The notes under the pieces: model-generated
The model's input: the letters and a program-made list of their open reading frames with translations, nothing else
The model's database searches: none
What the model was told of the DNA's origin: nothing
Made by a program: the position numbers and the translations under genes
Assembly: GCA_963676395.1 (NCBI GenBank)
Contig: OY781066.1
Location: 1,504,001-1,568,000, forward strand
DNA: 64,000 nt
Reading direction: 5' to 3'
DNA from: a bacterium
GTDB taxonomy: Bacteria; Fidelibacterota; Fidelibacteria; Fidelibacterales; Fidelibacteraceae
Part shown: positions 1-64,000 of the stretch, piece by piece
Layout of the letters: the number at the start of each line of letters is the position of its first letter
Position numbering within the stretch: the first letter of the stretch is position 1

Positions 1-893
1 TCAATGGTTAAATTTTTATTTATGATTGATATATATGAATTTGGAATGTTGTTGGTTACCGTTTTTAACAGTTTTTCACTTTGGCTGATTTTATTTAAGT
101 GCTTACGTTGTTCTGTAATATCCATGCCTGAGCTGAATAGATGCTGAACAACGCCATTTTCATCTTCAATACTTGAATTGTACCACTCAATTATCCGTGT
201 GTCACCTTCTTTTGTTACAATCATATTTTCATAGTGTTCAACACTGCTGACTTTTCCGGCAAAGATCTTTTTGAAGACTCTTTTAACCCCTCTGCGGTTT
301 TTCTTGGGGATACAGGTATCGAACCAATTTTTACCGATTAATTCCTCTCGCTTATAGCCGAGGATCGTTAATCCTTTCTGGTTGATTAATTTGATATTTC
401 CATCGGCGTCAAGTGATATGAATATAGAGCCGGCCATATCTAAATAACGTTCGGCATTTTCTTTGGCATTTTGTAATTCTTTAATTATTTCTTTACTTTT
501 TAAACCGTCTGTAGATAATATTTGAACTCCAACAATCTGATGATCATTTTTAAACAGGGGAAAATATTTAGAATTATACAATGTTTGTCTATCTGGCAAA
601 TCAATCAGATCTTCATATTCATAAGTCTCGTTATTATTTATGGTTTTTTTTAATCGTTCTAAATAGTTTTGGCCATGTTTTTTTCCGAATAGATCAATCA
701 TTGTTTTACCAATAAAATCTTTTGGATCACCCCCCATATTTCTGGCCGCTGTATGATTAAAAAATAAAACTCTCCCCGTGACGTCAAAAAAGGCTAACCC
801 GATATCAAGAGAGTTCAACAAATTAAAAGAAAAATCATTTCCTTGAAGCATTTTCTTAATAGTATTATTTGATTTATTAACACTACTCATCAT
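1..893 (-). CDS. PAS domain S-box sensor protein (3' part runs off the window)
   Basis: Manual translation from ATG 893 (SD AAAGGAAG): MMSSVNKS...GLAFFDVTGRVLFFN...SLDADGNIKLINQKG...GKNWFDTC...FSSGMDITEQRK; tandem PAS/PAC; absent from ORF track because no stop in window. Confidence 0.85.
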   Translation of the reverse strand, partial: MMSSVNKSNNTIKKMLQGNDFSFNLLNSLDIGLAFFDVTGRVLFFNHTAARNMGGDPKDFIGKTMIDLFGKKHGQNYLERLKKTINNNETYEYEDLIDLPDRQTLYNSKYFPLFKNDHQIVGVQILSTDGLKSKEIIKELQNAKENAERYLDMAGSIFISLDADGNIKLINQKGLTILGYKREELIGKNWFDTCIPKKNRRGVKRVFKKIFAGKVSSVEHYENMIVTKEGDTRIIEWYNSSIEDENGVVQHLFSSGMDITEQRKHLNKISQSEKLLKTVTNNIPNSYISIINKNLTI

Positions 894-1088
894 ACTTCCT
901 TTGATATTGCTGGGGCTTTACTTCTAGTTAATACTATTTATATGTATCATTGTTAAAATGTAGGGTGGAATAATGGCTTTTCAAAGTTTTAATATTGACA
1001 TAGATTATATAATAATTATTAAAATAATAAAAATAGGGACATCATTATGACATCCCTTTTCTCTGTCAGACCGTGTTTTATATGCTAT

Positions 1089-1298
1089 TTATGCAGGCCA
1101 ATGTTCGATTAATAACCAAATACCAAAGCCCAATGCGATAGAACCAAAAACTGCGATAAAGATCTGAGTACCTATTTCACCAAGGATCTTTATAAATCCT
1201 TGAATTTTCCCCATATTCCAGATCTTTGCCGGTTTTGTTGCGGCGAGCAGATAACATACGATCGCATAAACAATAAGAAAAATCGCTAAATAAAACAT
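1089..1298 (-). CDS. small two-TM membrane protein
   Basis: 69 aa, two hydrophobic segments, AAAGGAGA SD. Confidence 0.7.
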   Translation of the reverse strand: MFYLAIFLIVYAIVCYLLAATKPAKIWNMGKIQGFIKILGEIGTQIFIAVFGSIALGFGIWLLIEHWPA

Positions 1299-1350
1299 AA
1301 TATCTCCTTTTAAGTATTAAGATTGGGTGGTGCTATACTCACTTTCAATC

Positions 1351-2397
1351 TTATGATAATCCTTTAGTAATTTGTTTTTTAAGCAGCATGAAGTAAGCTA
1401 AACAAATAACAATGACAAGTCCACCTTTCCAAATTACATCACCCCAGCTTGCGGTTTGAATAAAAACTGATTCTAGAGCGTTGTAGATCCAATAAAAAGG
1501 TGTCCAGTAAACAACCCATTGCCATTTATCGGGAAGCAAGGTTCCCCCCAGAACTGACAGCATGAGGAGCATACCAAGCATCTTGCCGATGCCGATCGCC
1601 TCATTGTCATTACTGCCTATGGCACCGATCAAGAGGCCAAAGAATAATGTGATGGCAAAGGAGGCTATGACCAGAACATAAACTTGAAGTATGTTTACGT
1701 GGATCAATCCCAGTATAAGTAGAGCAATAATGGTATAAAAAGCCATGACTAGAAGCGGTAGGATAGATCGTCCCACATAGTATTCTGTTGTTGTTAAGGG
1801 AGATACTTGTAGAGCACGGTTTGTGCCTAATTCTTTATCATTTACAATACCTAAACCGATAATAAATGCACCGATAAAGGACATAAAAAGGATAAAAATT
1901 GAGCCACCCATGGTTGCGACCGGAGATATTTCACTACGATGTGATATTTCTTCGGGAACATCAGAAACAAAGGTATTTGTTTTTGCTCTATCGGGATAAT
2001 ATTTCTCTACATAGTACTGTCTTATCACTCTTGCTCCGCTAGAGAATGCAGTGTTCTTTTTAATATTTCGCTCAAGAACTGAAACATATTGTTCATTTTC
2101 TTGATCCCAGTATAAACCTTCGGCAGAACCCGCACCGCGAAGTTTTTGTTCCATATCTTTGATGGAATCATAGGCCTTTACATTTGCAAATTTTTCTAAT
2201 TCGTCAATGACTTCTTGTTTTACTGCATGAGGACCCTCGGTAACAACCGCTATGGTTGCGGCTGTTGAATCCATGCTGGGCAGGAAGAAACGCAATATGA
2301 GTATCATGATCATAGGTACAATGATCATGTATGCACCCATGAAGTTGGACATATTGGACTTTAAGTCGAATTTAAACATTTGAGTTAGTTGTCTCAT
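1351..2397 (-). CDS. ABC-2 type exporter permease
   Basis: N-terminal TM, extracytoplasmic loop, C-terminal TM bundle; operon with ATPase. Confidence 0.85.
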   Translation of the reverse strand: MRQLTQMFKFDLKSNMSNFMGAYMIIVPMIMILILRFFLPSMDSTAATIAVVTEGPHAVKQEVIDELEKFANVKAYDSIKDMEQKLRGAGSAEGLYWDQENEQYVSVLERNIKKNTAFSSGARVIRQYYVEKYYPDRAKTNTFVSDVPEEISHRSEISPVATMGGSIFILFMSFIGAFIIGLGIVNDKELGTNRALQVSPLTTTEYYVGRSILPLLVMAFYTIIALLILGLIHVNILQVYVLVIASFAITLFFGLLIGAIGSNDNEAIGIGKMLGMLLMLSVLGGTLLPDKWQWVVYWTPFYWIYNALESVFIQTASWGDVIWKGGLVIVICLAYFMLLKKQITKGLS

Positions 2398-2398
2398 T

Positions 2399-3484
2399 TT
2401 ATCCTTCCTTCCTGATTTTTAGCAAGAATACCCAACCGGCAAAGGTTGCCAGCACCACATCGATCGCTCCAAGTATCAGTGCAGAGTTCCAGATAATGTG
2501 TGTGTTGTTATCCGGGAACATGGCGGCATCCATTCCGAATAGGGTATAGTAGGTTGGAATTAATCTTAACCAACCCGGAGAAAAGGTAGGTGCAAAAAGC
2601 GAGATCGCTGGCAATGATAGTACCATCATCAACAGTACAACCCAGCCCATAGATGCCATAGGGCTTTCGTTGAAAGCACCAAGAATGGTTCCGATCGCTG
2701 ATCCGAAGATGACAGTCAATACAATGATCAATAGAGCCGGTAGATACCCTGTAAAACCGCCCATAACGGGAATATAAATGATACTGAAGGTGAATAAACT
2801 AACAGCCAATAACATTAAGTTTTTACTTAGTAAGAATCCGCCAATACCGGCCGGTGTCACTCTAAAGGCACGAATGGTTGCATCGGCTCTTTCCTGGCCT
2901 GTTTGAGAAACCATGGCGAACATGCCGATAATACCCACCATCATTAATAGTATTGCGGGGAGCAATCGACGGTTAAAGGGGATCTCGTCGCGAAGACCTT
3001 CTTGAAGTGCAGTGAGTTTTACGGCCTCATATACTTCAAAAGGATAGGTGCCAAAGGGTGGATGAAGCATAGACAGCATGTCTTCCATTTCCACTTCCAC
3101 ATATTTTATCATGGCTTGAGTGGTATAGGGTTGTACCAACATTTCAGTACGGTATATGGTGCTGTCTTCTTTGTCGCCAAATGAGATAATAACACCCATG
3201 GCATTTCTATTTTTTGTCATACCTTCAATGATTTCCTCGCGGGTTTCGACAAATGTATCGAGCTCCATTTCAATGTCAGCTTCTTCACTGAAACGATCTA
3301 TGATCTCCTGAATTAATCCGGTTTTATCTTGAATATAGACCATAGCATCAGGCTCAATATCTTTAGGAAAGACAAAAAGCAGAAGCAGCATGATCACGAC
3401 GGCAAAACCTAGCTCCAAAAGGATGAATACATCCTTAATACCAAGCAGCACATCTTTTTTTAATAAGTTAATTATCTTTTTCAT
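2399..3484 (-). CDS. ABC-2 type exporter permease
   Basis: Same topology; 'ERADATIRAFRVTP' cytoplasmic loop. Confidence 0.85.
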   Translation of the reverse strand: MKKIINLLKKDVLLGIKDVFILLELGFAVVIMLLLLFVFPKDIEPDAMVYIQDKTGLIQEIIDRFSEEADIEMELDTFVETREEIIEGMTKNRNAMGVIISFGDKEDSTIYRTEMLVQPYTTQAMIKYVEVEMEDMLSMLHPPFGTYPFEVYEAVKLTALQEGLRDEIPFNRRLLPAILLMMVGIIGMFAMVSQTGQERADATIRAFRVTPAGIGGFLLSKNLMLLAVSLFTFSIIYIPVMGGFTGYLPALLIIVLTVIFGSAIGTILGAFNESPMASMGWVVLLMMVLSLPAISLFAPTFSPGWLRLIPTYYTLFGMDAAMFPDNNTHIIWNSALILGAIDVVLATFAGWVFLLKIRKEG

Positions 3485-3492
3485 AGGGACTC

Positions 3493-4347
3493 CTATTCAA
3501 GACCGCGGCCGGTGAGTTTGATAAAGATCTCTTCCAGAGTAGGTTCTCCGGAGTGGATCGTTTTTACGTCCTTATCGGCAATAAATTTGGTTAGCTCACC
3601 TTTGTCTTTTTCAGCCATGCTGAATGTTTTGGATGCCAGTTTTTCGCCATCCATATATTCTAAGGTTACCACAGGTTGACCATATTTAAGCTTCAGGTTT
3701 TTGGGACTGTCTAATGCTGCGATTTTTCCATCAACGATAAAAGCTACCCGATCACACAGTTCATCGGCAACGAACATGTTGTGTGTAGTCAAGAAGATTG
3801 TTGTTCCTTCTTTTTGTTTCCTTTTGATAATACCTTTGATCGAGTTTGCTGTTGTGGGATCCAAACCCATGGTCGGTTCATCAAGAAACCAGATATCGGG
3901 TTTGTTGATCATTGAACGAGCAAAGCCGATTCGCTGCATCATACCTTTAGAAAAATCACCGGCTTTTTTACGAGCTTCATTTTTCAGCCCAACCCAATCC
4001 AGTACCGTCATCGGATCTTCGGTTCCACCATCATATAGTGACGCATGAAATTTCAGGTTGTCTAGTGCGGAGAGCTTTTTATATACATTAGGTCTTTCGA
4101 ATCCGACTCCGATACGATTAAAGAATTTCTTGTTGGGGTGTCCCTTGCGCTCTTCACCATCAATAATAATATGACCTTCTTGTTTTTCCAGCAGTCCGGA
4201 AAGTATCCCTTGAGTCGTAGATTTGCCGGCACCGCTTGGACCGAGGAATCCGAATATCTCACCCTTTTCGATATTAAAGCTGATATCGTTCACGGCGTAT
4301 TCATCATTTTTCTTATACGAGTGTTTAAGATTCTTTACTTCGATCAT
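3493..4347 (-). CDS. ABC exporter ATP-binding protein
   Basis: Walker A GPSGAGKS, signature FSKGM, Walker B FLDEP; start chosen at MIEVK (AAGGAAGG SD). Confidence 0.92.
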   Translation of the reverse strand: MIEVKNLKHSYKKNDEYAVNDISFNIEKGEIFGFLGPSGAGKSTTQGILSGLLEKQEGHIIIDGEERKGHPNKKFFNRIGVGFERPNVYKKLSALDNLKFHASLYDGGTEDPMTVLDWVGLKNEARKKAGDFSKGMMQRIGFARSMINKPDIWFLDEPTMGLDPTTANSIKGIIKRKQKEGTTIFLTTHNMFVADELCDRVAFIVDGKIAALDSPKNLKLKYGQPVVTLEYMDGEKLASKTFSMAEKDKGELTKFIADKDVKTIHSGEPTLEEIFIKLTGRGLE

Positions 4348-4406
4348 AATGACCTTCCTTTTCATTGAGGGGCTTAATTGCCCGTAAATTTTGTTTCGGT
4401 AATATC

Positions 4407-4434
4407 ATTTTACAGTGAAACGGGCTTTTTGCAA
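4407..4434 (-). promoter_or_regulatory. putative sigma70 promoter of ABC operon
   Basis: TTGCAA-N16-TAAAAT. Confidence 0.4.
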
Positions 4435-4708
4435 AGAAAAATCGGTTTTTCGGGGCTGATTTGCCTAAAATCGGAGTAAGGTATTTTTTGCTTTATTTAT
4501 GCGGACATCTTACGAAAAATAAAAATATATCGCAAAATAGTAAGGAATAAGTTTTAAAATAAAGAAAAATTATGTCGAAAAATTATTGAATATTAGTCAG
4601 AAAACACATCCTTACGTTTTAAAGACATAGATATTTAAAGAGTGTTTTTTTGAATATTTGTTAAATCTAATTATGGATCACTCGTTACAACGTTTTTCGT
4701 TTAACGAT

Positions 4709-5359
4709 TCACGGTTTAAAACTCATGCTTTTATAGCACTCATCCCAAAATCTTAATTCCATTCTACAACTTTGCATGTACATGGTCTTCATGTCATCAC
4801 GCATGTAATAGTTGCTATGTTGAGCCGCAGATTCCACTAATTGCAACATTTGACGGACTTGCTCGGTGAATTCTTCCCCGGTATAAGTGTCCAACCAAGG
4901 CTGATAAGGATTATCTTTTACAGTATTGTTATTGAGATGAACCCCAACTTCACGATACATCCAAAAGCAGGGTAGTAATGATACTAGTCCCATTGGGTAA
5001 GGTGATAAAAATGTGACATTATCTAAAAAATTACCGTAATCATGGCAAGCGGGAAGTCTTTCTTCTACAGGAGTGATCTTAAATTTTCTAAAGAAATTAT
5101 CATGTAATTCTTTTTCGATCAGGAAGCCGTCTTCGGCAAAACCGATTAAGATATTTTTAATTTCTAGAGTGGGTGCTTTATTCGCCAATTGGAAAAGTGC
5201 TTTTGTATATGATTCAATATACAAAGCATCTTGCTGTAGATAGGTTTTAAATCGCTCGACCTCCAGTGTTCCTGCTGAGAGTTCAACATTAAAAGGATGT
5301 GTGATCATGTCGCGATACAGCGATTTGCTCATTTTCCATAATCTACCGGTGAATAACAT
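4709..5359 (-). CDS. tenA: TenA family thiaminase II / aminopyrimidine aminohydrolase
   Basis: HPF..L, YLQQDALY, LLPCFWMY (catalytic Cys), Y..W.DTY, E.RFW; in thi operon. Confidence 0.9.
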   Translation of the reverse strand: MLFTGRLWKMSKSLYRDMITHPFNVELSAGTLEVERFKTYLQQDALYIESYTKALFQLANKAPTLEIKNILIGFAEDGFLIEKELHDNFFRKFKITPVEERLPACHDYGNFLDNVTFLSPYPMGLVSLLPCFWMYREVGVHLNNNTVKDNPYQPWLDTYTGEEFTEQVRQMLQLVESAAQHSNYYMRDDMKTMYMQSCRMELRFWDECYKSMSFKP

Positions 5360-6171
5360 TAATCTTCCTTCCAGAGTTTATGGAAGTGATGAACGGGACC
5401 ATGACCGTGACCAATTTTATATTTTGATCCGGCAATGATGGCGGAATGAATATAGTCTTTTGCTGAGCGGACAGCATTTTCCAATTCCATGCCTTGTGCA
5501 AGAAAGGCAGCGATCGCTGAAGATGTAGTACAACCGGTTCCATGTGTGTTGGGTGAGTTTATGCGCTGTGCTTCCAGCCAGATGATCTTGCCATCTTTCA
5601 TCATTAGGCAGTCCGGACTTTCTTGATCTTCGAAATGTCCTCCTTTAACCAAAACGGCTTCGGGACCGAGTTTAAGCAGTTTTTTTGCACTTTTCTCAAG
5701 ATCTTCACGTGCTATGATATTGTCTCCGGTAAGTACCTCGGCTTCCGGTATATTGGGTGTGATCACTCTTGCCAGGGGAATGATCTCTTCTTTTAAAGCG
5801 TTAATGCTTTCATCTTGTAACAGTTTATCACCACTTTTAGCGACCATCACCGGATCTAGCACGATATTCCTGACGTCATATTCTTTGAGTTTTTCGGCAA
5901 TGGCTTTAATCACATCTGGAGTATTTAGCATGCCAATTTTAACCGCATCTACACCAATATCGCTGATAACGGCATCAATCTGTTTTGCCACGAATTCAGC
6001 GTTAACAGGATAAATACCTGTAACAGCTGTAGTGTTTTGCGCGGTTAAAGCCGTAATGGCAGACATGCCAAAACAGCCTAATGCCGAAAAAGTTTTTAGG
6101 TCGGCTTGTATACCGGCACCACCGCCACTGTCTGAGCCGGCAATGGTTAAAACGCGTTTATATGCTTTCAT
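5359..6171 (-). CDS. thiD: HMP/HMP-P kinase
   Basis: [37 protein letters not shown]. Confidence 0.97.
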
Positions 6172-7181
6172 GATGTCTCACTTTTAAAATGGTCAAAACC
6201 ATGTCGGTTCAAGGTGACCGGTTTATCGTTTAGAGTATATTCAAGTGTATTGGATTCCGTGATCTTCCCGATGGGGAAAAGATCATTTTTAAATTTTTTC
6301 CAATAGTCAGCTGATATTTTATCATAATTTTCGGCTTTGATAGTGCAAAGTAGGCAGTAGTCTTCACCACCGCTAGCAGCCAAGTTTAAAGCATTCCAGC
6401 CATAATCTCCGCAGACTGAATTCATGGCATCTGAAATAGGTAGTTTGTCAAGGTTGATCTTTGCACCCACAGAAGATCTTTCCATGATGCGTTTGATATC
6501 TGAATCAATACCATCCGAGACATCAATCATGGCACGAACACCTTCTTGCCCACCAAGAAAGCGGCCTTCGGGAAGATGCGGTCGAGGCAGGTTATGTGCT
6601 CTGAACATGGCGCGGGCCTCAGGAGTAACGGCGGGTAAGTTCTTTAGTACAAAATTCAGTCCGCAAGCCGATTCTCCAAGAGGAGCTGTCACACATATCA
6701 TATCACCGGGCTTTGCAGTTGAGCGAGTTTTTAAGTGCTTATTTTCAACTTTTCCTATAACCGCAATGTTGATGACCAAGTCATGTTGAGATTTTGTTGT
6801 ATCCCCGCCTAAAATGGGGCATTTGCTTTCTTTGGCAAGAAAGGATAGGCCCTCATAGAATTCTTTTAACCATTCTACATTTACTCTTTGGGGGATGCCT
6901 AAAGAAATATATGCTGACTGCGGGATACCGCCCATGGCGGCAATATCACTTAGGTTAACTGCTAGAGATTTTTGTCCTAATTCAAAGGCTGTAATTTTAT
7001 CAAAAAGAAAATGTGTGCCTTCAATTAGTAAATCGGTGGTCACGATCTGACTTTCGGTTTCCGAAAGTGGGGAAATGGCGCAATCGTCACCGATTCCGAC
7101 GATGTTATTACCAAGATGTTTGAAGAAGGGTGCGGCTACCTGATCAATAAAGCCAAATTCACCTATGTCGGATAATTTCAT
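6168..7181 (-). CDS. thiL: thiamine-monophosphate kinase
   Basis: [37 protein letters not shown]. Confidence 0.96.
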
Positions 7182-7813
7182 TTCCTACCTTTTTTCACTT
7201 CTTTCAGTAATTCGCGCGATGCGAGTTCGGGATCATCAGCTGAACAGATTGCCGATACAACGGCAATACCATCGGATCCTGCAGCTATGATTTCAGCTGT
7301 ATTTTTTTTATTGATACCACCAATAGCGACCAAAGGATGTCGCGATATTTTTCGGATCTCGCGGATGCCCTCAAGCCCCAACTCGTGATGAATATCCGTC
7401 TTAGTCGGGGTGGAGTAGATAGGACTGAGTCCAAGATAATCTACATTCAATTTTTCGGCATCAAGCGCATCTTGAATATTTTCTACGGATAACCCGATGA
7501 TAGCATCCGGTCCCATGAGTTTTCGTGCGGTTTTGTAAGGCATATCACTTTGACCAATGTGTAGGCCTTCGGCGCCAACGGCCAGGGCAATGTCAATTCT
7601 GTCGTTAATGATCAATGGAATTCCCAAAGGTGAACAGAAATTTTTTACGTCTTGGGCAATTTCTAAAAATTCCCGGGTAGTGCAATCTTTCTCACGCAAT
7701 TGTACGATGCTTGTACCACCTTTAATTGCGGCTTTGATCACTGCTTGCAAACTGCGACCTTTTGAGAGTTTGCGATCGGTAACGAGGTATAGGCTATAGT
7801 CAATATTTTTCAT
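7178..7813 (-). CDS. thiE: thiamine-phosphate synthase
   Basis: LYLVTD, QLREK, INDRIDIA, HIGQSD, TPTK, VAIGGI. Confidence 0.97.
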   Translation of the reverse strand: MKNIDYSLYLVTDRKLSKGRSLQAVIKAAIKGGTSIVQLREKDCTTREFLEIAQDVKNFCSPLGIPLIINDRIDIALAVGAEGLHIGQSDMPYKTARKLMGPDAIIGLSVENIQDALDAEKLNVDYLGLSPIYSTPTKTDIHHELGLEGIREIRKISRHPLVAIGGINKKNTAEIIAAGSDGIAVVSAICSADDPELASRELLKEVKKGRK

Positions 7814-7866
7814 AATTTTTCAACCAGCGAGCAACTTGAAGATTTAAGTCATTTTTTGTATCTTCC

Positions 7867-7936
7867 TGTTAGCTGTTAGCTGTTAGCTGTTAGCTGTTAG
7901 CTGTTAGCTGTTAGCTGTTAGCTGTTAGCTGTTAGC
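7867..7936. repeat. perfect heptamer tandem repeat (TGTTAGC)x10
   Basis: Ten exact copies abutting the thiM stop codon. Confidence 0.97.
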
Positions 7937-8725
7937 TTATTTTAAATATTTTTCCACATCTTCTTTACTCATATTATAAAAAGCATCAAGAAGATATAGT
8001 TGCAATGTGCCGGGACCTTCGGCTTTTTCTTCGGCCATTTCGGCGGCAATACCCATTACAGCCATTGCAGATGCAGCGGCTTGAAGTTTATCTTCCACGA
8101 CTGCTGCAAACGCTCCTGTGATCGCAGTTGCCGTACACCCCAAACCGGTGACCTTTGGCATCATGTCTGAGCCGCCTTCAATACTGATAACTTTATCACC
8201 ATCGGTCAAGTGATCGGTTTTCCCGGAAATGGTAACGATGCACTTGTACTTTTTGGCAAGAGATTTTGCCGCATCCATGGCAGAATCTGAACTGGCCGTA
8301 CTATCAACACCTTTGGTTTTAATGGCAGCATTTTCAAGTGCCATGATTTCAGAAGCATTTGCTCTGATAATAGTAGGATTAGCTTTTGATAGGAGCCTTA
8401 AACAACTTTCACTACGATAGGGGGTTGCCCCTGCGCCAACGGGATCAATAACAATGGGAATACCTTTTTTGTTTGCAGCTCTTATAGCAAGCTCCATTGC
8501 ATCTATCCATTTGTCACTTAATGTACCAATATTGATTACTAGAGATGATGCAATTTTGATCATATCTATAACCTCATTGCCGGCATGTGCCATTACGGGA
8601 GATGCACCAATTGCCAAAAGCGCATTGGCGGTATTATTCATGACAACATAATTGGTTATATTATGAACGAGAGGTGAGGACTCTCTTACCGTTTTTAAAT
8701 CGTTCCATACTTGCTTTGCATTCAT
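7937..8725 (-). CDS. thiM: hydroxyethylthiazole kinase
   Basis: PLVHNITNYV, GASPVMA, INIGTL, DPVGAGAT, VTGLGC. Confidence 0.97.
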   Translation of the reverse strand: MNAKQVWNDLKTVRESSPLVHNITNYVVMNNTANALLAIGASPVMAHAGNEVIDMIKIASSLVINIGTLSDKWIDAMELAIRAANKKGIPIVIDPVGAGATPYRSESCLRLLSKANPTIIRANASEIMALENAAIKTKGVDSTASSDSAMDAAKSLAKKYKCIVTISGKTDHLTDGDKVISIEGGSDMMPKVTGLGCTATAITGAFAAVVEDKLQAAASAMAVMGIAAEMAEEKAEGPGTLQLYLLDAFYNMSKEDVEKYLK

Positions 8726-8726
8726 C

Positions 8727-9446
8727 TTATTTTCCTTTTACTGCTGAAATTGCAACGTAATCACCACGGTCATAACCTTCTACCGGTTCTTCGGCTTCCA
8801 TATCTGAATATGCCGGGTGTTTTGTTAATGTTTGAGCAAAGTTAAAGTCAGAAAAACCGGATTTTTCCAACATGTTTACTTTTTCGGGAGTGCTTCGCCA
8901 ATTTGATTCCGCTACAAATTCTATGGGATAAGCGTTGGGAGGTTTTGCACCCGCAAAATATTGGTGGTCCCAAGTTCCTGTTTCTTTTACAAGATTATAA
9001 AGTAAACCGTACGATGATTCTTTAGGTACATCCAAAACAAGAATTTTACCACCAGGTTTTAAAGCTTTATAAGCATTGTCGAAGGCTTTTTGAAGATCGT
9101 TGATATATGATGGTGTTCCATTAAAGATCACCGTGTCAAATTCTTCTTGTCCAAAATCCGTATCTTCGGCAGTACCAATCCGCACCTTCATACCACGTTG
9201 AGTTGCTATTTGTGCCATGCCTTGGGCGGGTTCAATACCTTCTTCTATAAGGATTTCGTAATCGCGTTTTAAAATAGCTTCAAATAAACCGCTGCCGCAA
9301 CCGATCGATAATGCTTTGCCGGGTGTCTCCAAGAAATGGGCCAGAAGGCGGACTTCGGATCTTAGTACATTTTCATTTTTCAGGAACCATTCATCGTAAG
9401 CGTTAGCAAATTGAGTAAATGCACCTTCTTTGACTTTTTTTCTCAT
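8727..9446 (-). CDS. class I SAM-dependent methyltransferase
   Basis: AYDEWF, SIGCGSG motif I, LKPGGK; start at MRKKV (GGAG SD). Confidence 0.88.
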   Translation of the reverse strand: MRKKVKEGAFTQFANAYDEWFLKNENVLRSEVRLLAHFLETPGKALSIGCGSGLFEAILKRDYEILIEEGIEPAQGMAQIATQRGMKVRIGTAEDTDFGQEEFDTVIFNGTPSYINDLQKAFDNAYKALKPGGKILVLDVPKESSYGLLYNLVKETGTWDHQYFAGAKPPNAYPIEFVAESNWRSTPEKVNMLEKSGFSDFNFAQTLTKHPAYSDMEAEEPVEGYDRGDYVAISAVKGK

Positions 9447-9479
9447 TTTTAATCTTTCTCCATCTTTGTGTGTTGTGTT

Positions 9480-9499
9480 GCCTAAAATTAATTTTAGGC
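9480..9499. promoter_or_regulatory. perfect 20-bp palindrome, candidate operator
   Basis: GCCTAAAATT/AATTTTAGGC, about 34 nt upstream of the methyltransferase start. Confidence 0.5.
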
Positions 9500-9630
9500 T
9501 ATAAATTAAGGAAAATATATTTTGTGACAAAGAATAAAGCGTATGAGGTGAAATGTATAACGTAAATTTTAGGTTAATACGAATATCGTTGTGCTGTACT
9601 TCACATATCTGTTATTGTTTTAACTTAGGT

Positions 9631-9689
9631 GAAAACCCACGATTCGTTAATCGACTTGGGAGGTTGTCGGAATTAACAGAATCGTGGGT
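9631..9689 (-). terminator. long imperfect hairpin after TonB receptor
   Basis: ACCCACGATTC-GTTAAT-CGAC...GTCG-ATTAAC-GAATCGTGGGT followed by T4 on minus strand. Confidence 0.55.
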
Positions 9690-9711
9690 GGAAATAATGG
9701 ATTTATTGGCT

Positions 9712-11913
9712 TTATTTAATCGTAAAAGGTAAAATCAAACTAAAACTAAAGTTTCTACCTAAATTACCGTATCCCAAGCCTTTGAGAGTGGACAAATGAT
9801 CAATATAGTATTCATTCAAGATATTGTTTGCCTGAATGGAAACGGTGATAGGTTGACCTTTAATGATGATGTCGCCACCAACTTTGGCATTCACTACAAA
9901 GTAGGGATTGGTTTCTGTTTCAAATCGCGCGGGTTTATCTTGTCTTGCGGCATAAGTTCCACCGATATTGACATAGACCTTGTTAAAGAAAAGTATATCC
10001 GATCTTTGCAGGCCAATATCAAATTTTAGTTTATTTTGTGGAATAAAAGGCAGGTACATTCCATCGGTTTGCTGTCCTAAGGTGTATGTATAAGCAAATT
10101 CGGCAATGAGCCATTCCCAGGGAGTAATGGCTAAGTTAAACTCTGTGCCAAAGATAGAAGCATCGGTTTGTTCGTATTGATAAATATCAATACCCCCGGT
10201 AGTTGTATCTGCTGTCGGAGCCATGTAAATATAATTATTGATCAGGTGGTAATAAGCCGAAGCATCTACCATGAGCCAACCCGAATGGAAATGTGCATTG
10301 ATATCAGTTTCGTAACTGCGCTGAGATTTCAAATCAATATTTCCTATTTCGTAACGATTGCCATGCATTCCATTTTGAGTCATTTCTGCCAAATTGGGTG
10401 TGCGGTAAGCGGTAGCTATATTTCCACGTAATAAAAGCGATGATGAGAGCTGGTAAGTTGCACCCAGTGATGCGGAAACATTACCGTAGTTGGTGTCGAT
10501 CACGGTAGCTGTTTCGGCATAGACATCTCGATGATCGTAACGGAGACCTGTTTGTAAATGAAATTTTTCTTCATTCCCATAGCGCATTAATGCGAATGCT
10601 GAAATGTCACTGACATTGGCATCCGGTAAGACGTGATTGGGAGCCTCGTGATTACGGTTGGTTTTATAAGTACCTTGTATTCCTACAGTATATTCCGATG
10701 CCAATGAAGAAGGTAGATGGGTTTTTAGTTCGTAACTTAAAGTATTCAGGTCCATGTCTACCAACTCAAACGCGGGTGTGCTGTTGCTGGTTTGCAGTCT
10801 GCGATTATTCATCTGGTAGGCAGCATTGATATCTACTTTATAATTATTTAAAAATAATGTATTACGTGTTGAGATCACATGATTGCTCAAATCCTGATAC
10901 CAGAATTCGTTTATCCGATCATTTTCAGCGATCAAGCTTAGAACATCCGGAACAGACATACCAAGTTTATCCCGGTTATAATCGTAGTAGATCCTGAAGA
11001 GTCCGAAAGAATTATGCAATCCGGTGCTGGCTTTAAAACTTGCGGTGTTAAAACGAGTATTGGGTATATAATTATTCGTTCCGTCTATATAATCTTTATG
11101 AGATTTTATACCACCACGAAGAGTCCAATATATTGATTCACCACTGCCTTTTAATCCAAGATTACTGACAAGTCCCATGGTATTTGAATGTGTTTGCAGG
11201 TTATAATCACCCACTATCTTTCCGACAGGTGCGGGCTTTTCTTTAACCACATTGATAACACCACCAACTGCATCAGAACCGTATAACAAGGAAGCCGGAC
11301 CTTTGATTATTTCAATATGGTCAATACCAAATTCGTCTATTAAAAAGGGGTGATTCTCCGAAAATTGAAAATTTTCGAGTTTAACACCATTGTTCAGCAT
11401 AAGGATATTGGTCATGGACAAACCGCGAATAACTGGCTTACCAACACCGCTTCCCTTAGCTATCATATCAACGCCGGCTATAGAGCTGATTGCTTCGGTA
11501 AACGAGGGTGTACCGCTTTGAGCGATCTCATTGGGTTTAAGAGTCTCAATGTTAATTGCGTTTTCATGTTGACTGGAATACGAGCCACCCGAAACAATAA
11601 TTTCAGGTGATTTTAAAACAACAGGCTTGAGTTTAACATTAAGATTTGCTTTGTCTTCTGTTAACTGGAGAGAAAAGACTTGACTGGCAAAGCCGATATA
11701 TGAAAATTCAATTTTGATTTTTCCTTGTGGGATATCGCTGAGTTTAAAATGCCCGTCTTCATCTGTCATGCATCCTTTTCCCTGTTCGGGAAGAAAAACA
11801 TTAACATAGGGTATTGTCTTACCGGTTTTACTGCTTTGTACAACACCGGATATTGAATGTTGTGCAAATAAAATAGAAACACAAAGTAAGATGGCTAATA
11901 ATATTTTTTTCAT
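9712..11913 (-). CDS. TonB-dependent receptor with N-terminal carboxypeptidase-regulatory-like domain; probable metal uptake
   Basis: Signal peptide, plug motifs KPVIRGL and IEIIKGPASLLYGSDAVGGVIN, C-terminal NILN.YY.DHLS..K..GRN. Confidence 0.93.
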   Translation of the reverse strand: MKKILLAILLCVSILFAQHSISGVVQSSKTGKTIPYVNVFLPEQGKGCMTDEDGHFKLSDIPQGKIKIEFSYIGFASQVFSLQLTEDKANLNVKLKPVVLKSPEIIVSGGSYSSQHENAINIETLKPNEIAQSGTPSFTEAISSIAGVDMIAKGSGVGKPVIRGLSMTNILMLNNGVKLENFQFSENHPFLIDEFGIDHIEIIKGPASLLYGSDAVGGVINVVKEKPAPVGKIVGDYNLQTHSNTMGLVSNLGLKGSGESIYWTLRGGIKSHKDYIDGTNNYIPNTRFNTASFKASTGLHNSFGLFRIYYDYNRDKLGMSVPDVLSLIAENDRINEFWYQDLSNHVISTRNTLFLNNYKVDINAAYQMNNRRLQTSNSTPAFELVDMDLNTLSYELKTHLPSSLASEYTVGIQGTYKTNRNHEAPNHVLPDANVSDISAFALMRYGNEEKFHLQTGLRYDHRDVYAETATVIDTNYGNVSASLGATYQLSSSLLLRGNIATAYRTPNLAEMTQNGMHGNRYEIGNIDLKSQRSYETDINAHFHSGWLMVDASAYYHLINNYIYMAPTADTTTGGIDIYQYEQTDASIFGTEFNLAITPWEWLIAEFAYTYTLGQQTDGMYLPFIPQNKLKFDIGLQRSDILFFNKVYVNIGGTYAARQDKPARFETETNPYFVVNAKVGGDIIIKGQPITVSIQANNILNEYYIDHLSTLKGLGYGNLGRNFSFSLILPFTIK

Positions 11914-11917
11914 CAAT

Positions 11918-12003
11918 TATTCCTTTAATAAAATGATTTTTTTAGATTTTGACGAACTGATAAGTATGTCAAAAAAGTAGGAAGTAATATTTTATCAGGA
12001 ACA
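11918..12003 (-). promoter_or_regulatory. predicted SD-sequestering RNA stem between uORF end and TonB receptor start
   Basis: UGUUCCU-G-AUAAAAU (12003-11989) complementary to AUUUUAU-UAA-AGGAAUA (11934-11918); inner hairpin TTTTGAC/GTCAAAA (11947-11974). Confidence 0.6.
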
Positions 12004-12345
12004 TTCGGGTGGAGCCCGAAGCTTGATGAACGATGGATTTAATGTTGAGAGTTTTAGAGATTTATATTGAAGGGGAATGTCTATAAGATCATTGCGATCT
12101 ATTGATAGGAAAAAGTAATCACATTGTAGACTATGTGGAAATTCATAAGCACAAACAGGACATTGTTTTTCATAGTGTTTCATGACCGGACTGTGTTCAT
12201 GATGAATGTCATGATGGTGGTGGGGAATGTATAAGGTATGAGTTGTTTGAAATAAAATAGGAAAAAAGAAGAGGCTAATAAGACAAATTGCCAAAAGTCT
12301 ATTGTGTATAATTGTTCTATTATTATTCAATTTCCAATTTTTCAT
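11995..12345 (-). CDS. DUF2946-like leader protein: TM/signal, His-rich tract, CxxC, C-terminal LRAPP
   Basis: LLAICLISLFFFPILF; HHHHDIHHEH; CPVC; LRAPPECS*. Confidence 0.8.
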   Translation of the reverse strand: MKNWKLNNNRTIIHNRLLAICLISLFFFPILFQTTHTLYIPHHHHDIHHEHSPVMKHYEKQCPVCAYEFPHSLQCDYFFLSIDRNDLIDIPLQYKSLKLSTLNPSFIKLRAPPECS

Positions 12346-12351
12346 AGTGAT

Positions 12352-12380
12352 ATCTTATTGATAAATATTATTTTGAGCAA
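12352..12380 (-). promoter_or_regulatory. sigma70-like promoter implying leaderless uORF mRNA
   Basis: TTGCTC-N17-TAAGAT-N6-ATG; no SD. Confidence 0.55.
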
Positions 12381-12467
12381 GAAATTAATGATTAGGAATA
12401 GAGAGAGAAAAAATAGAGAGTTTCTTTTTTTAGATTAAAATGCCTTTTACCAAATCACCGAAACCGG

Positions 12468-14009
12468 CTAGTGGCTCACCGTTATTATTTTCATTGCACA
12501 GCGGATACCATCAGCAGCCGAAGAAATAATTCCCCCGGCATAACCACTCGCTTCACCAATAATATATAGGTTGTCATATCCTTGACATAAGCCAAATTTA
12601 TCTCGATCGGCTTGGAGTGGTGATGAGGTTTTGCTTTCCAGTCCCATGAGGATTCCTTGATCAAACCCCTTCATCATGCCATTAAAATTCTTTAAACCTT
12701 GGGTCAGAGCCGTGCTGACAGCTTTGGGGATCATATTGTATAAAGCGCCGGAATAAAGCCCTAAAGCATATGAACCGTTAAAATTATTTCGACTTTTTCG
12801 TTTCTTGATATAGTCCGATGCTTTTGTGGCAGGAATGCTGTAATCGTCGGAATAATGATAGAATTTTTCTTCCAGTTTATCCATCCAATCCAGGATTTCA
12901 TTGGGAGTACAGCTATGTCCCAGTAATACATCAGGATGTATACCGGTAACGCACGCTGCGTTGGAGAATTGGCCATTACGCTGATAATAGCTCATGCCGT
13001 TGACGATGTTTTTTTCGCGAAAAGTGGCTGATTGAACCACTTGGCCACCGGGACACATACAAAAAGTATATACCGGGAGCCCGCTTGATGTCTTAGTGGT
13101 CAATCTATATTCTGCCGCCTTAACACCTGGAAGTTCTTCGTGACCACCCCATTGGATACGATTGATCAGGGTGCGAGGGTGCTCAATTCGGTGCCCGATA
13201 GCAAATTGTTTGGTGTGAAAAGATACACCGCGTTTTATCAGCATTCTGTATGTATCGTAGGCTGAATGTCCGGGCGCCAAAAGCACATGATCGGCGCTAA
13301 TGTCTCCTTGGGAGCTTTCAATGCCCTGTGCATGGCCATTCTTGATATGAATATCGCTCATGTGGGTATCAAACAAGATGTTTCCACCATTGGCAAGAAA
13401 ACTTTCACGCAGGTTTTTTACAATGCGTTTTAGATTATCGGTTCCCAAATGCGGATGAGCCATGTACATGATCTCTTCGGGTGCTCCGGCTTTTACATAT
13501 TCTTGCAAGATAAATTGCCGTTCTTTAGAAATATGTTTTGAGCGTGATGTAAGTTTCCCGTCAGAAAAAGTTCCGGCACCACCTTCGCCAAAGGCATAAT
13601 TATTGTTTTCGGAAAAGTTTTTGTTTTTTTCAAGATCTTTTATAGCCTTGTCACGTTTTGCAACGTCAGATCCGCGTTCAACAATACTTACATCAAAGCC
13701 GGCTTTTTGTAGGACATGAGCAGAAAAAAATCCGGCCGGACCACTGCCGATAACGATAACGGTTTCATTTCTTTTTTTATAGGGAATTTCTAATGAAGGT
13801 GGCAGGGTATAGTTTTCACCCTCAAGGGCGGGAGAGGAAATAACAAGGTTGGTTTGCCAGTGAATATGGCTTTTTTTGCGAGCATCCAGACTTTTTTTTT
13901 CAATTACATAAGTGAAATCACTTAGTGCAAAACGATCTTTGATGATCTGTTTAATATGATCATCCTTGAAATTGGTGGGTAGTTTTACCTGGATCTTTTT
14001 ATAGCCCAT
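12468..14009 (-). CDS. FAD-dependent oxidoreductase (uncharacterised dehydrogenase family)
   Basis: GSGPAG, FGEGGAGTFSDGKL, TFCMCPGG, GYAGGIISSAADG; start at MGYKK. Confidence 0.88.
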   Translation of the reverse strand: MGYKKIQVKLPTNFKDDHIKQIIKDRFALSDFTYVIEKKSLDARKKSHIHWQTNLVISSPALEGENYTLPPSLEIPYKKRNETVIVIGSGPAGFFSAHVLQKAGFDVSIVERGSDVAKRDKAIKDLEKNKNFSENNNYAFGEGGAGTFSDGKLTSRSKHISKERQFILQEYVKAGAPEEIMYMAHPHLGTDNLKRIVKNLRESFLANGGNILFDTHMSDIHIKNGHAQGIESSQGDISADHVLLAPGHSAYDTYRMLIKRGVSFHTKQFAIGHRIEHPRTLINRIQWGGHEELPGVKAAEYRLTTKTSSGLPVYTFCMCPGGQVVQSATFREKNIVNGMSYYQRNGQFSNAACVTGIHPDVLLGHSCTPNEILDWMDKLEEKFYHYSDDYSIPATKASDYIKKRKSRNNFNGSYALGLYSGALYNMIPKAVSTALTQGLKNFNGMMKGFDQGILMGLESKTSSPLQADRDKFGLCQGYDNLYIIGEASGYAGGIISSAADGIRCAMKIITVSH

Positions 14010-14146
14010 TAGGGATCCTGTTTCATTTGTTACTGTTGAAAGATAATGGTAGTGTATTGATAAAAAAAGGACAAAGCACGACAACGAGATGAAAAGTCAA
14101 GGAGGAAGATACATGATAATTTGTAAAAAAATCTCAGGTAAATTAC

Positions 14147-15136
14147 TTAATGTTCATTTAAATATTTTGCTATTCTATCCTTTACGTTTTGGCGCAAATT
14201 TTCATAAAAGAAAGCATAATCATATCGATGATAAACACCTTTTCCAAAGACAGTATTGCCCGGAGCGAGTTGATTTGGGTCAGGAGTGGATGTTATAACT
14301 ACACCTCGCGATAGATCAAGAGAAGCGTCTGCAAAATGAGAAACATGTGATATGACACCTAGAGAATCCCAAAGGATAGAACCAAGATTTTCTGAGGCAG
14401 GGGCCAGAGTATCGTCGCGACGCCAATTGATGGGGTTGATTGCATTTGCACCTTCTAAAACAATCGGATTTCCGGGTTCACCAATTTGAGGTGCTTCGGT
14501 ATTATAGGAAATAATAACTCCTATGTCGTTGGAAGAATCTGCAAAACTCAAATGTGGATTATCTGAAAGGTAAGTGTCTGTAACAGAATAACCTATCACA
14601 TACGCTGCTATCATACGTTTGTAAACAGCCGGGTGATCTGCCATGTAGTCGGAAAGTAAGAATAACAGAAGCGCAGAACCCTGAGAATGTCCGGCAAGTA
14701 TAAAGGGACGATTATTATTTAAATATTTAATGTAATACCGAAAAGCGTTTTTGATACTTGAATAGGGGATGTCTCCCACAAGACTATCTTTTTGAGCGCT
14801 AGATAAAAAAAGCGTACCGGCGGCATCGGCCTGGCGATAAAATGGTGCATAAATATTGGCTAAAGAATCAAAGATAGTAGCCTGGCGAGAAAAAGGAACC
14901 GATGCACCTTGTATCATCATGGAATTATTAAGTTCACAAATCAGGGGATCCGTATCATTCACTTTGGTATAAACCGTGGGGTAGACATAAAAAACATCCA
15001 CATTTTTATCGGGACTTTGTGGCAAAGAAAGCCAATGTGAGTTTTCGGCATAAATAGATTTACTTGAAAATATATTGCAAGAAATCAGAATAAGAGTGCA
15101 AATAAATAAAAATAATATGTGTTTAAATTTTGTCAT
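14147..15136 (-). CDS. DUF3089-type alpha/beta-hydrolase lipoprotein
   Basis: Lipobox LISC; DVFYVYPT, APFYRQ, GHSQG nucleophile elbow, YH.YDY. Confidence 0.85.
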   Translation of the reverse strand: MTKFKHILFLFICTLILISCNIFSSKSIYAENSHWLSLPQSPDKNVDVFYVYPTVYTKVNDTDPLICELNNSMMIQGASVPFSRQATIFDSLANIYAPFYRQADAAGTLFLSSAQKDSLVGDIPYSSIKNAFRYYIKYLNNNRPFILAGHSQGSALLLFLLSDYMADHPAVYKRMIAAYVIGYSVTDTYLSDNPHLSFADSSNDIGVIISYNTEAPQIGEPGNPIVLEGANAINPINWRRDDTLAPASENLGSILWDSLGVISHVSHFADASLDLSRGVVITSTPDPNQLAPGNTVFGKGVYHRYDYAFFYENLRQNVKDRIAKYLNEH

Positions 15137-15148
15137 TATTCTTTATTT

Positions 15149-15260
15149 TTCACTGTTCACTGTTCACTGTTCACTGTTCACTGTTCACTGTTCACTGTTC
15201 ACTGTTCACTGTTCACTGTTCACTGTTCACTGTTCACTGTTCACTGTTCACTGTTCACTG
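15149..15260. repeat. perfect heptamer tandem repeat (TTCACTG)x16
   Basis: 16 exact copies; supplies last codons and TGA stop of the 15248-15532 gene. Confidence 0.97.
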
Positions 15261-15532
15261 TTATATTTCTTCTCTGCCGCATTCCATGATAAGAGTCCTA
15301 CAAAATATCCGGCGATCAAAAAGATACCTAATGAAATTAGCAGGTGAAGATACCAGGGAATAGAAGCATTTTCGCTGAGATTAAGAAAGAAAAATGCTAA
15401 AGCCATAATGAGGCCCCAAAACAACATACCATAAATCAGGATGAATTTAGTTTTGCCCATTTTACGGGTTTCGGCCCAGTTAGATTTGTTTTTTTGGAGC
15501 TTTTTTGACTTATTATCTTTTAAGCTGCTCAT
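15248..15532 (-). CDS. small two-TM membrane protein (paralog family copy 1)
   Basis: W..TR..GK.KFI...G..VGL..WN..EK.Y shared with 18542-18820. Confidence 0.8.
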   Translation of the reverse strand: MSSLKDNKSKKLQKNKSNWAETRKMGKTKFILIYGMLFWGLIMALAFFFLNLSENASIPWYLHLLISLGIFLIAGYFVGLLSWNAAEKKYNSEQ

Positions 15533-15535
15533 GAA

Positions 15536-15643
15536 TTATCCTTTAATTGCGAATTGTTTGTTATTGTGATAGCTCTCTGAAGCAAGTTCGATCACGGCAA
15601 TAACAATGAAAAATGCAATGAGTGTGATGTTAGCGACTTCCAT
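15536..15643 (-). CDS. possible 35-aa single-TM peptide
   Basis: MEVANITLIAFFIVIAVIELASESYHNNKQFAIKG*, fills the gap between two co-oriented genes. Confidence 0.3.
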   Translation of the reverse strand: MEVANITLIAFFIVIAVIELASESYHNNKQFAIKG

Positions 15644-15651
15644 ATAACATT

Positions 15652-16008
15652 TTATTCTTCGATGCTAATATTGAACTCGTAATAATCCTCTGATTTAAAG
15701 GTACCATACCAACGCAAATGTCCGGCTCCGACTTTGATATAATCTTCACCTGTATAGGCACTGTCGGGTAGATAGTAGATGTAGATTTTGGCATTATCAG
15801 TTCTGAAAATACTGATACTGTCGGCATGCTCGGGTGCAATGACAATAGAGAAATTTTCAACGATACCATATAAATTAGTCGCAATGCTGTCAGCTTTATT
15901 TTGTTGAAGCGTCACGTTATAAGTGGTGGTTGATGGTTCTGACGTGTTGCAGGCGGCAAATGCCAACAGGGTGAGAATGACAAGGAGGAAGAGGAGAGTT
16001 TTCCGCAT
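15652..16008 (-). CDS. small lipoprotein, possibly Ig-like
   Basis: Lipobox FAAC; 'YYLPDSAYTGEDY' resembles bacterial Ig-like repeats. Confidence 0.7.
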   Translation of the reverse strand: MRKTLLFLLVILTLLAFAACNTSEPSTTTYNVTLQQNKADSIATNLYGIVENFSIVIAPEHADSISIFRTDNAKIYIYYLPDSAYTGEDYIKVGAGHLRWYGTFKSEDYYEFNISIEE

Positions 16009-16132
16009 GGGTTTCCTTTTTAATTTTTATGATTGTACATCTGTTTTGTTATCGGGGATATATAATCACCATTTATTATGCGTATTTCTAAAAACGTTGT
16101 TTCCGTTATGACGAAAGCGGACAGGCATAGAA

Positions 16133-17152
16133 TTACCATCGGTTATATACTTTCTCGGCAAAACCGAAAAATTTATCTAATTTTAGAACTGTTCCATCAT
16201 CAAGTACGGCTTTTCCGGAGAAATAACCAAAAACTTGATGTTGGTCTGATTTAATAAGGAGCAGGTTGGCATTGGAATGACGGTCGAGCACGGGCATGAA
16301 ATCCATTTCAAAGCGTCCGTCAGAGGAGCTGAATGTCCAAGGGTCCATAAAGCTATTATCGGGGATGTTAAAGGAAACATCTTTTAACTTATGGATATCA
16401 CCTTTGTAAAAGAGCATGTTTTCGGTTGCAGCTGAAGTATCACCAAAACCGTAGCCGATATTAAAGCCAAAAAGTTCGCCGTCCAATTCTCCCGAAGCAC
16501 TACCCCAGTACCAGGTGTTATCGTAAGTCCACACACCTCGACCCCAATCCAAAACACCAAAGGATGGAATATCTTCCATATTCAGTGCTCTTGAGCCGAA
16601 AAATATCTCACCTTTTGCTCGCATATTATTGGTCTTTTGGTTGTAATAAAAGCGTCCTGCTTTTTTAAAGGGTGTGGCAATAACCATAGATTTATGATCG
16701 GGATCTTTTTTTAATTTGATATCTGCACTCAGTGCTAAACCCCGGTGAAAATTATCGATCTTGACTGAGATATCTCTTTCGTTTTTCCCGTTCTTAAATA
16801 TTAAAGAAAACCCTTTTTTAAGGAATTTTACATCGCCGGTCTCTGTCGTGGCAGGCATCTTAAATTTTCCCAAAGGGAAGGGCGTCATGATGGTTTTTGT
16901 GATTTCATTGGCTGCTTCAAAATCAAATAGCGTGACCGAAATAAAGCCCATATAGCCATTGTCAGCAATGGTAAAAGCAATGCCGTAGCAATCGTTTAGA
17001 ACTGCATAATAATCCCATTCTTTAATGCGACTCTTGGGTGCTTTGATCATTTTTCGATCATAGTCCGAAATGAGTGAAGATGCCCATCCGGGTTCGCGAA
17101 GGAGTCCATTAGGGTTTAGTAAGGGACCTTTTTGAGTGATGTGATGTTGCAT
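16133..17152 (-). CDS. DUF2804 family protein
   Basis: RIKEWDYY, FYYNQK, LDWGRGVW.Y...WYW, QHQVFG.FSG, GFAEKV.NRW. Confidence 0.85.
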   Translation of the reverse strand: MQHHITQKGPLLNPNGLLREPGWASSLISDYDRKMIKAPKSRIKEWDYYAVLNDCYGIAFTIADNGYMGFISVTLFDFEAANEITKTIMTPFPLGKFKMPATTETGDVKFLKKGFSLIFKNGKNERDISVKIDNFHRGLALSADIKLKKDPDHKSMVIATPFKKAGRFYYNQKTNNMRAKGEIFFGSRALNMEDIPSFGVLDWGRGVWTYDNTWYWGSASGELDGELFGFNIGYGFGDTSAATENMLFYKGDIHKLKDVSFNIPDNSFMDPWTFSSSDGRFEMDFMPVLDRHSNANLLLIKSDQHQVFGYFSGKAVLDDGTVLKLDKFFGFAEKVYNRW

Positions 17153-17162
17153 GGTTTTTCCT

Positions 17163-17963
17163 TTATTCTTGCGATAAAGATTTTCTTTTTATTAGTGTAT
17201 AAATCGTAAGGATTACAAGAAGTCCTATTGCTATCGACACGGTTAAAATAATATCTTTGTGTATTATGTCGGCATGTGTCCGTTTTAGCCAAATACCAAT
17301 AAGCGCCCAGATGATGACCAAGGCAAAGCAGATATTATTTCTTTTGAATAGCATAATAACCGTAAGGCAAGCTGCGATCAGGATGAGTGTGATCGTCCAG
17401 ATGTTTTCGGGAACACCCCAAGCGCCCCAGTTTTTTGCAACGAAAAGTGCGGTGGAATTTGCAATGGTTGCAACGGTGATCCAACCAAGATAAATATTTA
17501 TAGGAGCCGAAATAGTTAAGGTTTGGAGAAATCCCTTAGTTTTAAGCTTAGATGTTTTTAGGAAGAGATAGATTAATGTGACAAGCAGAGCCAGCATGAT
17601 AAATTCTGACAGTAGAATTAATTTATAATGCCAAGAAATAATCCAGCTCGCATTTAATATACATGTTATGGCAAAAGCTAATTGTGTTTTAACATCCAAG
17701 CATTCAAGTTTTTCTTTTATTGCAGAAACAAGAGCATTTACTATATAGATAAACAAGAGTAAATAGATCACACCCCAAATAGAAAAAGTCAATCCTGCCG
17801 GAACAAAGAGATTTGGATATAAAGCTGAAAGCTCCCCGGTATTTAAGCCATTGATGGGTAAAATATTGGCAAGGGCATTAACGGTGATCATGGCAAAAAA
17901 TAGAACAGTATTTATAATGGTCAGCATGATAAACTGTTTTGGTGACACTGATTTTTTAGACAT
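17163..17963 (-). CDS. Trp-rich multi-pass membrane protein (TspO-like)
   Basis: VNALANILP.NG, PAG.TFSIWGVIY, IYLGWITVATIAN. Confidence 0.75.
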   Translation of the reverse strand: MSKKSVSPKQFIMLTIINTVLFFAMITVNALANILPINGLNTGELSALYPNLFVPAGLTFSIWGVIYLLLFIYIVNALVSAIKEKLECLDVKTQLAFAITCILNASWIISWHYKLILLSEFIMLALLVTLIYLFLKTSKLKTKGFLQTLTISAPINIYLGWITVATIANSTALFVAKNWGAWGVPENIWTITLILIAACLTVIMLFKRNNICFALVIIWALIGIWLKRTHADIIHKDIILTVSIAIGLLVILTIYTLIKRKSLSQE

Positions 17964-18112
17964 AAAACACTCCTTTGCAAAACTTTATCAGAGTAATTTA
18001 ATGATAATGAATTTATAGAATAAATGTGTATAAGGCAAGAAGAGTAAGGTAGAGAGTAAGTGAGCAACAAAATATCTCGTTTACTTGCTCCGTATCACTT
18101 ACTTTTAATTTC

Positions 18113-18528
18113 TTAAAAAGCATATCCAAGCCCGGCATAAAATATTTTTGGGAAACTGACTCCAAATCTAAAAACGGGTGAATGCGATTGTTTTTGAAGT
18201 CTTAAACCAAGATTAGCAATTGGTATCTCGCTCCAATATCCCAGTTTAAGAGTTTAGCTTAAGATAGAATTTGTACAGACATGTCAGCATTCATTTCTTC
18301 CACATTAAAAGGGGAAATGCAATACCCGTAACTGTCTTTTTTTCATATTTCATTGATAAGATCATGATCAAATTCATTTATCATTCGTTCATATGAAATA
18401 TGGGCACCTATGATAAAAAGACCATAATCTACTGTATTATAAACAGTATTTTTGCATTCTTTTTCAATTTCTACAGCAAAACTTCATACTGAGATAAAAA
18501 TAAATATTGGAACAAGAATAATTCTCAC
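18113..18528 (-). pseudogene. decayed small outer-membrane beta-barrel-like gene
   Basis: GTG start, signal-like VRIILVPIFIFISV*SFA, in-frame TGA/TGA/TAA stops, length not divisible by 3, ends VFRFGVSFPKIFYAGLGYAF*. Confidence 0.6.
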
Positions 18529-18541
18529 CAGGAAAAATTTT

Positions 18542-18820
18542 CTATTTTTTCCCAATATATCTTTTTTCGTTCTGGTTCCAATTTATAAGACCAACAAGGA
18601 AACCTGTTAATGTAAAAATAACAAATGAAGCGATAATATCAAACACCCAGTGTTCCCATGAGTTATCAATTTGCTTATAAAGAAAAAATACAAGCGCCAT
18701 GGTGAGACCATAACCGAGCACCCAATTCCTGAAAATATATTTCATCTTTCCCGTTTCACGGGTAACCGCCCACTGTCTTTTTGCTTCTTCTTCACGTTGT
18801 TTGCGTTTTTCGGAGTTCAT
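18542..18820 (-). CDS. small two-TM membrane protein (paralog family copy 2)
   Basis: WAVTRETGKMKYIF...GFLVGLINWNQNEKRY. Confidence 0.8.
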   Translation of the reverse strand: MNSEKRKQREEEAKRQWAVTRETGKMKYIFRNWVLGYGLTMALVFFLYKQIDNSWEHWVFDIIASFVIFTLTGFLVGLINWNQNEKRYIGKK

Positions 18821-19071
18821 TTAAAAATCCTTTTAAAATGTTTTTCGTTGATATGCCAATTTATATATCCAATCAGTAATCCACAACTTAGGCAAATTGT
18901 AATTAGGAATGGTATGGCTAGTAGGCAATTTTCTATGGAATTTTTTAAAACGAAAAAAACAAAAAATCCCACAGCACTAGGCAAAGCAAATGAAAGAATT
19001 CCATGTCTGAAAATATAATTCCATTTTCCCTTCTTACGAATTTGTGACCTTATAGTTCTATTGTTATAATA
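18817..19071 (-). pseudogene. third paralog of the small two-TM family, lacking an obvious start codon
   Basis: Open frame RSQIRKKGKWNYIFRHGIL...GLLIGYINWHINEKHF; TGA overlaps ATG of copy 2; family Trp appears as AGG. Confidence 0.65.
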
Positions 19072-19238
19072 TTAAGAAATAATAATGAGAGATACAATAA
19101 AATGTTTCGACTGTGTGTCCGCCAAAAAACAAAAGGGTGATTCGAGAATCGCCTGTACATGTGTACGAAATAATGTGTTCATTCGAATCCTTGATTCCCT
19201 GCCTCAAAATATCTATTTTGCACAAGCTGTAAATTTCT

Positions 19239-19267
19239 TGCAATAAAAACACTTTCCTTTCGTTGTA
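19239..19267 (+). promoter_or_regulatory. possible autoregulatory ECF promoter
   Basis: TGCAAT-N16-CGTTGTA about 30 nt upstream of ECF gene. Confidence 0.35.
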
Positions 19268-19296
19268 TTAAGTGAGAACAGGAAAACGGAGACAAA

Positions 19297-19809
19297 ATGC
19301 TTAGCGATCAGATCGAAAGACTTTACAAAGAAGAGAAGGTGAAAATGCTCGCCTATGTAAGGTCGCACACTGTGGAACGCGCCCGGGATGCCGAAGACCT
19401 TGTGCAGGATGTGATGCTAAAGATGTTCCGGGTTCTGAATATGAATACCAAGATCGAGAATTTGGCCGCCTATGCTTGGCAGAGTTTGAAAAACCTGATC
19501 ATTGACAACCGTCGCAGAAAAGAGATCGACTATGATGAGATCAATGATCATCTCGTCGATCTGGCTGCTGACGAACATGGTCCCGAGGAAGCGATGCTTC
19601 GTGAGCATTTTTCGGAGTACATGAGCGGAGCTCTTAAAACTTTAAAACCATCGGAAACCGCTATCTGGCATGCTACCGAAGTAGAAGCTAAGAGCTATCA
19701 GGAGTTGTCCGAAGAATGGAAAGAACCCATCGGTACCCTGCTTTCACGCAAGTATAGGGCGGAAAAGAAGATACTGGATATACTTAACAAGAAATTTGAG
19801 GAGAAATAA
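19297..19809 (+). CDS. ECF sigma factor
   Basis: Region 2 DAEDLVQDV, N.IID..RR; region 4 SY.ELS....PIGTLLSRK. Confidence 0.92.
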   Translation: MLSDQIERLYKEEKVKMLAYVRSHTVERARDAEDLVQDVMLKMFRVLNMNTKIENLAAYAWQSLKNLIIDNRRRKEIDYDEINDHLVDLAADEHGPEEAMLREHFSEYMSGALKTLKPSETAIWHATEVEAKSYQELSEEWKEPIGTLLSRKYRAEKKILDILNKKFEEK

Positions 19810-19810
19810 A

Positions 19811-20209
19811 ATGGGACATTGGAAAACATATCACCCGGCAAAGAAAATTGTCATGATAATTGGCGGTATTATTGCCGGTATCGGTATTGTAGCCTTGATC
19901 GGCTTTGTGATCATGTGGTTATGGAACGGTCTGATGCCTAAATTATTTGGTCTAACCGTGATCACTTATTGGCAAGGTGTTGGACTAGCATTACTTGGCC
20001 GCCTGCTGTTTGGTGGTATTGGTGGCGGTAATGGTGACAGTGGTTCTAAACATAAGAAACGTCAAAAAATGTCACATTGTGAATCAGCTTATGAAGCCGA
20101 TTGGGAAAAATACGATAAATGGTGGGAAGCTGAGGGTAAAGCATCATTTGAGAAATATGATACCAATGAAGATCCGGATGTAGAAGTTGTAGAAGTAGAA
20201 GAAAAATAG
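19811..20209 (+). CDS. membrane protein co-transcribed with ECF (possible anti-sigma/partner)
   Basis: MWLWNGLMP.LFGL..ITYWQ..GL..L.RLLFG; 1-nt gap, GAGGAG SD. Confidence 0.8.
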   Translation: MGHWKTYHPAKKIVMIIGGIIAGIGIVALIGFVIMWLWNGLMPKLFGLTVITYWQGVGLALLGRLLFGGIGGGNGDSGSKHKKRQKMSHCESAYEADWEKYDKWWEAEGKASFEKYDTNEDPDVEVVEVEEK

Positions 20210-20217
20210 ATGAGACT

Positions 20218-20290
20218 GTAAGGGTGATTTTAGAATCGCCCTTATAATTTAAATTTCATAATGTAGGGGTTGGACGGGTGTTCGACCCTT
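20218..20290. repeat. two GTAG-type REP-like hairpins
   Basis: GTAAGGGTGATT-TTAG-AATCGCCCTTAT and GTAGGGGTTGGAC-GGGT-GTTCGACCCTT. Confidence 0.6.
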
Positions 20291-20306
20291 TTTTAATTAC
20301 GTAAGC

Positions 20307-20344
20307 AACCGACTCGGTTCTTAACCAACACAACCGACTCGGTT
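20307..20344. repeat. two direct copies of palindrome AACCGACTCGGTT
   Basis: Copies at 20307-20319 and 20332-20344. Confidence 0.85.
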
Positions 20345-20348
20345 TTAG

Positions 20349-20741
20349 TTAAGGTGCCTTAAACCTTGAAATATGCACAGTAACAGCAATCGCAATAGCG
20401 AAAAGCATGATACGCATAAAAAAACATCTATTGCAAAAATAGCTGTAGCAGAAATAATCAACCATAGCATGCTAAGTATATAGATCTTGTATTTTAGCTC
20501 TAAGCCTTTACGTTCTTTATAGTCTCGCAGCAGTTTAGCAAAATGTTTGTAAGCATATAATTTGTCGTGAAACTTTTTGGATGTTCTTGCAAAGATTGCA
20601 GCCGAAAGTAAGGCAAAAGGCTACGGGTAGGATAATGCCCAAAATCCCCAAAGCTAAAGATATAAATCCAATGCAAATCAATATAATCCTCAGAATAGGA
20701 TTTTTAATTGAGGATTAGTCTTGTGAGCTTGTATTGGTCAT
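20349..20741 (-). pseudogene. ybaN: YbaN/DUF454 family pseudogene
   Basis: MTNTSSQD* then LGILGIILPV, frameshift (LPTT lost), PFALLSAAIFARTSKKFHD...KG..LKYKI...VHISRFK. Confidence 0.75.
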
Positions 20742-20760
20742 ATAATGTTAAATATAATTT

Positions 20761-20786
20761 GTGGGCGACTCTCGTGTCGCCCGAAC
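20761..20786. repeat. REP-like hairpin
   Basis: GGGCGAC-TCTCGT-GTCGCCC. Confidence 0.55.
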
Positions 20787-20862
20787 ATACTCAAAGAAGT
20801 ATTTATTATGCTTTATACCTTCACTAAGGATTTGGTATACTTCGTGACTTTGTTTGAGGGCT

Positions 20863-22107
20863 TTAAATTGTCAATTGAGATATGGTATTCACCCGATCTT
20901 TATTTCCTTCGATCTTTACTTCTACAAAATGCGGCGTATGTCCGATAAGCATGCCCTCTTCCCAACGTTCCCAAAGCACGGGCTGAATAGTTCCTTTAAA
21001 TTGTCTTGCAAACTCTGCTTGCAATTGTTTGTGGGTGTCTTCCAAAATGGCAGCTCGAGCTTTTTTCCCGTTTTCGGGGACCTGATTTTTCATGGTCGCT
21101 GCCGGTGTGCCTTCGCGTTGCGAATAGCGGAAAACATGTAAGTAGGAAAAATTGGTGTCCATGATATAATTTACGGTTTCACGAAACAGCTCATCGTTTT
21201 CCCCGGGGAAACCTACAATAACGTCCGTACCTATCGAAGCCTGAGGTATAAATTTCCTGATCGTTTGTATTTTCTTGCTGAAATCAGCAGTGAGGTATTT
21301 GCGCTTCATGGCTTGTAGAAGGGTATCCGATCCGGATTGTAAAGATAAATGAAAATGTGGCATTACCTTTTTAGATTGCCCGATATGCTCAATTAGTTTA
21401 TCGCTGAGCGTATTCATTTCGATGGATGAGATTCGGATGCGTTCAAGTCCTTTAATCGGCTCAAGAGCCATAACAACATCCATCAATCGTTTGCCTTTAT
21501 CTTCATAAGCACCGATATCAATACCTGTAAGCACAATCTCTTTGTAACCGACTTCGGCAAGGCGCTTGGCTTCGTTGAGGGTGTTATCAAAATCACGACT
21601 CACGGGGTTACCTCGGGCATAAGGGACAATACAGTAGGTGCAGAAATTATTACAACCTTCTTGTATTTTTAAGAATGCTCGTGTTCTATCGGTGGCGGCA
21701 ATAAATGCCGAATTCAATCGTTCACGATTATTTACGGATGAAACACGTTTGATCTGTTGATGCTTTTTTTCGAAATCCGTAATAGCTTCAAAAAGATCGA
21801 ATTTATCTCGAGTTCCCAAGACAATATCCACACCTTTCAGCTTTGTGGCAATGTCGGGTTTGACTTGTGGGTAGCAACCGGCGACGACTAAAATACCTTC
21901 CGGAGAAAGTTTTTTAGCTTGATACAATGCCTGGCGAGTTTTTCTGTCCGCTCGATTGGTGAGTGTGCAGGAGTTAACGACCATGACATCTGCGAGTTCG
22001 TGAAAATCCACGACTTGATAATTATGTTGCTCAGCTGCGTATTTCAGTGCCGATGTTTCGGCCTGATTTAGTTTACAGCCTAATGTATAGAAAGATATTT
22101 TTTTCAT
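20863..22107 (-). CDS. mtaB: tRNA t6A37 methylthiotransferase
   Basis: TLGCKLNQAET, radical SAM KIQEGCNNFCTYCIVP, HLSLQSGSD, HVFRYS.REGT. Confidence 0.92.
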   Translation of the reverse strand: MKKISFYTLGCKLNQAETSALKYAAEQHNYQVVDFHELADVMVVNSCTLTNRADRKTRQALYQAKKLSPEGILVVAGCYPQVKPDIATKLKGVDIVLGTRDKFDLFEAITDFEKKHQQIKRVSSVNNRERLNSAFIAATDRTRAFLKIQEGCNNFCTYCIVPYARGNPVSRDFDNTLNEAKRLAEVGYKEIVLTGIDIGAYEDKGKRLMDVVMALEPIKGLERIRISSIEMNTLSDKLIEHIGQSKKVMPHFHLSLQSGSDTLLQAMKRKYLTADFSKKIQTIRKFIPQASIGTDVIVGFPGENDELFRETVNYIMDTNFSYLHVFRYSQREGTPAATMKNQVPENGKKARAAILEDTHKQLQAEFARQFKGTIQPVLWERWEEGMLIGHTPHFVEVKIEGNKDRVNTISQLTI

Positions 22108-22598
22108 TGATGTCTCTCGGGTGGTAGCCAGACTTTTACGTCGATGGTTTGCTTTCCCCATTCTAAGGCTTTGTTATGTGATTTAAAGAAAAGATCGATA
22201 TGTCTACCGATGATAACAGAACCACGGTCTTCGACTACACCATATCCCCAGCCTTCGATATACATAATAGTTCCCATGGGGAAGATATTTGTGTCCGCAG
22301 CAATTGTGCCACGTCGAGCGCGAGTACCGGCAGCAGTACGGCCTACAACTTTTCGTTGACCTTTTAATGGTCCATATGAATAACGCGGAACGCCCCATTT
22401 ATCACGTTCCCAACCACAGCATTTTTCACAAGCACAGTAGCCGGTAACTTGCATACGAATGGTTTTATAGGGTTTGAAAACCGGGGGACGCAATTGATAT
22501 TGAAAAACTGTACAACCATTGGTGAACGGAATGGTCAATATAATCAATAAGATGACCGAGTATTTTAGCCATGCCGCTTTTTTAATGTTCGTGCGCAT
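22104..22598 (-). CDS. 3D domain protein (MltA-like)
   Basis: TGYC, TIAAD..IFP.GT, VEDRG..I.G.HIDLF. Confidence 0.9.
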   Translation of the reverse strand: MRTNIKKAAWLKYSVILLIILTIPFTNGCTVFQYQLRPPVFKPYKTIRMQVTGYCACEKCCGWERDKWGVPRYSYGPLKGQRKVVGRTAAGTRARRGTIAADTNIFPMGTIMYIEGWGYGVVEDRGSVIIGRHIDLFFKSHNKALEWGKQTIDVKVWLPPERHQ

Positions 22599-23784
22599 GT
22601 TCCTTTTCTTCTTCCTGTTTCAAGATGGATTCAAGTTCCATCGGATGGGTAAGTTTTCCGGTTATGGCCGCTGTAAAACAGCTTAAAGCATTCGCAAGAA
22701 TTGCACCGGATTTTACTAAAGAAGCTGATGTTACCAATCGGACTTTCTTTTCATCGGCACGAGTTTTTAATAAGGGTAATATCGAAGAGGGTAGGATCTC
22801 AAATCCAATCTCGGTCAAAATTCCCGAAATCCCCATATCCAGCATGTCCCCGTAAACCAATTGTGACCCGGGAATGATGGCAGCGGTTAAGTTTTCGCTC
22901 AAAGGACGGTAACGGATCAATTTAAGTCCGGATTCAATGTCGGCATAGCGATTGGCACTTTCTCCACCGATAAATATTTGTTCTATATTTAAACCGTCTT
23001 TATCTGTTAGTGCTCCCACTTTCGTTTCGTTATTTTCTTTCCAAGCGATCATAGGATGGACTTTTTCCATACCGATGCTTAGGACAGTATTTTTATCTGC
23101 TTCGGTATCGGGGAAGTAAAATTGCCCCTCCGCTTCCGAACGATCTTGCAAAAATGCCAGTACTTGCTCATCCACCTGAAATAGAAGTTTTTCATACCCC
23201 AGATCAATCAGAGTACGAGCCAATGAAAAACGCTCGTTTAAGGGTAGAGAGGTTAAACCTTCACCATAGAACTCAAGAACTTTATCTTTGGGTAAGTTAA
23301 AATAATGGATCAAATGAAGTGCGATATCAATACCGCCAACCCATTCTCCGGCTTTTCCGGTCAACTCGATATTTTTACTCTCAGGAATGCTTAGATCAAG
23401 TTGTGAATCATTCATTAGTGCCAACATGTTTTCTTTTTCTAGATGCAAAACATATGTACCCAGGACTGAGAGTTCCAGGAGATTTTTATCATCGCTGGCA
23501 AGAATGACGCCAGGTGCCGCCAACCCATCTTCAGCAGTTACCAGAGAAGGAATGCCGGTTCTTCCGGCCGGATAATGTTCAACACCCTTGTCTCTTAATG
23601 CAAGAAGATCTGTAGCATCGGGTGCTCCCTTAAGCGGTAGACTGTTGTTTATGATTAGGGCATCGATGTTGGATTGTGTTAAATTATTGGCATAAAATTT
23701 AACATTTTCTGTTCCAAGAATGATCTGAGAAACCTTGTTATCTGCTCCATCGATCAGTTGATGTATCATTGATTTATTATTCAT
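22582..23784 (-). CDS. aconitase/LeuC large-subunit-like protein lacking Fe-S cysteines
   Basis: G.A.PG.IL, IPE...I.L.G....V.G.DIAL, LEFYGEG...L...ER, IEQ.FIG, IIPGSQ.V, TAAITGKL; canonical Cys motifs replaced. Confidence 0.75.
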   Translation of the reverse strand: MNNKSMIHQLIDGADNKVSQIILGTENVKFYANNLTQSNIDALIINNSLPLKGAPDATDLLALRDKGVEHYPAGRTGIPSLVTAEDGLAAPGVILASDDKNLLELSVLGTYVLHLEKENMLALMNDSQLDLSIPESKNIELTGKAGEWVGGIDIALHLIHYFNLPKDKVLEFYGEGLTSLPLNERFSLARTLIDLGYEKLLFQVDEQVLAFLQDRSEAEGQFYFPDTEADKNTVLSIGMEKVHPMIAWKENNETKVGALTDKDGLNIEQIFIGGESANRYADIESGLKLIRYRPLSENLTAAIIPGSQLVYGDMLDMGISGILTEIGFEILPSSILPLLKTRADEKKVRLVTSASLVKSGAILANALSCFTAAITGKLTHPMELESILKQEEEKEHAHEH

Positions 23785-24908
23785 TTGTTGTGCTCCGAAA
23801 TAAATATATTCAAGTATCGTCTGTTTTTTATCATGTAACCCCAGTCGGATACGATGACTTTATTTTTAAAATGCTGTAAGCTATTTTTAAAGCGCTCTTC
23901 ATTGTTTTGTACAGGATTTAACTGTAATTCTATGGTGGGGATAACTTTGGAATCTGTGCCATTGATCTCTTTTAAAATGGAGAGCTGAATCTGGTCATAA
24001 CGATCATCCGGGATATAGCAGGATGTACTCATGATATAGTGGTCGGTAAATACAGCCAAAGTTTTCACGTCCTGGCCGGTCAGGCGTTGCCTGCCGAAAT
24101 TGGGATCATTTTCTTCCCAGGGCAATATACCAAGCATAATCTTACACGTGGGGTCGAGATCTTTAATGATAATATTGGCTTTTTCCATGAGTTCGTTGAT
24201 CGTACCGGTTTTCCATGATAGCCAAGCCTGTTCGTGATTGTCAAGTATCCAGGCATTTAACTCGTGATTTATTAAATGTTCCGGTAAGTCAATTTGAGCA
24301 TGTTGGGCAAAGGTTTTTACGCAGTGATTGCAAAAACAAAATTGTCTTGTATGAGCTACCTGCATTTTTGAACAATCATCACCGGTCTCCACAGGGAAGG
24401 ACAGTTTGTCCAAATATATACCATCAGGTTGGAAGATCAACATGATCTCGCGAATGATATCCAGCTTATACTGGCGATAATCCCTGTTCGAAGGACATAT
24501 CCCCGAGATGTTTTCCGCACTACGAGTAGAAGCAAATTCATCCATTGCCCGTAATTCGGGTTGAGTTTTAAATGTATAATTGTCCTCGAATATTTGTAGC
24601 TGGGCGACAAAATCAATATTGACGCGCCTTAATGCATGACGGAAAGCCAGTAGATCTGTTCCAAAAGTCCAGCGTTGAGGTAAAATATCTGAGGGATAGT
24701 AGGCTGTACCATCTTTATATACCGGAACAATAACGTGTGTAACGCCCGCTGATTTCAGCTCATCGGCAAGGGCACCCATCTCGCCACCATATCGTTGACG
24801 TATCTCCGGTTTTTGGATAATAATATGAACGCCTTTCATGTGCTCGCGACGAGAACATGAAGAAAGAATGATCAAGAAAGCGATCATGATGTAAGTCAGC
24901 TTTTTCAC
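23781..24908 (-). CDS. GH10-like/DUF187-type glycoside hydrolase lipoprotein
   Basis: Lipobox LSSC; G.AYYPS, ICPS...Y, DGIYLD, FCFC..C, W..WK. Confidence 0.7.
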   Translation of the reverse strand: MKKLTYIMIAFLIILSSCSRREHMKGVHIIIQKPEIRQRYGGEMGALADELKSAGVTHVIVPVYKDGTAYYPSDILPQRWTFGTDLLAFRHALRRVNIDFVAQLQIFEDNYTFKTQPELRAMDEFASTRSAENISGICPSNRDYRQYKLDIIREIMLIFQPDGIYLDKLSFPVETGDDCSKMQVAHTRQFCFCNHCVKTFAQHAQIDLPEHLINHELNAWILDNHEQAWLSWKTGTINELMEKANIIIKDLDPTCKIMLGILPWEENDPNFGRQRLTGQDVKTLAVFTDHYIMSTSCYIPDDRYDQIQLSILKEINGTDSKVIPTIELQLNPVQNNEERFKNSLQHFKNKVIVSDWGYMIKNRRYLNIFISEHNK

Positions 24909-24914
24909 GGAATG

Positions 24915-24943
24915 AAGATAGGGTTTAAATTGCCTTATGTCAA
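24915..24943 (-). promoter_or_regulatory. sigma70 promoter, leaderless start
   Basis: TTGACA-N17-TATCTT-N6-GTG. Confidence 0.6.
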
Positions 24944-25068
24944 GTGGTTGTGTATTCTCGCTGAGAATGTGGGGGAGGTTCTTGAATTTCCTTGGGAAAT
25001 GATGGGTAATTCAAGTGTTAACCGTACATTTTCAAAAATAAATTTTCATACACAAAAAATTTACCATT

Positions 25069-25093
25069 AAAAGAAAAGGCTCCTTAGGAGCCC
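25069..25093 (-). terminator. intrinsic terminator after ampG-like gene
   Basis: GGCTCC-TAA-GGAGCC plus T-rich tail on minus strand. Confidence 0.6.
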
Positions 25094-25127
25094 AATCTTA
25101 TAGTTTTTTATTAATAACTATTATTAG

Positions 25128-26981
25128 TTATTCTTTGGCTTTCACTTTTTTTCCGAATTCGGGTTCGATCTTGAGGAATTTAATAAGAATGAATCCCGGG
25201 ATGGTGGCAATGATGACCCAGATAAAGAAATGCTGATAACCGATGACTTCTTGTAGCCAACCGGAGATCATACCGGGGATCATCATACCTAAAGCCATAA
25301 AAGCTGTACAGATGGCATAATGTGAGGTTTTGTACGAGCCTCTTGAAATATAGATCATAAACATCATGTATGCTGTAAAGCCAAATCCATAACCAAATGT
25401 TTCAAATGCAACACAAGGCACAATAACCCATAGACTTGAAGGTTGTACATATGATAAGAAAATATATACCGCATTGGGAACATTGATCATAATAGCAAAC
25501 CACCAAATCCATTTTTTAAGACCGTGTTTTGCAACTGCCATACCACCTAGAATACCTCCAAGTGTTAGGAATAGTAAACCTATGGTTCCGTATGTTAGCC
25601 CATATTGACCGGCTGTAAGTCCCAAACCACCCAATTCTCTTGTATCAAGCATAAAGGGAGCCGAGAGTTTGACCAACTGAGATTCACCCAAGCGGAATAG
25701 AAGCAGGAAGACAATAGCCAAACCAATACCTTCTTTACCAAAGAATGAACCAAAAGTAGCAAAGAAATCTTTAATGGCTTTTCCAAGAGATGCTTCATCT
25801 CTAACTTTTTCAACTTTGGGAAGAGTAAATCTATGTGCCAACCAGAAAATAAAAAACATACCTGATAGGCAGAAGAATAAAACAGTCCAAGCCATTTTAA
25901 CTTTGCCTGATTCCGCATCAAAGAAAGCTGAGCTTGCGTTTGTAAGTTTTTTATCGAGTTGGATAACCGACATAACGGGTTTATTCCAGTTTTCGGCGGT
26001 GAATTCAAAGCGAGTACCTTCAACGAGCTTGATGCTTTTATCACCTTTATCTTGACCAAAGGTCACGATGGTTGTTTCACCTTCTTCGGGTGATTTTGAA
26101 AGATGAAAATATACCAGGCCGATATTGCCATCGTAGGCTGTTATTTCCTCAGCTTCAACACCGAAATTATTTCTTAACCAATTTTCAAATTTTTTGGGTC
26201 GTTCTTTTTTTGCTTTTTCTTTCGATTTTTTGTCTTTTGCGATCTTGGGCGCATCAGGATCTACTTGACCTTGAGCAATATTCCATGCGCGGGCAGCTTT
26301 CTTGACTGAGTCAACATAAGCCGGACTTACTTTTACAATAGGAATATCAAGATTTTTTGGGGCGTAAACCAAGTGCATATCACCGGCCTGCTCAGTATTA
26401 TCTAAATCAGCTAAAAGAACAGATTTAACAGCAGTGCCTTCGGGAACCGCATTAACTTCAACCGTAGCTTTATCCATACCGGAAGCATTGATAAGTACGG
26501 AAACCAGAATGACAAAAACGCCTTGTCCCATAAGCATCGCAACACGATAAAAAGCTGAACGGATACCGTTAAATAAGGCTTGATCACCCTCATCCAAACC
26601 GATCATATAAAAACCGTCGGCAGCAATATCGTGAGTTGCCGAGGTAAAAGCCATTAACCATAGAAAGGCGATAGAGATTTTAAAGAAGTTGGTTGTGGGG
26701 ATGGTTAGTGCAATACAGGCAAATAGAATACCCAATATGAATTGCATGATAAGGATCCACCAACGTTTTGTCTTTAAATTATCAACTATGGGACTCCAGA
26801 GGGGTTTTAATACCCATGGTAGATAGAGAAGTGAAGTATAAAGAGCTATATCGGTATTTGAAATACCTAGCATTTTATACATGACGACCGAAACGACCAT
26901 CACAACGGTGTAAGGAATACCTTCGGCAAAGTACAAGGACGGTACCCAGCTCCAGGGATTACGTTTTTTAATTTTGTTCAT
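25128..26981 (-). CDS. ampG: AmpG-family MFS permease with large soluble insertion
   Basis: WVPSLYFAEGIPY, LPWVLKPLWSP.VD, SATHDIAADGFY, FGYGFG, HYAI.T.FMAL. Confidence 0.8.
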   Translation of the reverse strand: MNKIKKRNPWSWVPSLYFAEGIPYTVVMVVSVVMYKMLGISNTDIALYTSLLYLPWVLKPLWSPIVDNLKTKRWWILIMQFILGILFACIALTIPTTNFFKISIAFLWLMAFTSATHDIAADGFYMIGLDEGDQALFNGIRSAFYRVAMLMGQGVFVILVSVLINASGMDKATVEVNAVPEGTAVKSVLLADLDNTEQAGDMHLVYAPKNLDIPIVKVSPAYVDSVKKAARAWNIAQGQVDPDAPKIAKDKKSKEKAKKERPKKFENWLRNNFGVEAEEITAYDGNIGLVYFHLSKSPEEGETTIVTFGQDKGDKSIKLVEGTRFEFTAENWNKPVMSVIQLDKKLTNASSAFFDAESGKVKMAWTVLFFCLSGMFFIFWLAHRFTLPKVEKVRDEASLGKAIKDFFATFGSFFGKEGIGLAIVFLLLFRLGESQLVKLSAPFMLDTRELGGLGLTAGQYGLTYGTIGLLFLTLGGILGGMAVAKHGLKKWIWWFAIMINVPNAVYIFLSYVQPSSLWVIVPCVAFETFGYGFGFTAYMMFMIYISRGSYKTSHYAICTAFMALGMMIPGMISGWLQEVIGYQHFFIWVIIATIPGFILIKFLKIEPEFGKKVKAKE

Positions 26982-27035
26982 GAGAACCTTTCCTTTTGTT
27001 AGCTATCGGCTTGAGGATTTTTTGCTTAAGCTTTT

Positions 27036-27067
27036 GCTGTTTACTGTAGGCTGATTGCTATATGCTA
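27036..27067. repeat. degenerate heptamer tract starting at spoIID-like stop
   Basis: Minus strand TAGCATA TAGCAAT CAGCCTA CAGTAAA CAGC. Confidence 0.55.
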
Positions 27068-28390
27068 TTTGTAAATTTTCTTGTATTCGCTGCCCGGATA
27101 ATAGTGTGCTAGAATTTGTTCTGTTGTATAACCTTTAAGGCTCATGCCAAGAGCACCTATCTGGCAAAGTCCAGCTCCATGACCCCAGCCGGCACCTTTA
27201 TAAATAAAACGTTTGGGGACTTCGCCTGAGCCGACTTTTTCAATAACAACGGCTGAGGAGAAAAGGAATCTGGGATGTAGAACAAGTCTTGCATTATAAT
27301 CTTTATCAATTTCAATTTCATGCACTTTATCATCAAAGTCGCGATAAATAATGCCAAGTTTTAAAAGTCGTGCAGATTCGGCACGTTTACGAGTTTGCAG
27401 ATCAAGAACTTCTTTGACATCCAATTTAAGTTTATCTCGTAAATTGGCGGAAAGTTCTTCATTATTGATTTCCACGGTCCAACGGAAATATTCACCTTCG
27501 TCATCACAGGCGCCGATATACTGTGTCAATTCGTTTTCGGGAACCGTTGTTGAAGAACAGAAAGCATCTTTAGGATCTGAAAGGATCCATTCGCGAGCGT
27601 TTTCTTCGATAGTTAGATCAGGCACTTCGTTACCTTCGGGCATATCGGGAAGCGGTTGCATATATGAAAGGGGAGTATTTTCCCAGAGGTTTTCAAAAAC
27701 TTCCATTTTACCGCCACAGGATTTTGAATAGCGGGCATCACAGATCTTATTATCGGCAATGATCACTTTACCGCGCGTGGCTTCGGTACCGGATTTTGAT
27801 GTTTCGGTTACGTTGTTAAGACCTTGGTAACGCTGACAACAATCATCATTACATACATCAAGCCCTAAGTCTACATGTTTTTGTTCAACATTGGCTAACA
27901 TCCAGGAGCGAGCAACCACGGTTTGAGATTCGATCAAAGCCGGTGGACAGGCGGCACCCATTTCGGATGTAGCGACACACATGAGATATGTTTCAAGCGG
28001 TAGTTCATTTACGACCATTAAATTGCCATCTACAACGCTGATCTCTACAGTACCGGGTACCTTAACCTGAATATATTTACGCCAATGGAATTCACGACCC
28101 GATATTACAGGATCCAGGGTAATGTGTGCATTTTCTACAACGGGGGTAAAGACGACTTTTTTGACTTTTTCGTATGATTTGCCATTTATATCAAACGTGA
28201 TAGCATTATCTATTACGTTAAAAAGTATACTTGGAACTTCACAGGTTGAAAAAGTCAGAGTATCAACTGCAAGTTCATAATCACACATGTCAGATAAAAA
28301 TGTTGAGATCTTTTTTTGATCATCATGAGGTAAAACAACGCCAACCCTCAATAGGGGTTCTTTGTTTGGAATGACGCCGGGTTTAAGCAT
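27065..28390 (-). CDS. SpoIID/LytB domain lytic transglycosylase
   Basis: VNELPLE.YL..V..SEM, ARSW, C.DDCCQRYQG, G.GWGHG.GLCQIGA, IL.HYYP. Confidence 0.9.
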   Translation of the reverse strand: MLKPGVIPNKEPLLRVGVVLPHDDQKKISTFLSDMCDYELAVDTLTFSTCEVPSILFNVIDNAITFDINGKSYEKVKKVVFTPVVENAHITLDPVISGREFHWRKYIQVKVPGTVEISVVDGNLMVVNELPLETYLMCVATSEMGAACPPALIESQTVVARSWMLANVEQKHVDLGLDVCNDDCCQRYQGLNNVTETSKSGTEATRGKVIIADNKICDARYSKSCGGKMEVFENLWENTPLSYMQPLPDMPEGNEVPDLTIEENAREWILSDPKDAFCSSTTVPENELTQYIGACDDEGEYFRWTVEINNEELSANLRDKLKLDVKEVLDLQTRKRAESARLLKLGIIYRDFDDKVHEIEIDKDYNARLVLHPRFLFSSAVVIEKVGSGEVPKRFIYKGAGWGHGAGLCQIGALGMSLKGYTTEQILAHYYPGSEYKKIYK

Positions 28391-28546
28391 AGGGGAAATC
28401 CTCTCTTAAAGATATTTGCTAAATTTTCATCATTGCTTATTAAGTAAAATCTACTTCGGCACAAGCTCTCTAAAATAGTGTATTATGTTGCGGTTTTCAA
28501 TTGGAAAATGAGAAAAACAGAATTCGAAAGCAAAAATTTGTAATGA

Positions 28547-28596
28547 TGTCATCTCAACTCCCGATATACATCGGGACAGGCCCCGCTGCGAGATCT
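28547..28596 (+). repeat. REP-like element TGTCAT...GAGATCT with nested hairpin
   Basis: TCCCGAT-ATAC-ATCGGGA nested; ends resemble reverse complement of 32650-32697. Confidence 0.5.
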
Positions 28597-28725
28597 ATTC
28601 ATGAGATAATGTGGTTGAAACGCAGAATCGTTTAATTGTTGAAAAATATTCGAAGAGAATTAAATCACCTACACCAAGGCTATTGAAGTGCTTTTGCTGT
28701 AAAAACTATGGAAGTTATCGCTTGA

Positions 28726-29091
28726 TTACTTAAATCTCAATGAGTCATCATAAATACATAATGTGTAGTCATCATATATCCCACCAGGTATGATATGACC
28801 ATTTGAGAAATATCCGATAGTCTTAGAGAGTTCACCTACTTTAACGCGGAAAGCGCCATCCATTTTAAAAAGAATAGGATCAATCCACTGAAATGTTATA
28901 GAATCATTAACAGGAATAATGGTATTTATTTCAATTGAATCACTATAGATATAATTACCACTGTAGGCATACCACCATACAGAATCTATTTCATGAGAAC
29001 TGTAATTGTTTATTTGGATATTAATCGATTCTTCTTGAAAACAGCCAATAATAAACATAGATATTAATACTAAGTAAATATATTTTTTCAT
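28726..29091 (-). CDS. hypothetical lipoprotein (AT-rich)
   Basis: Lipobox IIGC; 3-nt gap to upstream gene. Confidence 0.75.
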   Translation of the reverse strand: MKKYIYLVLISMFIIGCFQEESINIQINNYSSHEIDSVWWYAYSGNYIYSDSIEINTIIPVNDSITFQWIDPILFKMDGAFRVKVGELSKTIGYFSNGHIIPGGIYDDYTLCIYDDSLRFK

Positions 29092-29094
29092 GAT

Positions 29095-30120
29095 TTATTC
29101 CCATCCATCATCATTATCTTCTTCTAAATCATCAATATAAACTAAATTGTTTGGATAATTTGTAATTATGCTTGCTGTTGCAACTTTAATGGCAAATGAT
29201 GTTTTTTCATAAATTGCATCTGCAATACTATTATCGGATGGTGCCATTACGATAGTTTTTGTACCTTGTTTTTCTGTCCAAGCAACATTTGAGAAATAGT
29301 CACGTCCTATTTTATTGTTATGATAATCCATTTCACATTCCAAATTAAAATCTGCAAGGCTCATTGCTTGTGGTTTCTTTTGTCCCTCTTCATGTTTATC
29401 AGTAAATTTTTTTGCCCAGTTTACACATTTTTCAATTGAATTTTTTTTGTCACCAACATACTTTGCTATCAACACATTCCATATGGCATGCTTATATGCG
29501 TCTACAATATTTTTATATGAACGTATACCTGGGAATTTCCCCCATTCTTCATCGCTGGTTAATATGTTTGCTTGGTTAACAGCATCTCTGGTTGGAATTA
29601 TTAATCGAGGATGCCAGATTAATGTCCAAATTTCAGCAAAACTTATATTTGATCCATATCCACTAGCAGATTTACTTAAGCTAATTTGAGTTTTAGCAAG
29701 CGTATCAGCTAGTTCATATCTAATAATTTTTGTATAAAAGCTGTCTATAACATCAATATATTCATTAATATTATTTTCATTTAACTCTGAGAAATCATTT
29801 AATATTCTATCTATATTTGTTTCACTCAAATCAGTTGGATCAGGATATTTTTGCAAAATATTATCTGTAATTAAAGCTAGTTCTTCTAAGGTAATATCAA
29901 TATTATCATTGCTGATTTCTTTACCGAAACTTGATAAACTTTGGTAGTATAGGTTTTGTAGGTCGTTTAAATCCATATGTAAAACATTGTTATCAATTCC
30001 CACGGGCAATGTAACTTTAAATCCTTCAAAATTTGTCATGTCTATATCATCGTGATGTGTGAATTGACAACCAGTTATAATAACGGTAATTAAAACAAAA
30101 AAATAAATACTCTGTTTCAT
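29095..30120 (-). CDS. lipoprotein with DUF6973-like C-terminal domain (AT-rich)
   Basis: Lipobox ITGC; DAYKHAIWN, AKKFTDKHE, MDYHNN.IGR. Confidence 0.7.
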   Translation of the reverse strand: MKQSIYFFVLITVIITGCQFTHHDDIDMTNFEGFKVTLPVGIDNNVLHMDLNDLQNLYYQSLSSFGKEISNDNIDITLEELALITDNILQKYPDPTDLSETNIDRILNDFSELNENNINEYIDVIDSFYTKIIRYELADTLAKTQISLSKSASGYGSNISFAEIWTLIWHPRLIIPTRDAVNQANILTSDEEWGKFPGIRSYKNIVDAYKHAIWNVLIAKYVGDKKNSIEKCVNWAKKFTDKHEEGQKKPQAMSLADFNLECEMDYHNNKIGRDYFSNVAWTEKQGTKTIVMAPSDNSIADAIYEKTSFAIKVATASIITNYPNNLVYIDDLEEDNDDGWE

Positions 30121-30315
30121 TTTATCTACTTAATATTATTCGTTTGTTGAGGCAAGGATAGCTATAAATATTAATATTATCAAGAAATATGTTAACTTCT
30201 GAAGAAAGTAAATACACAAATAAAGTATAATCATAGATAAGCCACATGGTAATTGAAAATTTATCTTTTCCTTTTACCTCGTTTTTGTTTATTTTTATTT
30301 AAAAATAGGACTCTT

Positions 30316-30792
30316 ATGGACATAGTATTTATCATCATCGGTATACTTTTTATGATCTTTGGAATTGCAGGTTGTTTATTGCCGGTTATTCCCGGACCGC
30401 CATTGGCTTACATTGCTTTAATTATTTTGCATATGGCGCCCGGTCATTCATTTGATGGGAATTTTTTAATCATTATGGCAATTGTTGCCGTGGTCGCTAC
30501 CATTTTAGATAACTTTATGCCGGCATGGTCGGCTAAGAAGTCCGGAGGTTCTAAACGAGCCGTTTGGGGCTCGGTATTGGGACTTGCGGCAGGGATGATC
30601 TTTTTTCCACCTATTGGTTTGATCATTGGTCCTTTTATTGGAGCCGTGATCGGAGAACTTAGTACCGGAAAAGACGGAATCGACGCTTTAAAATCCGGAT
30701 TTAGTACTTTTGTCGGTTTTTTGGGTGGTGTGGTTCTTAAGCTTGTGGCTTCGGGAGTGATGTTGTTTTATTTTTTGAAAGAAGCGTTTTAA
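30316..30792 (+). CDS. DUF456 (YqgC-like) membrane protein
   Basis: G..LPVIPGPPL, K.SGGSK.A.WG, GLIIGPFIGA.IGE; start MDIVF (AGGA SD). Confidence 0.88.
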   Translation: MDIVFIIIGILFMIFGIAGCLLPVIPGPPLAYIALIILHMAPGHSFDGNFLIIMAIVAVVATILDNFMPAWSAKKSGGSKRAVWGSVLGLAAGMIFFPPIGLIIGPFIGAVIGELSTGKDGIDALKSGFSTFVGFLGGVVLKLVASGVMLFYFLKEAF

Positions 30793-30829
30793 GATAGTAT
30801 CTCGTAAAATATATAAAAATTAACCATGT

Positions 30830-30857
30830 GTAGGGAACGGTCGTGACCGTTCCTTAC
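30830..30857 (+). repeat. GTAG-type REP hairpin
   Basis: GTAGGGAACGGTC-GT-GACCGTTCCTTAC. Confidence 0.7.
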
Positions 30858-30900
30858 ATTTTTAATTGAAATAAATTACGCATTATTATTGCTATAAGTG

Positions 30901-30952
30901 AAAAAAGACAGCCGGGGAGGCTGCTCTTTTCTATATGTTCCCGGGGAGGGAA
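30901..30952 (-). ncRNA. candidate sRNA 3' region: two hairpins with identical UCCCC loops, last one a terminator
   Basis: TTCCC-GGGGA-GGGAA and CAGCC-GGGGA-GGCTG on plus strand; T6 tail on minus. Confidence 0.3.
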
Positions 30953-31229
30953 GGTAGGATAAATTTTTTCTTCATTGTTGAGACTCCCAAATATGTCAAA
31001 AGTTGCAGATTTATTTCATTTTGTTTAAATATTTTTTCTATTGTCCCTGTGTGGGAAGGAATGGATATTTATTTTATTCATTTGTTAAACACGGAATTTG
31101 GTGGAATGTTAATGAAATGTTTTAATCAAATTTTAAAGGGCGACACCCGTACAATTGCAGGAAAATAATATCCTGTTATCTCGTTTAAAGAAGTCTTGTC
31201 CATCCCGTCATATATCATCATGTTAAAAC

Positions 31230-31298
31230 ACAAAAGGCGTTCGTCATTCAACGAACGCCTTAACCCGGATGGGTGAAGAAGGATTTTTTACTCTCTCG
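31230..31298 (-). ncRNA. candidate ECF-dependent sRNA (about 65 nt)
   Basis: TAACT-N15-TGTC motif at 31329-31306; 11-bp stem terminator 31234-31261. Confidence 0.35.
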
Positions 31299-31398
31299 CA
31301 AATTAGACACAGAGGGTATATAGAAGTTAACAAAAAAATAATCATCGAATGTTAGGAAGCTCCGAAGTATTGGAGCGATCGTTTTCTGCAGAGTATAT

Positions 31399-31425
31399 AA
31401 AAAAACACCCGCCTTTCGACGGGTG
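31399..31425 (-). terminator. intrinsic terminator of 31456-32430 gene
   Basis: CACCCG/CGGGTG stem plus T7. Confidence 0.7.
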
Positions 31426-31455
31426 CTGTATGAAAGAATAAATTTATGATCGGTT

Positions 31456-32430
31456 TTATCGAACATGTAGGAACCAAGTGTTCATTTCTACCGGAGCATC
31501 TTTATCTAGAAAAGCTGCTGTTGCGATCATACGAACGCGAAGTTTACTCTGGCCACGGCCTTTCATAACGCTACCGCTATAGATATTATCGTCAGCTGTT
31601 AGATCTAAGCCTTCACCATCATCAAGCAGTTTAAAATAACGACCGGTAGAGCCGAGTACATTTACATCATCATCACCGTCGATCAGAACATAAACCTCAG
31701 TTGATTGACGTCCCGGACGTTCACGATATGATCCCCAGTCTTTTTTGCCACGAACAACGGGGTAAAGTTTTTCCGGATCATCATAAACAAGTGCAATTGA
31801 ATCATTGTCTGCTTCAAGTGTTACACTTTCAATTGAGTTTACTATGCCATCTGTTTCACCTGCTGCAATACTTTTAGCAGTTAGCTTCCAACGATATTCT
31901 ACTGTGTCACCGGCGGTTGAATCACTCATGCATGAATCTTCACATTCTACTTGAACAAACTGCATGTAAGAAGTTGTAACATAGGTGTAAGCTTTTTCCC
32001 ATACTTCCGGGGTGTCTACAATAGCGGTATCTCTCTGATTGATCTTTAGCGTACCTAAGATAGTTTTTGTCAACGTGACCATGGCGGTATCATCACTGGT
32101 ATATTCAATATCTTTTACTACATTGACCGAATCAATGCTTTGACGAACCATCATACGGACTTTTCTACGATTTCTTCCCTGTCCATTACCATTACCACCC
32201 GGACCGGGTGCAGCTTTTGCAAATGATTCGGGAATTTCAATTTCAATTTCTTCTTCAATTGCAGCTTCGATATCTGTGTCAGCAAGGATTTCAGCTTCAA
32301 TTAATTCTGCGAGATCAACATTATCAGTTGTTTCACCACCAAAATTCCATTCGCCTCCAAAGTCTCCCAAATTACAGGACGAGAGAGCTAGAAGCGCCAT
32401 GACCATCAGGCCAATAGTTAATTTTTTCAT
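31456..32430 (-). CDS. lipoprotein with C-terminal choice-of-anchor X-like motif
   Basis: Lipobox LSSC; LLDDGEGLDLTADDNIYSG; start MKKLT. Confidence 0.75.
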   Translation of the reverse strand: MKKLTIGLMVMALLALSSCNLGDFGGEWNFGGETTDNVDLAELIEAEILADTDIEAAIEEEIEIEIPESFAKAAPGPGGNGNGQGRNRRKVRMMVRQSIDSVNVVKDIEYTSDDTAMVTLTKTILGTLKINQRDTAIVDTPEVWEKAYTYVTTSYMQFVQVECEDSCMSDSTAGDTVEYRWKLTAKSIAAGETDGIVNSIESVTLEADNDSIALVYDDPEKLYPVVRGKKDWGSYRERPGRQSTEVYVLIDGDDDVNVLGSTGRYFKLLDDGEGLDLTADDNIYSGSVMKGRGQSKLRVRMIATAAFLDKDAPVEMNTWFLHVR

Positions 32431-32474
32431 GTTTTCCCTTTCGGTTTTGATTAACTCTTTTTCTCCAACTATAA

Positions 32475-32499
32475 GACACAGCATAAAGGGAAAAGGTTA
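32475..32499 (-). promoter_or_regulatory. putative ECF-type promoter
   Basis: TAACC-N16-TGTC(TTAT). Confidence 0.45.
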
Positions 32500-32649
32500 A
32501 GAGTTATACAAAATATTTTCTATTCGAATATAGCAATAATTGCATAAGGTGACAAAATAATTGTGCTAAGTGCAGTAAAATTAAGTGTTTCTTAATAAAA
32601 ACATAAAGAAGTAGAGAGTAAGGAGAAAAGAGTAAGAGTGTGAATTAAT

Positions 32650-32697
32650 GAGATGTCTCCGTTACTCCGCCAACTGGCGGATTCGGTCGAAATGACA
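32650..32697 (-). repeat. REP-like element with nested TCCGCCA-AC-TGGCGGA hairpin
   Basis: Minus strand TGTCATTTCGAC...GAGACATCTC; flanked by AG-rich heptamers. Confidence 0.5.
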
Positions 32698-32751
32698 TTA
32701 TTTTGGCTTCTCACTTTTACTTTTTTAACGATTCAACCTTGATTTTTACAT

Positions 32752-32780
32752 AAAAAAAGGGCTCAAAATATTGAGCCCCT
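32752..32780 (-). terminator. terminator after hflC
   Basis: GGGCTCAA/TTGAGCCC plus T7. Confidence 0.75.
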
Positions 32781-32806
32781 TCATTTATATCATTAATCAA
32801 TGTTGA

Positions 32807-33751
32807 TTAATTTGGCGTTACTTCTTTCAAGTATTTGTAAAAGTCACTATCGGTTGAAAGAATTAAGCTCGTACTGGAATCAAGTGCCTTTTCGTATGTT
32901 TCCATGGTTTTCATGAAAGCGTAGAATTCGCGAGATGCGGCATTCCTGTTATAGGCATCATTGTAGATCTTAGCGGCTGTAGCATCGGCTTTACCCATGA
33001 TCTCCTGTGCCGTACGTTTGGCTTCGGACTGGATACGTTTGAGTTCGCGTTGCTTTTCACCTGAAATACGGGATGCTTCACCTTGGCCTTCTGAACGATA
33101 TTTATCGGCAATTCGCTTACGCTCTGTGATCATACGTTCAAAGACGGTCTTTTGAACTTCTTTCACATAGTTGATGCGCTTGATCTTGAAATCCAGGATC
33201 TCAATGCCTAAGTCACCAACGCGACCGGCGGAGGCATGTAGGATTTCATCGGCGATCTTTTCACGACCATTCTTGATATCAACAAGAATACCTATATCCA
33301 TATCCATGGTGGGATCAGCCAGAGGCTTGCGATTTGAAGTTCTAACAACCTCGATCAGATCATGTTTTGCAAAGGTGGTGCGTGTTTCACCGTCAACGAT
33401 ATCATCAATACGGGACATGGCACCGCGTTCGTCACGTAGACGCTTGTAGAACAAAAGCGGATCGGTTATGCGCCATCTGGCATAGGTATCTACCCAGATA
33501 TAACGTTTATCTTTGGTTGTTACCTGGTTTGAGTCACCGCGCCATTCAAGGAAACGCTTGTCAAAAGTATGAACCGTTTCAAAGAAAGGCAGTTTAAGGT
33601 GTAAACCGGGGTTGGTGATAGTACGCACAGGTTTACCGAAACGCGTAACAATGGCCTGTTCTGGTTCATTCATAACGAATAAACCGCTTCCTACAACAAT
33701 GAGTAGCAAGAAGACCACAACAGCAAGAATAATTGATGTACTTCTTTTCAT
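32807..33751 (-). CDS. hflC: FtsH protease modulator HflC
   Basis: SPFH; RFGKP, PGLH.K.PF, VD.YARWRI.DP, RM..ER..IA..YRSEG. Confidence 0.95.
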   Translation of the reverse strand: MKRSTSIILAVVVFLLLIVVGSGLFVMNEPEQAIVTRFGKPVRTITNPGLHLKLPFFETVHTFDKRFLEWRGDSNQVTTKDKRYIWVDTYARWRITDPLLFYKRLRDERGAMSRIDDIVDGETRTTFAKHDLIEVVRTSNRKPLADPTMDMDIGILVDIKNGREKIADEILHASAGRVGDLGIEILDFKIKRINYVKEVQKTVFERMITERKRIADKYRSEGQGEASRISGEKQRELKRIQSEAKRTAQEIMGKADATAAKIYNDAYNRNAASREFYAFMKTMETYEKALDSSTSLILSTDSDFYKYLKEVTPN

Positions 33752-33761
33752 CTTGGCCTCC

Positions 33762-34715
33762 TTATTTGTTGTCCAGGTTTAGCAACGGTAAAACACCGGA
33801 GCTTTGTTCATCGATAACGAATTTTTTCTCCATCTTAGGTAGAACCTTGCTCATTGTTTCAAGATAGATACGCTGGCGAGTGATCTCTGGAGCTTTTTCG
33901 TATTCTTTTAGCACAGCAACAAAACGGGCAACGTCACCTTTGGCGCCGTTTACACGTTCGGATGCGTAACCTTCGGCATTTTGGATTGTCTGCTGAGCCT
34001 GACCTTTTGCTTTCGGGATAACCTTATTGTATTCCGAACGGGCCTGATTGATCAGCTTTTCTTTATCCTGCTGTGCCTGGTTTACTTCGTTGAACGATGC
34101 TTTCACCGCATCGGGTGGGTTCACATTCTGAAGAACGACTTGTTTAATACGAATACCGTTCTCGTACTGTTCACACAGTTCTTGTAAACCGGCTTCGACT
34201 TCTTGAGTGATCTCTTGTCGCCCAACCGTGAGTACTTCATTCAAAGTACGGTCACCAACCACTTTGCGCATGGTTGCTTCGCTCATATCACGTAATGTTG
34301 CTGTGGAATTACGTACTTTGAAAAGAAATTTGTATGGATCCTCAATACGAAATTGAATAATCCATTCAACTACGACCACATTAAGGTCGCCGGTGAGCAT
34401 CACCGATTCTGAGTTATAGTTTCTTGAGTACTGTGAAGTGACTCCGGCTTTTAATGTACGAAAACCGAATTCTTCTTTTAGCTGCCTTTCTACGGCAACC
34501 TGGTAGACCTTATCGATCACGGGGATTTTCAGGTGAAGTCCCGGTTCGGTGGTCTTGGTGTATTTGCCAAAGCGCAAAATAACACCAACATTTTCTGCCT
34601 GCACAACGTAAAAACCGCTCAAGATTCCAATCAAAACGATCAGAACGATCACGATATTGACAATGCGCTTAGCGTTGAGTGTCACACTGCGTCTGACATC
34701 ATCAGCATTTGCCAT
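33762..34715 (-). CDS. hflK: FtsH protease modulator HflK
   Basis: MLTGDLN, PP..VK.SF.EV..A.QD, IP.A.G.A, Y.KAP.IT..RIYLET. Confidence 0.95.
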   Translation of the reverse strand: MANADDVRRSVTLNAKRIVNIVIVLIVLIGILSGFYVVQAENVGVILRFGKYTKTTEPGLHLKIPVIDKVYQVAVERQLKEEFGFRTLKAGVTSQYSRNYNSESVMLTGDLNVVVVEWIIQFRIEDPYKFLFKVRNSTATLRDMSEATMRKVVGDRTLNEVLTVGRQEITQEVEAGLQELCEQYENGIRIKQVVLQNVNPPDAVKASFNEVNQAQQDKEKLINQARSEYNKVIPKAKGQAQQTIQNAEGYASERVNGAKGDVARFVAVLKEYEKAPEITRQRIYLETMSKVLPKMEKKFVIDEQSSGVLPLLNLDNK

Positions 34716-34827
34716 GATTTCCTCCGTTAATTTCCTGTTTGGCTGAATGTAAAAAATTATTTATCAATTTGATAATAATTTCGTAATTTTCCATGCAGTA
34801 AACAATCCTAATCTCTAAGGAGTTCCC

Positions 34828-37800
34828 GTGAATCCGCTTAAAACAGCTCTCGACTGTCAACGCTCCGTGTTTATCCAAGCCTGTGCAGGTGCAGGAAAGA
34901 CCTTTGCTCTTACCAAGCGATATGCCAATATTCTCGATTCTTTTTCTCAAGAATGCTTAAACGGCAAGAAAACCGGGTTATTGGGACCTAAAAATATTCT
35001 TGTGATCACATTTACCAAGAAAGCTGCGGGTGAAATGAAAGAGCGTATTCTTAGGGATGTGAATATACTGTTGTCCGGACATGAATTGAAAGACATGAAA
35101 GATCAGGGTTTTGATTTTTGTCCCAATCTCAGGAAAACGGACAATGAGGCTCTGGATAAATATAAAAAAGATCTGCAGGAGAATTTTTCGCAAAATGCCA
35201 TATCCACCATTGATTCCTTTTGCGCAGGTGTTCTGAGAGAGTTTGCCTATAAATTGGGGATTGATCCACAGTTTCTTTCTCAGGATGATCATGACACCAA
35301 AAAACTTTTAAATGAAAATCTGGAAATTTGGATCGCTCAAAAACTTAAAGATGCTCCCGATAGCTTTGATATCTTACTTGAGGATCTGGCTTTTTATCAA
35401 ATCAAGGATATCTTAAAAGGTATGATTGCTTCCAGGGAGATACTGGATGAGTATCTGGAAGATTTTGAAACAAAAAATGAAGATCAAATTTGGCAAGATT
35501 GGTTAAGACGATATACTTCTGATGTAGATACAATGACAATGGAGGTTAGGCTTCGAAGTTTATGGAATGAAGCTCAGGATAAATGTAAAGACAAGGGAGA
35601 TAATTTATATCAATTACTTGAGAAATTGGTAAATAGGACAGAACAACTAAAAGTTTATATAGACCCCAACGAGTATAAAAGCGCATTTATCAGTGAAGTG
35701 TTGAATAGAAAAGGTGATCTTTTAACCTTAAAGAATGGTAAGCTAGTATACAAAGTGAGTATGCCGGGAACTGCTAAAAACTGGAATGACAATTTTAAAA
35801 AAGATGCGCAAGAATGGTTTGATCATGTTAAAGACACGATCATTATTGATGATGTTTTAGGGACCCCAAGCCCTCAGGACAAAAAGATCATTCCGATTCT
35901 TAAAGATATTATTGCCAAATTCAGGGAGTTCGACGACTTTTTTAGAAACATTCGATTGGATCGTGATCTGCTTGATTTTTCGGATGTGATCATTTTAACT
36001 CATAAACTTTTAAGTGAACATGCGGATGTCCGTAGCATTCTTGCTAAACGTTATCAGCACATTCTTTTGGATGAGTTCCAAGATACCAATCCCTTGCGTT
36101 GGCAGATCATTGAAATGATCGTAAATGAGAATCCCAATATTAAATTATTTGTTGTGGGTGATCGCAAGCAATCGATTTACCGTTTTAATAATGCCGATGT
36201 TACCGTGATGGACACTGCCGAAAAAATGGTGGTTGAAAAATTGAAGGGCTTAAAGGTTGAGTTTAATGATAACTACCGTTCCTCTGAACAATTTATCAAT
36301 GAAGCGGTGAATCCTTTAATGAGTATGATCCTCAAATCCGTAGGAGAAGATAAAGAAGCCTACGAGGCTGATTTTGCCGCTACCGTTTCACCGATAAACA
36401 AACAAGGTATTTCACCTGCTCTTGAGACGATCTGGTGTCAAACAGGTAAAGACGAAGAGGAATATATTCCCGCTCACCACTGTGCTTATCAGGTCGAGCG
36501 CTTATTAAAAAAACATAAGAATAGTGAGATAGATCCCGGTGATGACAAACCGCTTGTTGCGGTGCTTTTACGTCGATATACCAAACTATCCGACTACATC
36601 CAGGCTTTTGGTAAACGCGGCATTCCCGTATCTATTCTAGGTGGAAAGGATTTTTATAAATCACCTGCTTTGAAGGATATTTTTCATTTAATATCTGTTT
36701 TGGATAATCCTTGGGATGATTTGGCGCTGATTGGACTTTTACGCTCTCCGTTTTTTAGTCTACCGGATCCCATTATTCATAAATTAGCCGGAAGAAAGCA
36801 TAATGTTTTTGATGCCATGGGTACTATCTCTGAACTGCAATCGGCATATCGTGAGATATTAACATGGAGAGAACAGAGTCAAACATTGGCTTTGGATACA
36901 TTGATCGCGAAGATCCTGGATGACAAAGATCGAGAACTTGGCTATGTTTCCGAACTGTTACCCGAGCAACAACTGGCGAATTTGGATAAAACCATCAATA
37001 TTATTCGTGGACTACAGCGAAGCGGCTCCACATTAAGAGAGATCAGGGAGTTTTTACATTACCAGATATTTACGGATGCCGATGAAGCGCAGGCCGCATA
37101 CCCCGCTAAAGCACGCGTGCATATTTTAACCGTGCATAAGGCTAAAGGACTGGAATATCCTATTGTACTTATTCCTGAGATGAATCAAAAGGGAAGAGGT
37201 GAGACCAATACATTACGTTATGGTCGTTATGAGGGTAATCACGAGATATCGCTGTCTTTGGGTGATGACGAAAAGCCCGGTCTCCTTATGCGTTTGAAAG
37301 ATATTATCAAGAAAGAAGAAGAGGCCGAGGATAAACGACTTTTTTATGTGGCAGTGACACGCGCCATTTATAAAGCGGTTTTGTTGGGTGAAGGAGAAAA
37401 AGCGACCAGGAATACTTGGTGGGCCAAATACGTTTTAGGAGTTGAGCAAGCCGATAAGGTTGATGAAACGTTGATGGAGACAGATTCTTGGGATGAAAAT
37501 ATTACTCAAGTTAGAAAAGAACAGGTTCTGAATATTTTAAATGTAGATACTCCGGGAAACTTGGATTGGAAAGAAAAAGAACAATTTGAAGAGCCCGGAA
37601 AATATCTTTATCGTTCTCCACATGACTTGATGGGGCAAAAAGAGGATTTTGATTTTTTCAAGATAAAAGGCGGACTTGGAACCGTACCGGGGAAGATATT
37701 TCACTATTGTATGGAGCAATTGTGGCTGGATGGAAAAGTAAATGCTCAAGAGATTACGCAGTATATAAAAAGTGAATATCCGGAATTTCCACATAAAGAC

Positions 37801-40617
37801 TTACTTGCTAAAGTCCAGCCTTGGTTAGACAATATTATGGCGAGTGAACTTAGTAATGTTATACTTGATCCTACCATCGAAAAGTATCCCGAGCTCAAGA
37901 TCAAGGGCTGGTTGGGTAATGATAAAGACATTGTTCAGATCAATGGTGTGATCGATCTTTTGTATAAAAAAGGTAACGAGTGGGTTATTTTGGATTATAA
38001 GACCGATGCCGACAGTAAGCGACTTCGGGATTATAAAAAACAGCTGCAAACTTACCAATGGATGGTTAAACAAGCGTATAGCATTGAAGCCAAAGCAAAG
38101 ATCTACTTTGTTGCAAAAAATGAACTTGTTGATGTTGCATGGGATGATAATTATTTTGATAATCTGTCCTTAGGTTTAGAACTGTCAGCTCAATTGCCGC
38201 CCGCTAAAGCTATTCTTGGGAAAATTCAAAACGAGATTAAAGACGGTCCCCAATTAATGCTCTGTGCCTCGGGACAGCACGAAGAGCAGGTATATTTGGG
38301 ACTTGTGAAAACGGGGTTAATGCGACCGGATATCAAAGTAAGTACACTGAATAAATTTCTGCATGAAGACGCTGAAAACGGGATGTCGCAAGATCATTTA
38401 CGACTGATGATCCGTCATGAAAATCCTGGCATGAAGGACGGTACGGCCGACCACTTGGCTAAGGCATTGCGCAACGAAGAACTGGCAAAGGGAAGTATAA
38501 AACAAGAATTTAGAAAGCTGTATCATGATATCACACAGCAATCGGATTACCGTCCGGCAGATCTGGTTTATCGACAGGCAAGCGCAAAGGGACAGCGCAT
38601 TATGTTACTGGATATACATGCGCAGACTGAAATAGAAGAAGCGCTGATCGCCCGACTGAAAAACGAGGCGGATCTTGTAGAAATAAGCTTGATCGAAGAA
38701 AAAGAGGCTGAACAAAATATACTTATTGAAGCATTTTCGCCAAGGGAAGAAGTCATGGCATGTGCACAGCATATCAATGAACATTGTGCTCCGGACGAGC
38801 AAGTAATGATCGCTGTGGCATCTATGGAAAAATATGCACCTCACTTGCAAAGGCAGTTACCACAGTTTGGTTTGCAAGCTCGTTTTATCGGTGATCGTTC
38901 GATGTTTGAACTACCATGCACCACCCTGTTGATGAATTATCTTGAGCTGTTTAGGAAACCGCTTCCCGAATGGGCGGATCTTGCATCGGTGTTGTTACAT
39001 CCACTAATGAAACCGGGATTATCTTTATGGTTGTATGACCAAAAAACCAGAAGAGAACCTTTGAACGAGCCGGCATTGCCTTATGAAGCTGTAGAATTAT
39101 GCGAAAAGGGCAAAGCTAAGGATTTTGATGAGCTGATCGAAAAAGTTGGAAAATTTATAAAAGAGATCAAAGACTCAAATGATCCGGACCAGAGTAAAGC
39201 CTGTGATAAATTTATGGAGCTATTGGAAACGGTACTTGCTGATGTACGCAGAGTCAATTCAAAAGCCGGCATAAATGATTTAATACACGAAATGAATCTA
39301 CGGATCAAAAAGATAGGTTTACCCCGTCGCGATCAATGGAACGGGATTCCGGTCGTGGGCTTGTTGGACAGTTTAGGCACTCGCGTAGATAAACTTTATA
39401 TTCTCGGCATGGTAGAGGGAGATATTCCTCGACAGGAAGGCGAGAATCCATTTTTTATACAGAACAAAAATTACACCCTGGAACTGAATCGGTATTTCAT
39501 GAAAGAATGGAAGAAACTGGGCGATTCGGTGATCTTTTGCACCTCTACGCACGCCGAAGACGGCAGCGAGCAGGCGCGTTCCTCTTTTCTTGAAGGAATG
39601 AATTTACAAACGATCACCTTGGCACCCATGGGGCGCAGAACACAACTTCTTGCCTATGCGAGAAAGCACATCGCCGGACAGCAAGCTGAGATGATCGCTC
39701 GGCACCATGAAATACTGGAAAAACGAAAAGCGGAATTTTCGGGTGATATTGCGAAAATTGAGCATGCATTTGATATCAGCGTTACCCAAGTAGATACTTT
39801 GCTGAAATGCCCGATGAGATTTTATTTTGAGACCGTATTGAAATGCAAAGAATTAGATCAGGATGAGAAATTATATTGGGGCAGTAAAAAGGGTAATGTC
39901 ATCCATAACAGTTATGAAGCTTTTATAAAAGCGAAAGGTTATGAGTTAGATGAAGATGCCGCACTTGAGTTAATGCGCAAGTGTTTGGATGATGCTTTAG
40001 ATAAAGAAGGCATTGATAAAGATGATCCACAGCAGATGGACCGCTTTCGATATTATATCAAGGATCTGCATACCGGATCGGATAATAATTGTCTGGCAAA
40101 AAATCTCAAAACCATCAGAGAAAAATATTCAACATACACTCAATTTGAATATGAAAAGGATTTTAAAAATATCAAACTTGAGCATCCCGATCTAGATATC
40201 GCTTTGCGTGGTCGTATTGATAAGATCATGTTGAGCAACGAAGATAAACAATTAATAGCGTCTGATTTTAAAACGGGTACCATAAAGCCGGCGCTGTTAT
40301 CTAAATGGATGTTATCACAGCTCTATCTTTATCTGAAATATTGCGCTCAGGAATACCCCGACTATGAATTGAAAGCCATGTATGAGTTACTTAAAGCACC
40401 CAAGGATACAAAAATGTTGGAATACACCTTAAGTGAGACAGAGTTCAGACAGGGAAGGCAAAGTTTTATCATCCAAGAATTCGAGGAACATCTGTCCGCT
40501 TTATTTTCTCAGATAGGCGCAGGAAAATATTATATTACAGAGAAACCTTTTAAGGATGCCTGTGAGTATTGTGGATATGAAGGGCTTTGCAGGAAGAATA
40601 CTAGATTGAAAGTCTAA
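34828..40617 (+). CDS. fused AddA-AddB-like DNA end-resection helicase-nuclease (1929 aa)
   Basis: SF1A motifs ACAGAGKT, DEFQDT, VGDRKQSIYRF, TVHKAKGLE, YVAVTRA; nuclease 1 GVIDLL..DYKT..QL..Y; nuclease 2 S.TQ....CP..FY, GRIDK..DFKTG, CEYC.....C; AAGGAG SD. Confidence 0.9.
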   Translation: MNPLKTALDCQRSVFIQACAGAGKTFALTKRYANILDSFSQECLNGKKTGLLGPKNILVITFTKKAAGEMKERILRDVNILLSGHELKDMKDQGFDFCPNLRKTDNEALDKYKKDLQENFSQNAISTIDSFCAGVLREFAYKLGIDPQFLSQDDHDTKKLLNENLEIWIAQKLKDAPDSFDILLEDLAFYQIKDILKGMIASREILDEYLEDFETKNEDQIWQDWLRRYTSDVDTMTMEVRLRSLWNEAQDKCKDKGDNLYQLLEKLVNRTEQLKVYIDPNEYKSAFISEVLNRKGDLLTLKNGKLVYKVSMPGTAKNWNDNFKKDAQEWFDHVKDTIIIDDVLGTPSPQDKKIIPILKDIIAKFREFDDFFRNIRLDRDLLDFSDVIILTHKLLSEHADVRSILAKRYQHILLDEFQDTNPLRWQIIEMIVNENPNIKLFVVGDRKQSIYRFNNADVTVMDTAEKMVVEKLKGLKVEFNDNYRSSEQFINEAVNPLMSMILKSVGEDKEAYEADFAATVSPINKQGISPALETIWCQTGKDEEEYIPAHHCAYQVERLLKKHKNSEIDPGDDKPLVAVLLRRYTKLSDYIQAFGKRGIPVSILGGKDFYKSPALKDIFHLISVLDNPWDDLALIGLLRSPFFSLPDPIIHKLAGRKHNVFDAMGTISELQSAYREILTWREQSQTLALDTLIAKILDDKDRELGYVSELLPEQQLANLDKTINIIRGLQRSGSTLREIREFLHYQIFTDADEAQAAYPAKARVHILTVHKAKGLEYPIVLIPEMNQKGRGETNTLRYGRYEGNHEISLSLGDDEKPGLLMRLKDIIKKEEEAEDKRLFYVAVTRAIYKAVLLGEGEKATRNTWWAKYVLGVEQADKVDETLMETDSWDENITQVRKEQVLNILNVDTPGNLDWKEKEQFEEPGKYLYRSPHDLMGQKEDFDFFKIKGGLGTVPGKIFHYCMEQLWLDGKVNAQEITQYIKSEYPEFPHKDLLAKVQPWLDNIMASELSNVILDPTIEKYPELKIKGWLGNDKDIVQINGVIDLLYKKGNEWVILDYKTDADSKRLRDYKKQLQTYQWMVKQAYSIEAKAKIYFVAKNELVDVAWDDNYFDNLSLGLELSAQLPPAKAILGKIQNEIKDGPQLMLCASGQHEEQVYLGLVKTGLMRPDIKVSTLNKFLHEDAENGMSQDHLRLMIRHENPGMKDGTADHLAKALRNEELAKGSIKQEFRKLYHDITQQSDYRPADLVYRQASAKGQRIMLLDIHAQTEIEEALIARLKNEADLVEISLIEEKEAEQNILIEAFSPREEVMACAQHINEHCAPDEQVMIAVASMEKYAPHLQRQLPQFGLQARFIGDRSMFELPCTTLLMNYLELFRKPLPEWADLASVLLHPLMKPGLSLWLYDQKTRREPLNEPALPYEAVELCEKGKAKDFDELIEKVGKFIKEIKDSNDPDQSKACDKFMELLETVLADVRRVNSKAGINDLIHEMNLRIKKIGLPRRDQWNGIPVVGLLDSLGTRVDKLYILGMVEGDIPRQEGENPFFIQNKNYTLELNRYFMKEWKKLGDSVIFCTSTHAEDGSEQARSSFLEGMNLQTITLAPMGRRTQLLAYARKHIAGQQAEMIARHHEILEKRKAEFSGDIAKIEHAFDISVTQVDTLLKCPMRFYFETVLKCKELDQDEKLYWGSKKGNVIHNSYEAFIKAKGYELDEDAALELMRKCLDDALDKEGIDKDDPQQMDRFRYYIKDLHTGSDNNCLAKNLKTIREKYSTYTQFEYEKDFKNIKLEHPDLDIALRGRIDKIMLSNEDKQLIASDFKTGTIKPALLSKWMLSQLYLYLKYCAQEYPDYELKAMYELLKAPKDTKMLEYTLSETEFRQGRQSFIIQEFEEHLSALFSQIGAGKYYITEKPFKDACEYCGYEGLCRKNTRLKV

Positions 40618-40705
40618 AAATACTGTTAATCAAAAGTATCGAATGGTTGTGCTCACACATTGCAAGAATTAACCAAATGATTAAGATATAACCTTGGAGA
40701 TATAC

Positions 40706-41032
40706 ATGAACGAATTTTTATTAAACGAACTCAAACGAGCTAGAGAAGAAGGCAAGCTAAAGGAAGTCACGATTGATAATATCAAAAAATGGGTACGCCG
40801 TACCCGTTTAAAACAATTGGTATTTATCTTTTTCGAATCTGTTATTCTTTTGGGATTTGGTATCGGTAATTTAACGAATAATCCTGTGAAATCATTTTCT
40901 TTCGCATTGGGTGTTCTTTGTCTGGTGATCTGGCCTTTTCTTGCCATCAATATTCATAGGTATTTGAGGAGGTTGGAATACAAAGAAGAGGATTTAGAAG
41001 AAATAGTAAGACGGTTAACAGAGGAGAGTTAA
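40706..41032 (+). CDS. small two-TM membrane protein
   Basis: GGAG SD, two hydrophobic segments. Confidence 0.65.
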   Translation: MNEFLLNELKRAREEGKLKEVTIDNIKKWVRRTRLKQLVFIFFESVILLGFGIGNLTNNPVKSFSFALGVLCLVIWPFLAINIHRYLRRLEYKEEDLEEIVRRLTEES

Positions 41033-41068
41033 CAGTTTACAACGAAAATCTAATATTGTGGGGACGCA

Positions 41069-41403
41069 GATGAGAAAAAGCCTCATCTTTTTTTACAAAG
41101 AATTATCAAATGCTCATCTTTCTTGAAAAAGAGTACAAGGAATATGAAATAGCAAAACAATTATTGAAGTCCGGTACCGGTATTGGAGCAAATGTCACGG
41201 AAGGTGAGTATGCCCAAAGCCCAAAAAACTCTCTCTCTAAAATGAATATTGCTTTAAAAGAGGCAGCAGAAACGGAATTTTGGATCAAACAGTTAAGAGA
41301 TTCTAATTGGTATGGCGACCATTGGGAATCACTATTGAAGGACTGCATTGAGATAAGAAAAATTCTTATCTCAATTGTTAAAACCACCAGAAATAATCTA
41401 TAA
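41069..41403 (+). pseudogene. four-helix-bundle (TIGR02436/23S-IVP-like) gene with frameshifted 5' end
   Basis: KQLLKSGTGIGAN..E..YAQS....SK..IALKEA.ETEFW; expected preceding RIIK is in another frame. Confidence 0.7.
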
Positions 41404-41460
41404 TACTTGACTTAAAGTATTATCTCATGAAACTTGTACGTTGTTAACTATACGTTGAGC

Positions 41461-43791
41461 CTATTTCATCAGGATCAGCTTTTGTACCTTACTTTCACCT
41501 CCAACGCTTAAATTGGCAAAATAGATTCCCGAAGGATAATTTGCGGCATTCCAGTTAATGGCATAGGAACCTGCCGAATAATGGTCATTGGCCAAAGTTG
41601 TAATTTGTTGGCCGTTTATATTAAAGATATTTAATTTAACTTCGGCATCATAAGGTATGGTGAATTCCAAAGTCGTACTGGGGTTGAAAGGATTGGGATA
41701 TGCAGATCTCAAATGAAAATCAGTCGGAAAATCACCAAAGATATCTTCAACAGAAACTTCGTTTGCGGATTCAAAGAAATCAATAATCCTTGCCATAAAG
41801 TCGATTCGTTTATCTTCACCTTGGATTGTTTCGAAAGGAAAGCCAAGACAGATAACTTTACCTGTATCCGAAGACGTGCCAAAAGGACCGACATAGCCGA
41901 TTCCTGCATAAACGCCACTTGAATACTGTACAATAAATTTACCGCCACCGTTTGCCCGGATTTTGTCGGGATAATCTTCAGGATACAAAGCAGAGCTACC
42001 GCCATAGGAGAATGATAATCCTTCAAAACGTGTATTTTCGCGCCCTGTTACAGTGTAATCATTTGAATCATCACCGACATAAATAGCTTTAAAATAATTA
42101 TTATAAAAACTGATGTCAGCCGAAGAACCCTTGTTTCCAATATCATAACCGATCTCTGAACCACTGACAAAGAAATGTCCACCTTGTTCCAAATATGCTT
42201 TTACTTTGTTTTGTTCAACACTGCTGAATGTTTCATCGCTGACACTTTCATCACCGGAAAACCAGATCACGTGTTCATAATCGTTTAACAGAACATCCTC
42301 ATCGATGATTGCTTGATTGTCGCATGTCGTGTAACCCCAACCTTCGGGCAAAGCATCGGCATAGTAGCCTGAAATATAATGATAAGCTAAGTTCCAACCT
42401 TGATCATTGGATACACGATCGTAACCGTCGACAATGAGGACAACTTTATCTTGAGTACTTCGTTTTACAAAATAGGTATCTGAGGGATCGCCTTCATTAC
42501 CATTGTAATAGGGGATGAGTTTAACGGAACGCTGACAGATACAATCAATGCCATATAATTTGATCGTTAAAGAGTCAGCAGGATAAATAAATTCGTTACC
42601 ACCGTTTGAACCACCGTCGAATTGTTCGACCAATTTTACAGAATCGATATTATTTTTATAGTTCCAGTTAAGATCCCAACTGCCATCGGAATTGGGAAGA
42701 ATTGAGTGAATTCTTGGTTGACCGGGCAGATCATCTATAACTCTGACCGCTGCATTTGCAACCGCTTGGCGAGTGGACGATACACTTGCATTATCATCCG
42801 GGTATACACGATTTGTTAATAAAACCACAAATAGATCACGAGTTGGATCCATAAATGCGGATGTACCGGTGTAGCCGGTGTGACCGAAATTTAAATCGGA
42901 CATTAATGATCCGGCTGAGCTACCATTAATTCCCCACCCATAAGCTCGGCTGCCGGCAGTCGATTGCAAGGTTGTAAATGGGACAACGGTTGTAGAATCT
43001 ACATATTTTCGTCCATCAACCGTTCCATGTCCTAACATGAGTTGACAAAATTTAGCCAAATCACCACTGGTTGAGAACAGGCCTGCATTACCCGAATATC
43101 CATTCAAACCAGCTGCCAACGGATCATGAACCGAACCTTGAAGCGAGCGAGTTGTCGGCAAACAACGATCATGTAAAGAATCTTCCGGGCAGAACATTGA
43201 GTTTACAAGTCCCATCGGATCTGTGTAAATTTCTTTATAAAATTCCCACATCATCATACCGGTTGCCTCTTCAACAACGCGCATATTCATGATGAAATTT
43301 AAACATGAATAGGTATAGGTACCTATCGAATTGCTTTGAGAAATATTATAGATATTGTTTAATGTTGCCGAACGAGTGGAAGCCGGACTTGTATAGGCAG
43401 GCAAACCACTGGTATGCATTAATAAATGCTTAACTTTGATTGAACCTTTACCGTTATTATCAAATGCTGGAACATAGTCCTTAACATAATCTTCAGGAGA
43501 AACCAGTCCCGAATCAATACATTTCATCATACACATTGAAGTGGCAAAAACTTTTGTCAAAGAAGCCAGGTCAAATATAGAGAGTGTATCTACCACAGTG
43601 GAAGATGCGTCATAAGTGAATTGTCCATAAGCTTTGTTATATAGGATTGAATCTGATGTGCCAATGGATACACATGCTCCGGGAAATACATGGTTATCAA
43701 TGGCGGCCTGCACAACTTCGTCGACTTCTTTAAATTTACTGGCAGCAAAGATAATATTTACGGTTAGTAAAAAGATCATTATTCGTTTCAT
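41461..43791 (-). CDS. secreted beta-lactamase-fold serine hydrolase with T9SS/FlgD-type C-terminal domain
   Basis: FDLASLTK (SxxK), YSCLN, GHTGYTG, LLTNR; CTD YPNPFNPST...SGIYF...KLILMK. Confidence 0.88.
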   Translation of the reverse strand: MKRIMIFLLTVNIIFAASKFKEVDEVVQAAIDNHVFPGACVSIGTSDSILYNKAYGQFTYDASSTVVDTLSIFDLASLTKVFATSMCMMKCIDSGLVSPEDYVKDYVPAFDNNGKGSIKVKHLLMHTSGLPAYTSPASTRSATLNNIYNISQSNSIGTYTYSCLNFIMNMRVVEEATGMMMWEFYKEIYTDPMGLVNSMFCPEDSLHDRCLPTTRSLQGSVHDPLAAGLNGYSGNAGLFSTSGDLAKFCQLMLGHGTVDGRKYVDSTTVVPFTTLQSTAGSRAYGWGINGSSAGSLMSDLNFGHTGYTGTSAFMDPTRDLFVVLLTNRVYPDDNASVSSTRQAVANAAVRVIDDLPGQPRIHSILPNSDGSWDLNWNYKNNIDSVKLVEQFDGGSNGGNEFIYPADSLTIKLYGIDCICQRSVKLIPYYNGNEGDPSDTYFVKRSTQDKVVLIVDGYDRVSNDQGWNLAYHYISGYYADALPEGWGYTTCDNQAIIDEDVLLNDYEHVIWFSGDESVSDETFSSVEQNKVKAYLEQGGHFFVSGSEIGYDIGNKGSSADISFYNNYFKAIYVGDDSNDYTVTGRENTRFEGLSFSYGGSSALYPEDYPDKIRANGGGKFIVQYSSGVYAGIGYVGPFGTSSDTGKVICLGFPFETIQGEDKRIDFMARIIDFFESANEVSVEDIFGDFPTDFHLRSAYPNPFNPSTTLEFTIPYDAEVKLNIFNINGQQITTLANDHYSAGSYAINWNAANYPSGIYFANLSVGGESKVQKLILMK

Positions 43792-43985
43792 GGTAAGCCT
43801 CATCTAGTTATTTATTCATGGAATAATAAAAATATTTATCGCTAGAAACAAGAAAGGAATTCTAAAGTAATTAGCATGGTGCAAAAAACTATTCTATCAT
43901 GAGTTTATTTAAGGATATCTGTTTCTTATCGATGATGGTTTGTAAGTTGAAGAATATATCAATAGATGTTTCTGCCTGCCAGCTA

Positions 43986-44780
43986 CTATTTTGTACCTTC
44001 TATCTTCTGGCTTTTGGCTTCTGATTTTTCGGGATTCTCCGCGACAAAGATCTTTTCGATACCCAAATTTAGATCTTTTTCATATTTGAGTAATTCGACA
44101 CTGCGCTTGACGATGTCTTCCTCATAAAGAACCAACGATAAATAGAGTAAAAAGATCGTGGTGGTTGCAATAAACCAAATTTCAAAGATACCCGACATAC
44201 CAAACACCAAAATGGAAAGAAAAGAGCCACCAACAATCGTGTATTGCCATATTCTATTGATTTTGCGAAGTCGAGGGTTGCCTTGACTAATATAGCGTAC
44301 AAAGGGAAATAGTCCCAACACCAACAAAAGACCGTAGTTTACAGACGTCAAAACGTGAACGAAATGCCAGAAGGGGAAGAGGTCTTTTAACGCCGGGATA
44401 ATAGCAGTTAGAACAAGGGTAATAGATGCATAAATAATTAAGGTAAATGAGATCTTTTGCTCATATTTTTCAAGTTTGAATAAGGAGACGGCAGCGGTTT
44501 GAATAGAAAAACCCGCGATAACAGCCCAAATAATGAATATCTCGCGGTAAGTAAAAAAATTTCCGATATTACTCAGAGTATATTTGAAGGGATTTTCTAA
44601 GGTACCGTAGATAGCTGTAACAATTAGGGTTAATAACAACACGCTCATCACAAATATTCTTGTCCTTCGTTGTTTATATAGATCTGAAATATCCTGTTTG
44701 TGTTTTGACTGAAATTCAGGATCGACCACACCATCGGGAAGAATGTTTGTATCACTCTTTTTTTGAATTTTTCTTGGCAT
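43986..44780 (-). CDS. multi-pass membrane protein, unknown function
   Basis: About six TM segments; start MPRK after GGAGG SD. Confidence 0.75.
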   Translation of the reverse strand: MPRKIQKKSDTNILPDGVVDPEFQSKHKQDISDLYKQRRTRIFVMSVLLLTLIVTAIYGTLENPFKYTLSNIGNFFTYREIFIIWAVIAGFSIQTAAVSLFKLEKYEQKISFTLIIYASITLVLTAIIPALKDLFPFWHFVHVLTSVNYGLLLVLGLFPFVRYISQGNPRLRKINRIWQYTIVGGSFLSILVFGMSGIFEIWFIATTTIFLLYLSLVLYEEDIVKRSVELLKYEKDLNLGIEKIFVAENPEKSEAKSQKIEGTK

Positions 44781-44947
44781 TTTCCTTAATCCTCCCATTA
44801 TACAGATACAAATAAAGATAAATCAACAGAGTTTCCAATCCAAGACAAAATCATTACACATGGTTTCCGGATAATAGGCAGACTTTGATGAATGATTTTA
44901 TTTTTTATGTGGAAACCCTATATTTATGGTATAATTCAGGAGCCTTC

Positions 44948-46630
44948 ATGCAAGTCAACGGTCAGCATTATCGTACAATATTCTTAGATGAAAACAATGA
45001 AAAAATCAAGATCATAAATCAACGATCATTACCTCATGAATTTAATATTGTTGAAATTAGCACCTGTGATGAAATGTGCGAAGTGATCAGGAATATGACC
45101 CTTCGGGGAGCCGGTCTCATTGGTGCGGCTACGGGTTATGGAATGTATCTTGCAGCCTTGGAAGCAGAAGACAAAAACTTCGATGAAGATATTCATAAAG
45201 CTGCCGAGAAATTAAAGCAGACTCGTCCTACTGCCGTGAATCTTGCTTGGGCGGTTGAGCGGCAGTTAAAAGCTTTCTTGGGAAAAATATCTGTGAAAGA
45301 AAAACGTAAGTTAGCTTTGCAAACGGCTATAGCAATTGCAAACGAAGATGCAGAAGCCTGCAAAAGGATAGGAGAATATGGTGTTGAGATCATTCGAGAG
45401 ATTGCAGCAAAAAAAGAGGGTCCGGTGAATATTTTAACTCATTGCAATGCCGGATGGCTGGCATTTGTTGATCACGGCACGGCTTTGTCACCCATATATA
45501 AAGCACAAGCCGAAGGCATTGATGTGCATGTGTGGGTAGATGAAACACGTCCACGAAATCAGGGAGCATCCCTTACAAGTTGGGAACTTGCTCAACAAGG
45601 AGTAGCACACACACTTATCACCGATAATGCCGGAGGACATTTAATGCAAAAGGGCATGGTAGATATGGTGATTACCGGAGCTGATCGTGTCGCTGCTAAC
45701 GGGGATGTAGCAAATAAAATTGGGACATATCTCAAAGCTTTGGCTGCGAAGGATAATGGCATTCCTTTTTATGTCGCCTTACCAAGTAGCACTTTTGATC
45801 TAAATATAAAAAACGGAGTACGTGATATTCCAATTGAAGAGCGGGACGCAAATGAAGTAAAATATGTTTCAGGCAAGAATGCCAATGCGCAGGTAGAAAA
45901 AGTATTGATCTGTCTCGAAAATACTTCTGTTGGTAATTGGGGCTTTGATGTGACCCCTGCGAGGTTGATCACAAAATTAATTTGTGAAAAAGGTATCTGC
46001 GATGCTAATAAAGAGGATATAACAAGACTATTGCCCGATGAAGGTTACATAAAGTTCAAGGCTGAAAAACGTTGCGAAGACTTGCCGGAGTTTCAGGGAT
46101 TTGCATTATTGAATTTAGCACGAACAAAGCTACATGATATGAAATTGATTGGCATGTATAGCAACGGGATCGGCTATGGGAATATCAGTTTGAGGGTGGG
46201 AAAAGACTTTTTGATCTCCGGCTCTGCAACGGGAAATATTCATGAGCTTCCGCTTGATAAATATGCCTTGGTATCTAAGGTTGATATTGCTCGAAACACA
46301 GTTTATTATTCAGGCAAGACGACAGCCTCCTCGGAATCCATGAGTCATGCCATGATATATCAAACGCTTCCTAATGTAAAGTGTGTGATCCATGTTCATC
46401 ATGCAGAGTTACATCAATTCATGAAACGAGAAGATTATGATGCCACAGCTCCGGATGTGAGCTATGGTACTCCCGAATTTGCTGAAAGTATCATCTCTTT
46501 ATTGAGAAACAAGAAAGAATCTCATGGAGTTTTTGTTACACCCGGACACGAAGAGGGTGTATTTGTTTATGGCGAGAGCGTGGATGAGGCGATGGAAGCA
46601 TGTTTGAATATTTATACTGCAATTTCGTAA
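44948..46630 (+). CDS. mtnA: methylthioribose-1-phosphate isomerase fused to class II aldolase/adducin domain
   Basis: LRGA..IG, RPTAVNL, LTHCNAG, DETRPR.QG, GDVANKIGT, FDVTP; then DEGYIKF, GNIS, SSE..SH, HVH, GHEEG. Confidence 0.9.
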   Translation: MQVNGQHYRTIFLDENNEKIKIINQRSLPHEFNIVEISTCDEMCEVIRNMTLRGAGLIGAATGYGMYLAALEAEDKNFDEDIHKAAEKLKQTRPTAVNLAWAVERQLKAFLGKISVKEKRKLALQTAIAIANEDAEACKRIGEYGVEIIREIAAKKEGPVNILTHCNAGWLAFVDHGTALSPIYKAQAEGIDVHVWVDETRPRNQGASLTSWELAQQGVAHTLITDNAGGHLMQKGMVDMVITGADRVAANGDVANKIGTYLKALAAKDNGIPFYVALPSSTFDLNIKNGVRDIPIEERDANEVKYVSGKNANAQVEKVLICLENTSVGNWGFDVTPARLITKLICEKGICDANKEDITRLLPDEGYIKFKAEKRCEDLPEFQGFALLNLARTKLHDMKLIGMYSNGIGYGNISLRVGKDFLISGSATGNIHELPLDKYALVSKVDIARNTVYYSGKTTASSESMSHAMIYQTLPNVKCVIHVHHAELHQFMKREDYDATAPDVSYGTPEFAESIISLLRNKKESHGVFVTPGHEEGVFVYGESVDEAMEACLNIYTAIS

Positions 46631-46660
46631 TAACAGTACATCTATTGTTCTAAATTAAAA

Positions 46661-46685
46661 GGGGCGACTAAAGAATCGCCCGCAC
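46661..46685. repeat. REP-like hairpin between convergent genes
   Basis: GGGCGA-CTAAAGAA-TCGCCC. Confidence 0.5.
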
Positions 46686-46704
46686 ATTAACATTATTTCA
46701 AATT

Positions 46705-47454
46705 TTATTCTAAAGATTTTTCCGCTTTCTTTTTCTTAATTCCATCACTGATCGCATAGGGTAGGTAAGCCAGTACAAAAAGTACCAAAGCTACGCCACA
46801 TAGTGAAAGCAGATACCAGGGCCATGGACCTAAAAGGTCGATGAGAGAGCCACCCAGTGGGGGATGTTTTAGGAACATGTAATTCATGTCAGGATGCAGA
46901 AAATTCAATGGAAAAATCACCGCTGCAAGTATAAGCGTTCTTATAAAAACACGCGGGATAGAATTCCAATATGGACGCATTTTTAAAATAATAACGGCAT
47001 ATAATAAACCAAGTATTTCAATGGTGTGTGCCGTAAAAAAGGTGATAGCTATTGGATGTGGGAACATATATTTTAGATCTGGAGTGAGTAGAGACTGAGT
47101 TGCTCCACACAAAGCCCAGAAGTACGCTAACTCCAATGCCCATTGTTTTCTTGTTATCAGTAGAATACCTACCATGATCATGCCAAAGTTACAAAGATGC
47201 AATGGTAAACTTGCAGCCAGACTATGTCCTAAGATCAATTTCATGGTTGGGATCTCCATGAATAAATGCACAATGGCAACAATACCTAGGATGCGACCGG
47301 TTTTATTAGCTTGTTGTTCATTCAGTTTTTTCTTACTGTAGATCAAGAAAGCAGCTGATACAATTAAAATGATACTCAAATAGATCAGATGATCTGTGCC
47401 GAACATTGGGATGGTTTTTTCATAGCGTAATTGCTCGAGATTTTCTCTCCACAT
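46705..47454 (-). CDS. YwaF/TIGR02206 family membrane protein
   Basis: LPLHLC, A.Q.LLTPD, FF..H, NYMFL...P...SL.D.LGPWPWY. Confidence 0.88.
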   Translation of the reverse strand: MWRENLEQLRYEKTIPMFGTDHLIYLSIILIVSAAFLIYSKKKLNEQQANKTGRILGIVAIVHLFMEIPTMKLILGHSLAASLPLHLCNFGMIMVGILLITRKQWALELAYFWALCGATQSLLTPDLKYMFPHPIAITFFTAHTIEILGLLYAVIILKMRPYWNSIPRVFIRTLILAAVIFPLNFLHPDMNYMFLKHPPLGGSLIDLLGPWPWYLLSLCGVALVLFVLAYLPYAISDGIKKKKAEKSLE

Positions 47455-47564
47455 GGTGTTCCCTCCTAATTTGTGGCGAGTAACTAGACGTTGTTGACTA
47501 GTTCTCATTTATTTTCTAATTGAAATCCTGTGTTATTCCAATCAGATATATTCGTACAATCGTA

Positions 47565-48593
47565 CTAGGTACTTATACCTTCGTAAGCATTGAATTCATA
47601 TTCCCGAAACAGCTCTATATCATTCAAAGGGCGATTGGGAATATCCAAACCGAACACTTCGCAAATATTCAAATGTGTTATTCGATCAATGAGTTCTTGA
47701 GATGCACCTTTGTTTTGCAGTTTTCTCAGCAGATTTGCTAAGATAGGAAAACCCGGGATGCCCGATGCATAAGGTGCCCCAAGTTTTTCAGATCTTAAGT
47801 GCGGTGCGTGATCTGTTTCTATCCAATTAATTCGCTCTTCCAGTAACATTTTTATAAGCCTGTCTCTGGATGCTTTTGATCGTAGAGGTGGGTTCATTTT
47901 CAGGAGTAAGCCATCATGCTTATCCATCATGTGATCATATAGTAATAAGTGGTGGGGTGTTACTCCGCAAGTCAATGAGAATTTAACATGTTCTCTTGCT
48001 TTTTCAAGGAGTTCTACGCTTTCGGGTAATGAAATATGCGCAATATGAAGGATACCTCTATACCCCGCACGAGTAGCCAAAGTGATCATTTTTGAGATGG
48101 AGTTGATCTCTGCGATTGGTGGTCTGGCTTCGCAATGTGAGATAGGTCGTTCAGGATTCCATAGCTCCGGAATAAAATCCGATTCTTCTTCGCAATGGAT
48201 GGCTAAAACACCACGATAATCTGCTTCAGCTAGAGTTTTAAATACTAATTTTTGTGATGCGATATCCGGAATGGATAAGTTACCTGTAGATTTGCCGGCA
48301 AAAAGTTTGAGCCCAACGACTTGATCGAATTCCTGCGTGCAAGCAATCGCTTCGGCAATTTGCTCGGGATCTTTGCTAAGACCACAATACAGACCATAAA
48401 AAACCGGCGAATTTGCCCTATCGGCACATTCCAATCGACGTAACACATGTCCTCGTCTCATGATTGGCGGTGAGGTATTGGGCATATCAAAAACACCGGA
48501 AATACCAATGCGTTCGGCCACGGATAAACCATGTCGAATAGTTTCTTTATGTTGCAGTTCTCCGTCGCGGAGATGTACGTGGGGGTCAATCAT
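47565..48593 (-). CDS. pyrC: dihydroorotase
   Basis: DPHVHLR, DMPNT.P, HCE, HIAHIS, KMNPPLR, TDHAPH. Confidence 0.88.
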   Translation of the reverse strand: MIDPHVHLRDGELQHKETIRHGLSVAERIGISGVFDMPNTSPPIMRRGHVLRRLECADRANSPVFYGLYCGLSKDPEQIAEAIACTQEFDQVVGLKLFAGKSTGNLSIPDIASQKLVFKTLAEADYRGVLAIHCEEESDFIPELWNPERPISHCEARPPIAEINSISKMITLATRAGYRGILHIAHISLPESVELLEKAREHVKFSLTCGVTPHHLLLYDHMMDKHDGLLLKMNPPLRSKASRDRLIKMLLEERINWIETDHAPHLRSEKLGAPYASGIPGFPILANLLRKLQNKGASQELIDRITHLNICEVFGLDIPNRPLNDIELFREYEFNAYEGIST

Positions 48594-48641
48594 GTCGGTA
48601 AGCTATAATCGGCAATCCGTAATCTTTTAATGGGTTACTTC

Positions 48642-49712
48642 CTACTTCTTTATTTCTACTGTCCAACCGTATTTATCTTCGAGTTTACCGTATTGAATGC
48701 CTAGAAGTTTATCATACATTTTTTGAGCAAAGGGACCGACTTCTTCATTGTTAATGATGATATCTTTACCTTCGTCATAACCGATACGACCAACAGGAGC
48801 GATCGTAGCAGCAGTGCCGGTGCCAAAGCAGTCTTGTAGTTTTCCGGTTTCAGATGCTTCAATGATCTCTTCCAAAGCGATTCGACGTTCTTCGACTTTC
48901 CAACCCAATTCTTTGGCAAGATGAAGCACGGACTTACGAGTAATTCCTGCAAGAATAGTGCCTTGCTCAAGTGTAGGTGTGACAAGCGTATCATCGATAA
49001 CAAACATCATGTTCATTGTACCGACTTCGTCGACATATTTATGATCTCTGTAATCAAGCCACATGATCTGTTTATAACCTTTTTTCTGAGCATCTTTAGC
49101 GGCATAGAGTGACTGAGCGTAGTTGGCGGCAGCCTTTACATGACCTGTACCACCCAAGGCAGCACGGGTGAATTTTTGCGTTGCATAAATGCTTAACGTT
49201 TTCAAATTCTTGCCATAATAAGCATCCACTGGAGTCATGATCACCGCATAACGATATGTGTCGGAGATCTTTACACCCAAGGCGGGATCCGTGGCAAAAA
49301 TATAGGGACGGATATATAGTGATGAACCCATATGAGAAGGTGTAAAGGCTTGGTCAAGTTCAACGACTTGTATAAGGTCTTCTAAAGTCTTGGCTTCATC
49401 AGGCATTTGGGGGATAGCCATACGTTCTGCGGACATGTTCAAACGACTTATATTATCTTTGGGACGGAAAAGACGGACGATGCCATCTACACCCCGAAAG
49501 GCTTTCATACCTTCGAATATGCTTTGACCGTAATGCAGAGTAATATTAGCCGGAGAAAGAGAAAAGTTCGCATAAGGAACTATCTCGGTTTCTTGCCATG
49601 CGCCGTTGTTGTAATCTTTGATCAACATGTGGTCAGTGTAGTATTTTCCGAAGGTCAGGTTTTGAAAATCTATCTCGGGAAGCTTGCTGACTTTTGCTTT
49701 CGTTACTTTCAT
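48642..49712 (-). CDS. ilvE: branched-chain amino acid aminotransferase
   Basis: LHYGQSIFEGMKA, LYIRP, GTG.VK...NY, E.GTMN, ILAGITR, GTAA. Confidence 0.95.
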   Translation of the reverse strand: MKVTKAKVSKLPEIDFQNLTFGKYYTDHMLIKDYNNGAWQETEIVPYANFSLSPANITLHYGQSIFEGMKAFRGVDGIVRLFRPKDNISRLNMSAERMAIPQMPDEAKTLEDLIQVVELDQAFTPSHMGSSLYIRPYIFATDPALGVKISDTYRYAVIMTPVDAYYGKNLKTLSIYATQKFTRAALGGTGHVKAAANYAQSLYAAKDAQKKGYKQIMWLDYRDHKYVDEVGTMNMMFVIDDTLVTPTLEQGTILAGITRKSVLHLAKELGWKVEERRIALEEIIEASETGKLQDCFGTGTAATIAPVGRIGYDEGKDIIINNEEVGPFAQKMYDKLLGIQYGKLEDKYGWTVEIKK

Positions 49713-49822
49713 GTTACACCTCATATTTGCTTTTTCAGCAAAGTGATCAATTTATTGTAAAATCTTCCTCAGTAGGAGACAATTTAGATTAACTGTTCTC
49801 GATCTTTAATGACTTGGATTAT

Positions 49823-50449
49823 TTACTTAAAGTCGAAGTTGTAGATGCTTTGGAAAACATCTTCACAGTACTTTGGATCCGTCAGGAAATCTTTTCCATC
49901 CGTATGTATGACCAAAACAGGAATCTCCTTGCTCTCAATCAATTCTCCGATCCAACGATCGTAGTAAATATTCAATAAATGTAAATATTCAAGATCAATG
50001 CTCTGCTCATAATCGCGACCGCGTTTTTTAATACGAGAAATGAGTGAATCCGTAGAAGCTTGCAGGTAAACGATTAGATCCGGGGGACGTAGATAGGATG
50101 TCATTTCACCAAAAAGTTCCTGGTAGTTTTCCCAGTCGCGATCATCCATGTTTTTCATATCATGGATAGAACGCGCAAAGATCTTGGCATCTTCATAGAT
50201 GGTACGATCCTGAACAATGGTATTGCTTAGGTTCTGGATCTGTTTTTGTACCTGAAATCGTTTTGATAGAAAATAGATCTGCAGGTTAAAACTCCAGCGT
50301 AGCATATCGCCGTAAAAATCTTTTAAATAGGGGTTGTCGACCACAACTTCATAGTGCGGATCCCAGCCAAATCGTTTGCAAAGCAGATTTGTAAATGTTG
50401 TTTTTCCTACGCCGATATTTCCGGCAATTCCAATAAATCGATGTTTCAT
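49823..50449 (-). CDS. deoxynucleoside kinase
   Basis: GNIGVGKTT, NPYL.DFY.D..RW, DRTIYED, IKKRGR.YE. Confidence 0.93.
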   Translation of the reverse strand: MKHRFIGIAGNIGVGKTTFTNLLCKRFGWDPHYEVVVDNPYLKDFYGDMLRWSFNLQIYFLSKRFQVQKQIQNLSNTIVQDRTIYEDAKIFARSIHDMKNMDDRDWENYQELFGEMTSYLRPPDLIVYLQASTDSLISRIKKRGRDYEQSIDLEYLHLLNIYYDRWIGELIESKEIPVLVIHTDGKDFLTDPKYCEDVFQSIYNFDFK

Positions 50450-50493
50450 ATAAATTATCAAGAGTTAACCGACTAATGTAGGAAAAATTTATT

Positions 50494-50528
50494 AAAGGAA
50501 AAAGTAAAAAGGAAAAGGGAAGAAGTTA
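50494..50528. repeat. degenerate purine-rich heptamer tract
   Basis: AAAGGAA AAAGTAA AAAGGAA AAGGGAA GAAGTTA. Confidence 0.55.
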
Positions 50529-50732
50529 AGTGTCAATTTTTAAGGCATAAGTCGAAGACTCTTTAAAGTCTTAGTATAGTGGGGTGAAGATGAGGGAAAT
50601 GAAAAGTATAAAAGTGTGACCTGGACCACACCTTTATATTTGCAGCAAAATGCGCTCAAATTATTTCATATATTTTAGAAATGATATGAGAAATAATCCT
50701 TTGAACCGGAAGGGAAATTAATTAAAAATAAC

Positions 50733-50759
50733 AAAACCGCCGATTTTTATCGACGGTTT
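50733..50759 (-). terminator. terminator after GltS-like gene
   Basis: AAACCG.CGAT/ATCG.CGGTTT stem. Confidence 0.6.
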
Positions 50760-50782
50760 CAAATATCTTATGTTTTATATGG

Positions 50783-52219
50783 TTATTTGGGGTTTGTCTC
50801 TTGTTTTTTGAACTTAAAGGTTCCCGTTAACCACCAAATTAAGAAAAGAACAACCGTATAGGCTGATAAGATCCCCAGTGTTACCCACCACCCCTTAATG
50901 ATATTATCAGCATAGAACATAGTTGGAAAATTCATGATAATAAGCATAGGTAGAGCAGGACCAATGGTAATAGCCGAACCAACAATATTATCTTCGGCAA
51001 TAGATGTTTTAAAATGAGGGTCCATGACGCGGATAAGTGTTAATGATGAATTAATGGTTCCGGTCATTTCGGCGAAGACCGAGACAAAGCGCTCAAAATG
51101 GTAATCTTTATAAGCCCGGAAGGATGTCCAATAAACCAAAGCCATGGTTCCAATACCACCTAATACGGAGATCAGTAATACCGACAACCAATACTGTGAT
51201 AAAACGGGGATAGAGATAGCTGCGATAGCCGCTACGACGAGATAATCTATCGCGACACCCGAAATACGGTTCATTAGCCCTTCGTCGATCATATAGCTTT
51301 TATTGATCTTATCGAGGAACCAACGAGTCAGGAATGAAAGTAAGATCGCTACGATAAAGTGAAATGACCATAAGGTGTTTGCCAGATCTCCCGGTAAAAT
51401 ACCGGCCAATAATTTTGTAACCCAATATGTTGCAAGGTATACAAGGCCAACCATCGCTAATTGAAAAGACATTGAGTCAATGGCTTCCTGTGCCATGGTC
51501 AGTTTACCGGCATTAGTTTTTTCGTGATGGTCAAGGTGGATGATACCTGTACGAACATCATGAGATACCTCATCCATGCTTTTGATCGTAGTCAAACGAC
51601 GTTTCCTGATACCGTAACGAATCAAGCCGATACCTCCGAAGAAAGCAAAAAGGTAACCGATGGCCGCAAAAGTCAATCCAATTTGTCCACCACCGGGGAA
51701 GCCATATTGTTCCCAACCATGACCAATAGAGTAAGCCAGTCCGGGTCCCATGCCGTATCCCATGGTCAGCAAAACACCGATACCGGGGAATAGCTCAGGT
51801 CGGATCGTATAGATCAATGCAAAGGCAATAAATAGACCGATAGTTGCTTGAGTCATATAACTCAAAATAGAGATCATGGCTTTTGAATACGCATTTTTTC
51901 CCGTTTTGCCGCGACCTTTGCGTAACCCCATAACAACGAATGTGATCGCAAGCAGGTGATAAACATAAATACCCAAACGTGCGCTATCCAAGGGGATAAC
52001 GGCAAAACCCGGTAGCCCAACAGCTCTCCAAATACCCCCTAGGATCTGAGGCCCCAGGATCAAGGCAAGAAAACCGCCGATAATATTATTGGGAATGAGA
52101 AATTTTCTAAACAAAGGAACATAACGTCTTAGTAAAGTTCCTATAACAAGAAACAGACTGAGATATGCCAAATCCAGTACAACTTCTTTAAAATCGAGTG
52201 CAAAATTCCAAGGTGTCAT
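50783..52219 (-). CDS. sodium/glutamate symporter (GltS/ESS-like)
   Basis: IP..IIGG, G.G.GPG, GLTFA.IG, TGT....L.L.R..DP. Confidence 0.8.
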   Translation of the reverse strand: MTPWNFALDFKEVVLDLAYLSLFLVIGTLLRRYVPLFRKFLIPNNIIGGFLALILGPQILGGIWRAVGLPGFAVIPLDSARLGIYVYHLLAITFVVMGLRKGRGKTGKNAYSKAMISILSYMTQATIGLFIAFALIYTIRPELFPGIGVLLTMGYGMGPGLAYSIGHGWEQYGFPGGGQIGLTFAAIGYLFAFFGGIGLIRYGIRKRRLTTIKSMDEVSHDVRTGIIHLDHHEKTNAGKLTMAQEAIDSMSFQLAMVGLVYLATYWVTKLLAGILPGDLANTLWSFHFIVAILLSFLTRWFLDKINKSYMIDEGLMNRISGVAIDYLVVAAIAAISIPVLSQYWLSVLLISVLGGIGTMALVYWTSFRAYKDYHFERFVSVFAEMTGTINSSLTLIRVMDPHFKTSIAEDNIVGSAITIGPALPMLIIMNFPTMFYADNIIKGWWVTLGILSAYTVVLFLIWWLTGTFKFKKQETNPK

Positions 52220-52412
52220 TTAATTTCCTCCTGTGATAAATGACCTGATTATTACTGTGCGACAAAATATATGGGTTTAAAGTAAAAATGTAAAAGTAAA
52301 AAGTAAATGATGCCGTTAAGCAATATTAGAGCTTTTGTTGACTCGTTTGGCAAGGATTTCCCTTTTATTCATCACAATTTCCCCCTAAATTTCCCACTAA
52401 TTAGGAGGTGAA

Positions 52413-53243
52413 ATGAAAAAGAACGTTAAAAATATTGTCAATACGCCTTGGCGGAAAACGGCAACAGCTCTATATAAAAGATCAGTTGATGGACGTGTAT
52501 ACGGTACTTTTGAAGTCCCAATGGATGCCGTTGTAGAATATATTAAAAAGAAGAAAGAAGAAGGTATTCGTATAACGATCACCCAAATTGCCATTGCAGC
52601 TTTGGGTAGAGCAATCGCATTGGATATTCCCGATGTTAATGTTTATGTTAAGCGAGGTAACATTATCGCTAGAGATGATGTGAGTATATATACCACTGTT
52701 ATTAAAGCGGAAAGCAAAGAGATGAGCGGGATCGTTATCGAAGATCTTGAAGATAAAACGATCTTTGATATTAAAAAAGATATGGATGAAAGAGTTGCCA
52801 AATCAAAAAAAAGCTCCCACGAAGAAGGTGTTGGAAATTCCAAAAATGTTTTAGCCTCTATACCATGGCCACTTAGGAACCTTGTTTTAAATATTGTTCG
52901 TTGGTGGCATGTTGAAATGGGTAAGGATTTAAAAGCTTTTAAGCTTACTAAAAAAAGTTTTGGTTCTGTTATGGTTACAAATATCGGTCATCATGATCTT
53001 CAGTTTGGTTTCCCGGCATTAACTCCCATTGCCAATATTCCCGCTGTTATTGCACTTGGAAGAGTACAAGATAAACCCGTTGTTCGTGATGGTAAGATCG
53101 TGATTGGTAAAGTTATGCCGGTAACGGCAACACTTGATCACCGTATTTTTGATGGTTCACAGGGTGGTGTTTTAGCATCAGCCGTTAATCAATATTTGGC
53201 AGATCCCAAATGTCTTGAAACGGCACCTAGAGAAATGATGTAA
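52413..53243 (+). CDS. stand-alone 2-oxoacid dehydrogenase E2-type acyltransferase catalytic domain
   Basis: GS..VTNIG, DKPVV.DG.I, T.DHRIFDG; no lipoyl domain. Confidence 0.85.
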   Translation: MKKNVKNIVNTPWRKTATALYKRSVDGRVYGTFEVPMDAVVEYIKKKKEEGIRITITQIAIAALGRAIALDIPDVNVYVKRGNIIARDDVSIYTTVIKAESKEMSGIVIEDLEDKTIFDIKKDMDERVAKSKKSSHEEGVGNSKNVLASIPWPLRNLVLNIVRWWHVEMGKDLKAFKLTKKSFGSVMVTNIGHHDLQFGFPALTPIANIPAVIALGRVQDKPVVRDGKIVIGKVMPVTATLDHRIFDGSQGGVLASAVNQYLADPKCLETAPREMM

Positions 53244-53279
53244 AAACAATAGATTATTTAGTTTGAAAATGAAATGATA

Positions 53280-53306
53280 TAAGGGGCGGCCATGGCTGTC
53301 CCTTAC
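53280..53306 (-). repeat. GTAG-type REP-like hairpin between convergent genes
   Basis: GTAAGGGACAGCC-AT-GGCCGCCCCTTA. Confidence 0.6.
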
Positions 53307-53310
53307 ATAT

Positions 53311-53700
53311 TTATGTGTTAATTATACTTTTTTCGCTTATAGCTTGAATTACATTAACCAGCAATAAAGCCAATAAAATCCCAACAATATCAGCGACCCA
53401 ATCTGTTATGTCAGAGGTTCTTCCGGGGGAGTATTGTTGAAACCATTCAGATGTGCATGCGTGCAGAAGCGTCATAACAAAAGCTAAAAGTTTATAATAT
53501 TTGGGTGATCCATCAATTTGTTTAAAAGCCAGGATCATAAGAAGCATAAGTAAAAAATATGAGCCAAAATGCCAGACTTTATCAATAGAAAAGATTTTAT
53601 GGGATGGGAAAGCATCTGAAGGCAAGAGTAAGAAAACCATTAAGATGGTTGAAAACACCAGTGTTAGGGTGCCAAAAAATAGAAATCTTCCTGTCTTCAT
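53311..53700 (-). CDS. VanZ family protein
   Basis: DKVWHF..Y, E..Q...PGR....D..AD..G. Confidence 0.88.
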   Translation of the reverse strand: MKTGRFLFFGTLTLVFSTILMVFLLLPSDAFPSHKIFSIDKVWHFGSYFLLMLLMILAFKQIDGSPKYYKLLAFVMTLLHACTSEWFQQYSPGRTSDITDWVADIVGILLALLLVNVIQAISEKSIINT

Positions 53701-55244
53701 TCAAGAACCTCGTCAGTTTTCAATAATATAGGTATTTTTTTAAGAATATCCGAAGCTATCATTGAGCGGTTTCCGAAAGACTCGGCCGCTGCTTGACCGG
53801 CTGTGCCATGGTAGTATGCTGCGAGTAAAACAGCCTCTTCGGGTTTGTGCCCCTGAGCGATAAAAGATGCCATTAAGCCGGCAAGCAGATCACCGCTTCC
53901 TGCGGTGGCCATGCCGGGTGCACCGGTCGGGTGGATGAACACCCGCCCGGAAGGCAGCGCTGTGAGGCTGGTACTTCCTTTGAGGTGAACAATACATCCG
54001 GTTTCAAGCGCATATTCCAACGCGTGCTGAATGGGATCTTCTAATATTTTTTCTGTTGATAAATTTGTTAGGCGGGCAAATTCTCCCGTGTGCGGAGTGA
54101 GAATGATCCCGGAAGAGTTTTTCTTTAAATCCTCTTTTGAAACAAAAAATAATGCGTCGGCATCCAGCACAAGGGGGATATTGATTTTCTCTACCAGCGC
54201 GCGAACCAATTCTCCTGTAGCAGGCATGCGGTTCAGGCCCGGACCCAGTACCATCGCTCCACTTTTTTTCTGTAGGCCCAATATCCCGTCAAGGTCTTCC
54301 GGGATGAGATTATCGGGATTTTTTCCTTCACTGACGATGGCTTCAATAAAGTGTTTTAGGAGTATGGCTTTAACCTTGCCGGGTACATAAGCTTTTAACA
54401 TGCCTGCACCGCCTCGCAGTGCTGCCAGTGACGCCAGCGTCACCGCACCCGGCATGGCGGCCGAGCCGCCTACGCAAAGGACTTGTCCTGCGGAAAACTT
54501 ATGTCCGGTAATCTTTACCGGTTTTAATATTTCTTGGATCAAGTCATGATCGCATAAATATATTTCCGGTTCTGCGAGAGCTAGAGATTCTTGGGGATAG
54601 TCCAGTTCGATCCATTTGGTTTTTCCGCTATATGCTTTTGCTTCTTGTAAAAAATTACCGGATTTATAAAAACCCATTGCCAGGGTTTCATTGGCTTTGA
54701 TCGCAGGTCCTAAGAGTTTTCCGCTATTTCCGCTGATACCGGATGGGATATCCACGGCAATCACATATTGGTCATGTTGATTATCTTTCATGACTGTTAA
54801 GATATCTTTGAATCTACCTTCAATTGGGCGGTCAAGCCCGGTGCCGAAAATTGCATCGATCCAGCAACTATGATCAGATAATTTTGTCCGAAGTTCACAG
54901 GCTTCATTGATAAATTCCGGAGTAATATTATTTTCTACTAATTGATTATAAAAGTATTTTGCATCACCCTTAATCTCTTCAGCCTTCGCGAAGCAGAAAA
55001 GATCAATTTTATCGTAACCCGATGCTTTTAATTCAAGAGCCGCAACATATCCGTCTCCACCGTTATTACCTTTTCCACAGAATATCTGAATATGCTTCAG
55101 ATCATGTTTCTTGCAAGCAATTATGGTTGCATCAGCCACAGCTTTTCCGGCACGATGCATAAGATCGGTACCACTGATAGCTTTTACAATGATCGCATCA
55201 TGATCGATAATCTGTGCTGAGGTGGCGGTGACGATTTTTTTCAT
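53697..55244 (-). CDS. nnr: bifunctional NAD(P)HX epimerase/dehydratase
   Basis: GKGNNGGDG, DAIFGTG, DIPSG, GPGL, LDADAL, LTPH.GE, ATAGSGD. Confidence 0.95.
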   Translation of the reverse strand: MKKIVTATSAQIIDHDAIIVKAISGTDLMHRAGKAVADATIIACKKHDLKHIQIFCGKGNNGGDGYVAALELKASGYDKIDLFCFAKAEEIKGDAKYFYNQLVENNITPEFINEACELRTKLSDHSCWIDAIFGTGLDRPIEGRFKDILTVMKDNQHDQYVIAVDIPSGISGNSGKLLGPAIKANETLAMGFYKSGNFLQEAKAYSGKTKWIELDYPQESLALAEPEIYLCDHDLIQEILKPVKITGHKFSAGQVLCVGGSAAMPGAVTLASLAALRGGAGMLKAYVPGKVKAILLKHFIEAIVSEGKNPDNLIPEDLDGILGLQKKSGAMVLGPGLNRMPATGELVRALVEKINIPLVLDADALFFVSKEDLKKNSSGIILTPHTGEFARLTNLSTEKILEDPIQHALEYALETGCIVHLKGSTSLTALPSGRVFIHPTGAPGMATAGSGDLLAGLMASFIAQGHKPEEAVLLAAYYHGTAGQAAAESFGNRSMIASDILKKIPILLKTDEVLE

Positions 55245-55927
55245 TCTTGTGCCCCTAATTCATCGACAAAGCCCAGGATATCTCCAAATGAGCTAGCCTC
55301 AAAATCCCCACCGTGATTTTGGGTTTCAAGAATATCTCCGTATCGGGCAAATACGGTTTTCATGCCGATGTTTTTTGCTCCAATCATGTCTCGCTCCGCC
55401 CAATCTCCAACCATAATACTTTCTTCGGGATTTACATTTAGCTTGTCTAAAGCAAGACGAAATGGTTTAGGAGAAGGTTTGAATTCACCGGTATCCGAAT
55501 GGGTTACAACCACATCGAAAAGATGATGAAAGTTAAGTTTATATAATCGCAACCAAGCTTCTCGACCGGGAGCGTCTGAGACGACGGCTAATTTAACCCC
55601 TCGTTTTATCAGGGCGATCAAGGTAGCGTAAACACCGGGATAAGGAACAAGTGCCGCTTCGCGAGCAATCTTATAAGCTGTAATGGCTGCTGCGAGATAT
55701 TTATAATTTAGTTCACCGGTGATCTCTTCTATTACATCGTTGAATACTGTTTGATATTCCCACCCTTTGTCTTCGTAGATCTCAAAAATGCGATTATATA
55801 CAAAGTTTTCGTCGGCTTCTAAACCGGCTTCGAGCATGCCTTTTACCGCTCCCCGAATGGCTTCTTTTTTTAATCTGGAAAAGTCAACCAGCGTGTTGTC
55901 TAAGTCGAATATTACTGCTTTTATCAT
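55241..55927 (-). CDS. HAD-superfamily hydrolase
   Basis: FDLDNTL, KP, VGD....D..GA. Confidence 0.92.
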   Translation of the reverse strand: MIKAVIFDLDNTLVDFSRLKKEAIRGAVKGMLEAGLEADENFVYNRIFEIYEDKGWEYQTVFNDVIEEITGELNYKYLAAAITAYKIAREAALVPYPGVYATLIALIKRGVKLAVVSDAPGREAWLRLYKLNFHHLFDVVVTHSDTGEFKPSPKPFRLALDKLNVNPEESIMVGDWAERDMIGAKNIGMKTVFARYGDILETQNHGGDFEASSFGDILGFVDELGAQE

Positions 55928-55932
55928 CTTAA

Positions 55933-55961
55933 AATATACAGAAGCCTTTTACAAGAGACAA
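55933..55961 (-). promoter_or_regulatory. sigma70-like promoter, leaderless start
   Basis: TTGTCT-N17-TATATT-N5-ATG. Confidence 0.5.
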
Positions 55962-56551
55962 ACTCTAAGAGACAAAATTCAATATCTAATCATCAATAAG
56001 TGGATCGTGCTAAATAAAATATTTTATGCTTCTATGAGAGGTAAAAAAATCTTCACATGCGTAAAAAAATCCTTATATTGTCATTAAGATAGAAAAAACA
56101 GGAGAAGCTATTGAAAAATCCTGTATTAAATAAACGTATCATTACACTTAATCCTAAAAAAATATTTTATGTTAAATAATGTTCAATCATATAGTTGATG
56201 TGTTTTGTCACAAAAAATTAAAATAGTAGGGGTTTGCGATAAAAAAAACAATATGCTTATTATTTGCCCGGACAACTTCTAAAGTACGATCATTGACAGA
56301 AAACAGTAACACAGAGGTACAAATTGTTATAGCCTCACGATATTATTATGGTTATGATGGTCTTAGTAAAGATCTATATCAATTCATATGCCGGTTTAAA
56401 AAAGCAGACGCTATAGAGTGGGATTGGTTAAATCGGTTTTGCTAAAACAATTGATCATTTGATTGTGATTGATGTAATAAAAATTAAAATATTCATAGAA
56501 TGTGATATATTTATAAGATAATTAAAAGTAACAATAAAAAGGAGATATAAC

Positions 56552-57016
56552 ATGAAAACAAAATACTTAATTGCAGTGATTGTCATTTTAATGATGTCGG
56601 TATCAGCATATGCACATTGTGAAGTACCTTGCGGTATATATGGTGATAAGGCTCGTGTAGATCTTATTCGTGAACATGTCACGACGATTGAGAAATCCAT
56701 GGATATGATCGAAAAACTTTCGGCTGAAGAAAGTATCAATTATAACCAGTTGGTACGCTGGATCAATAATAAAGAAGAACACGCAATTAAAATACAGGAT
56801 ATTGTCACTCAATATTTTATGTTTCAAAGAGTAAAACCCGTAAATGAAGGTAACAAGAAGGCGCAAAAGAAATACAGTGCCGAATTGGAGGCCTTGCATA
56901 GAATTGCGGTGTCGGCAATGAAAGCAAAGCAAGGAACGGATAAGAGTCATACTCAAAGAATATTAACAAATCTTCATGAATTTGAGCATCTTTATTTTGA
57001 GGAACATGAACATTAG
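56552..57016 (+). CDS. sodN: nickel superoxide dismutase with Sec-type signal peptide
   Basis: Ni-hook HCEVPCGIY directly after AYA; NQ..RW...KEEHA. Confidence 0.92.
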   Translation: MKTKYLIAVIVILMMSVSAYAHCEVPCGIYGDKARVDLIREHVTTIEKSMDMIEKLSAEESINYNQLVRWINNKEEHAIKIQDIVTQYFMFQRVKPVNEGNKKAQKKYSAELEALHRIAVSAMKAKQGTDKSHTQRILTNLHEFEHLYFEEHEH

Positions 57017-57035
57017 AATAAAACATTAACAAAGT

Positions 57036-57061
57036 AAAAAAGGCTCCTATTGGAGCCTTTT
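57036..57061. terminator. bidirectional terminator
   Basis: A-run-GGCTCC-TATT-GGAGCC-T-run between convergent genes. Confidence 0.75.
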
Positions 57062-57078
57062 ACTTTATGTCAATCTTT

Positions 57079-58416
57079 TTAGAAAGAGATATCTTTACCT
57101 TGGATTAAACGTTCGCGTTCTTGGTTGATAATTCCACGCCAATTATCATCAGAACGACCTATATTGAAAGCGTTAAGGGCATTTTGTTTGTCACCCAGTT
57201 TTGCATATGCAACGCCCAGTTCAAACCAACCGCCGCCGAAATCACTTCTTGCAGTTGTTACTTCGCGAGCAGTATCTAAAGCTTTTCTGTAATCACCTGA
57301 GCGGTTGTATGCAAAGGCCAGGCGATAATTAGTAAAATATTTCTTAGAAGGATTCGAAATCAATTTGGCTGCTTCAGCCAGTTGAACGATAGCTTCCGTA
57401 TAGCGTTCTTGGTTATTCAATAATTCACCGTAGCTCTCACGAGCTGCCGCTGATTTAGGCGAATAAAGAATCGCTTTTTTTAAATTATTTTCAGCTTTAT
57501 CCAATTGGTTTAAGGCAAGATAAACCTGACCAATTGTGGTATATGATTTAGCGTATGACGGTTTGAGCTCGATTGCTTTTAATAGTGCCTCTTCAGCTTT
57601 TTCGTATTGTTTTAAACGACGATATGTTGAACCGAGGTTATACCACGCCGAGTTAGATGTTGGATTGTATTTAGCCGCTTTTTCCATGTTTTCAGCTGCA
57701 GCGTAGTAATCACCTTGTTTTAAATTAATATAACCCAGTAAACCATAAGCAGAGCCGAATTCCGAGTTAATACGAAGCGAGGTGCGAGTTTTACGTTCGG
57801 CGGTTATAATATCATTCATACGAAGTGCGTCTTGAGCTTCTTTTAATATTTTTCCGGCAAGTATGTTCTTAGCTTTTGAATATTTTTCAACTGTAGGAGC
57901 AAGAATGCTTGCTTTGTCAAAATTATCACGAGCGGCATCATAATCGTTTTCCTGGATTGCAATAAAACCTAAACGATAGTAGAGCTCGGCAACCGAAGGG
58001 TTGGCAACGATCAGTTCATTGTATATTCTTTTAGCGGTTTCATAATTCTGGGCATCCACTTCACGTTGAGCATCCATTACCTGAGTGACCATATCGCGCA
58101 ATTCATTGAATTTATCGCGATAACTTTGTTCTGAAGGGTTAAAGTCGATCGCTTCGCGAACGAGTACTTGAGCTTCTGATAGATTACCGTACATCAATTC
58201 AATTTGATGATAAGCAAAAAGTGCCGGAGCAAAGGTGGAATCTTGTGCCAATACCTCATCAAGAAGAGCTTGAGCTGAAGCGGCATCGAATTCAGTTAAG
58301 AGTTGTGTTGCTGCATCTACTTTTGCTTGATAAGTTTCTTTGTCCGCATCTTGAGCATACAGTGAAAATGCAGAGATAAGGCAAAGGGTCAATATCAAAA
58401 CTTTCTTAAGGTTCAT
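57079..58416 (-). CDS. secreted tetratricopeptide repeat protein
   Basis: Signal peptide; multiple TPRs (AWYNLG..Y, SYTTIGQVY, WFELGVAY). Confidence 0.9.
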   Translation of the reverse strand: MNLKKVLILTLCLISAFSLYAQDADKETYQAKVDAATQLLTEFDAASAQALLDEVLAQDSTFAPALFAYHQIELMYGNLSEAQVLVREAIDFNPSEQSYRDKFNELRDMVTQVMDAQREVDAQNYETAKRIYNELIVANPSVAELYYRLGFIAIQENDYDAARDNFDKASILAPTVEKYSKAKNILAGKILKEAQDALRMNDIITAERKTRTSLRINSEFGSAYGLLGYINLKQGDYYAAAENMEKAAKYNPTSNSAWYNLGSTYRRLKQYEKAEEALLKAIELKPSYAKSYTTIGQVYLALNQLDKAENNLKKAILYSPKSAAARESYGELLNNQERYTEAIVQLAEAAKLISNPSKKYFTNYRLAFAYNRSGDYRKALDTAREVTTARSDFGGGWFELGVAYAKLGDKQNALNAFNIGRSDDNWRGIINQERERLIQGKDISF

Positions 58417-58459
58417 ATCGTTTCCTTTCATGTTGGTGTTTAGTTACACCCGACTAGAG

Positions 58460-58544
58460 TGCCCAGGGCGGGACTTGAACCCGCACAACTGTAACAGTTA
58501 CATGGCCCTCAACCATGCGCGTCTGCCAATTCCGCCACCTGGGC
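58460..58544 (-). tRNA. tRNA-Leu(GAG)
   Basis: GCCCAGG acceptor, GGCGGAATTGGCAGACGC D arm, CATGG-TTGAGGG-CCATG anticodon arm, long variable arm, GGTTCAAGTCC; CCA not encoded; downstream of secG. Confidence 0.95.
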
Positions 58545-58591
58545 AAAAACATGCAAATATATGCATGCTATAAATTAAATCAAAATAATTT

Positions 58592-58948
58592 CTATTCGCC
58601 TTCGGGTTCTACTGGAGCTGTGGGTTGTTCAACTTCCACGTTGCTTGGCATAGGCAATCCTGATGCTTGCGTAGCAACTTGTTTGCCGGCTTGTTTCTGA
58701 ACGACAGAGGTAGTATTAACGTTGTTGTTACGAACAACATGCAAGTTGATCGCCATGATAAGTACAAAAAAACCAACACCGGCCCACTGTGTGAACTTTG
58801 ATAAAAAAGTAGCCGCTGAACGACCGCCAAGTACCGATGAAGCACCTGTTACAGCTGCCATGCCGTCACCTTTTGATGATTGCATAAGCACAGATAGAAT
58901 CAAAAGAATCGATACGATGATCAATAAAATTACGAGTAAGGTATACAT
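58592..58948 (-). CDS. secG: preprotein translocase subunit SecG
   Basis: VLMQSSKG.G, FLSK.T; tpiA-secG-tRNA-Leu synteny. Confidence 0.93.
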   Translation of the reverse strand: MYTLLVILLIIVSILLILSVLMQSSKGDGMAAVTGASSVLGGRSAATFLSKFTQWAGVGFFVLIMAINLHVVRNNNVNTTSVVQKQAGKQVATQASGLPMPSNVEVEQPTAPVEPEGE

Positions 58949-58959
58949 TCTATTTTCCT

Positions 58960-59727
58960 TTATTTGCTGAGTTTATCGCCGGTTTCGATCATTGAGAAGA
59001 AATCATCAACTTTCAAACTGGCTCCGCCAATTAACAAGCCGTCAATGTCATTCTCAGAGAGTAAGGTTTCTGCGTTTGCCGGTTTAGCTGAGCCACCGTA
59101 AAGGATTTGAACTTTTTCAGCTGTTTCGGCATCACATCTTTCTTCGAGCACCTTGCGAATAAAACGATGAACATCTTGCGCTTGTTCCGGACTTGCTGTT
59201 AAACCTGTACCGATAGCCCAAACGGGTTCGTAGGCAAGAACGAGTTTTAGAACTTCTTCGTTGCTTAAGTCCGCCAAGGCGCCCAAAACCTGTGTTTTAA
59301 CAACATCTTCAGTGATGTTGCCTTCACGTTGGTCTTTGGTCTCACCGATACAAACAACGGGAGTTAAACCGTTCTTTAGAGCTTGTTTCGTCTTAAGGTT
59401 AACACCTTCATCCGTTTCGCCATAGTATTGGCGGCGTTCTGAATGGCCTAGAAGTACATGTGAGCATTTAGCGTCTAAAAGCATTTCGGCAGATGTTTCG
59501 CCGGTGTAAGCACCGCGATCGGCATCACTCATGTTTTGAGCAGCTACATGAACCGGGGTGTCGCCCAAGATAGAGACCATTGCAGGGATGGATGTGGCAG
59601 AAGGAGCCAAAAGAATTTCAACTTTGTGACCTTCAAGACCTTTAGCTTTGAACGCACGGCAGAACTCTTCCGTTTGAGTTGCTGTGTGGTTCATTTTCCA
59701 GTTTCCGGCAATAAATAATTTACGCAT
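58960..59727 (-). CDS. tpiA: triosephosphate isomerase
   Basis: AGNWKMN, GHSERR, AYEPVWAIGTG, YGGS. Confidence 0.98.
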   Translation of the reverse strand: MRKLFIAGNWKMNHTATQTEEFCRAFKAKGLEGHKVEILLAPSATSIPAMVSILGDTPVHVAAQNMSDADRGAYTGETSAEMLLDAKCSHVLLGHSERRQYYGETDEGVNLKTKQALKNGLTPVVCIGETKDQREGNITEDVVKTQVLGALADLSNEEVLKLVLAYEPVWAIGTGLTASPEQAQDVHRFIRKVLEERCDAETAEKVQILYGGSAKPANAETLLSENDIDGLLIGGASLKVDDFFSMIETGDKLSK

Positions 59728-59751
59728 TTATTTTTTCCTTTTATAAAGAGC

Positions 59752-60975
59752 TTATTTACAGTTGCAGTTAGGACAGCATTTTTCAGCGATCTCCGCCACT
59801 GCGGGAAGCGTTAAACCTGAGATTAATTCCAAAGAAGCACCGCCACCTGTTGAAACGTGTGAGATACGATCAGAAAAACCCAGTTTTTTAACCGCAGCTG
59901 CTGAATCACCACCACCGACCAGTGAGATAGCACCTTTGTCAGTTGCATCGGCAACGGCTGAACATACGGCTTCGGTACCTTTGGCAAAGTTTGGCATTTC
60001 AAAAACACCCATAGGGCCGTTCCAAAGAACGGTTTTACTATTTGCGATTACATCTGAAAATAACTTAACGGTACGGGGACCGATATCCAAGCCGATTTGA
60101 TCATTTGGCATTGCATCAACATCTACAATTGTTGAAAGGGCTTCATTTTTAAATTCGCCGGCACATACAACATCAACGGGGAGAAGGAAGTTTACCTTTG
60201 ATTCTTTAACGGCTTCAAGAATTTCTTTTGCCAATTCGACCTTGTCTTCTTCGAGAAGTGAGTTGCCGATCTCGTAACCCATAGCTTTGTAAAAGGTAAA
60301 AATCATACCACCACCAACGATCAGGTTATCAACTTTATCCATCAGGTGACGAATGGTATCGATTTTCCCTGAAATCTTTGCACCACCAAGAATAGCCGTG
60401 TAGGGACGTACGGGATCTTCAAGTTTATCTTTTAAGTAGACAAGTTCTTTTTCGAGCAGTAGGCCTGAGACAGGCTTTTCAAAATGTTTTGCAACACCGA
60501 CGGTTGAAGCATGTGCGCGGTGAGATGTGCCAAAAGCATCGTTAACATAAGCATCACCAAACGAAGCGATCTTAGCTGCGAAATCATCGTGGTTTTTCTT
60601 TTCTGCTTTATAAAAACGAAGATTTTCAAGTAGCAGAACTTCACCGGGCTTCAGTGTGGCTGCCATTTCGGCGGCTTCGTCTCCGACGCAGTCAGGAGCG
60701 AATTTTACATCGATATCTAAAAGTTCACCTAGTCTTTTTTGAACGGGCTTTAGTGAGAAAGCTTCTTCGTAGCCTTCACCTTTGGGACGACCCAAATGGC
60801 TCATGGCAATCACTGAACCGCCATCATTCAATACCTTCTTTATTGTAGGCAGTGAAGAGACGATTCGGAAATCATTTGTGATGTTTCCATTTGCATCTAC
60901 AGGAACATTAAAATCCACACGGATCAAGACCCGTTGGTTTGAAAAGTTGACATCGTTTACAGTCAATCGTGACAT
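59752..60975 (-). CDS. pgk: phosphoglycerate kinase
   Basis: RVDFNVP, SHLGRP, LLENLRF, WNGPMG.FE, STGGGASLE. Confidence 0.98.
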   Translation of the reverse strand: MSRLTVNDVNFSNQRVLIRVDFNVPVDANGNITNDFRIVSSLPTIKKVLNDGGSVIAMSHLGRPKGEGYEEAFSLKPVQKRLGELLDIDVKFAPDCVGDEAAEMAATLKPGEVLLLENLRFYKAEKKNHDDFAAKIASFGDAYVNDAFGTSHRAHASTVGVAKHFEKPVSGLLLEKELVYLKDKLEDPVRPYTAILGGAKISGKIDTIRHLMDKVDNLIVGGGMIFTFYKAMGYEIGNSLLEEDKVELAKEILEAVKESKVNFLLPVDVVCAGEFKNEALSTIVDVDAMPNDQIGLDIGPRTVKLFSDVIANSKTVLWNGPMGVFEMPNFAKGTEAVCSAVADATDKGAISLVGGGDSAAAVKKLGFSDRISHVSTGGGASLELISGLTLPAVAEIAEKCCPNCNCK

Positions 60976-61312
60976 TATAAATCCTCCAGTTTGCTTTAGC
61001 TTGCAAATATACTACATATTTATAAAAAAGGAAGTGTTTTTTCAATTGAGACTTGAGTATTGAAGATGAAAATGTGTTTAATTATGTTGAATAGAGAGCT
61101 GAATATATGATGATATTTCTATGGTTGAAAATGTAGGACTTTCGTTTTTCCGTATAAATTTGCATTTAAATTTGCTGTTTTCATTCATCTTTCGGTTTTC
61201 AATTCTTCATAATCTTATTTCTTGGAATTTGTCTCTTGTCTCTTGTGTAAATACTGTTTACATTACTGAGTTAATTTTCGAATATGAATCATATTATCAT
61301 AGAAGGACTATT

Positions 61313-61843
61313 ATGGAATTCAAACATCAGATGATCGGCTCAACTCTGCTGTTCAAATATCACGATCCCGTATTCAACGAAGTGGGGATCATTCACTATA
61401 AGCGCAATCTTGCAACCTTGCTTGGAAAGCATGATGTGAAGGATATTATTCTTGATATTGAAAAGACCAAGATCGTTGATAACAATGGTTTGTCGGCTAT
61501 TATGTTTGCTCGCCGTTATACTGCTGCGCAAGGCTATAAATGTTATCTTGCCATGCCTCGTCCCAAATTATTATCTTTGTTAAAGACGGCAAAATTCACC
61601 AATTTTTTTGAAATATTCCCCCGGAAAGATGAATATCAAGTGTTTTTAAAGGGACTGGTAGAGCAGGCCGATAAAGAAAAAGCCGAAAGAGATGCCGAAA
61701 AAGCCAAAAAGGCAGAAGAAGCTCGCAAGAAAAAAGAAGAAAATAGAAAAAAATCTACTGAAGACGGTGGCAATCCAAATAATGGCAATGGAAATGGGGA
61801 AAACAAACCTCGTAAAAGAATTATCAAGAAAAAAGCCGATTAA
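61313..61843 (+). CDS. STAS domain protein with charged C-terminal tail
   Basis: IILD......VDNNGL..I, L..LL....F...F; start MEFKH (AAGGA SD). Confidence 0.75.
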   Translation: MEFKHQMIGSTLLFKYHDPVFNEVGIIHYKRNLATLLGKHDVKDIILDIEKTKIVDNNGLSAIMFARRYTAAQGYKCYLAMPRPKLLSLLKTAKFTNFFEIFPRKDEYQVFLKGLVEQADKEKAERDAEKAKKAEEARKKKEENRKKSTEDGGNPNNGNGNGENKPRKRIIKKKAD

Positions 61844-61899
61844 TTGTAGTTGGCCGATGCCCGGCAAACGGTCATCGGGGTAAACGATAGAAATATAAG

Positions 61900-61924
61900 A
61901 AGGGCTGAGATGTTCAGCCCTTTT
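61900..61924 (+). terminator. intrinsic terminator
   Basis: AAGGGCTGA-GATGT-TCAGCCCTT plus T tail. Confidence 0.75.
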
Positions 61925-61946
61925 ATTGTTTTATTCAATATATTAT

Positions 61947-61979
61947 CTGACTACTGACTACTGACTACTGACTACTGAC
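61947..61979. repeat. perfect heptamer repeat (CTGACTA)x4 plus partial copy
   Basis: Includes the TAG stop of the 61972-62652 gene. Confidence 0.95.
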
Positions 61980-62652
61980 CTCTAACTTCTAAGATTTGCT
62001 GAGTACATTTTTTGCAACTTATTTTGCCTAAATTCTTAATGTCTTTAGCAAATTCTTCAAAAAACCATTCAAATTCTTCAATGACGCCGTGATCTCGACT
62101 GATTGCGGCTCGTTGGTTGTAAGAATGGGTTTTGCCGTCCCAGTCGACGATTGGGCCGTTTTCGAGGTAGATGGCGCAACCAAAACCGACGAATTCTTTT
62201 TGAGCTTCATGGAATTTTTCTTTGACATGGTTAAAGTAGGTCTTGTCCAGCTGAACACCATCCACGACTAGCCATTGTCCGTTAAAAAATACTTCAACCC
62301 AGGCAGAAATAAGATGATTCGGGAGCATGTTAAATTTTAGGGGAGGGATAATGCCGCTATACATTTCCTTTTTTACGGTAAAAGCGTGGAAGCGGCAAAG
62401 AATACCGCAGGCATCCAGAAGAGTTTTGAATAATATGCTTTTATTGAGGGCATTTGCGTGTCCGATTTCAATGACTTGAGAGGCCGAAAGTAGAGCTTTT
62501 TTAGAAAACCCAAACACGATCTCATTTTGAACATAGTCAAAAATATGACCGATCTTATTCTTTTCCCCAAAGCGTTTCCAACCTTTTTCTTTTATTAAGG
62601 TTTGTATTATCGGGTTGTCTTTGTCAAATATTATATTTGGGTCTTGTAGCAA
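61972..62652 (-). CDS. transglutaminase-like protein, catalytic residues apparently lost
   Basis: IFDYVQNEI.FG, ASQV...G...K..L...L....GI.CR.H, WVEVF.NG.W...DG. Confidence 0.75.
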   Translation of the reverse strand: MLQDPNIIFDKDNPIIQTLIKEKGWKRFGEKNKIGHIFDYVQNEIVFGFSKKALLSASQVIEIGHANALNKSILFKTLLDACGILCRFHAFTVKKEMYSGIIPPLKFNMLPNHLISAWVEVFFNGQWLVVDGVQLDKTYFNHVKEKFHEAQKEFVGFGCAIYLENGPIVDWDGKTHSYNQRAAISRDHGVIEEFEWFFEEFAKDIKNLGKISCKKCTQQILEVRGQ

Positions 62653-62903
62653 AATATCACCTTGTTCGTTACTCCTCTAAATATACAGATTGCCTAAGTA
62701 AGAAAAAAACAATAAATGGAATAAGCGCACATTCGATTAATTGGGCAATTTAAGAGAAGTGAATTGCGAATATTATCTATTTGTTGATCGGTATTATTGG
62801 TAACTGAGGATGGCGATTTTGATTTTAGGATATGCTTTGATGTAAGAATATCAGCTTATTTTTTTAAGCAGTTCAATTTTAATTTTAATACGTATTTTCC
62901 TTT

Positions 62904-62931
62904 TTGAAAAATCGACTAAAAAACTTATAAT
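62904..62931 (+). promoter_or_regulatory. putative sigma70 promoter for dciA-gyrB
   Basis: TTGAAA-N16-TATAAT. Confidence 0.45.
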
Positions 62932-63009
62932 ATGCGCTTGAAAAGCCTGAAAATCGCCCCCATTTTCTAAGTAATAAAGTATATAATATTAGCTTAGTAG
63001 TGTTATTAA

Positions 63010-63018
63010 TGTTATATT
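63010..63018 (+). promoter_or_regulatory. extended -10 element, leaderless start of dciA
   Basis: TG-T-TATATT-N6-ATG, no SD. Confidence 0.5.
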
Positions 63019-63024
63019 ATAAGC

Positions 63025-63300
63025 ATGAAAAAGATCAACTCGGCTGTAGATAATTTGGTTGCTCGTATTATCGGCAGAAATGCCATGAGAGAGCATGAAG
63101 CATTCAGGAGTTGGAACGCCCTTGTCGGTGAACATGTGGCCCGGAATTCGGTGCCTGTTAGAGTAGAAAACGGTGTGTTGTACGTCAGTGCGAAAAACTC
63201 GGTCTGGCGTCAGGAATTGAGTATGCAGAAGCCGCAGATATTGAATAAGATCGAGGAGAGATTTGGCAAGGGTGTGATCAGAGATATTCGTATTCAATAA
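63025..63300 (+). CDS. dciA: DUF721/DciA family replicative helicase loader
   Basis: W..LVG..VA..S.P.....G.L.V...NSVW.QEL; upstream of gyrB. Confidence 0.85.
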   Translation: MKKINSAVDNLVARIIGRNAMREHEAFRSWNALVGEHVARNSVPVRVENGVLYVSAKNSVWRQELSMQKPQILNKIEERFGKGVIRDIRIQ

Positions 63301-63336
63301 GCGCGCATTCCACACGAAACCATAGTAAGGAGATAT

Positions 63337-64000
63337 ATGTACAGTAGTGCAAACGATTACAAATCGGATAAGATCAAGGTGTTGCAGGGGCTTGAAGCCG
63401 TACGAAAACGTCCTGCAATGTATATTGGTGATACCGGGAAACGCGGTTTGCATCATTTGGTGTATGAAGTTGTAGACAACTCGATTGATGAAGCATTGGC
63501 CGGTTTTTGTGATAAGATCGTCGTAACCGTTCATAAAGATAATAGTATTAGTGTTGAGGATGACGGGCGTGGTATGCCCGTTGATATGCATCCAACTGAA
63601 AAAAGACCCGGTGTTGAGGTTATTATGACCGTTCTTCATGCCGGCGGTAAATTTGATAAGGGATCTTATAAAGTTTCCGGTGGTCTTCACGGTGTAGGTG
63701 TTTCTTGTGTGAATGCTTTGTCAAAATATGTCAAGGTTGTGATTAATCGTAATGGAAAAAAATACCAACAAGAATATGCTTGTGGTGACCCTACTTCGGG
63801 TTTGGTTGATATCGGTACTTCCAAGAGGACGGGTACAACCGTTACATTTCTACCGGATGAAACTATTTTTTCAGAAACCGTTTATGATTATAAGGTTTTG
63901 CGTGAACGTTTGCGAGAATTGGCATTCTTGAATAAGGATGTTCATATCACGCTTCACGATGAACGTACAGGTGTTGAAGATGTGTTTCACGCTAAAGGCG
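63337..64000 (+). CDS. gyrB: DNA gyrase subunit B (5' part)
   Basis: [59 protein letters not shown]. Confidence 0.95.

Follow-up and report, generated by a model that had tools for sequence, protein, structure and literature searches.

A RAPP-type leader gene and its TonB-dependent receptor gene: most likely a metal-sensing translation switch akin to the copper leaders CruR and CutF

Known copper leaders and the studied leader gene

The closest described system is CruR (Bp2923, Pfam DUF2946/PF11162), which lies 5' of the gene for the TonB transporter BfrG/CrtA in Bordetella pertussis (PMC9426467); its arrest is demonstrated in PMC12992588, and CrtA is treated in PMC12914433. In CruR, CxxC and RAPP are separated by 45 ± 2 residues, a spacing that is functional (PMC9426467), and by toeprinting the P and A sites are occupied by the two Pro codons of RAPP (PMC12992588). 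A second system is CutF of Rhodobacter capsulatus cutFOG (PMC9973294; bioRxiv 10.1101/2025.02.05.636593), an exported leader with a CxxxC and a PPP-type end, on which copper induces a stall; the stalled ribosome melts a stem that masks initiation, and a detoxifying oxidase is turned on. CutF-like proteins are reported in Bacteroidota (40% normalised), with other metals suggested (PMC9973294), TonB-class RAPP uORFs are reported across Gram-negatives (PMC12992588), and CrtA is placed in Proteobacteria (PMC12914433).

The window analysed here, a stretch of 64,000 nucleotides, contains a leader ORF and a receptor gene (Table 1) that most likely form, by analogy with CruR and CutF, a metal-sensing translation switch. 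The hydrophobic N-terminus, His tract, CPVC and terminal RAPP noted in the first-pass annotation at about 80 nt 5' of the receptor are all present, and the gap between the leader stop and the receptor ATG is 81 nt. Three codons remain after RAPP before the stop, and RAPP is present once among 1749 long ORFs of the host.

Table 1. Coordinates of the leader-receptor locus within the window
Feature	Position	Strand	Evidence or remark
Putative -35 hexamer	12375..12380	-	Sequence; weak, 3/6 consensus
Putative -10 hexamer	12352..12357	-	Sequence and host spacing statistics; ends 6 nt before leader ATG
Leader ORF, RAPP arrest-type uORF, 116 aa	11995..12345	-	Translation, family profile, receptor-locus linkage
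Hydrophobic export/anchor segment, residues 17-31	12253..12297	-	Hydropathy, mean Kyte-Doolittle 2.85 (15-residue window)
His tract, residues 42-51	12193..12222	-	9 His in 31 residues ending at CxxC position
CPVC, residues 62-65, 44 residues before RAPP	12151..12162	-	Sequence and alignment
Anti-AUG arm, outer 8-bp helix, leader codons just 5' of RAPP	12023..12030	-	MFE/centroid fold; 5' arm duplex rank 0.019 among swapped pairs
RAPP codons, residues 110-113	12007..12018	-	Predicted P-site Pro codon 12012-12010, placed by CruR toeprint (PMC12992588)
Anti-SD arm: last leader codons, stop and next bases	11989..12003	-	Pairs with 11934-11918; 3' arm duplex rank 0.019 among swapped pairs
Enclosed intergenic hairpin	11947..11974	-	MFE/centroid fold
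Receptor translation-initiation region, masked by both arms	11909..11934	-	SD-like AGGA 11924-11921, ATG 11913-11911
TonB-dependent receptor, ZnuD-like subfamily, 733 aa	9712..11913	-	Pfam; PDB sequence match; Foldseek
Hairpin and U run 3' of receptor, probable terminator	9631..9689	-	z -6.64, 0/200 shuffles

A comparison with CruR reveals a common plan: a small exported-type uORF, a CxxC 44-45 residues before a C-terminal RAPP, a TonB-dependent importer as the next gene and, as predicted here, an arrest relieved by ligand. Unlike CruR, the studied leader has no DUF2946 score, carries an added His tract, is followed by a short gap and a stem over the start codon rather than a 162-nt Rho attenuator, and is probably leaderless, whereas the CruR mRNA has a 45-nt leader. 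The DUF2946/CruR likeness proposed in the first-pass annotation thus extends to spacing, N-terminal hydropathy and a metal-receptor target but not to the PF11162 score: the Pfam search gives the leader no match, 2 of 52 homologous leaders match PF11162 (best E 0.14) while Pfam names none, and a six-frame PF11162 search of the host genome finds no match. In a cluster atlas, the nearest Pfam-bearing cluster carries DUF2946 on 14% of its members, which is a lead only. As in CutF, a stem masking the downstream initiation site lies within reach of the stalled ribosome; the studied leader differs in having CxxC/RAPP and an importer target, with no CxxxC and no detoxification gene, and its predicted sign is opposite. 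Judged from its sequence, the unit is CruR-like in anatomy and target and CutF-like in its predicted output, the melting of a stem.

Bioinformatic predictions of this leader class, covering Bacteroidota and TonB receptors, have already been published, and by its features the studied leader fits the bioinformatically defined sets of PMC9973294 and PMC12992588. The portions of these two papers that were consulted report no start-codon-masking stem, leaderless transcripts, ZnuD-type target or tested Bacteroidota member, and a literature search of incomplete coverage found no tested Bacteroidota member and no zinc-responsive arrest leader.

A homologue search with the single leader sequence returns 2 candidates, none at E<=1, and relatives are reached only through a receptor-anchored search. 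For this purpose, 160 loci fetched by receptor homology were analysed together with the window and locus L002; 155 include the receptor N-terminus, and 147 of these have at least 500 nt of upstream DNA. The collection of homologous uORF-receptor pairs, which the first-pass annotation had called for, reveals a clear linkage, with an ORF ending in R[AG]PP within 400 nt upstream at 134 of the 147 loci, mostly from Bacteroidota, and a leader farther upstream (at 566 and 778 nt) in 2 of the remaining 13. After removal of 2 duplicates and 1 truncated leader, 131 leaders were retained, 36 from a close clade (mostly Bacteroidales) and 95 from a distant clade (mostly Flavobacteriaceae). They end in RAPP (57) or RGPP (74), and 129 have a hydrophobic N-terminal stretch (15-residue window of at least 2.0). 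In 71 of the 131 the CxxC precedes the Arg by 44 or 45 residues, most others keeping the first Cys alone, and at least 3 His (median 5) occur in the 31 residues ending at the CxxC position in all 131. In an alignment of 52 leaders, C62 (52/52) and the R, P and P of RAPP are invariant and H42 is nearly so; the family profile built from these 52 (A2) matches 3855 clusters at E<=1e-3.

These features also bear on the alternative that the leader adjusts the receptor to a non-metal signal, either export capacity or the thiol-disulfide state sensed via CxxC. Leaders of the RAPP type are also reported to survey Sec/YidC and to lie 5' of thiol-oxidoreductase genes (PMC12992588), and the second Cys is absent in about 45% of the homologous leaders. 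However, the His tract is universal, the target is a metal-type receptor, and genes for His/Asp-rich exported proteins follow related leaders in Marinisomatota (29 of 300 other genomes of the phylum carry distant leaders at E<=0.001, several of these leaders being so placed), which makes a non-metal signal improbable. The downstream neighbours of the receptors, scanned for 34 of 41 extracted homologues, are mutually unrelated and give no clue to the metal.

Pairing between the leader end and the receptor start

The minus strand from 12030 to 11900 was folded, and the MFE and centroid structures were compared. The two coincide at -30.2 kcal/mol (z -5.35), and none of 200 shuffled sequences is as stable. 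The pairing of the leader end with the region around the SD-like AGGA, enclosing a second hairpin, is borne out as first annotated, but the stem is larger than had been claimed: the receptor AUG is likewise buried, by an outer helix (12030-12023 with 11916-11909), and a further small hairpin (12020-12004) forms over the RAPP codons. No RNA family in Rfam matches the region, and a single tRNA is the only hit in the whole window, which argues against a riboswitch, including a TPP element before the thiamine genes.

The cost of opening the receptor region from -15 to +6 was computed for the free RNA and with a stall footprint around the first Pro codon forced unpaired, 31 nt being the size of a ribosome footprint. 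This cost is 11.7 kcal/mol in the free state and 5.2 kcal/mol with the footprint unpaired, compared with a median of 4.7 kcal/mol for 150 random host genes, of which 1 is at or above 11.7; the stalled model still keeps an AU-rich hairpin over the receptor AUG. The host uses SD pairing, with an SD-like word in 386 of 759 long ATG genes and an intact 16S tail.

Conservation of the pairing was evaluated from the duplex energy between the stall footprint (-20 to +22) and the cognate initiation region, ranked against swapped pairs. The cognate duplex is among the best 5% at 41 of 131 loci, whereas three equal windows upstream in the leader reach this rank at 9, 5 and 8 of 131, counts that treat kin that are not independent; the studied locus ranks 0.004. 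When swaps are confined to a clade, the best 5% includes 8 of 36 close-clade loci, a reduced signal, and 26 of 95 distant-clade loci. The pairing profile peaks at -20 to -5 in the close clade and at +5 to +15 in the distant clade, and the studied locus uses both arms. In a recoding control at loci with gaps under 130 nt, the last leader codons were changed synonymously, weighted by local codon use, and native masking exceeds recoded masking (p<=0.05) at 20 of the 31 close-clade and 41 of the 79 distant-clade loci, the value for the studied locus being 1/100. Stalling lowers the opening cost by at least 3 kcal/mol at just 56 of 128 loci.

The conservation of the stem is therefore supported as footprint-specific pairing but not as compensatory change in one register: across the 131 loci no single register has many compensatory changes, and strict covariation is not seen. 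The helices sit in several registers, which renders single-register covariation analysis uninformative, and swapped pairs often pair equally well at registers -15, -9 and +13. Additionally, an SD-like word is present in only 4 of the 131 receptors, which indicates that the conserved target is the start codon region; the SD-less homologues bury the AUG instead. The first-pass claim that the uORF end masks the receptor RBS is accordingly kept for masking by the sequence under the RAPP-stalled ribosome and revised as to its conserved target, which is not the SD. Start-site structure is reported to tune initiation in SD-less Flavobacterium (PMC6847099).

A different output of the same sensor is conceivable, in which Rho-dependent termination, the mode of operation of CruR (PMC9426467), is the main event and the stem is secondary. 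The host encodes Rho, and over its final 120 nt the leader has more C than G, with a skew of 0.44 that is likewise positive in 94-99% of the homologues and compares with about -0.1 for receptor genes, although His, Pro and Ser codons may account for it. Some homologues have gaps of 150-350 nt, where stalling changes little, but the median gap between leader and receptor is 58 nt, compared with 162 in CruR, and the choice among synonymous codons is biased specifically towards a masked receptor start, a feature for which termination by Rho alone has no need. Termination as the main output is hence rather unlikely, and the two outputs are compatible rather than exclusive.

Transcription and origin of the unit

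The leaderless mRNA read by the first-pass annotation from the geometry TTGCTC-N17-TAAGAT-N6-ATG has statistical rather than direct support. The positions and the spacings, including the 17 nt between the hexamers, are correct and agree with the spacing statistics of the host, but the match to the sigma-70 consensus is weak (7/12 positions), and a promoter scanner run over the region does not list the hexamers at 12380-12375 and 12357-12352. When the 477 first genes of the host that lack an SD are counted, 39 have a TAnnnT ending 5 nt and 39 one ending 6 nt ahead of the ATG, against 9-26 at other spacings; the SD genes give 4 and 1 of 431. Of the candidate leaderless -10 boxes, 30 of 78 are preceded by TTG at a distance of 16-18 nt; the corresponding figure for boxes at control spacings is 17 of 89. 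The Bacteroidota -10 box TAnnTTTG occupies positions -12 to -5 (PMC6847099); it ends 4-6 nt before the leader start at 40 of 95 distant-clade loci, or 36 if ATG starts alone are counted. The figure is 4 of 348 for neighbouring first genes and 0 of 36 for loci of the close clade, which is nearer to the studied locus. Leaderless mRNAs account for about 5.5% in F. psychrophilum (PMC9723704). On these spacing counts, the leader mRNA is likely to be leaderless or nearly so.

No terminator-like fold is found between the upstream FAD oxidoreductase gene and the leader (z 0.84), and transcription may thus read through from that gene into the leader. The hairpin 3' of the receptor is not called by a simple terminator scan; with its U run, it would close what is probably a two-gene unit of leader and receptor. 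Control of the thiamine cluster by the leader was considered and rejected in view of this strong hairpin and the patchy occurrence of thiM in the family (2 of 32 genomes).

The receptor orthologue and the leader are absent from all 32 family genomes searched. The best receptor matches are about 60% identical, those with names being mostly from Bacteroidales, and the receptor tree is a quick IQ-TREE run only. From these comparisons, horizontal transfer from a Bacteroidota-like donor is the probable source of the unit. Its absence from the family would also fit a non-functional relic of the transfer. This explanation is scarcely credible, in that all motifs are intact, and the -10 box of host type and the SD together with its complementary anti-SD arm, unlike the situation in the SD-less Bacteroidota homologues, suggest adaptation to the host.

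The receptor, the metal and the proposed switch

The closest solved relative of the receptor by profile is ZnuD (E 1e-27 and 1e-44), and the top four Foldseek matches of the receptor model are also ZnuD; the match to CrtA (9RVQ) is weak (E 3e-7), and the receptor is ZnuD-like rather than CrtA-like. ZnuD of Neisseria meningitidis (PDB 4RDR), which was formerly taken for a haem receptor, binds zinc via Asp99, His100, Glu340 and His499 (PMC4557270). The plug His and the loop His of this site are shared: by alignment, the equivalents of His100 and His499 are His188 and His517, both of which are present in all 121 of the 121 receptors compared. However, the identity to ZnuD is only 16-18%, and the positions of Asp99 and Glu340 are occupied by Asn187 and Leu373 (the equivalence of 373 to Glu340 being matched by eye), so that 2 of the 4 ZnuD ligands are kept. 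The ZnuD-like receptors of Flavobacteriaceae have Glu at both of these positions. With the Glu340 column again assigned by eye, the site is E-H-E-H in 85 of 89 distant-clade receptors, H-H-H-H in 20 of 32 close-clade receptors and N-H-L-H in the subclade of the studied receptor. The model has a pLDDT of 66 with low confidence in plug residues 98-225 and therefore cannot show a metal site.

ZnuD is under Zur control. The host assembly (95% complete, one contig) contains two Fur-family genes, one adjoining a feoB-like gene and the other a peroxiredoxin gene, a context which suggests Fur and PerR and no Zur. The searches of this genome find one ZnuA-family protein and no match for COX1, COX2 or a multicopper oxidase, nor for NiFe hydrogenase, LarA or urease. 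With ZnuD as the nearest solved relative and a host that lacks detectable copper oxidases, nickel enzymes and Zur, zinc is the most likely metal to be sensed, at slightly less than an even chance; copper and an iron- or haem-linked signal are each considerably less likely, and nickel or cobalt a little less likely again. Of the preference for Ni, Zn or Co over Cu suggested in the first-pass annotation, a probably non-copper metal is retained, but nickel is disfavoured in this host. The ligand may also be haem or iron, as the NCBIfam haem-receptor model scores slightly higher (134.9 bits) than the ZnuD model NF038289 (117.8 bits), both being far under their cut-offs (950 for ZnuD). A Riemerella zntR study lists Zn-responsive TonB receptors (PMC11960050), whose locus tags are not tied to the studied family.

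On sequence and analogy, the locus is probably a two-gene metal-uptake unit governed by a nascent-chain sensor. Translation would start, with moderate support, at the leader ATG of a leaderless mRNA, and the ribosome would arrest once the first Pro codon of RAPP has reached the P site, as in CruR, ApdA and ApdP. The arrested ribosome would cover about 12027-11997, which includes the anti-SD pairing core and most of the anti-AUG arm, and the resulting drop in opening cost (in silico, and conserved) would allow the receptor to be translated. The His tract and the CxxC, which would by then have just emerged from the exit tunnel, would bind metal, and the resulting pull would release the arrest, by analogy with CruR and in line with the fixed 44-residue ruler found here. 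Termination would follow three codons on, the stem would re-form, and receptor translation would end, probably followed by Rho-dependent polarity. The first-pass annotation had assigned metal binding to an exported segment; binding by the segment is kept as a prediction, but, as the export signal is dispensable in CruR (PMC9426467), the His/CxxC segment need not be exported while sensing. The opposite polarity, in which metal prolongs the stall and turns the receptor on, would follow CutF, where the stall melts an SD-masking stem when copper is present (PMC9973294; bioRxiv 2025.02.05.636593). It is very improbable here, given the importer target and the presence of the strong, EF-P-refractory RAPP with CruR spacing.

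A wider proposal can be offered tentatively, as possible but doubtful: His/Cys RAPP leaders with leaderless mRNAs, which make up a large and as yet unnamed family in the FCB group, would act in place of Zur as a translational switch that senses zinc. The codons of the arrest peptide would pair with the importer start codon, through the arm before RAPP in Bacteroidales, the arm at the stop in Flavobacteriaceae and both here, and the metal sites of leader and receptor would have been retuned together for different metals. In the literature found, metal sensing by ribosome arrest is shown for copper only (CruR, CutF), and a family that answers to zinc would be the first such switch for a non-copper metal. 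The Flavobacterium homologues with a ZnuD-like four-ligand receptor make the proposal directly testable in a tractable genus. If true, it would explain how an outer-membrane metal importer is controlled without Zur in Bacteroidota-type bacteria, which do not use SD pairing.

Other features of the window and a second RAPP ORF

No TPP riboswitch is found at the gathering threshold at the thiamine salvage cluster, in which thiM is present in only 2 of the 32 family genomes searched, and the tandem repeat lies between convergent genes.

Coordinates of the additional features
Feature	Position	Strand
Thiamine salvage cluster (methyltransferase, thiM, thiE, thiL-like, thiD, tenA)	window 4709-9446	-
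Short tandem repeat, two frames of which translate to FTVHCSL repeats	window 15130-15260	+
Second small ORF, His-rich, RAPP end, no CxxC	G000:C1:1773920-1774381 (host contig, outside window)	-

The second host RAPP ORF does not match A2, the leader-family profile. It is followed, after 137 nt, by a gene for a MATE-like membrane transporter, so named by eye on the N-terminal sequence, and folding places the start of that gene under a stem, with a predicted opening cost of 10.4 kcal/mol free versus 6.9 kcal/mol with the stalled-ribosome footprint unpaired.

Related leaders in other genomes of the phylum

At loci L197-L221, related RAPP leaders that are rich in His stand upstream of His/Asp-rich lipoproteins that carry no annotation, outer-membrane-type proteins that contain His, and further TonB receptors; in some of these loci a stem covers an SD.

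Receptor metal sites and substrate

One H-clade-range receptor homologue, at L043:1-3981, has no leader; a gap of 4 nt separates it from a preceding gene of 637 aa, the C-terminus of which looks FeoB-like by eye, a neighbor that hints at an iron linkage. Within the one receptor family, the residues at alignment positions 187/188/373/517 form three predicted metal-site types (E-H-E-H, H-H-H-H, and N-H-L-H), which suggests that the substrate has shifted beneath the same leader type.
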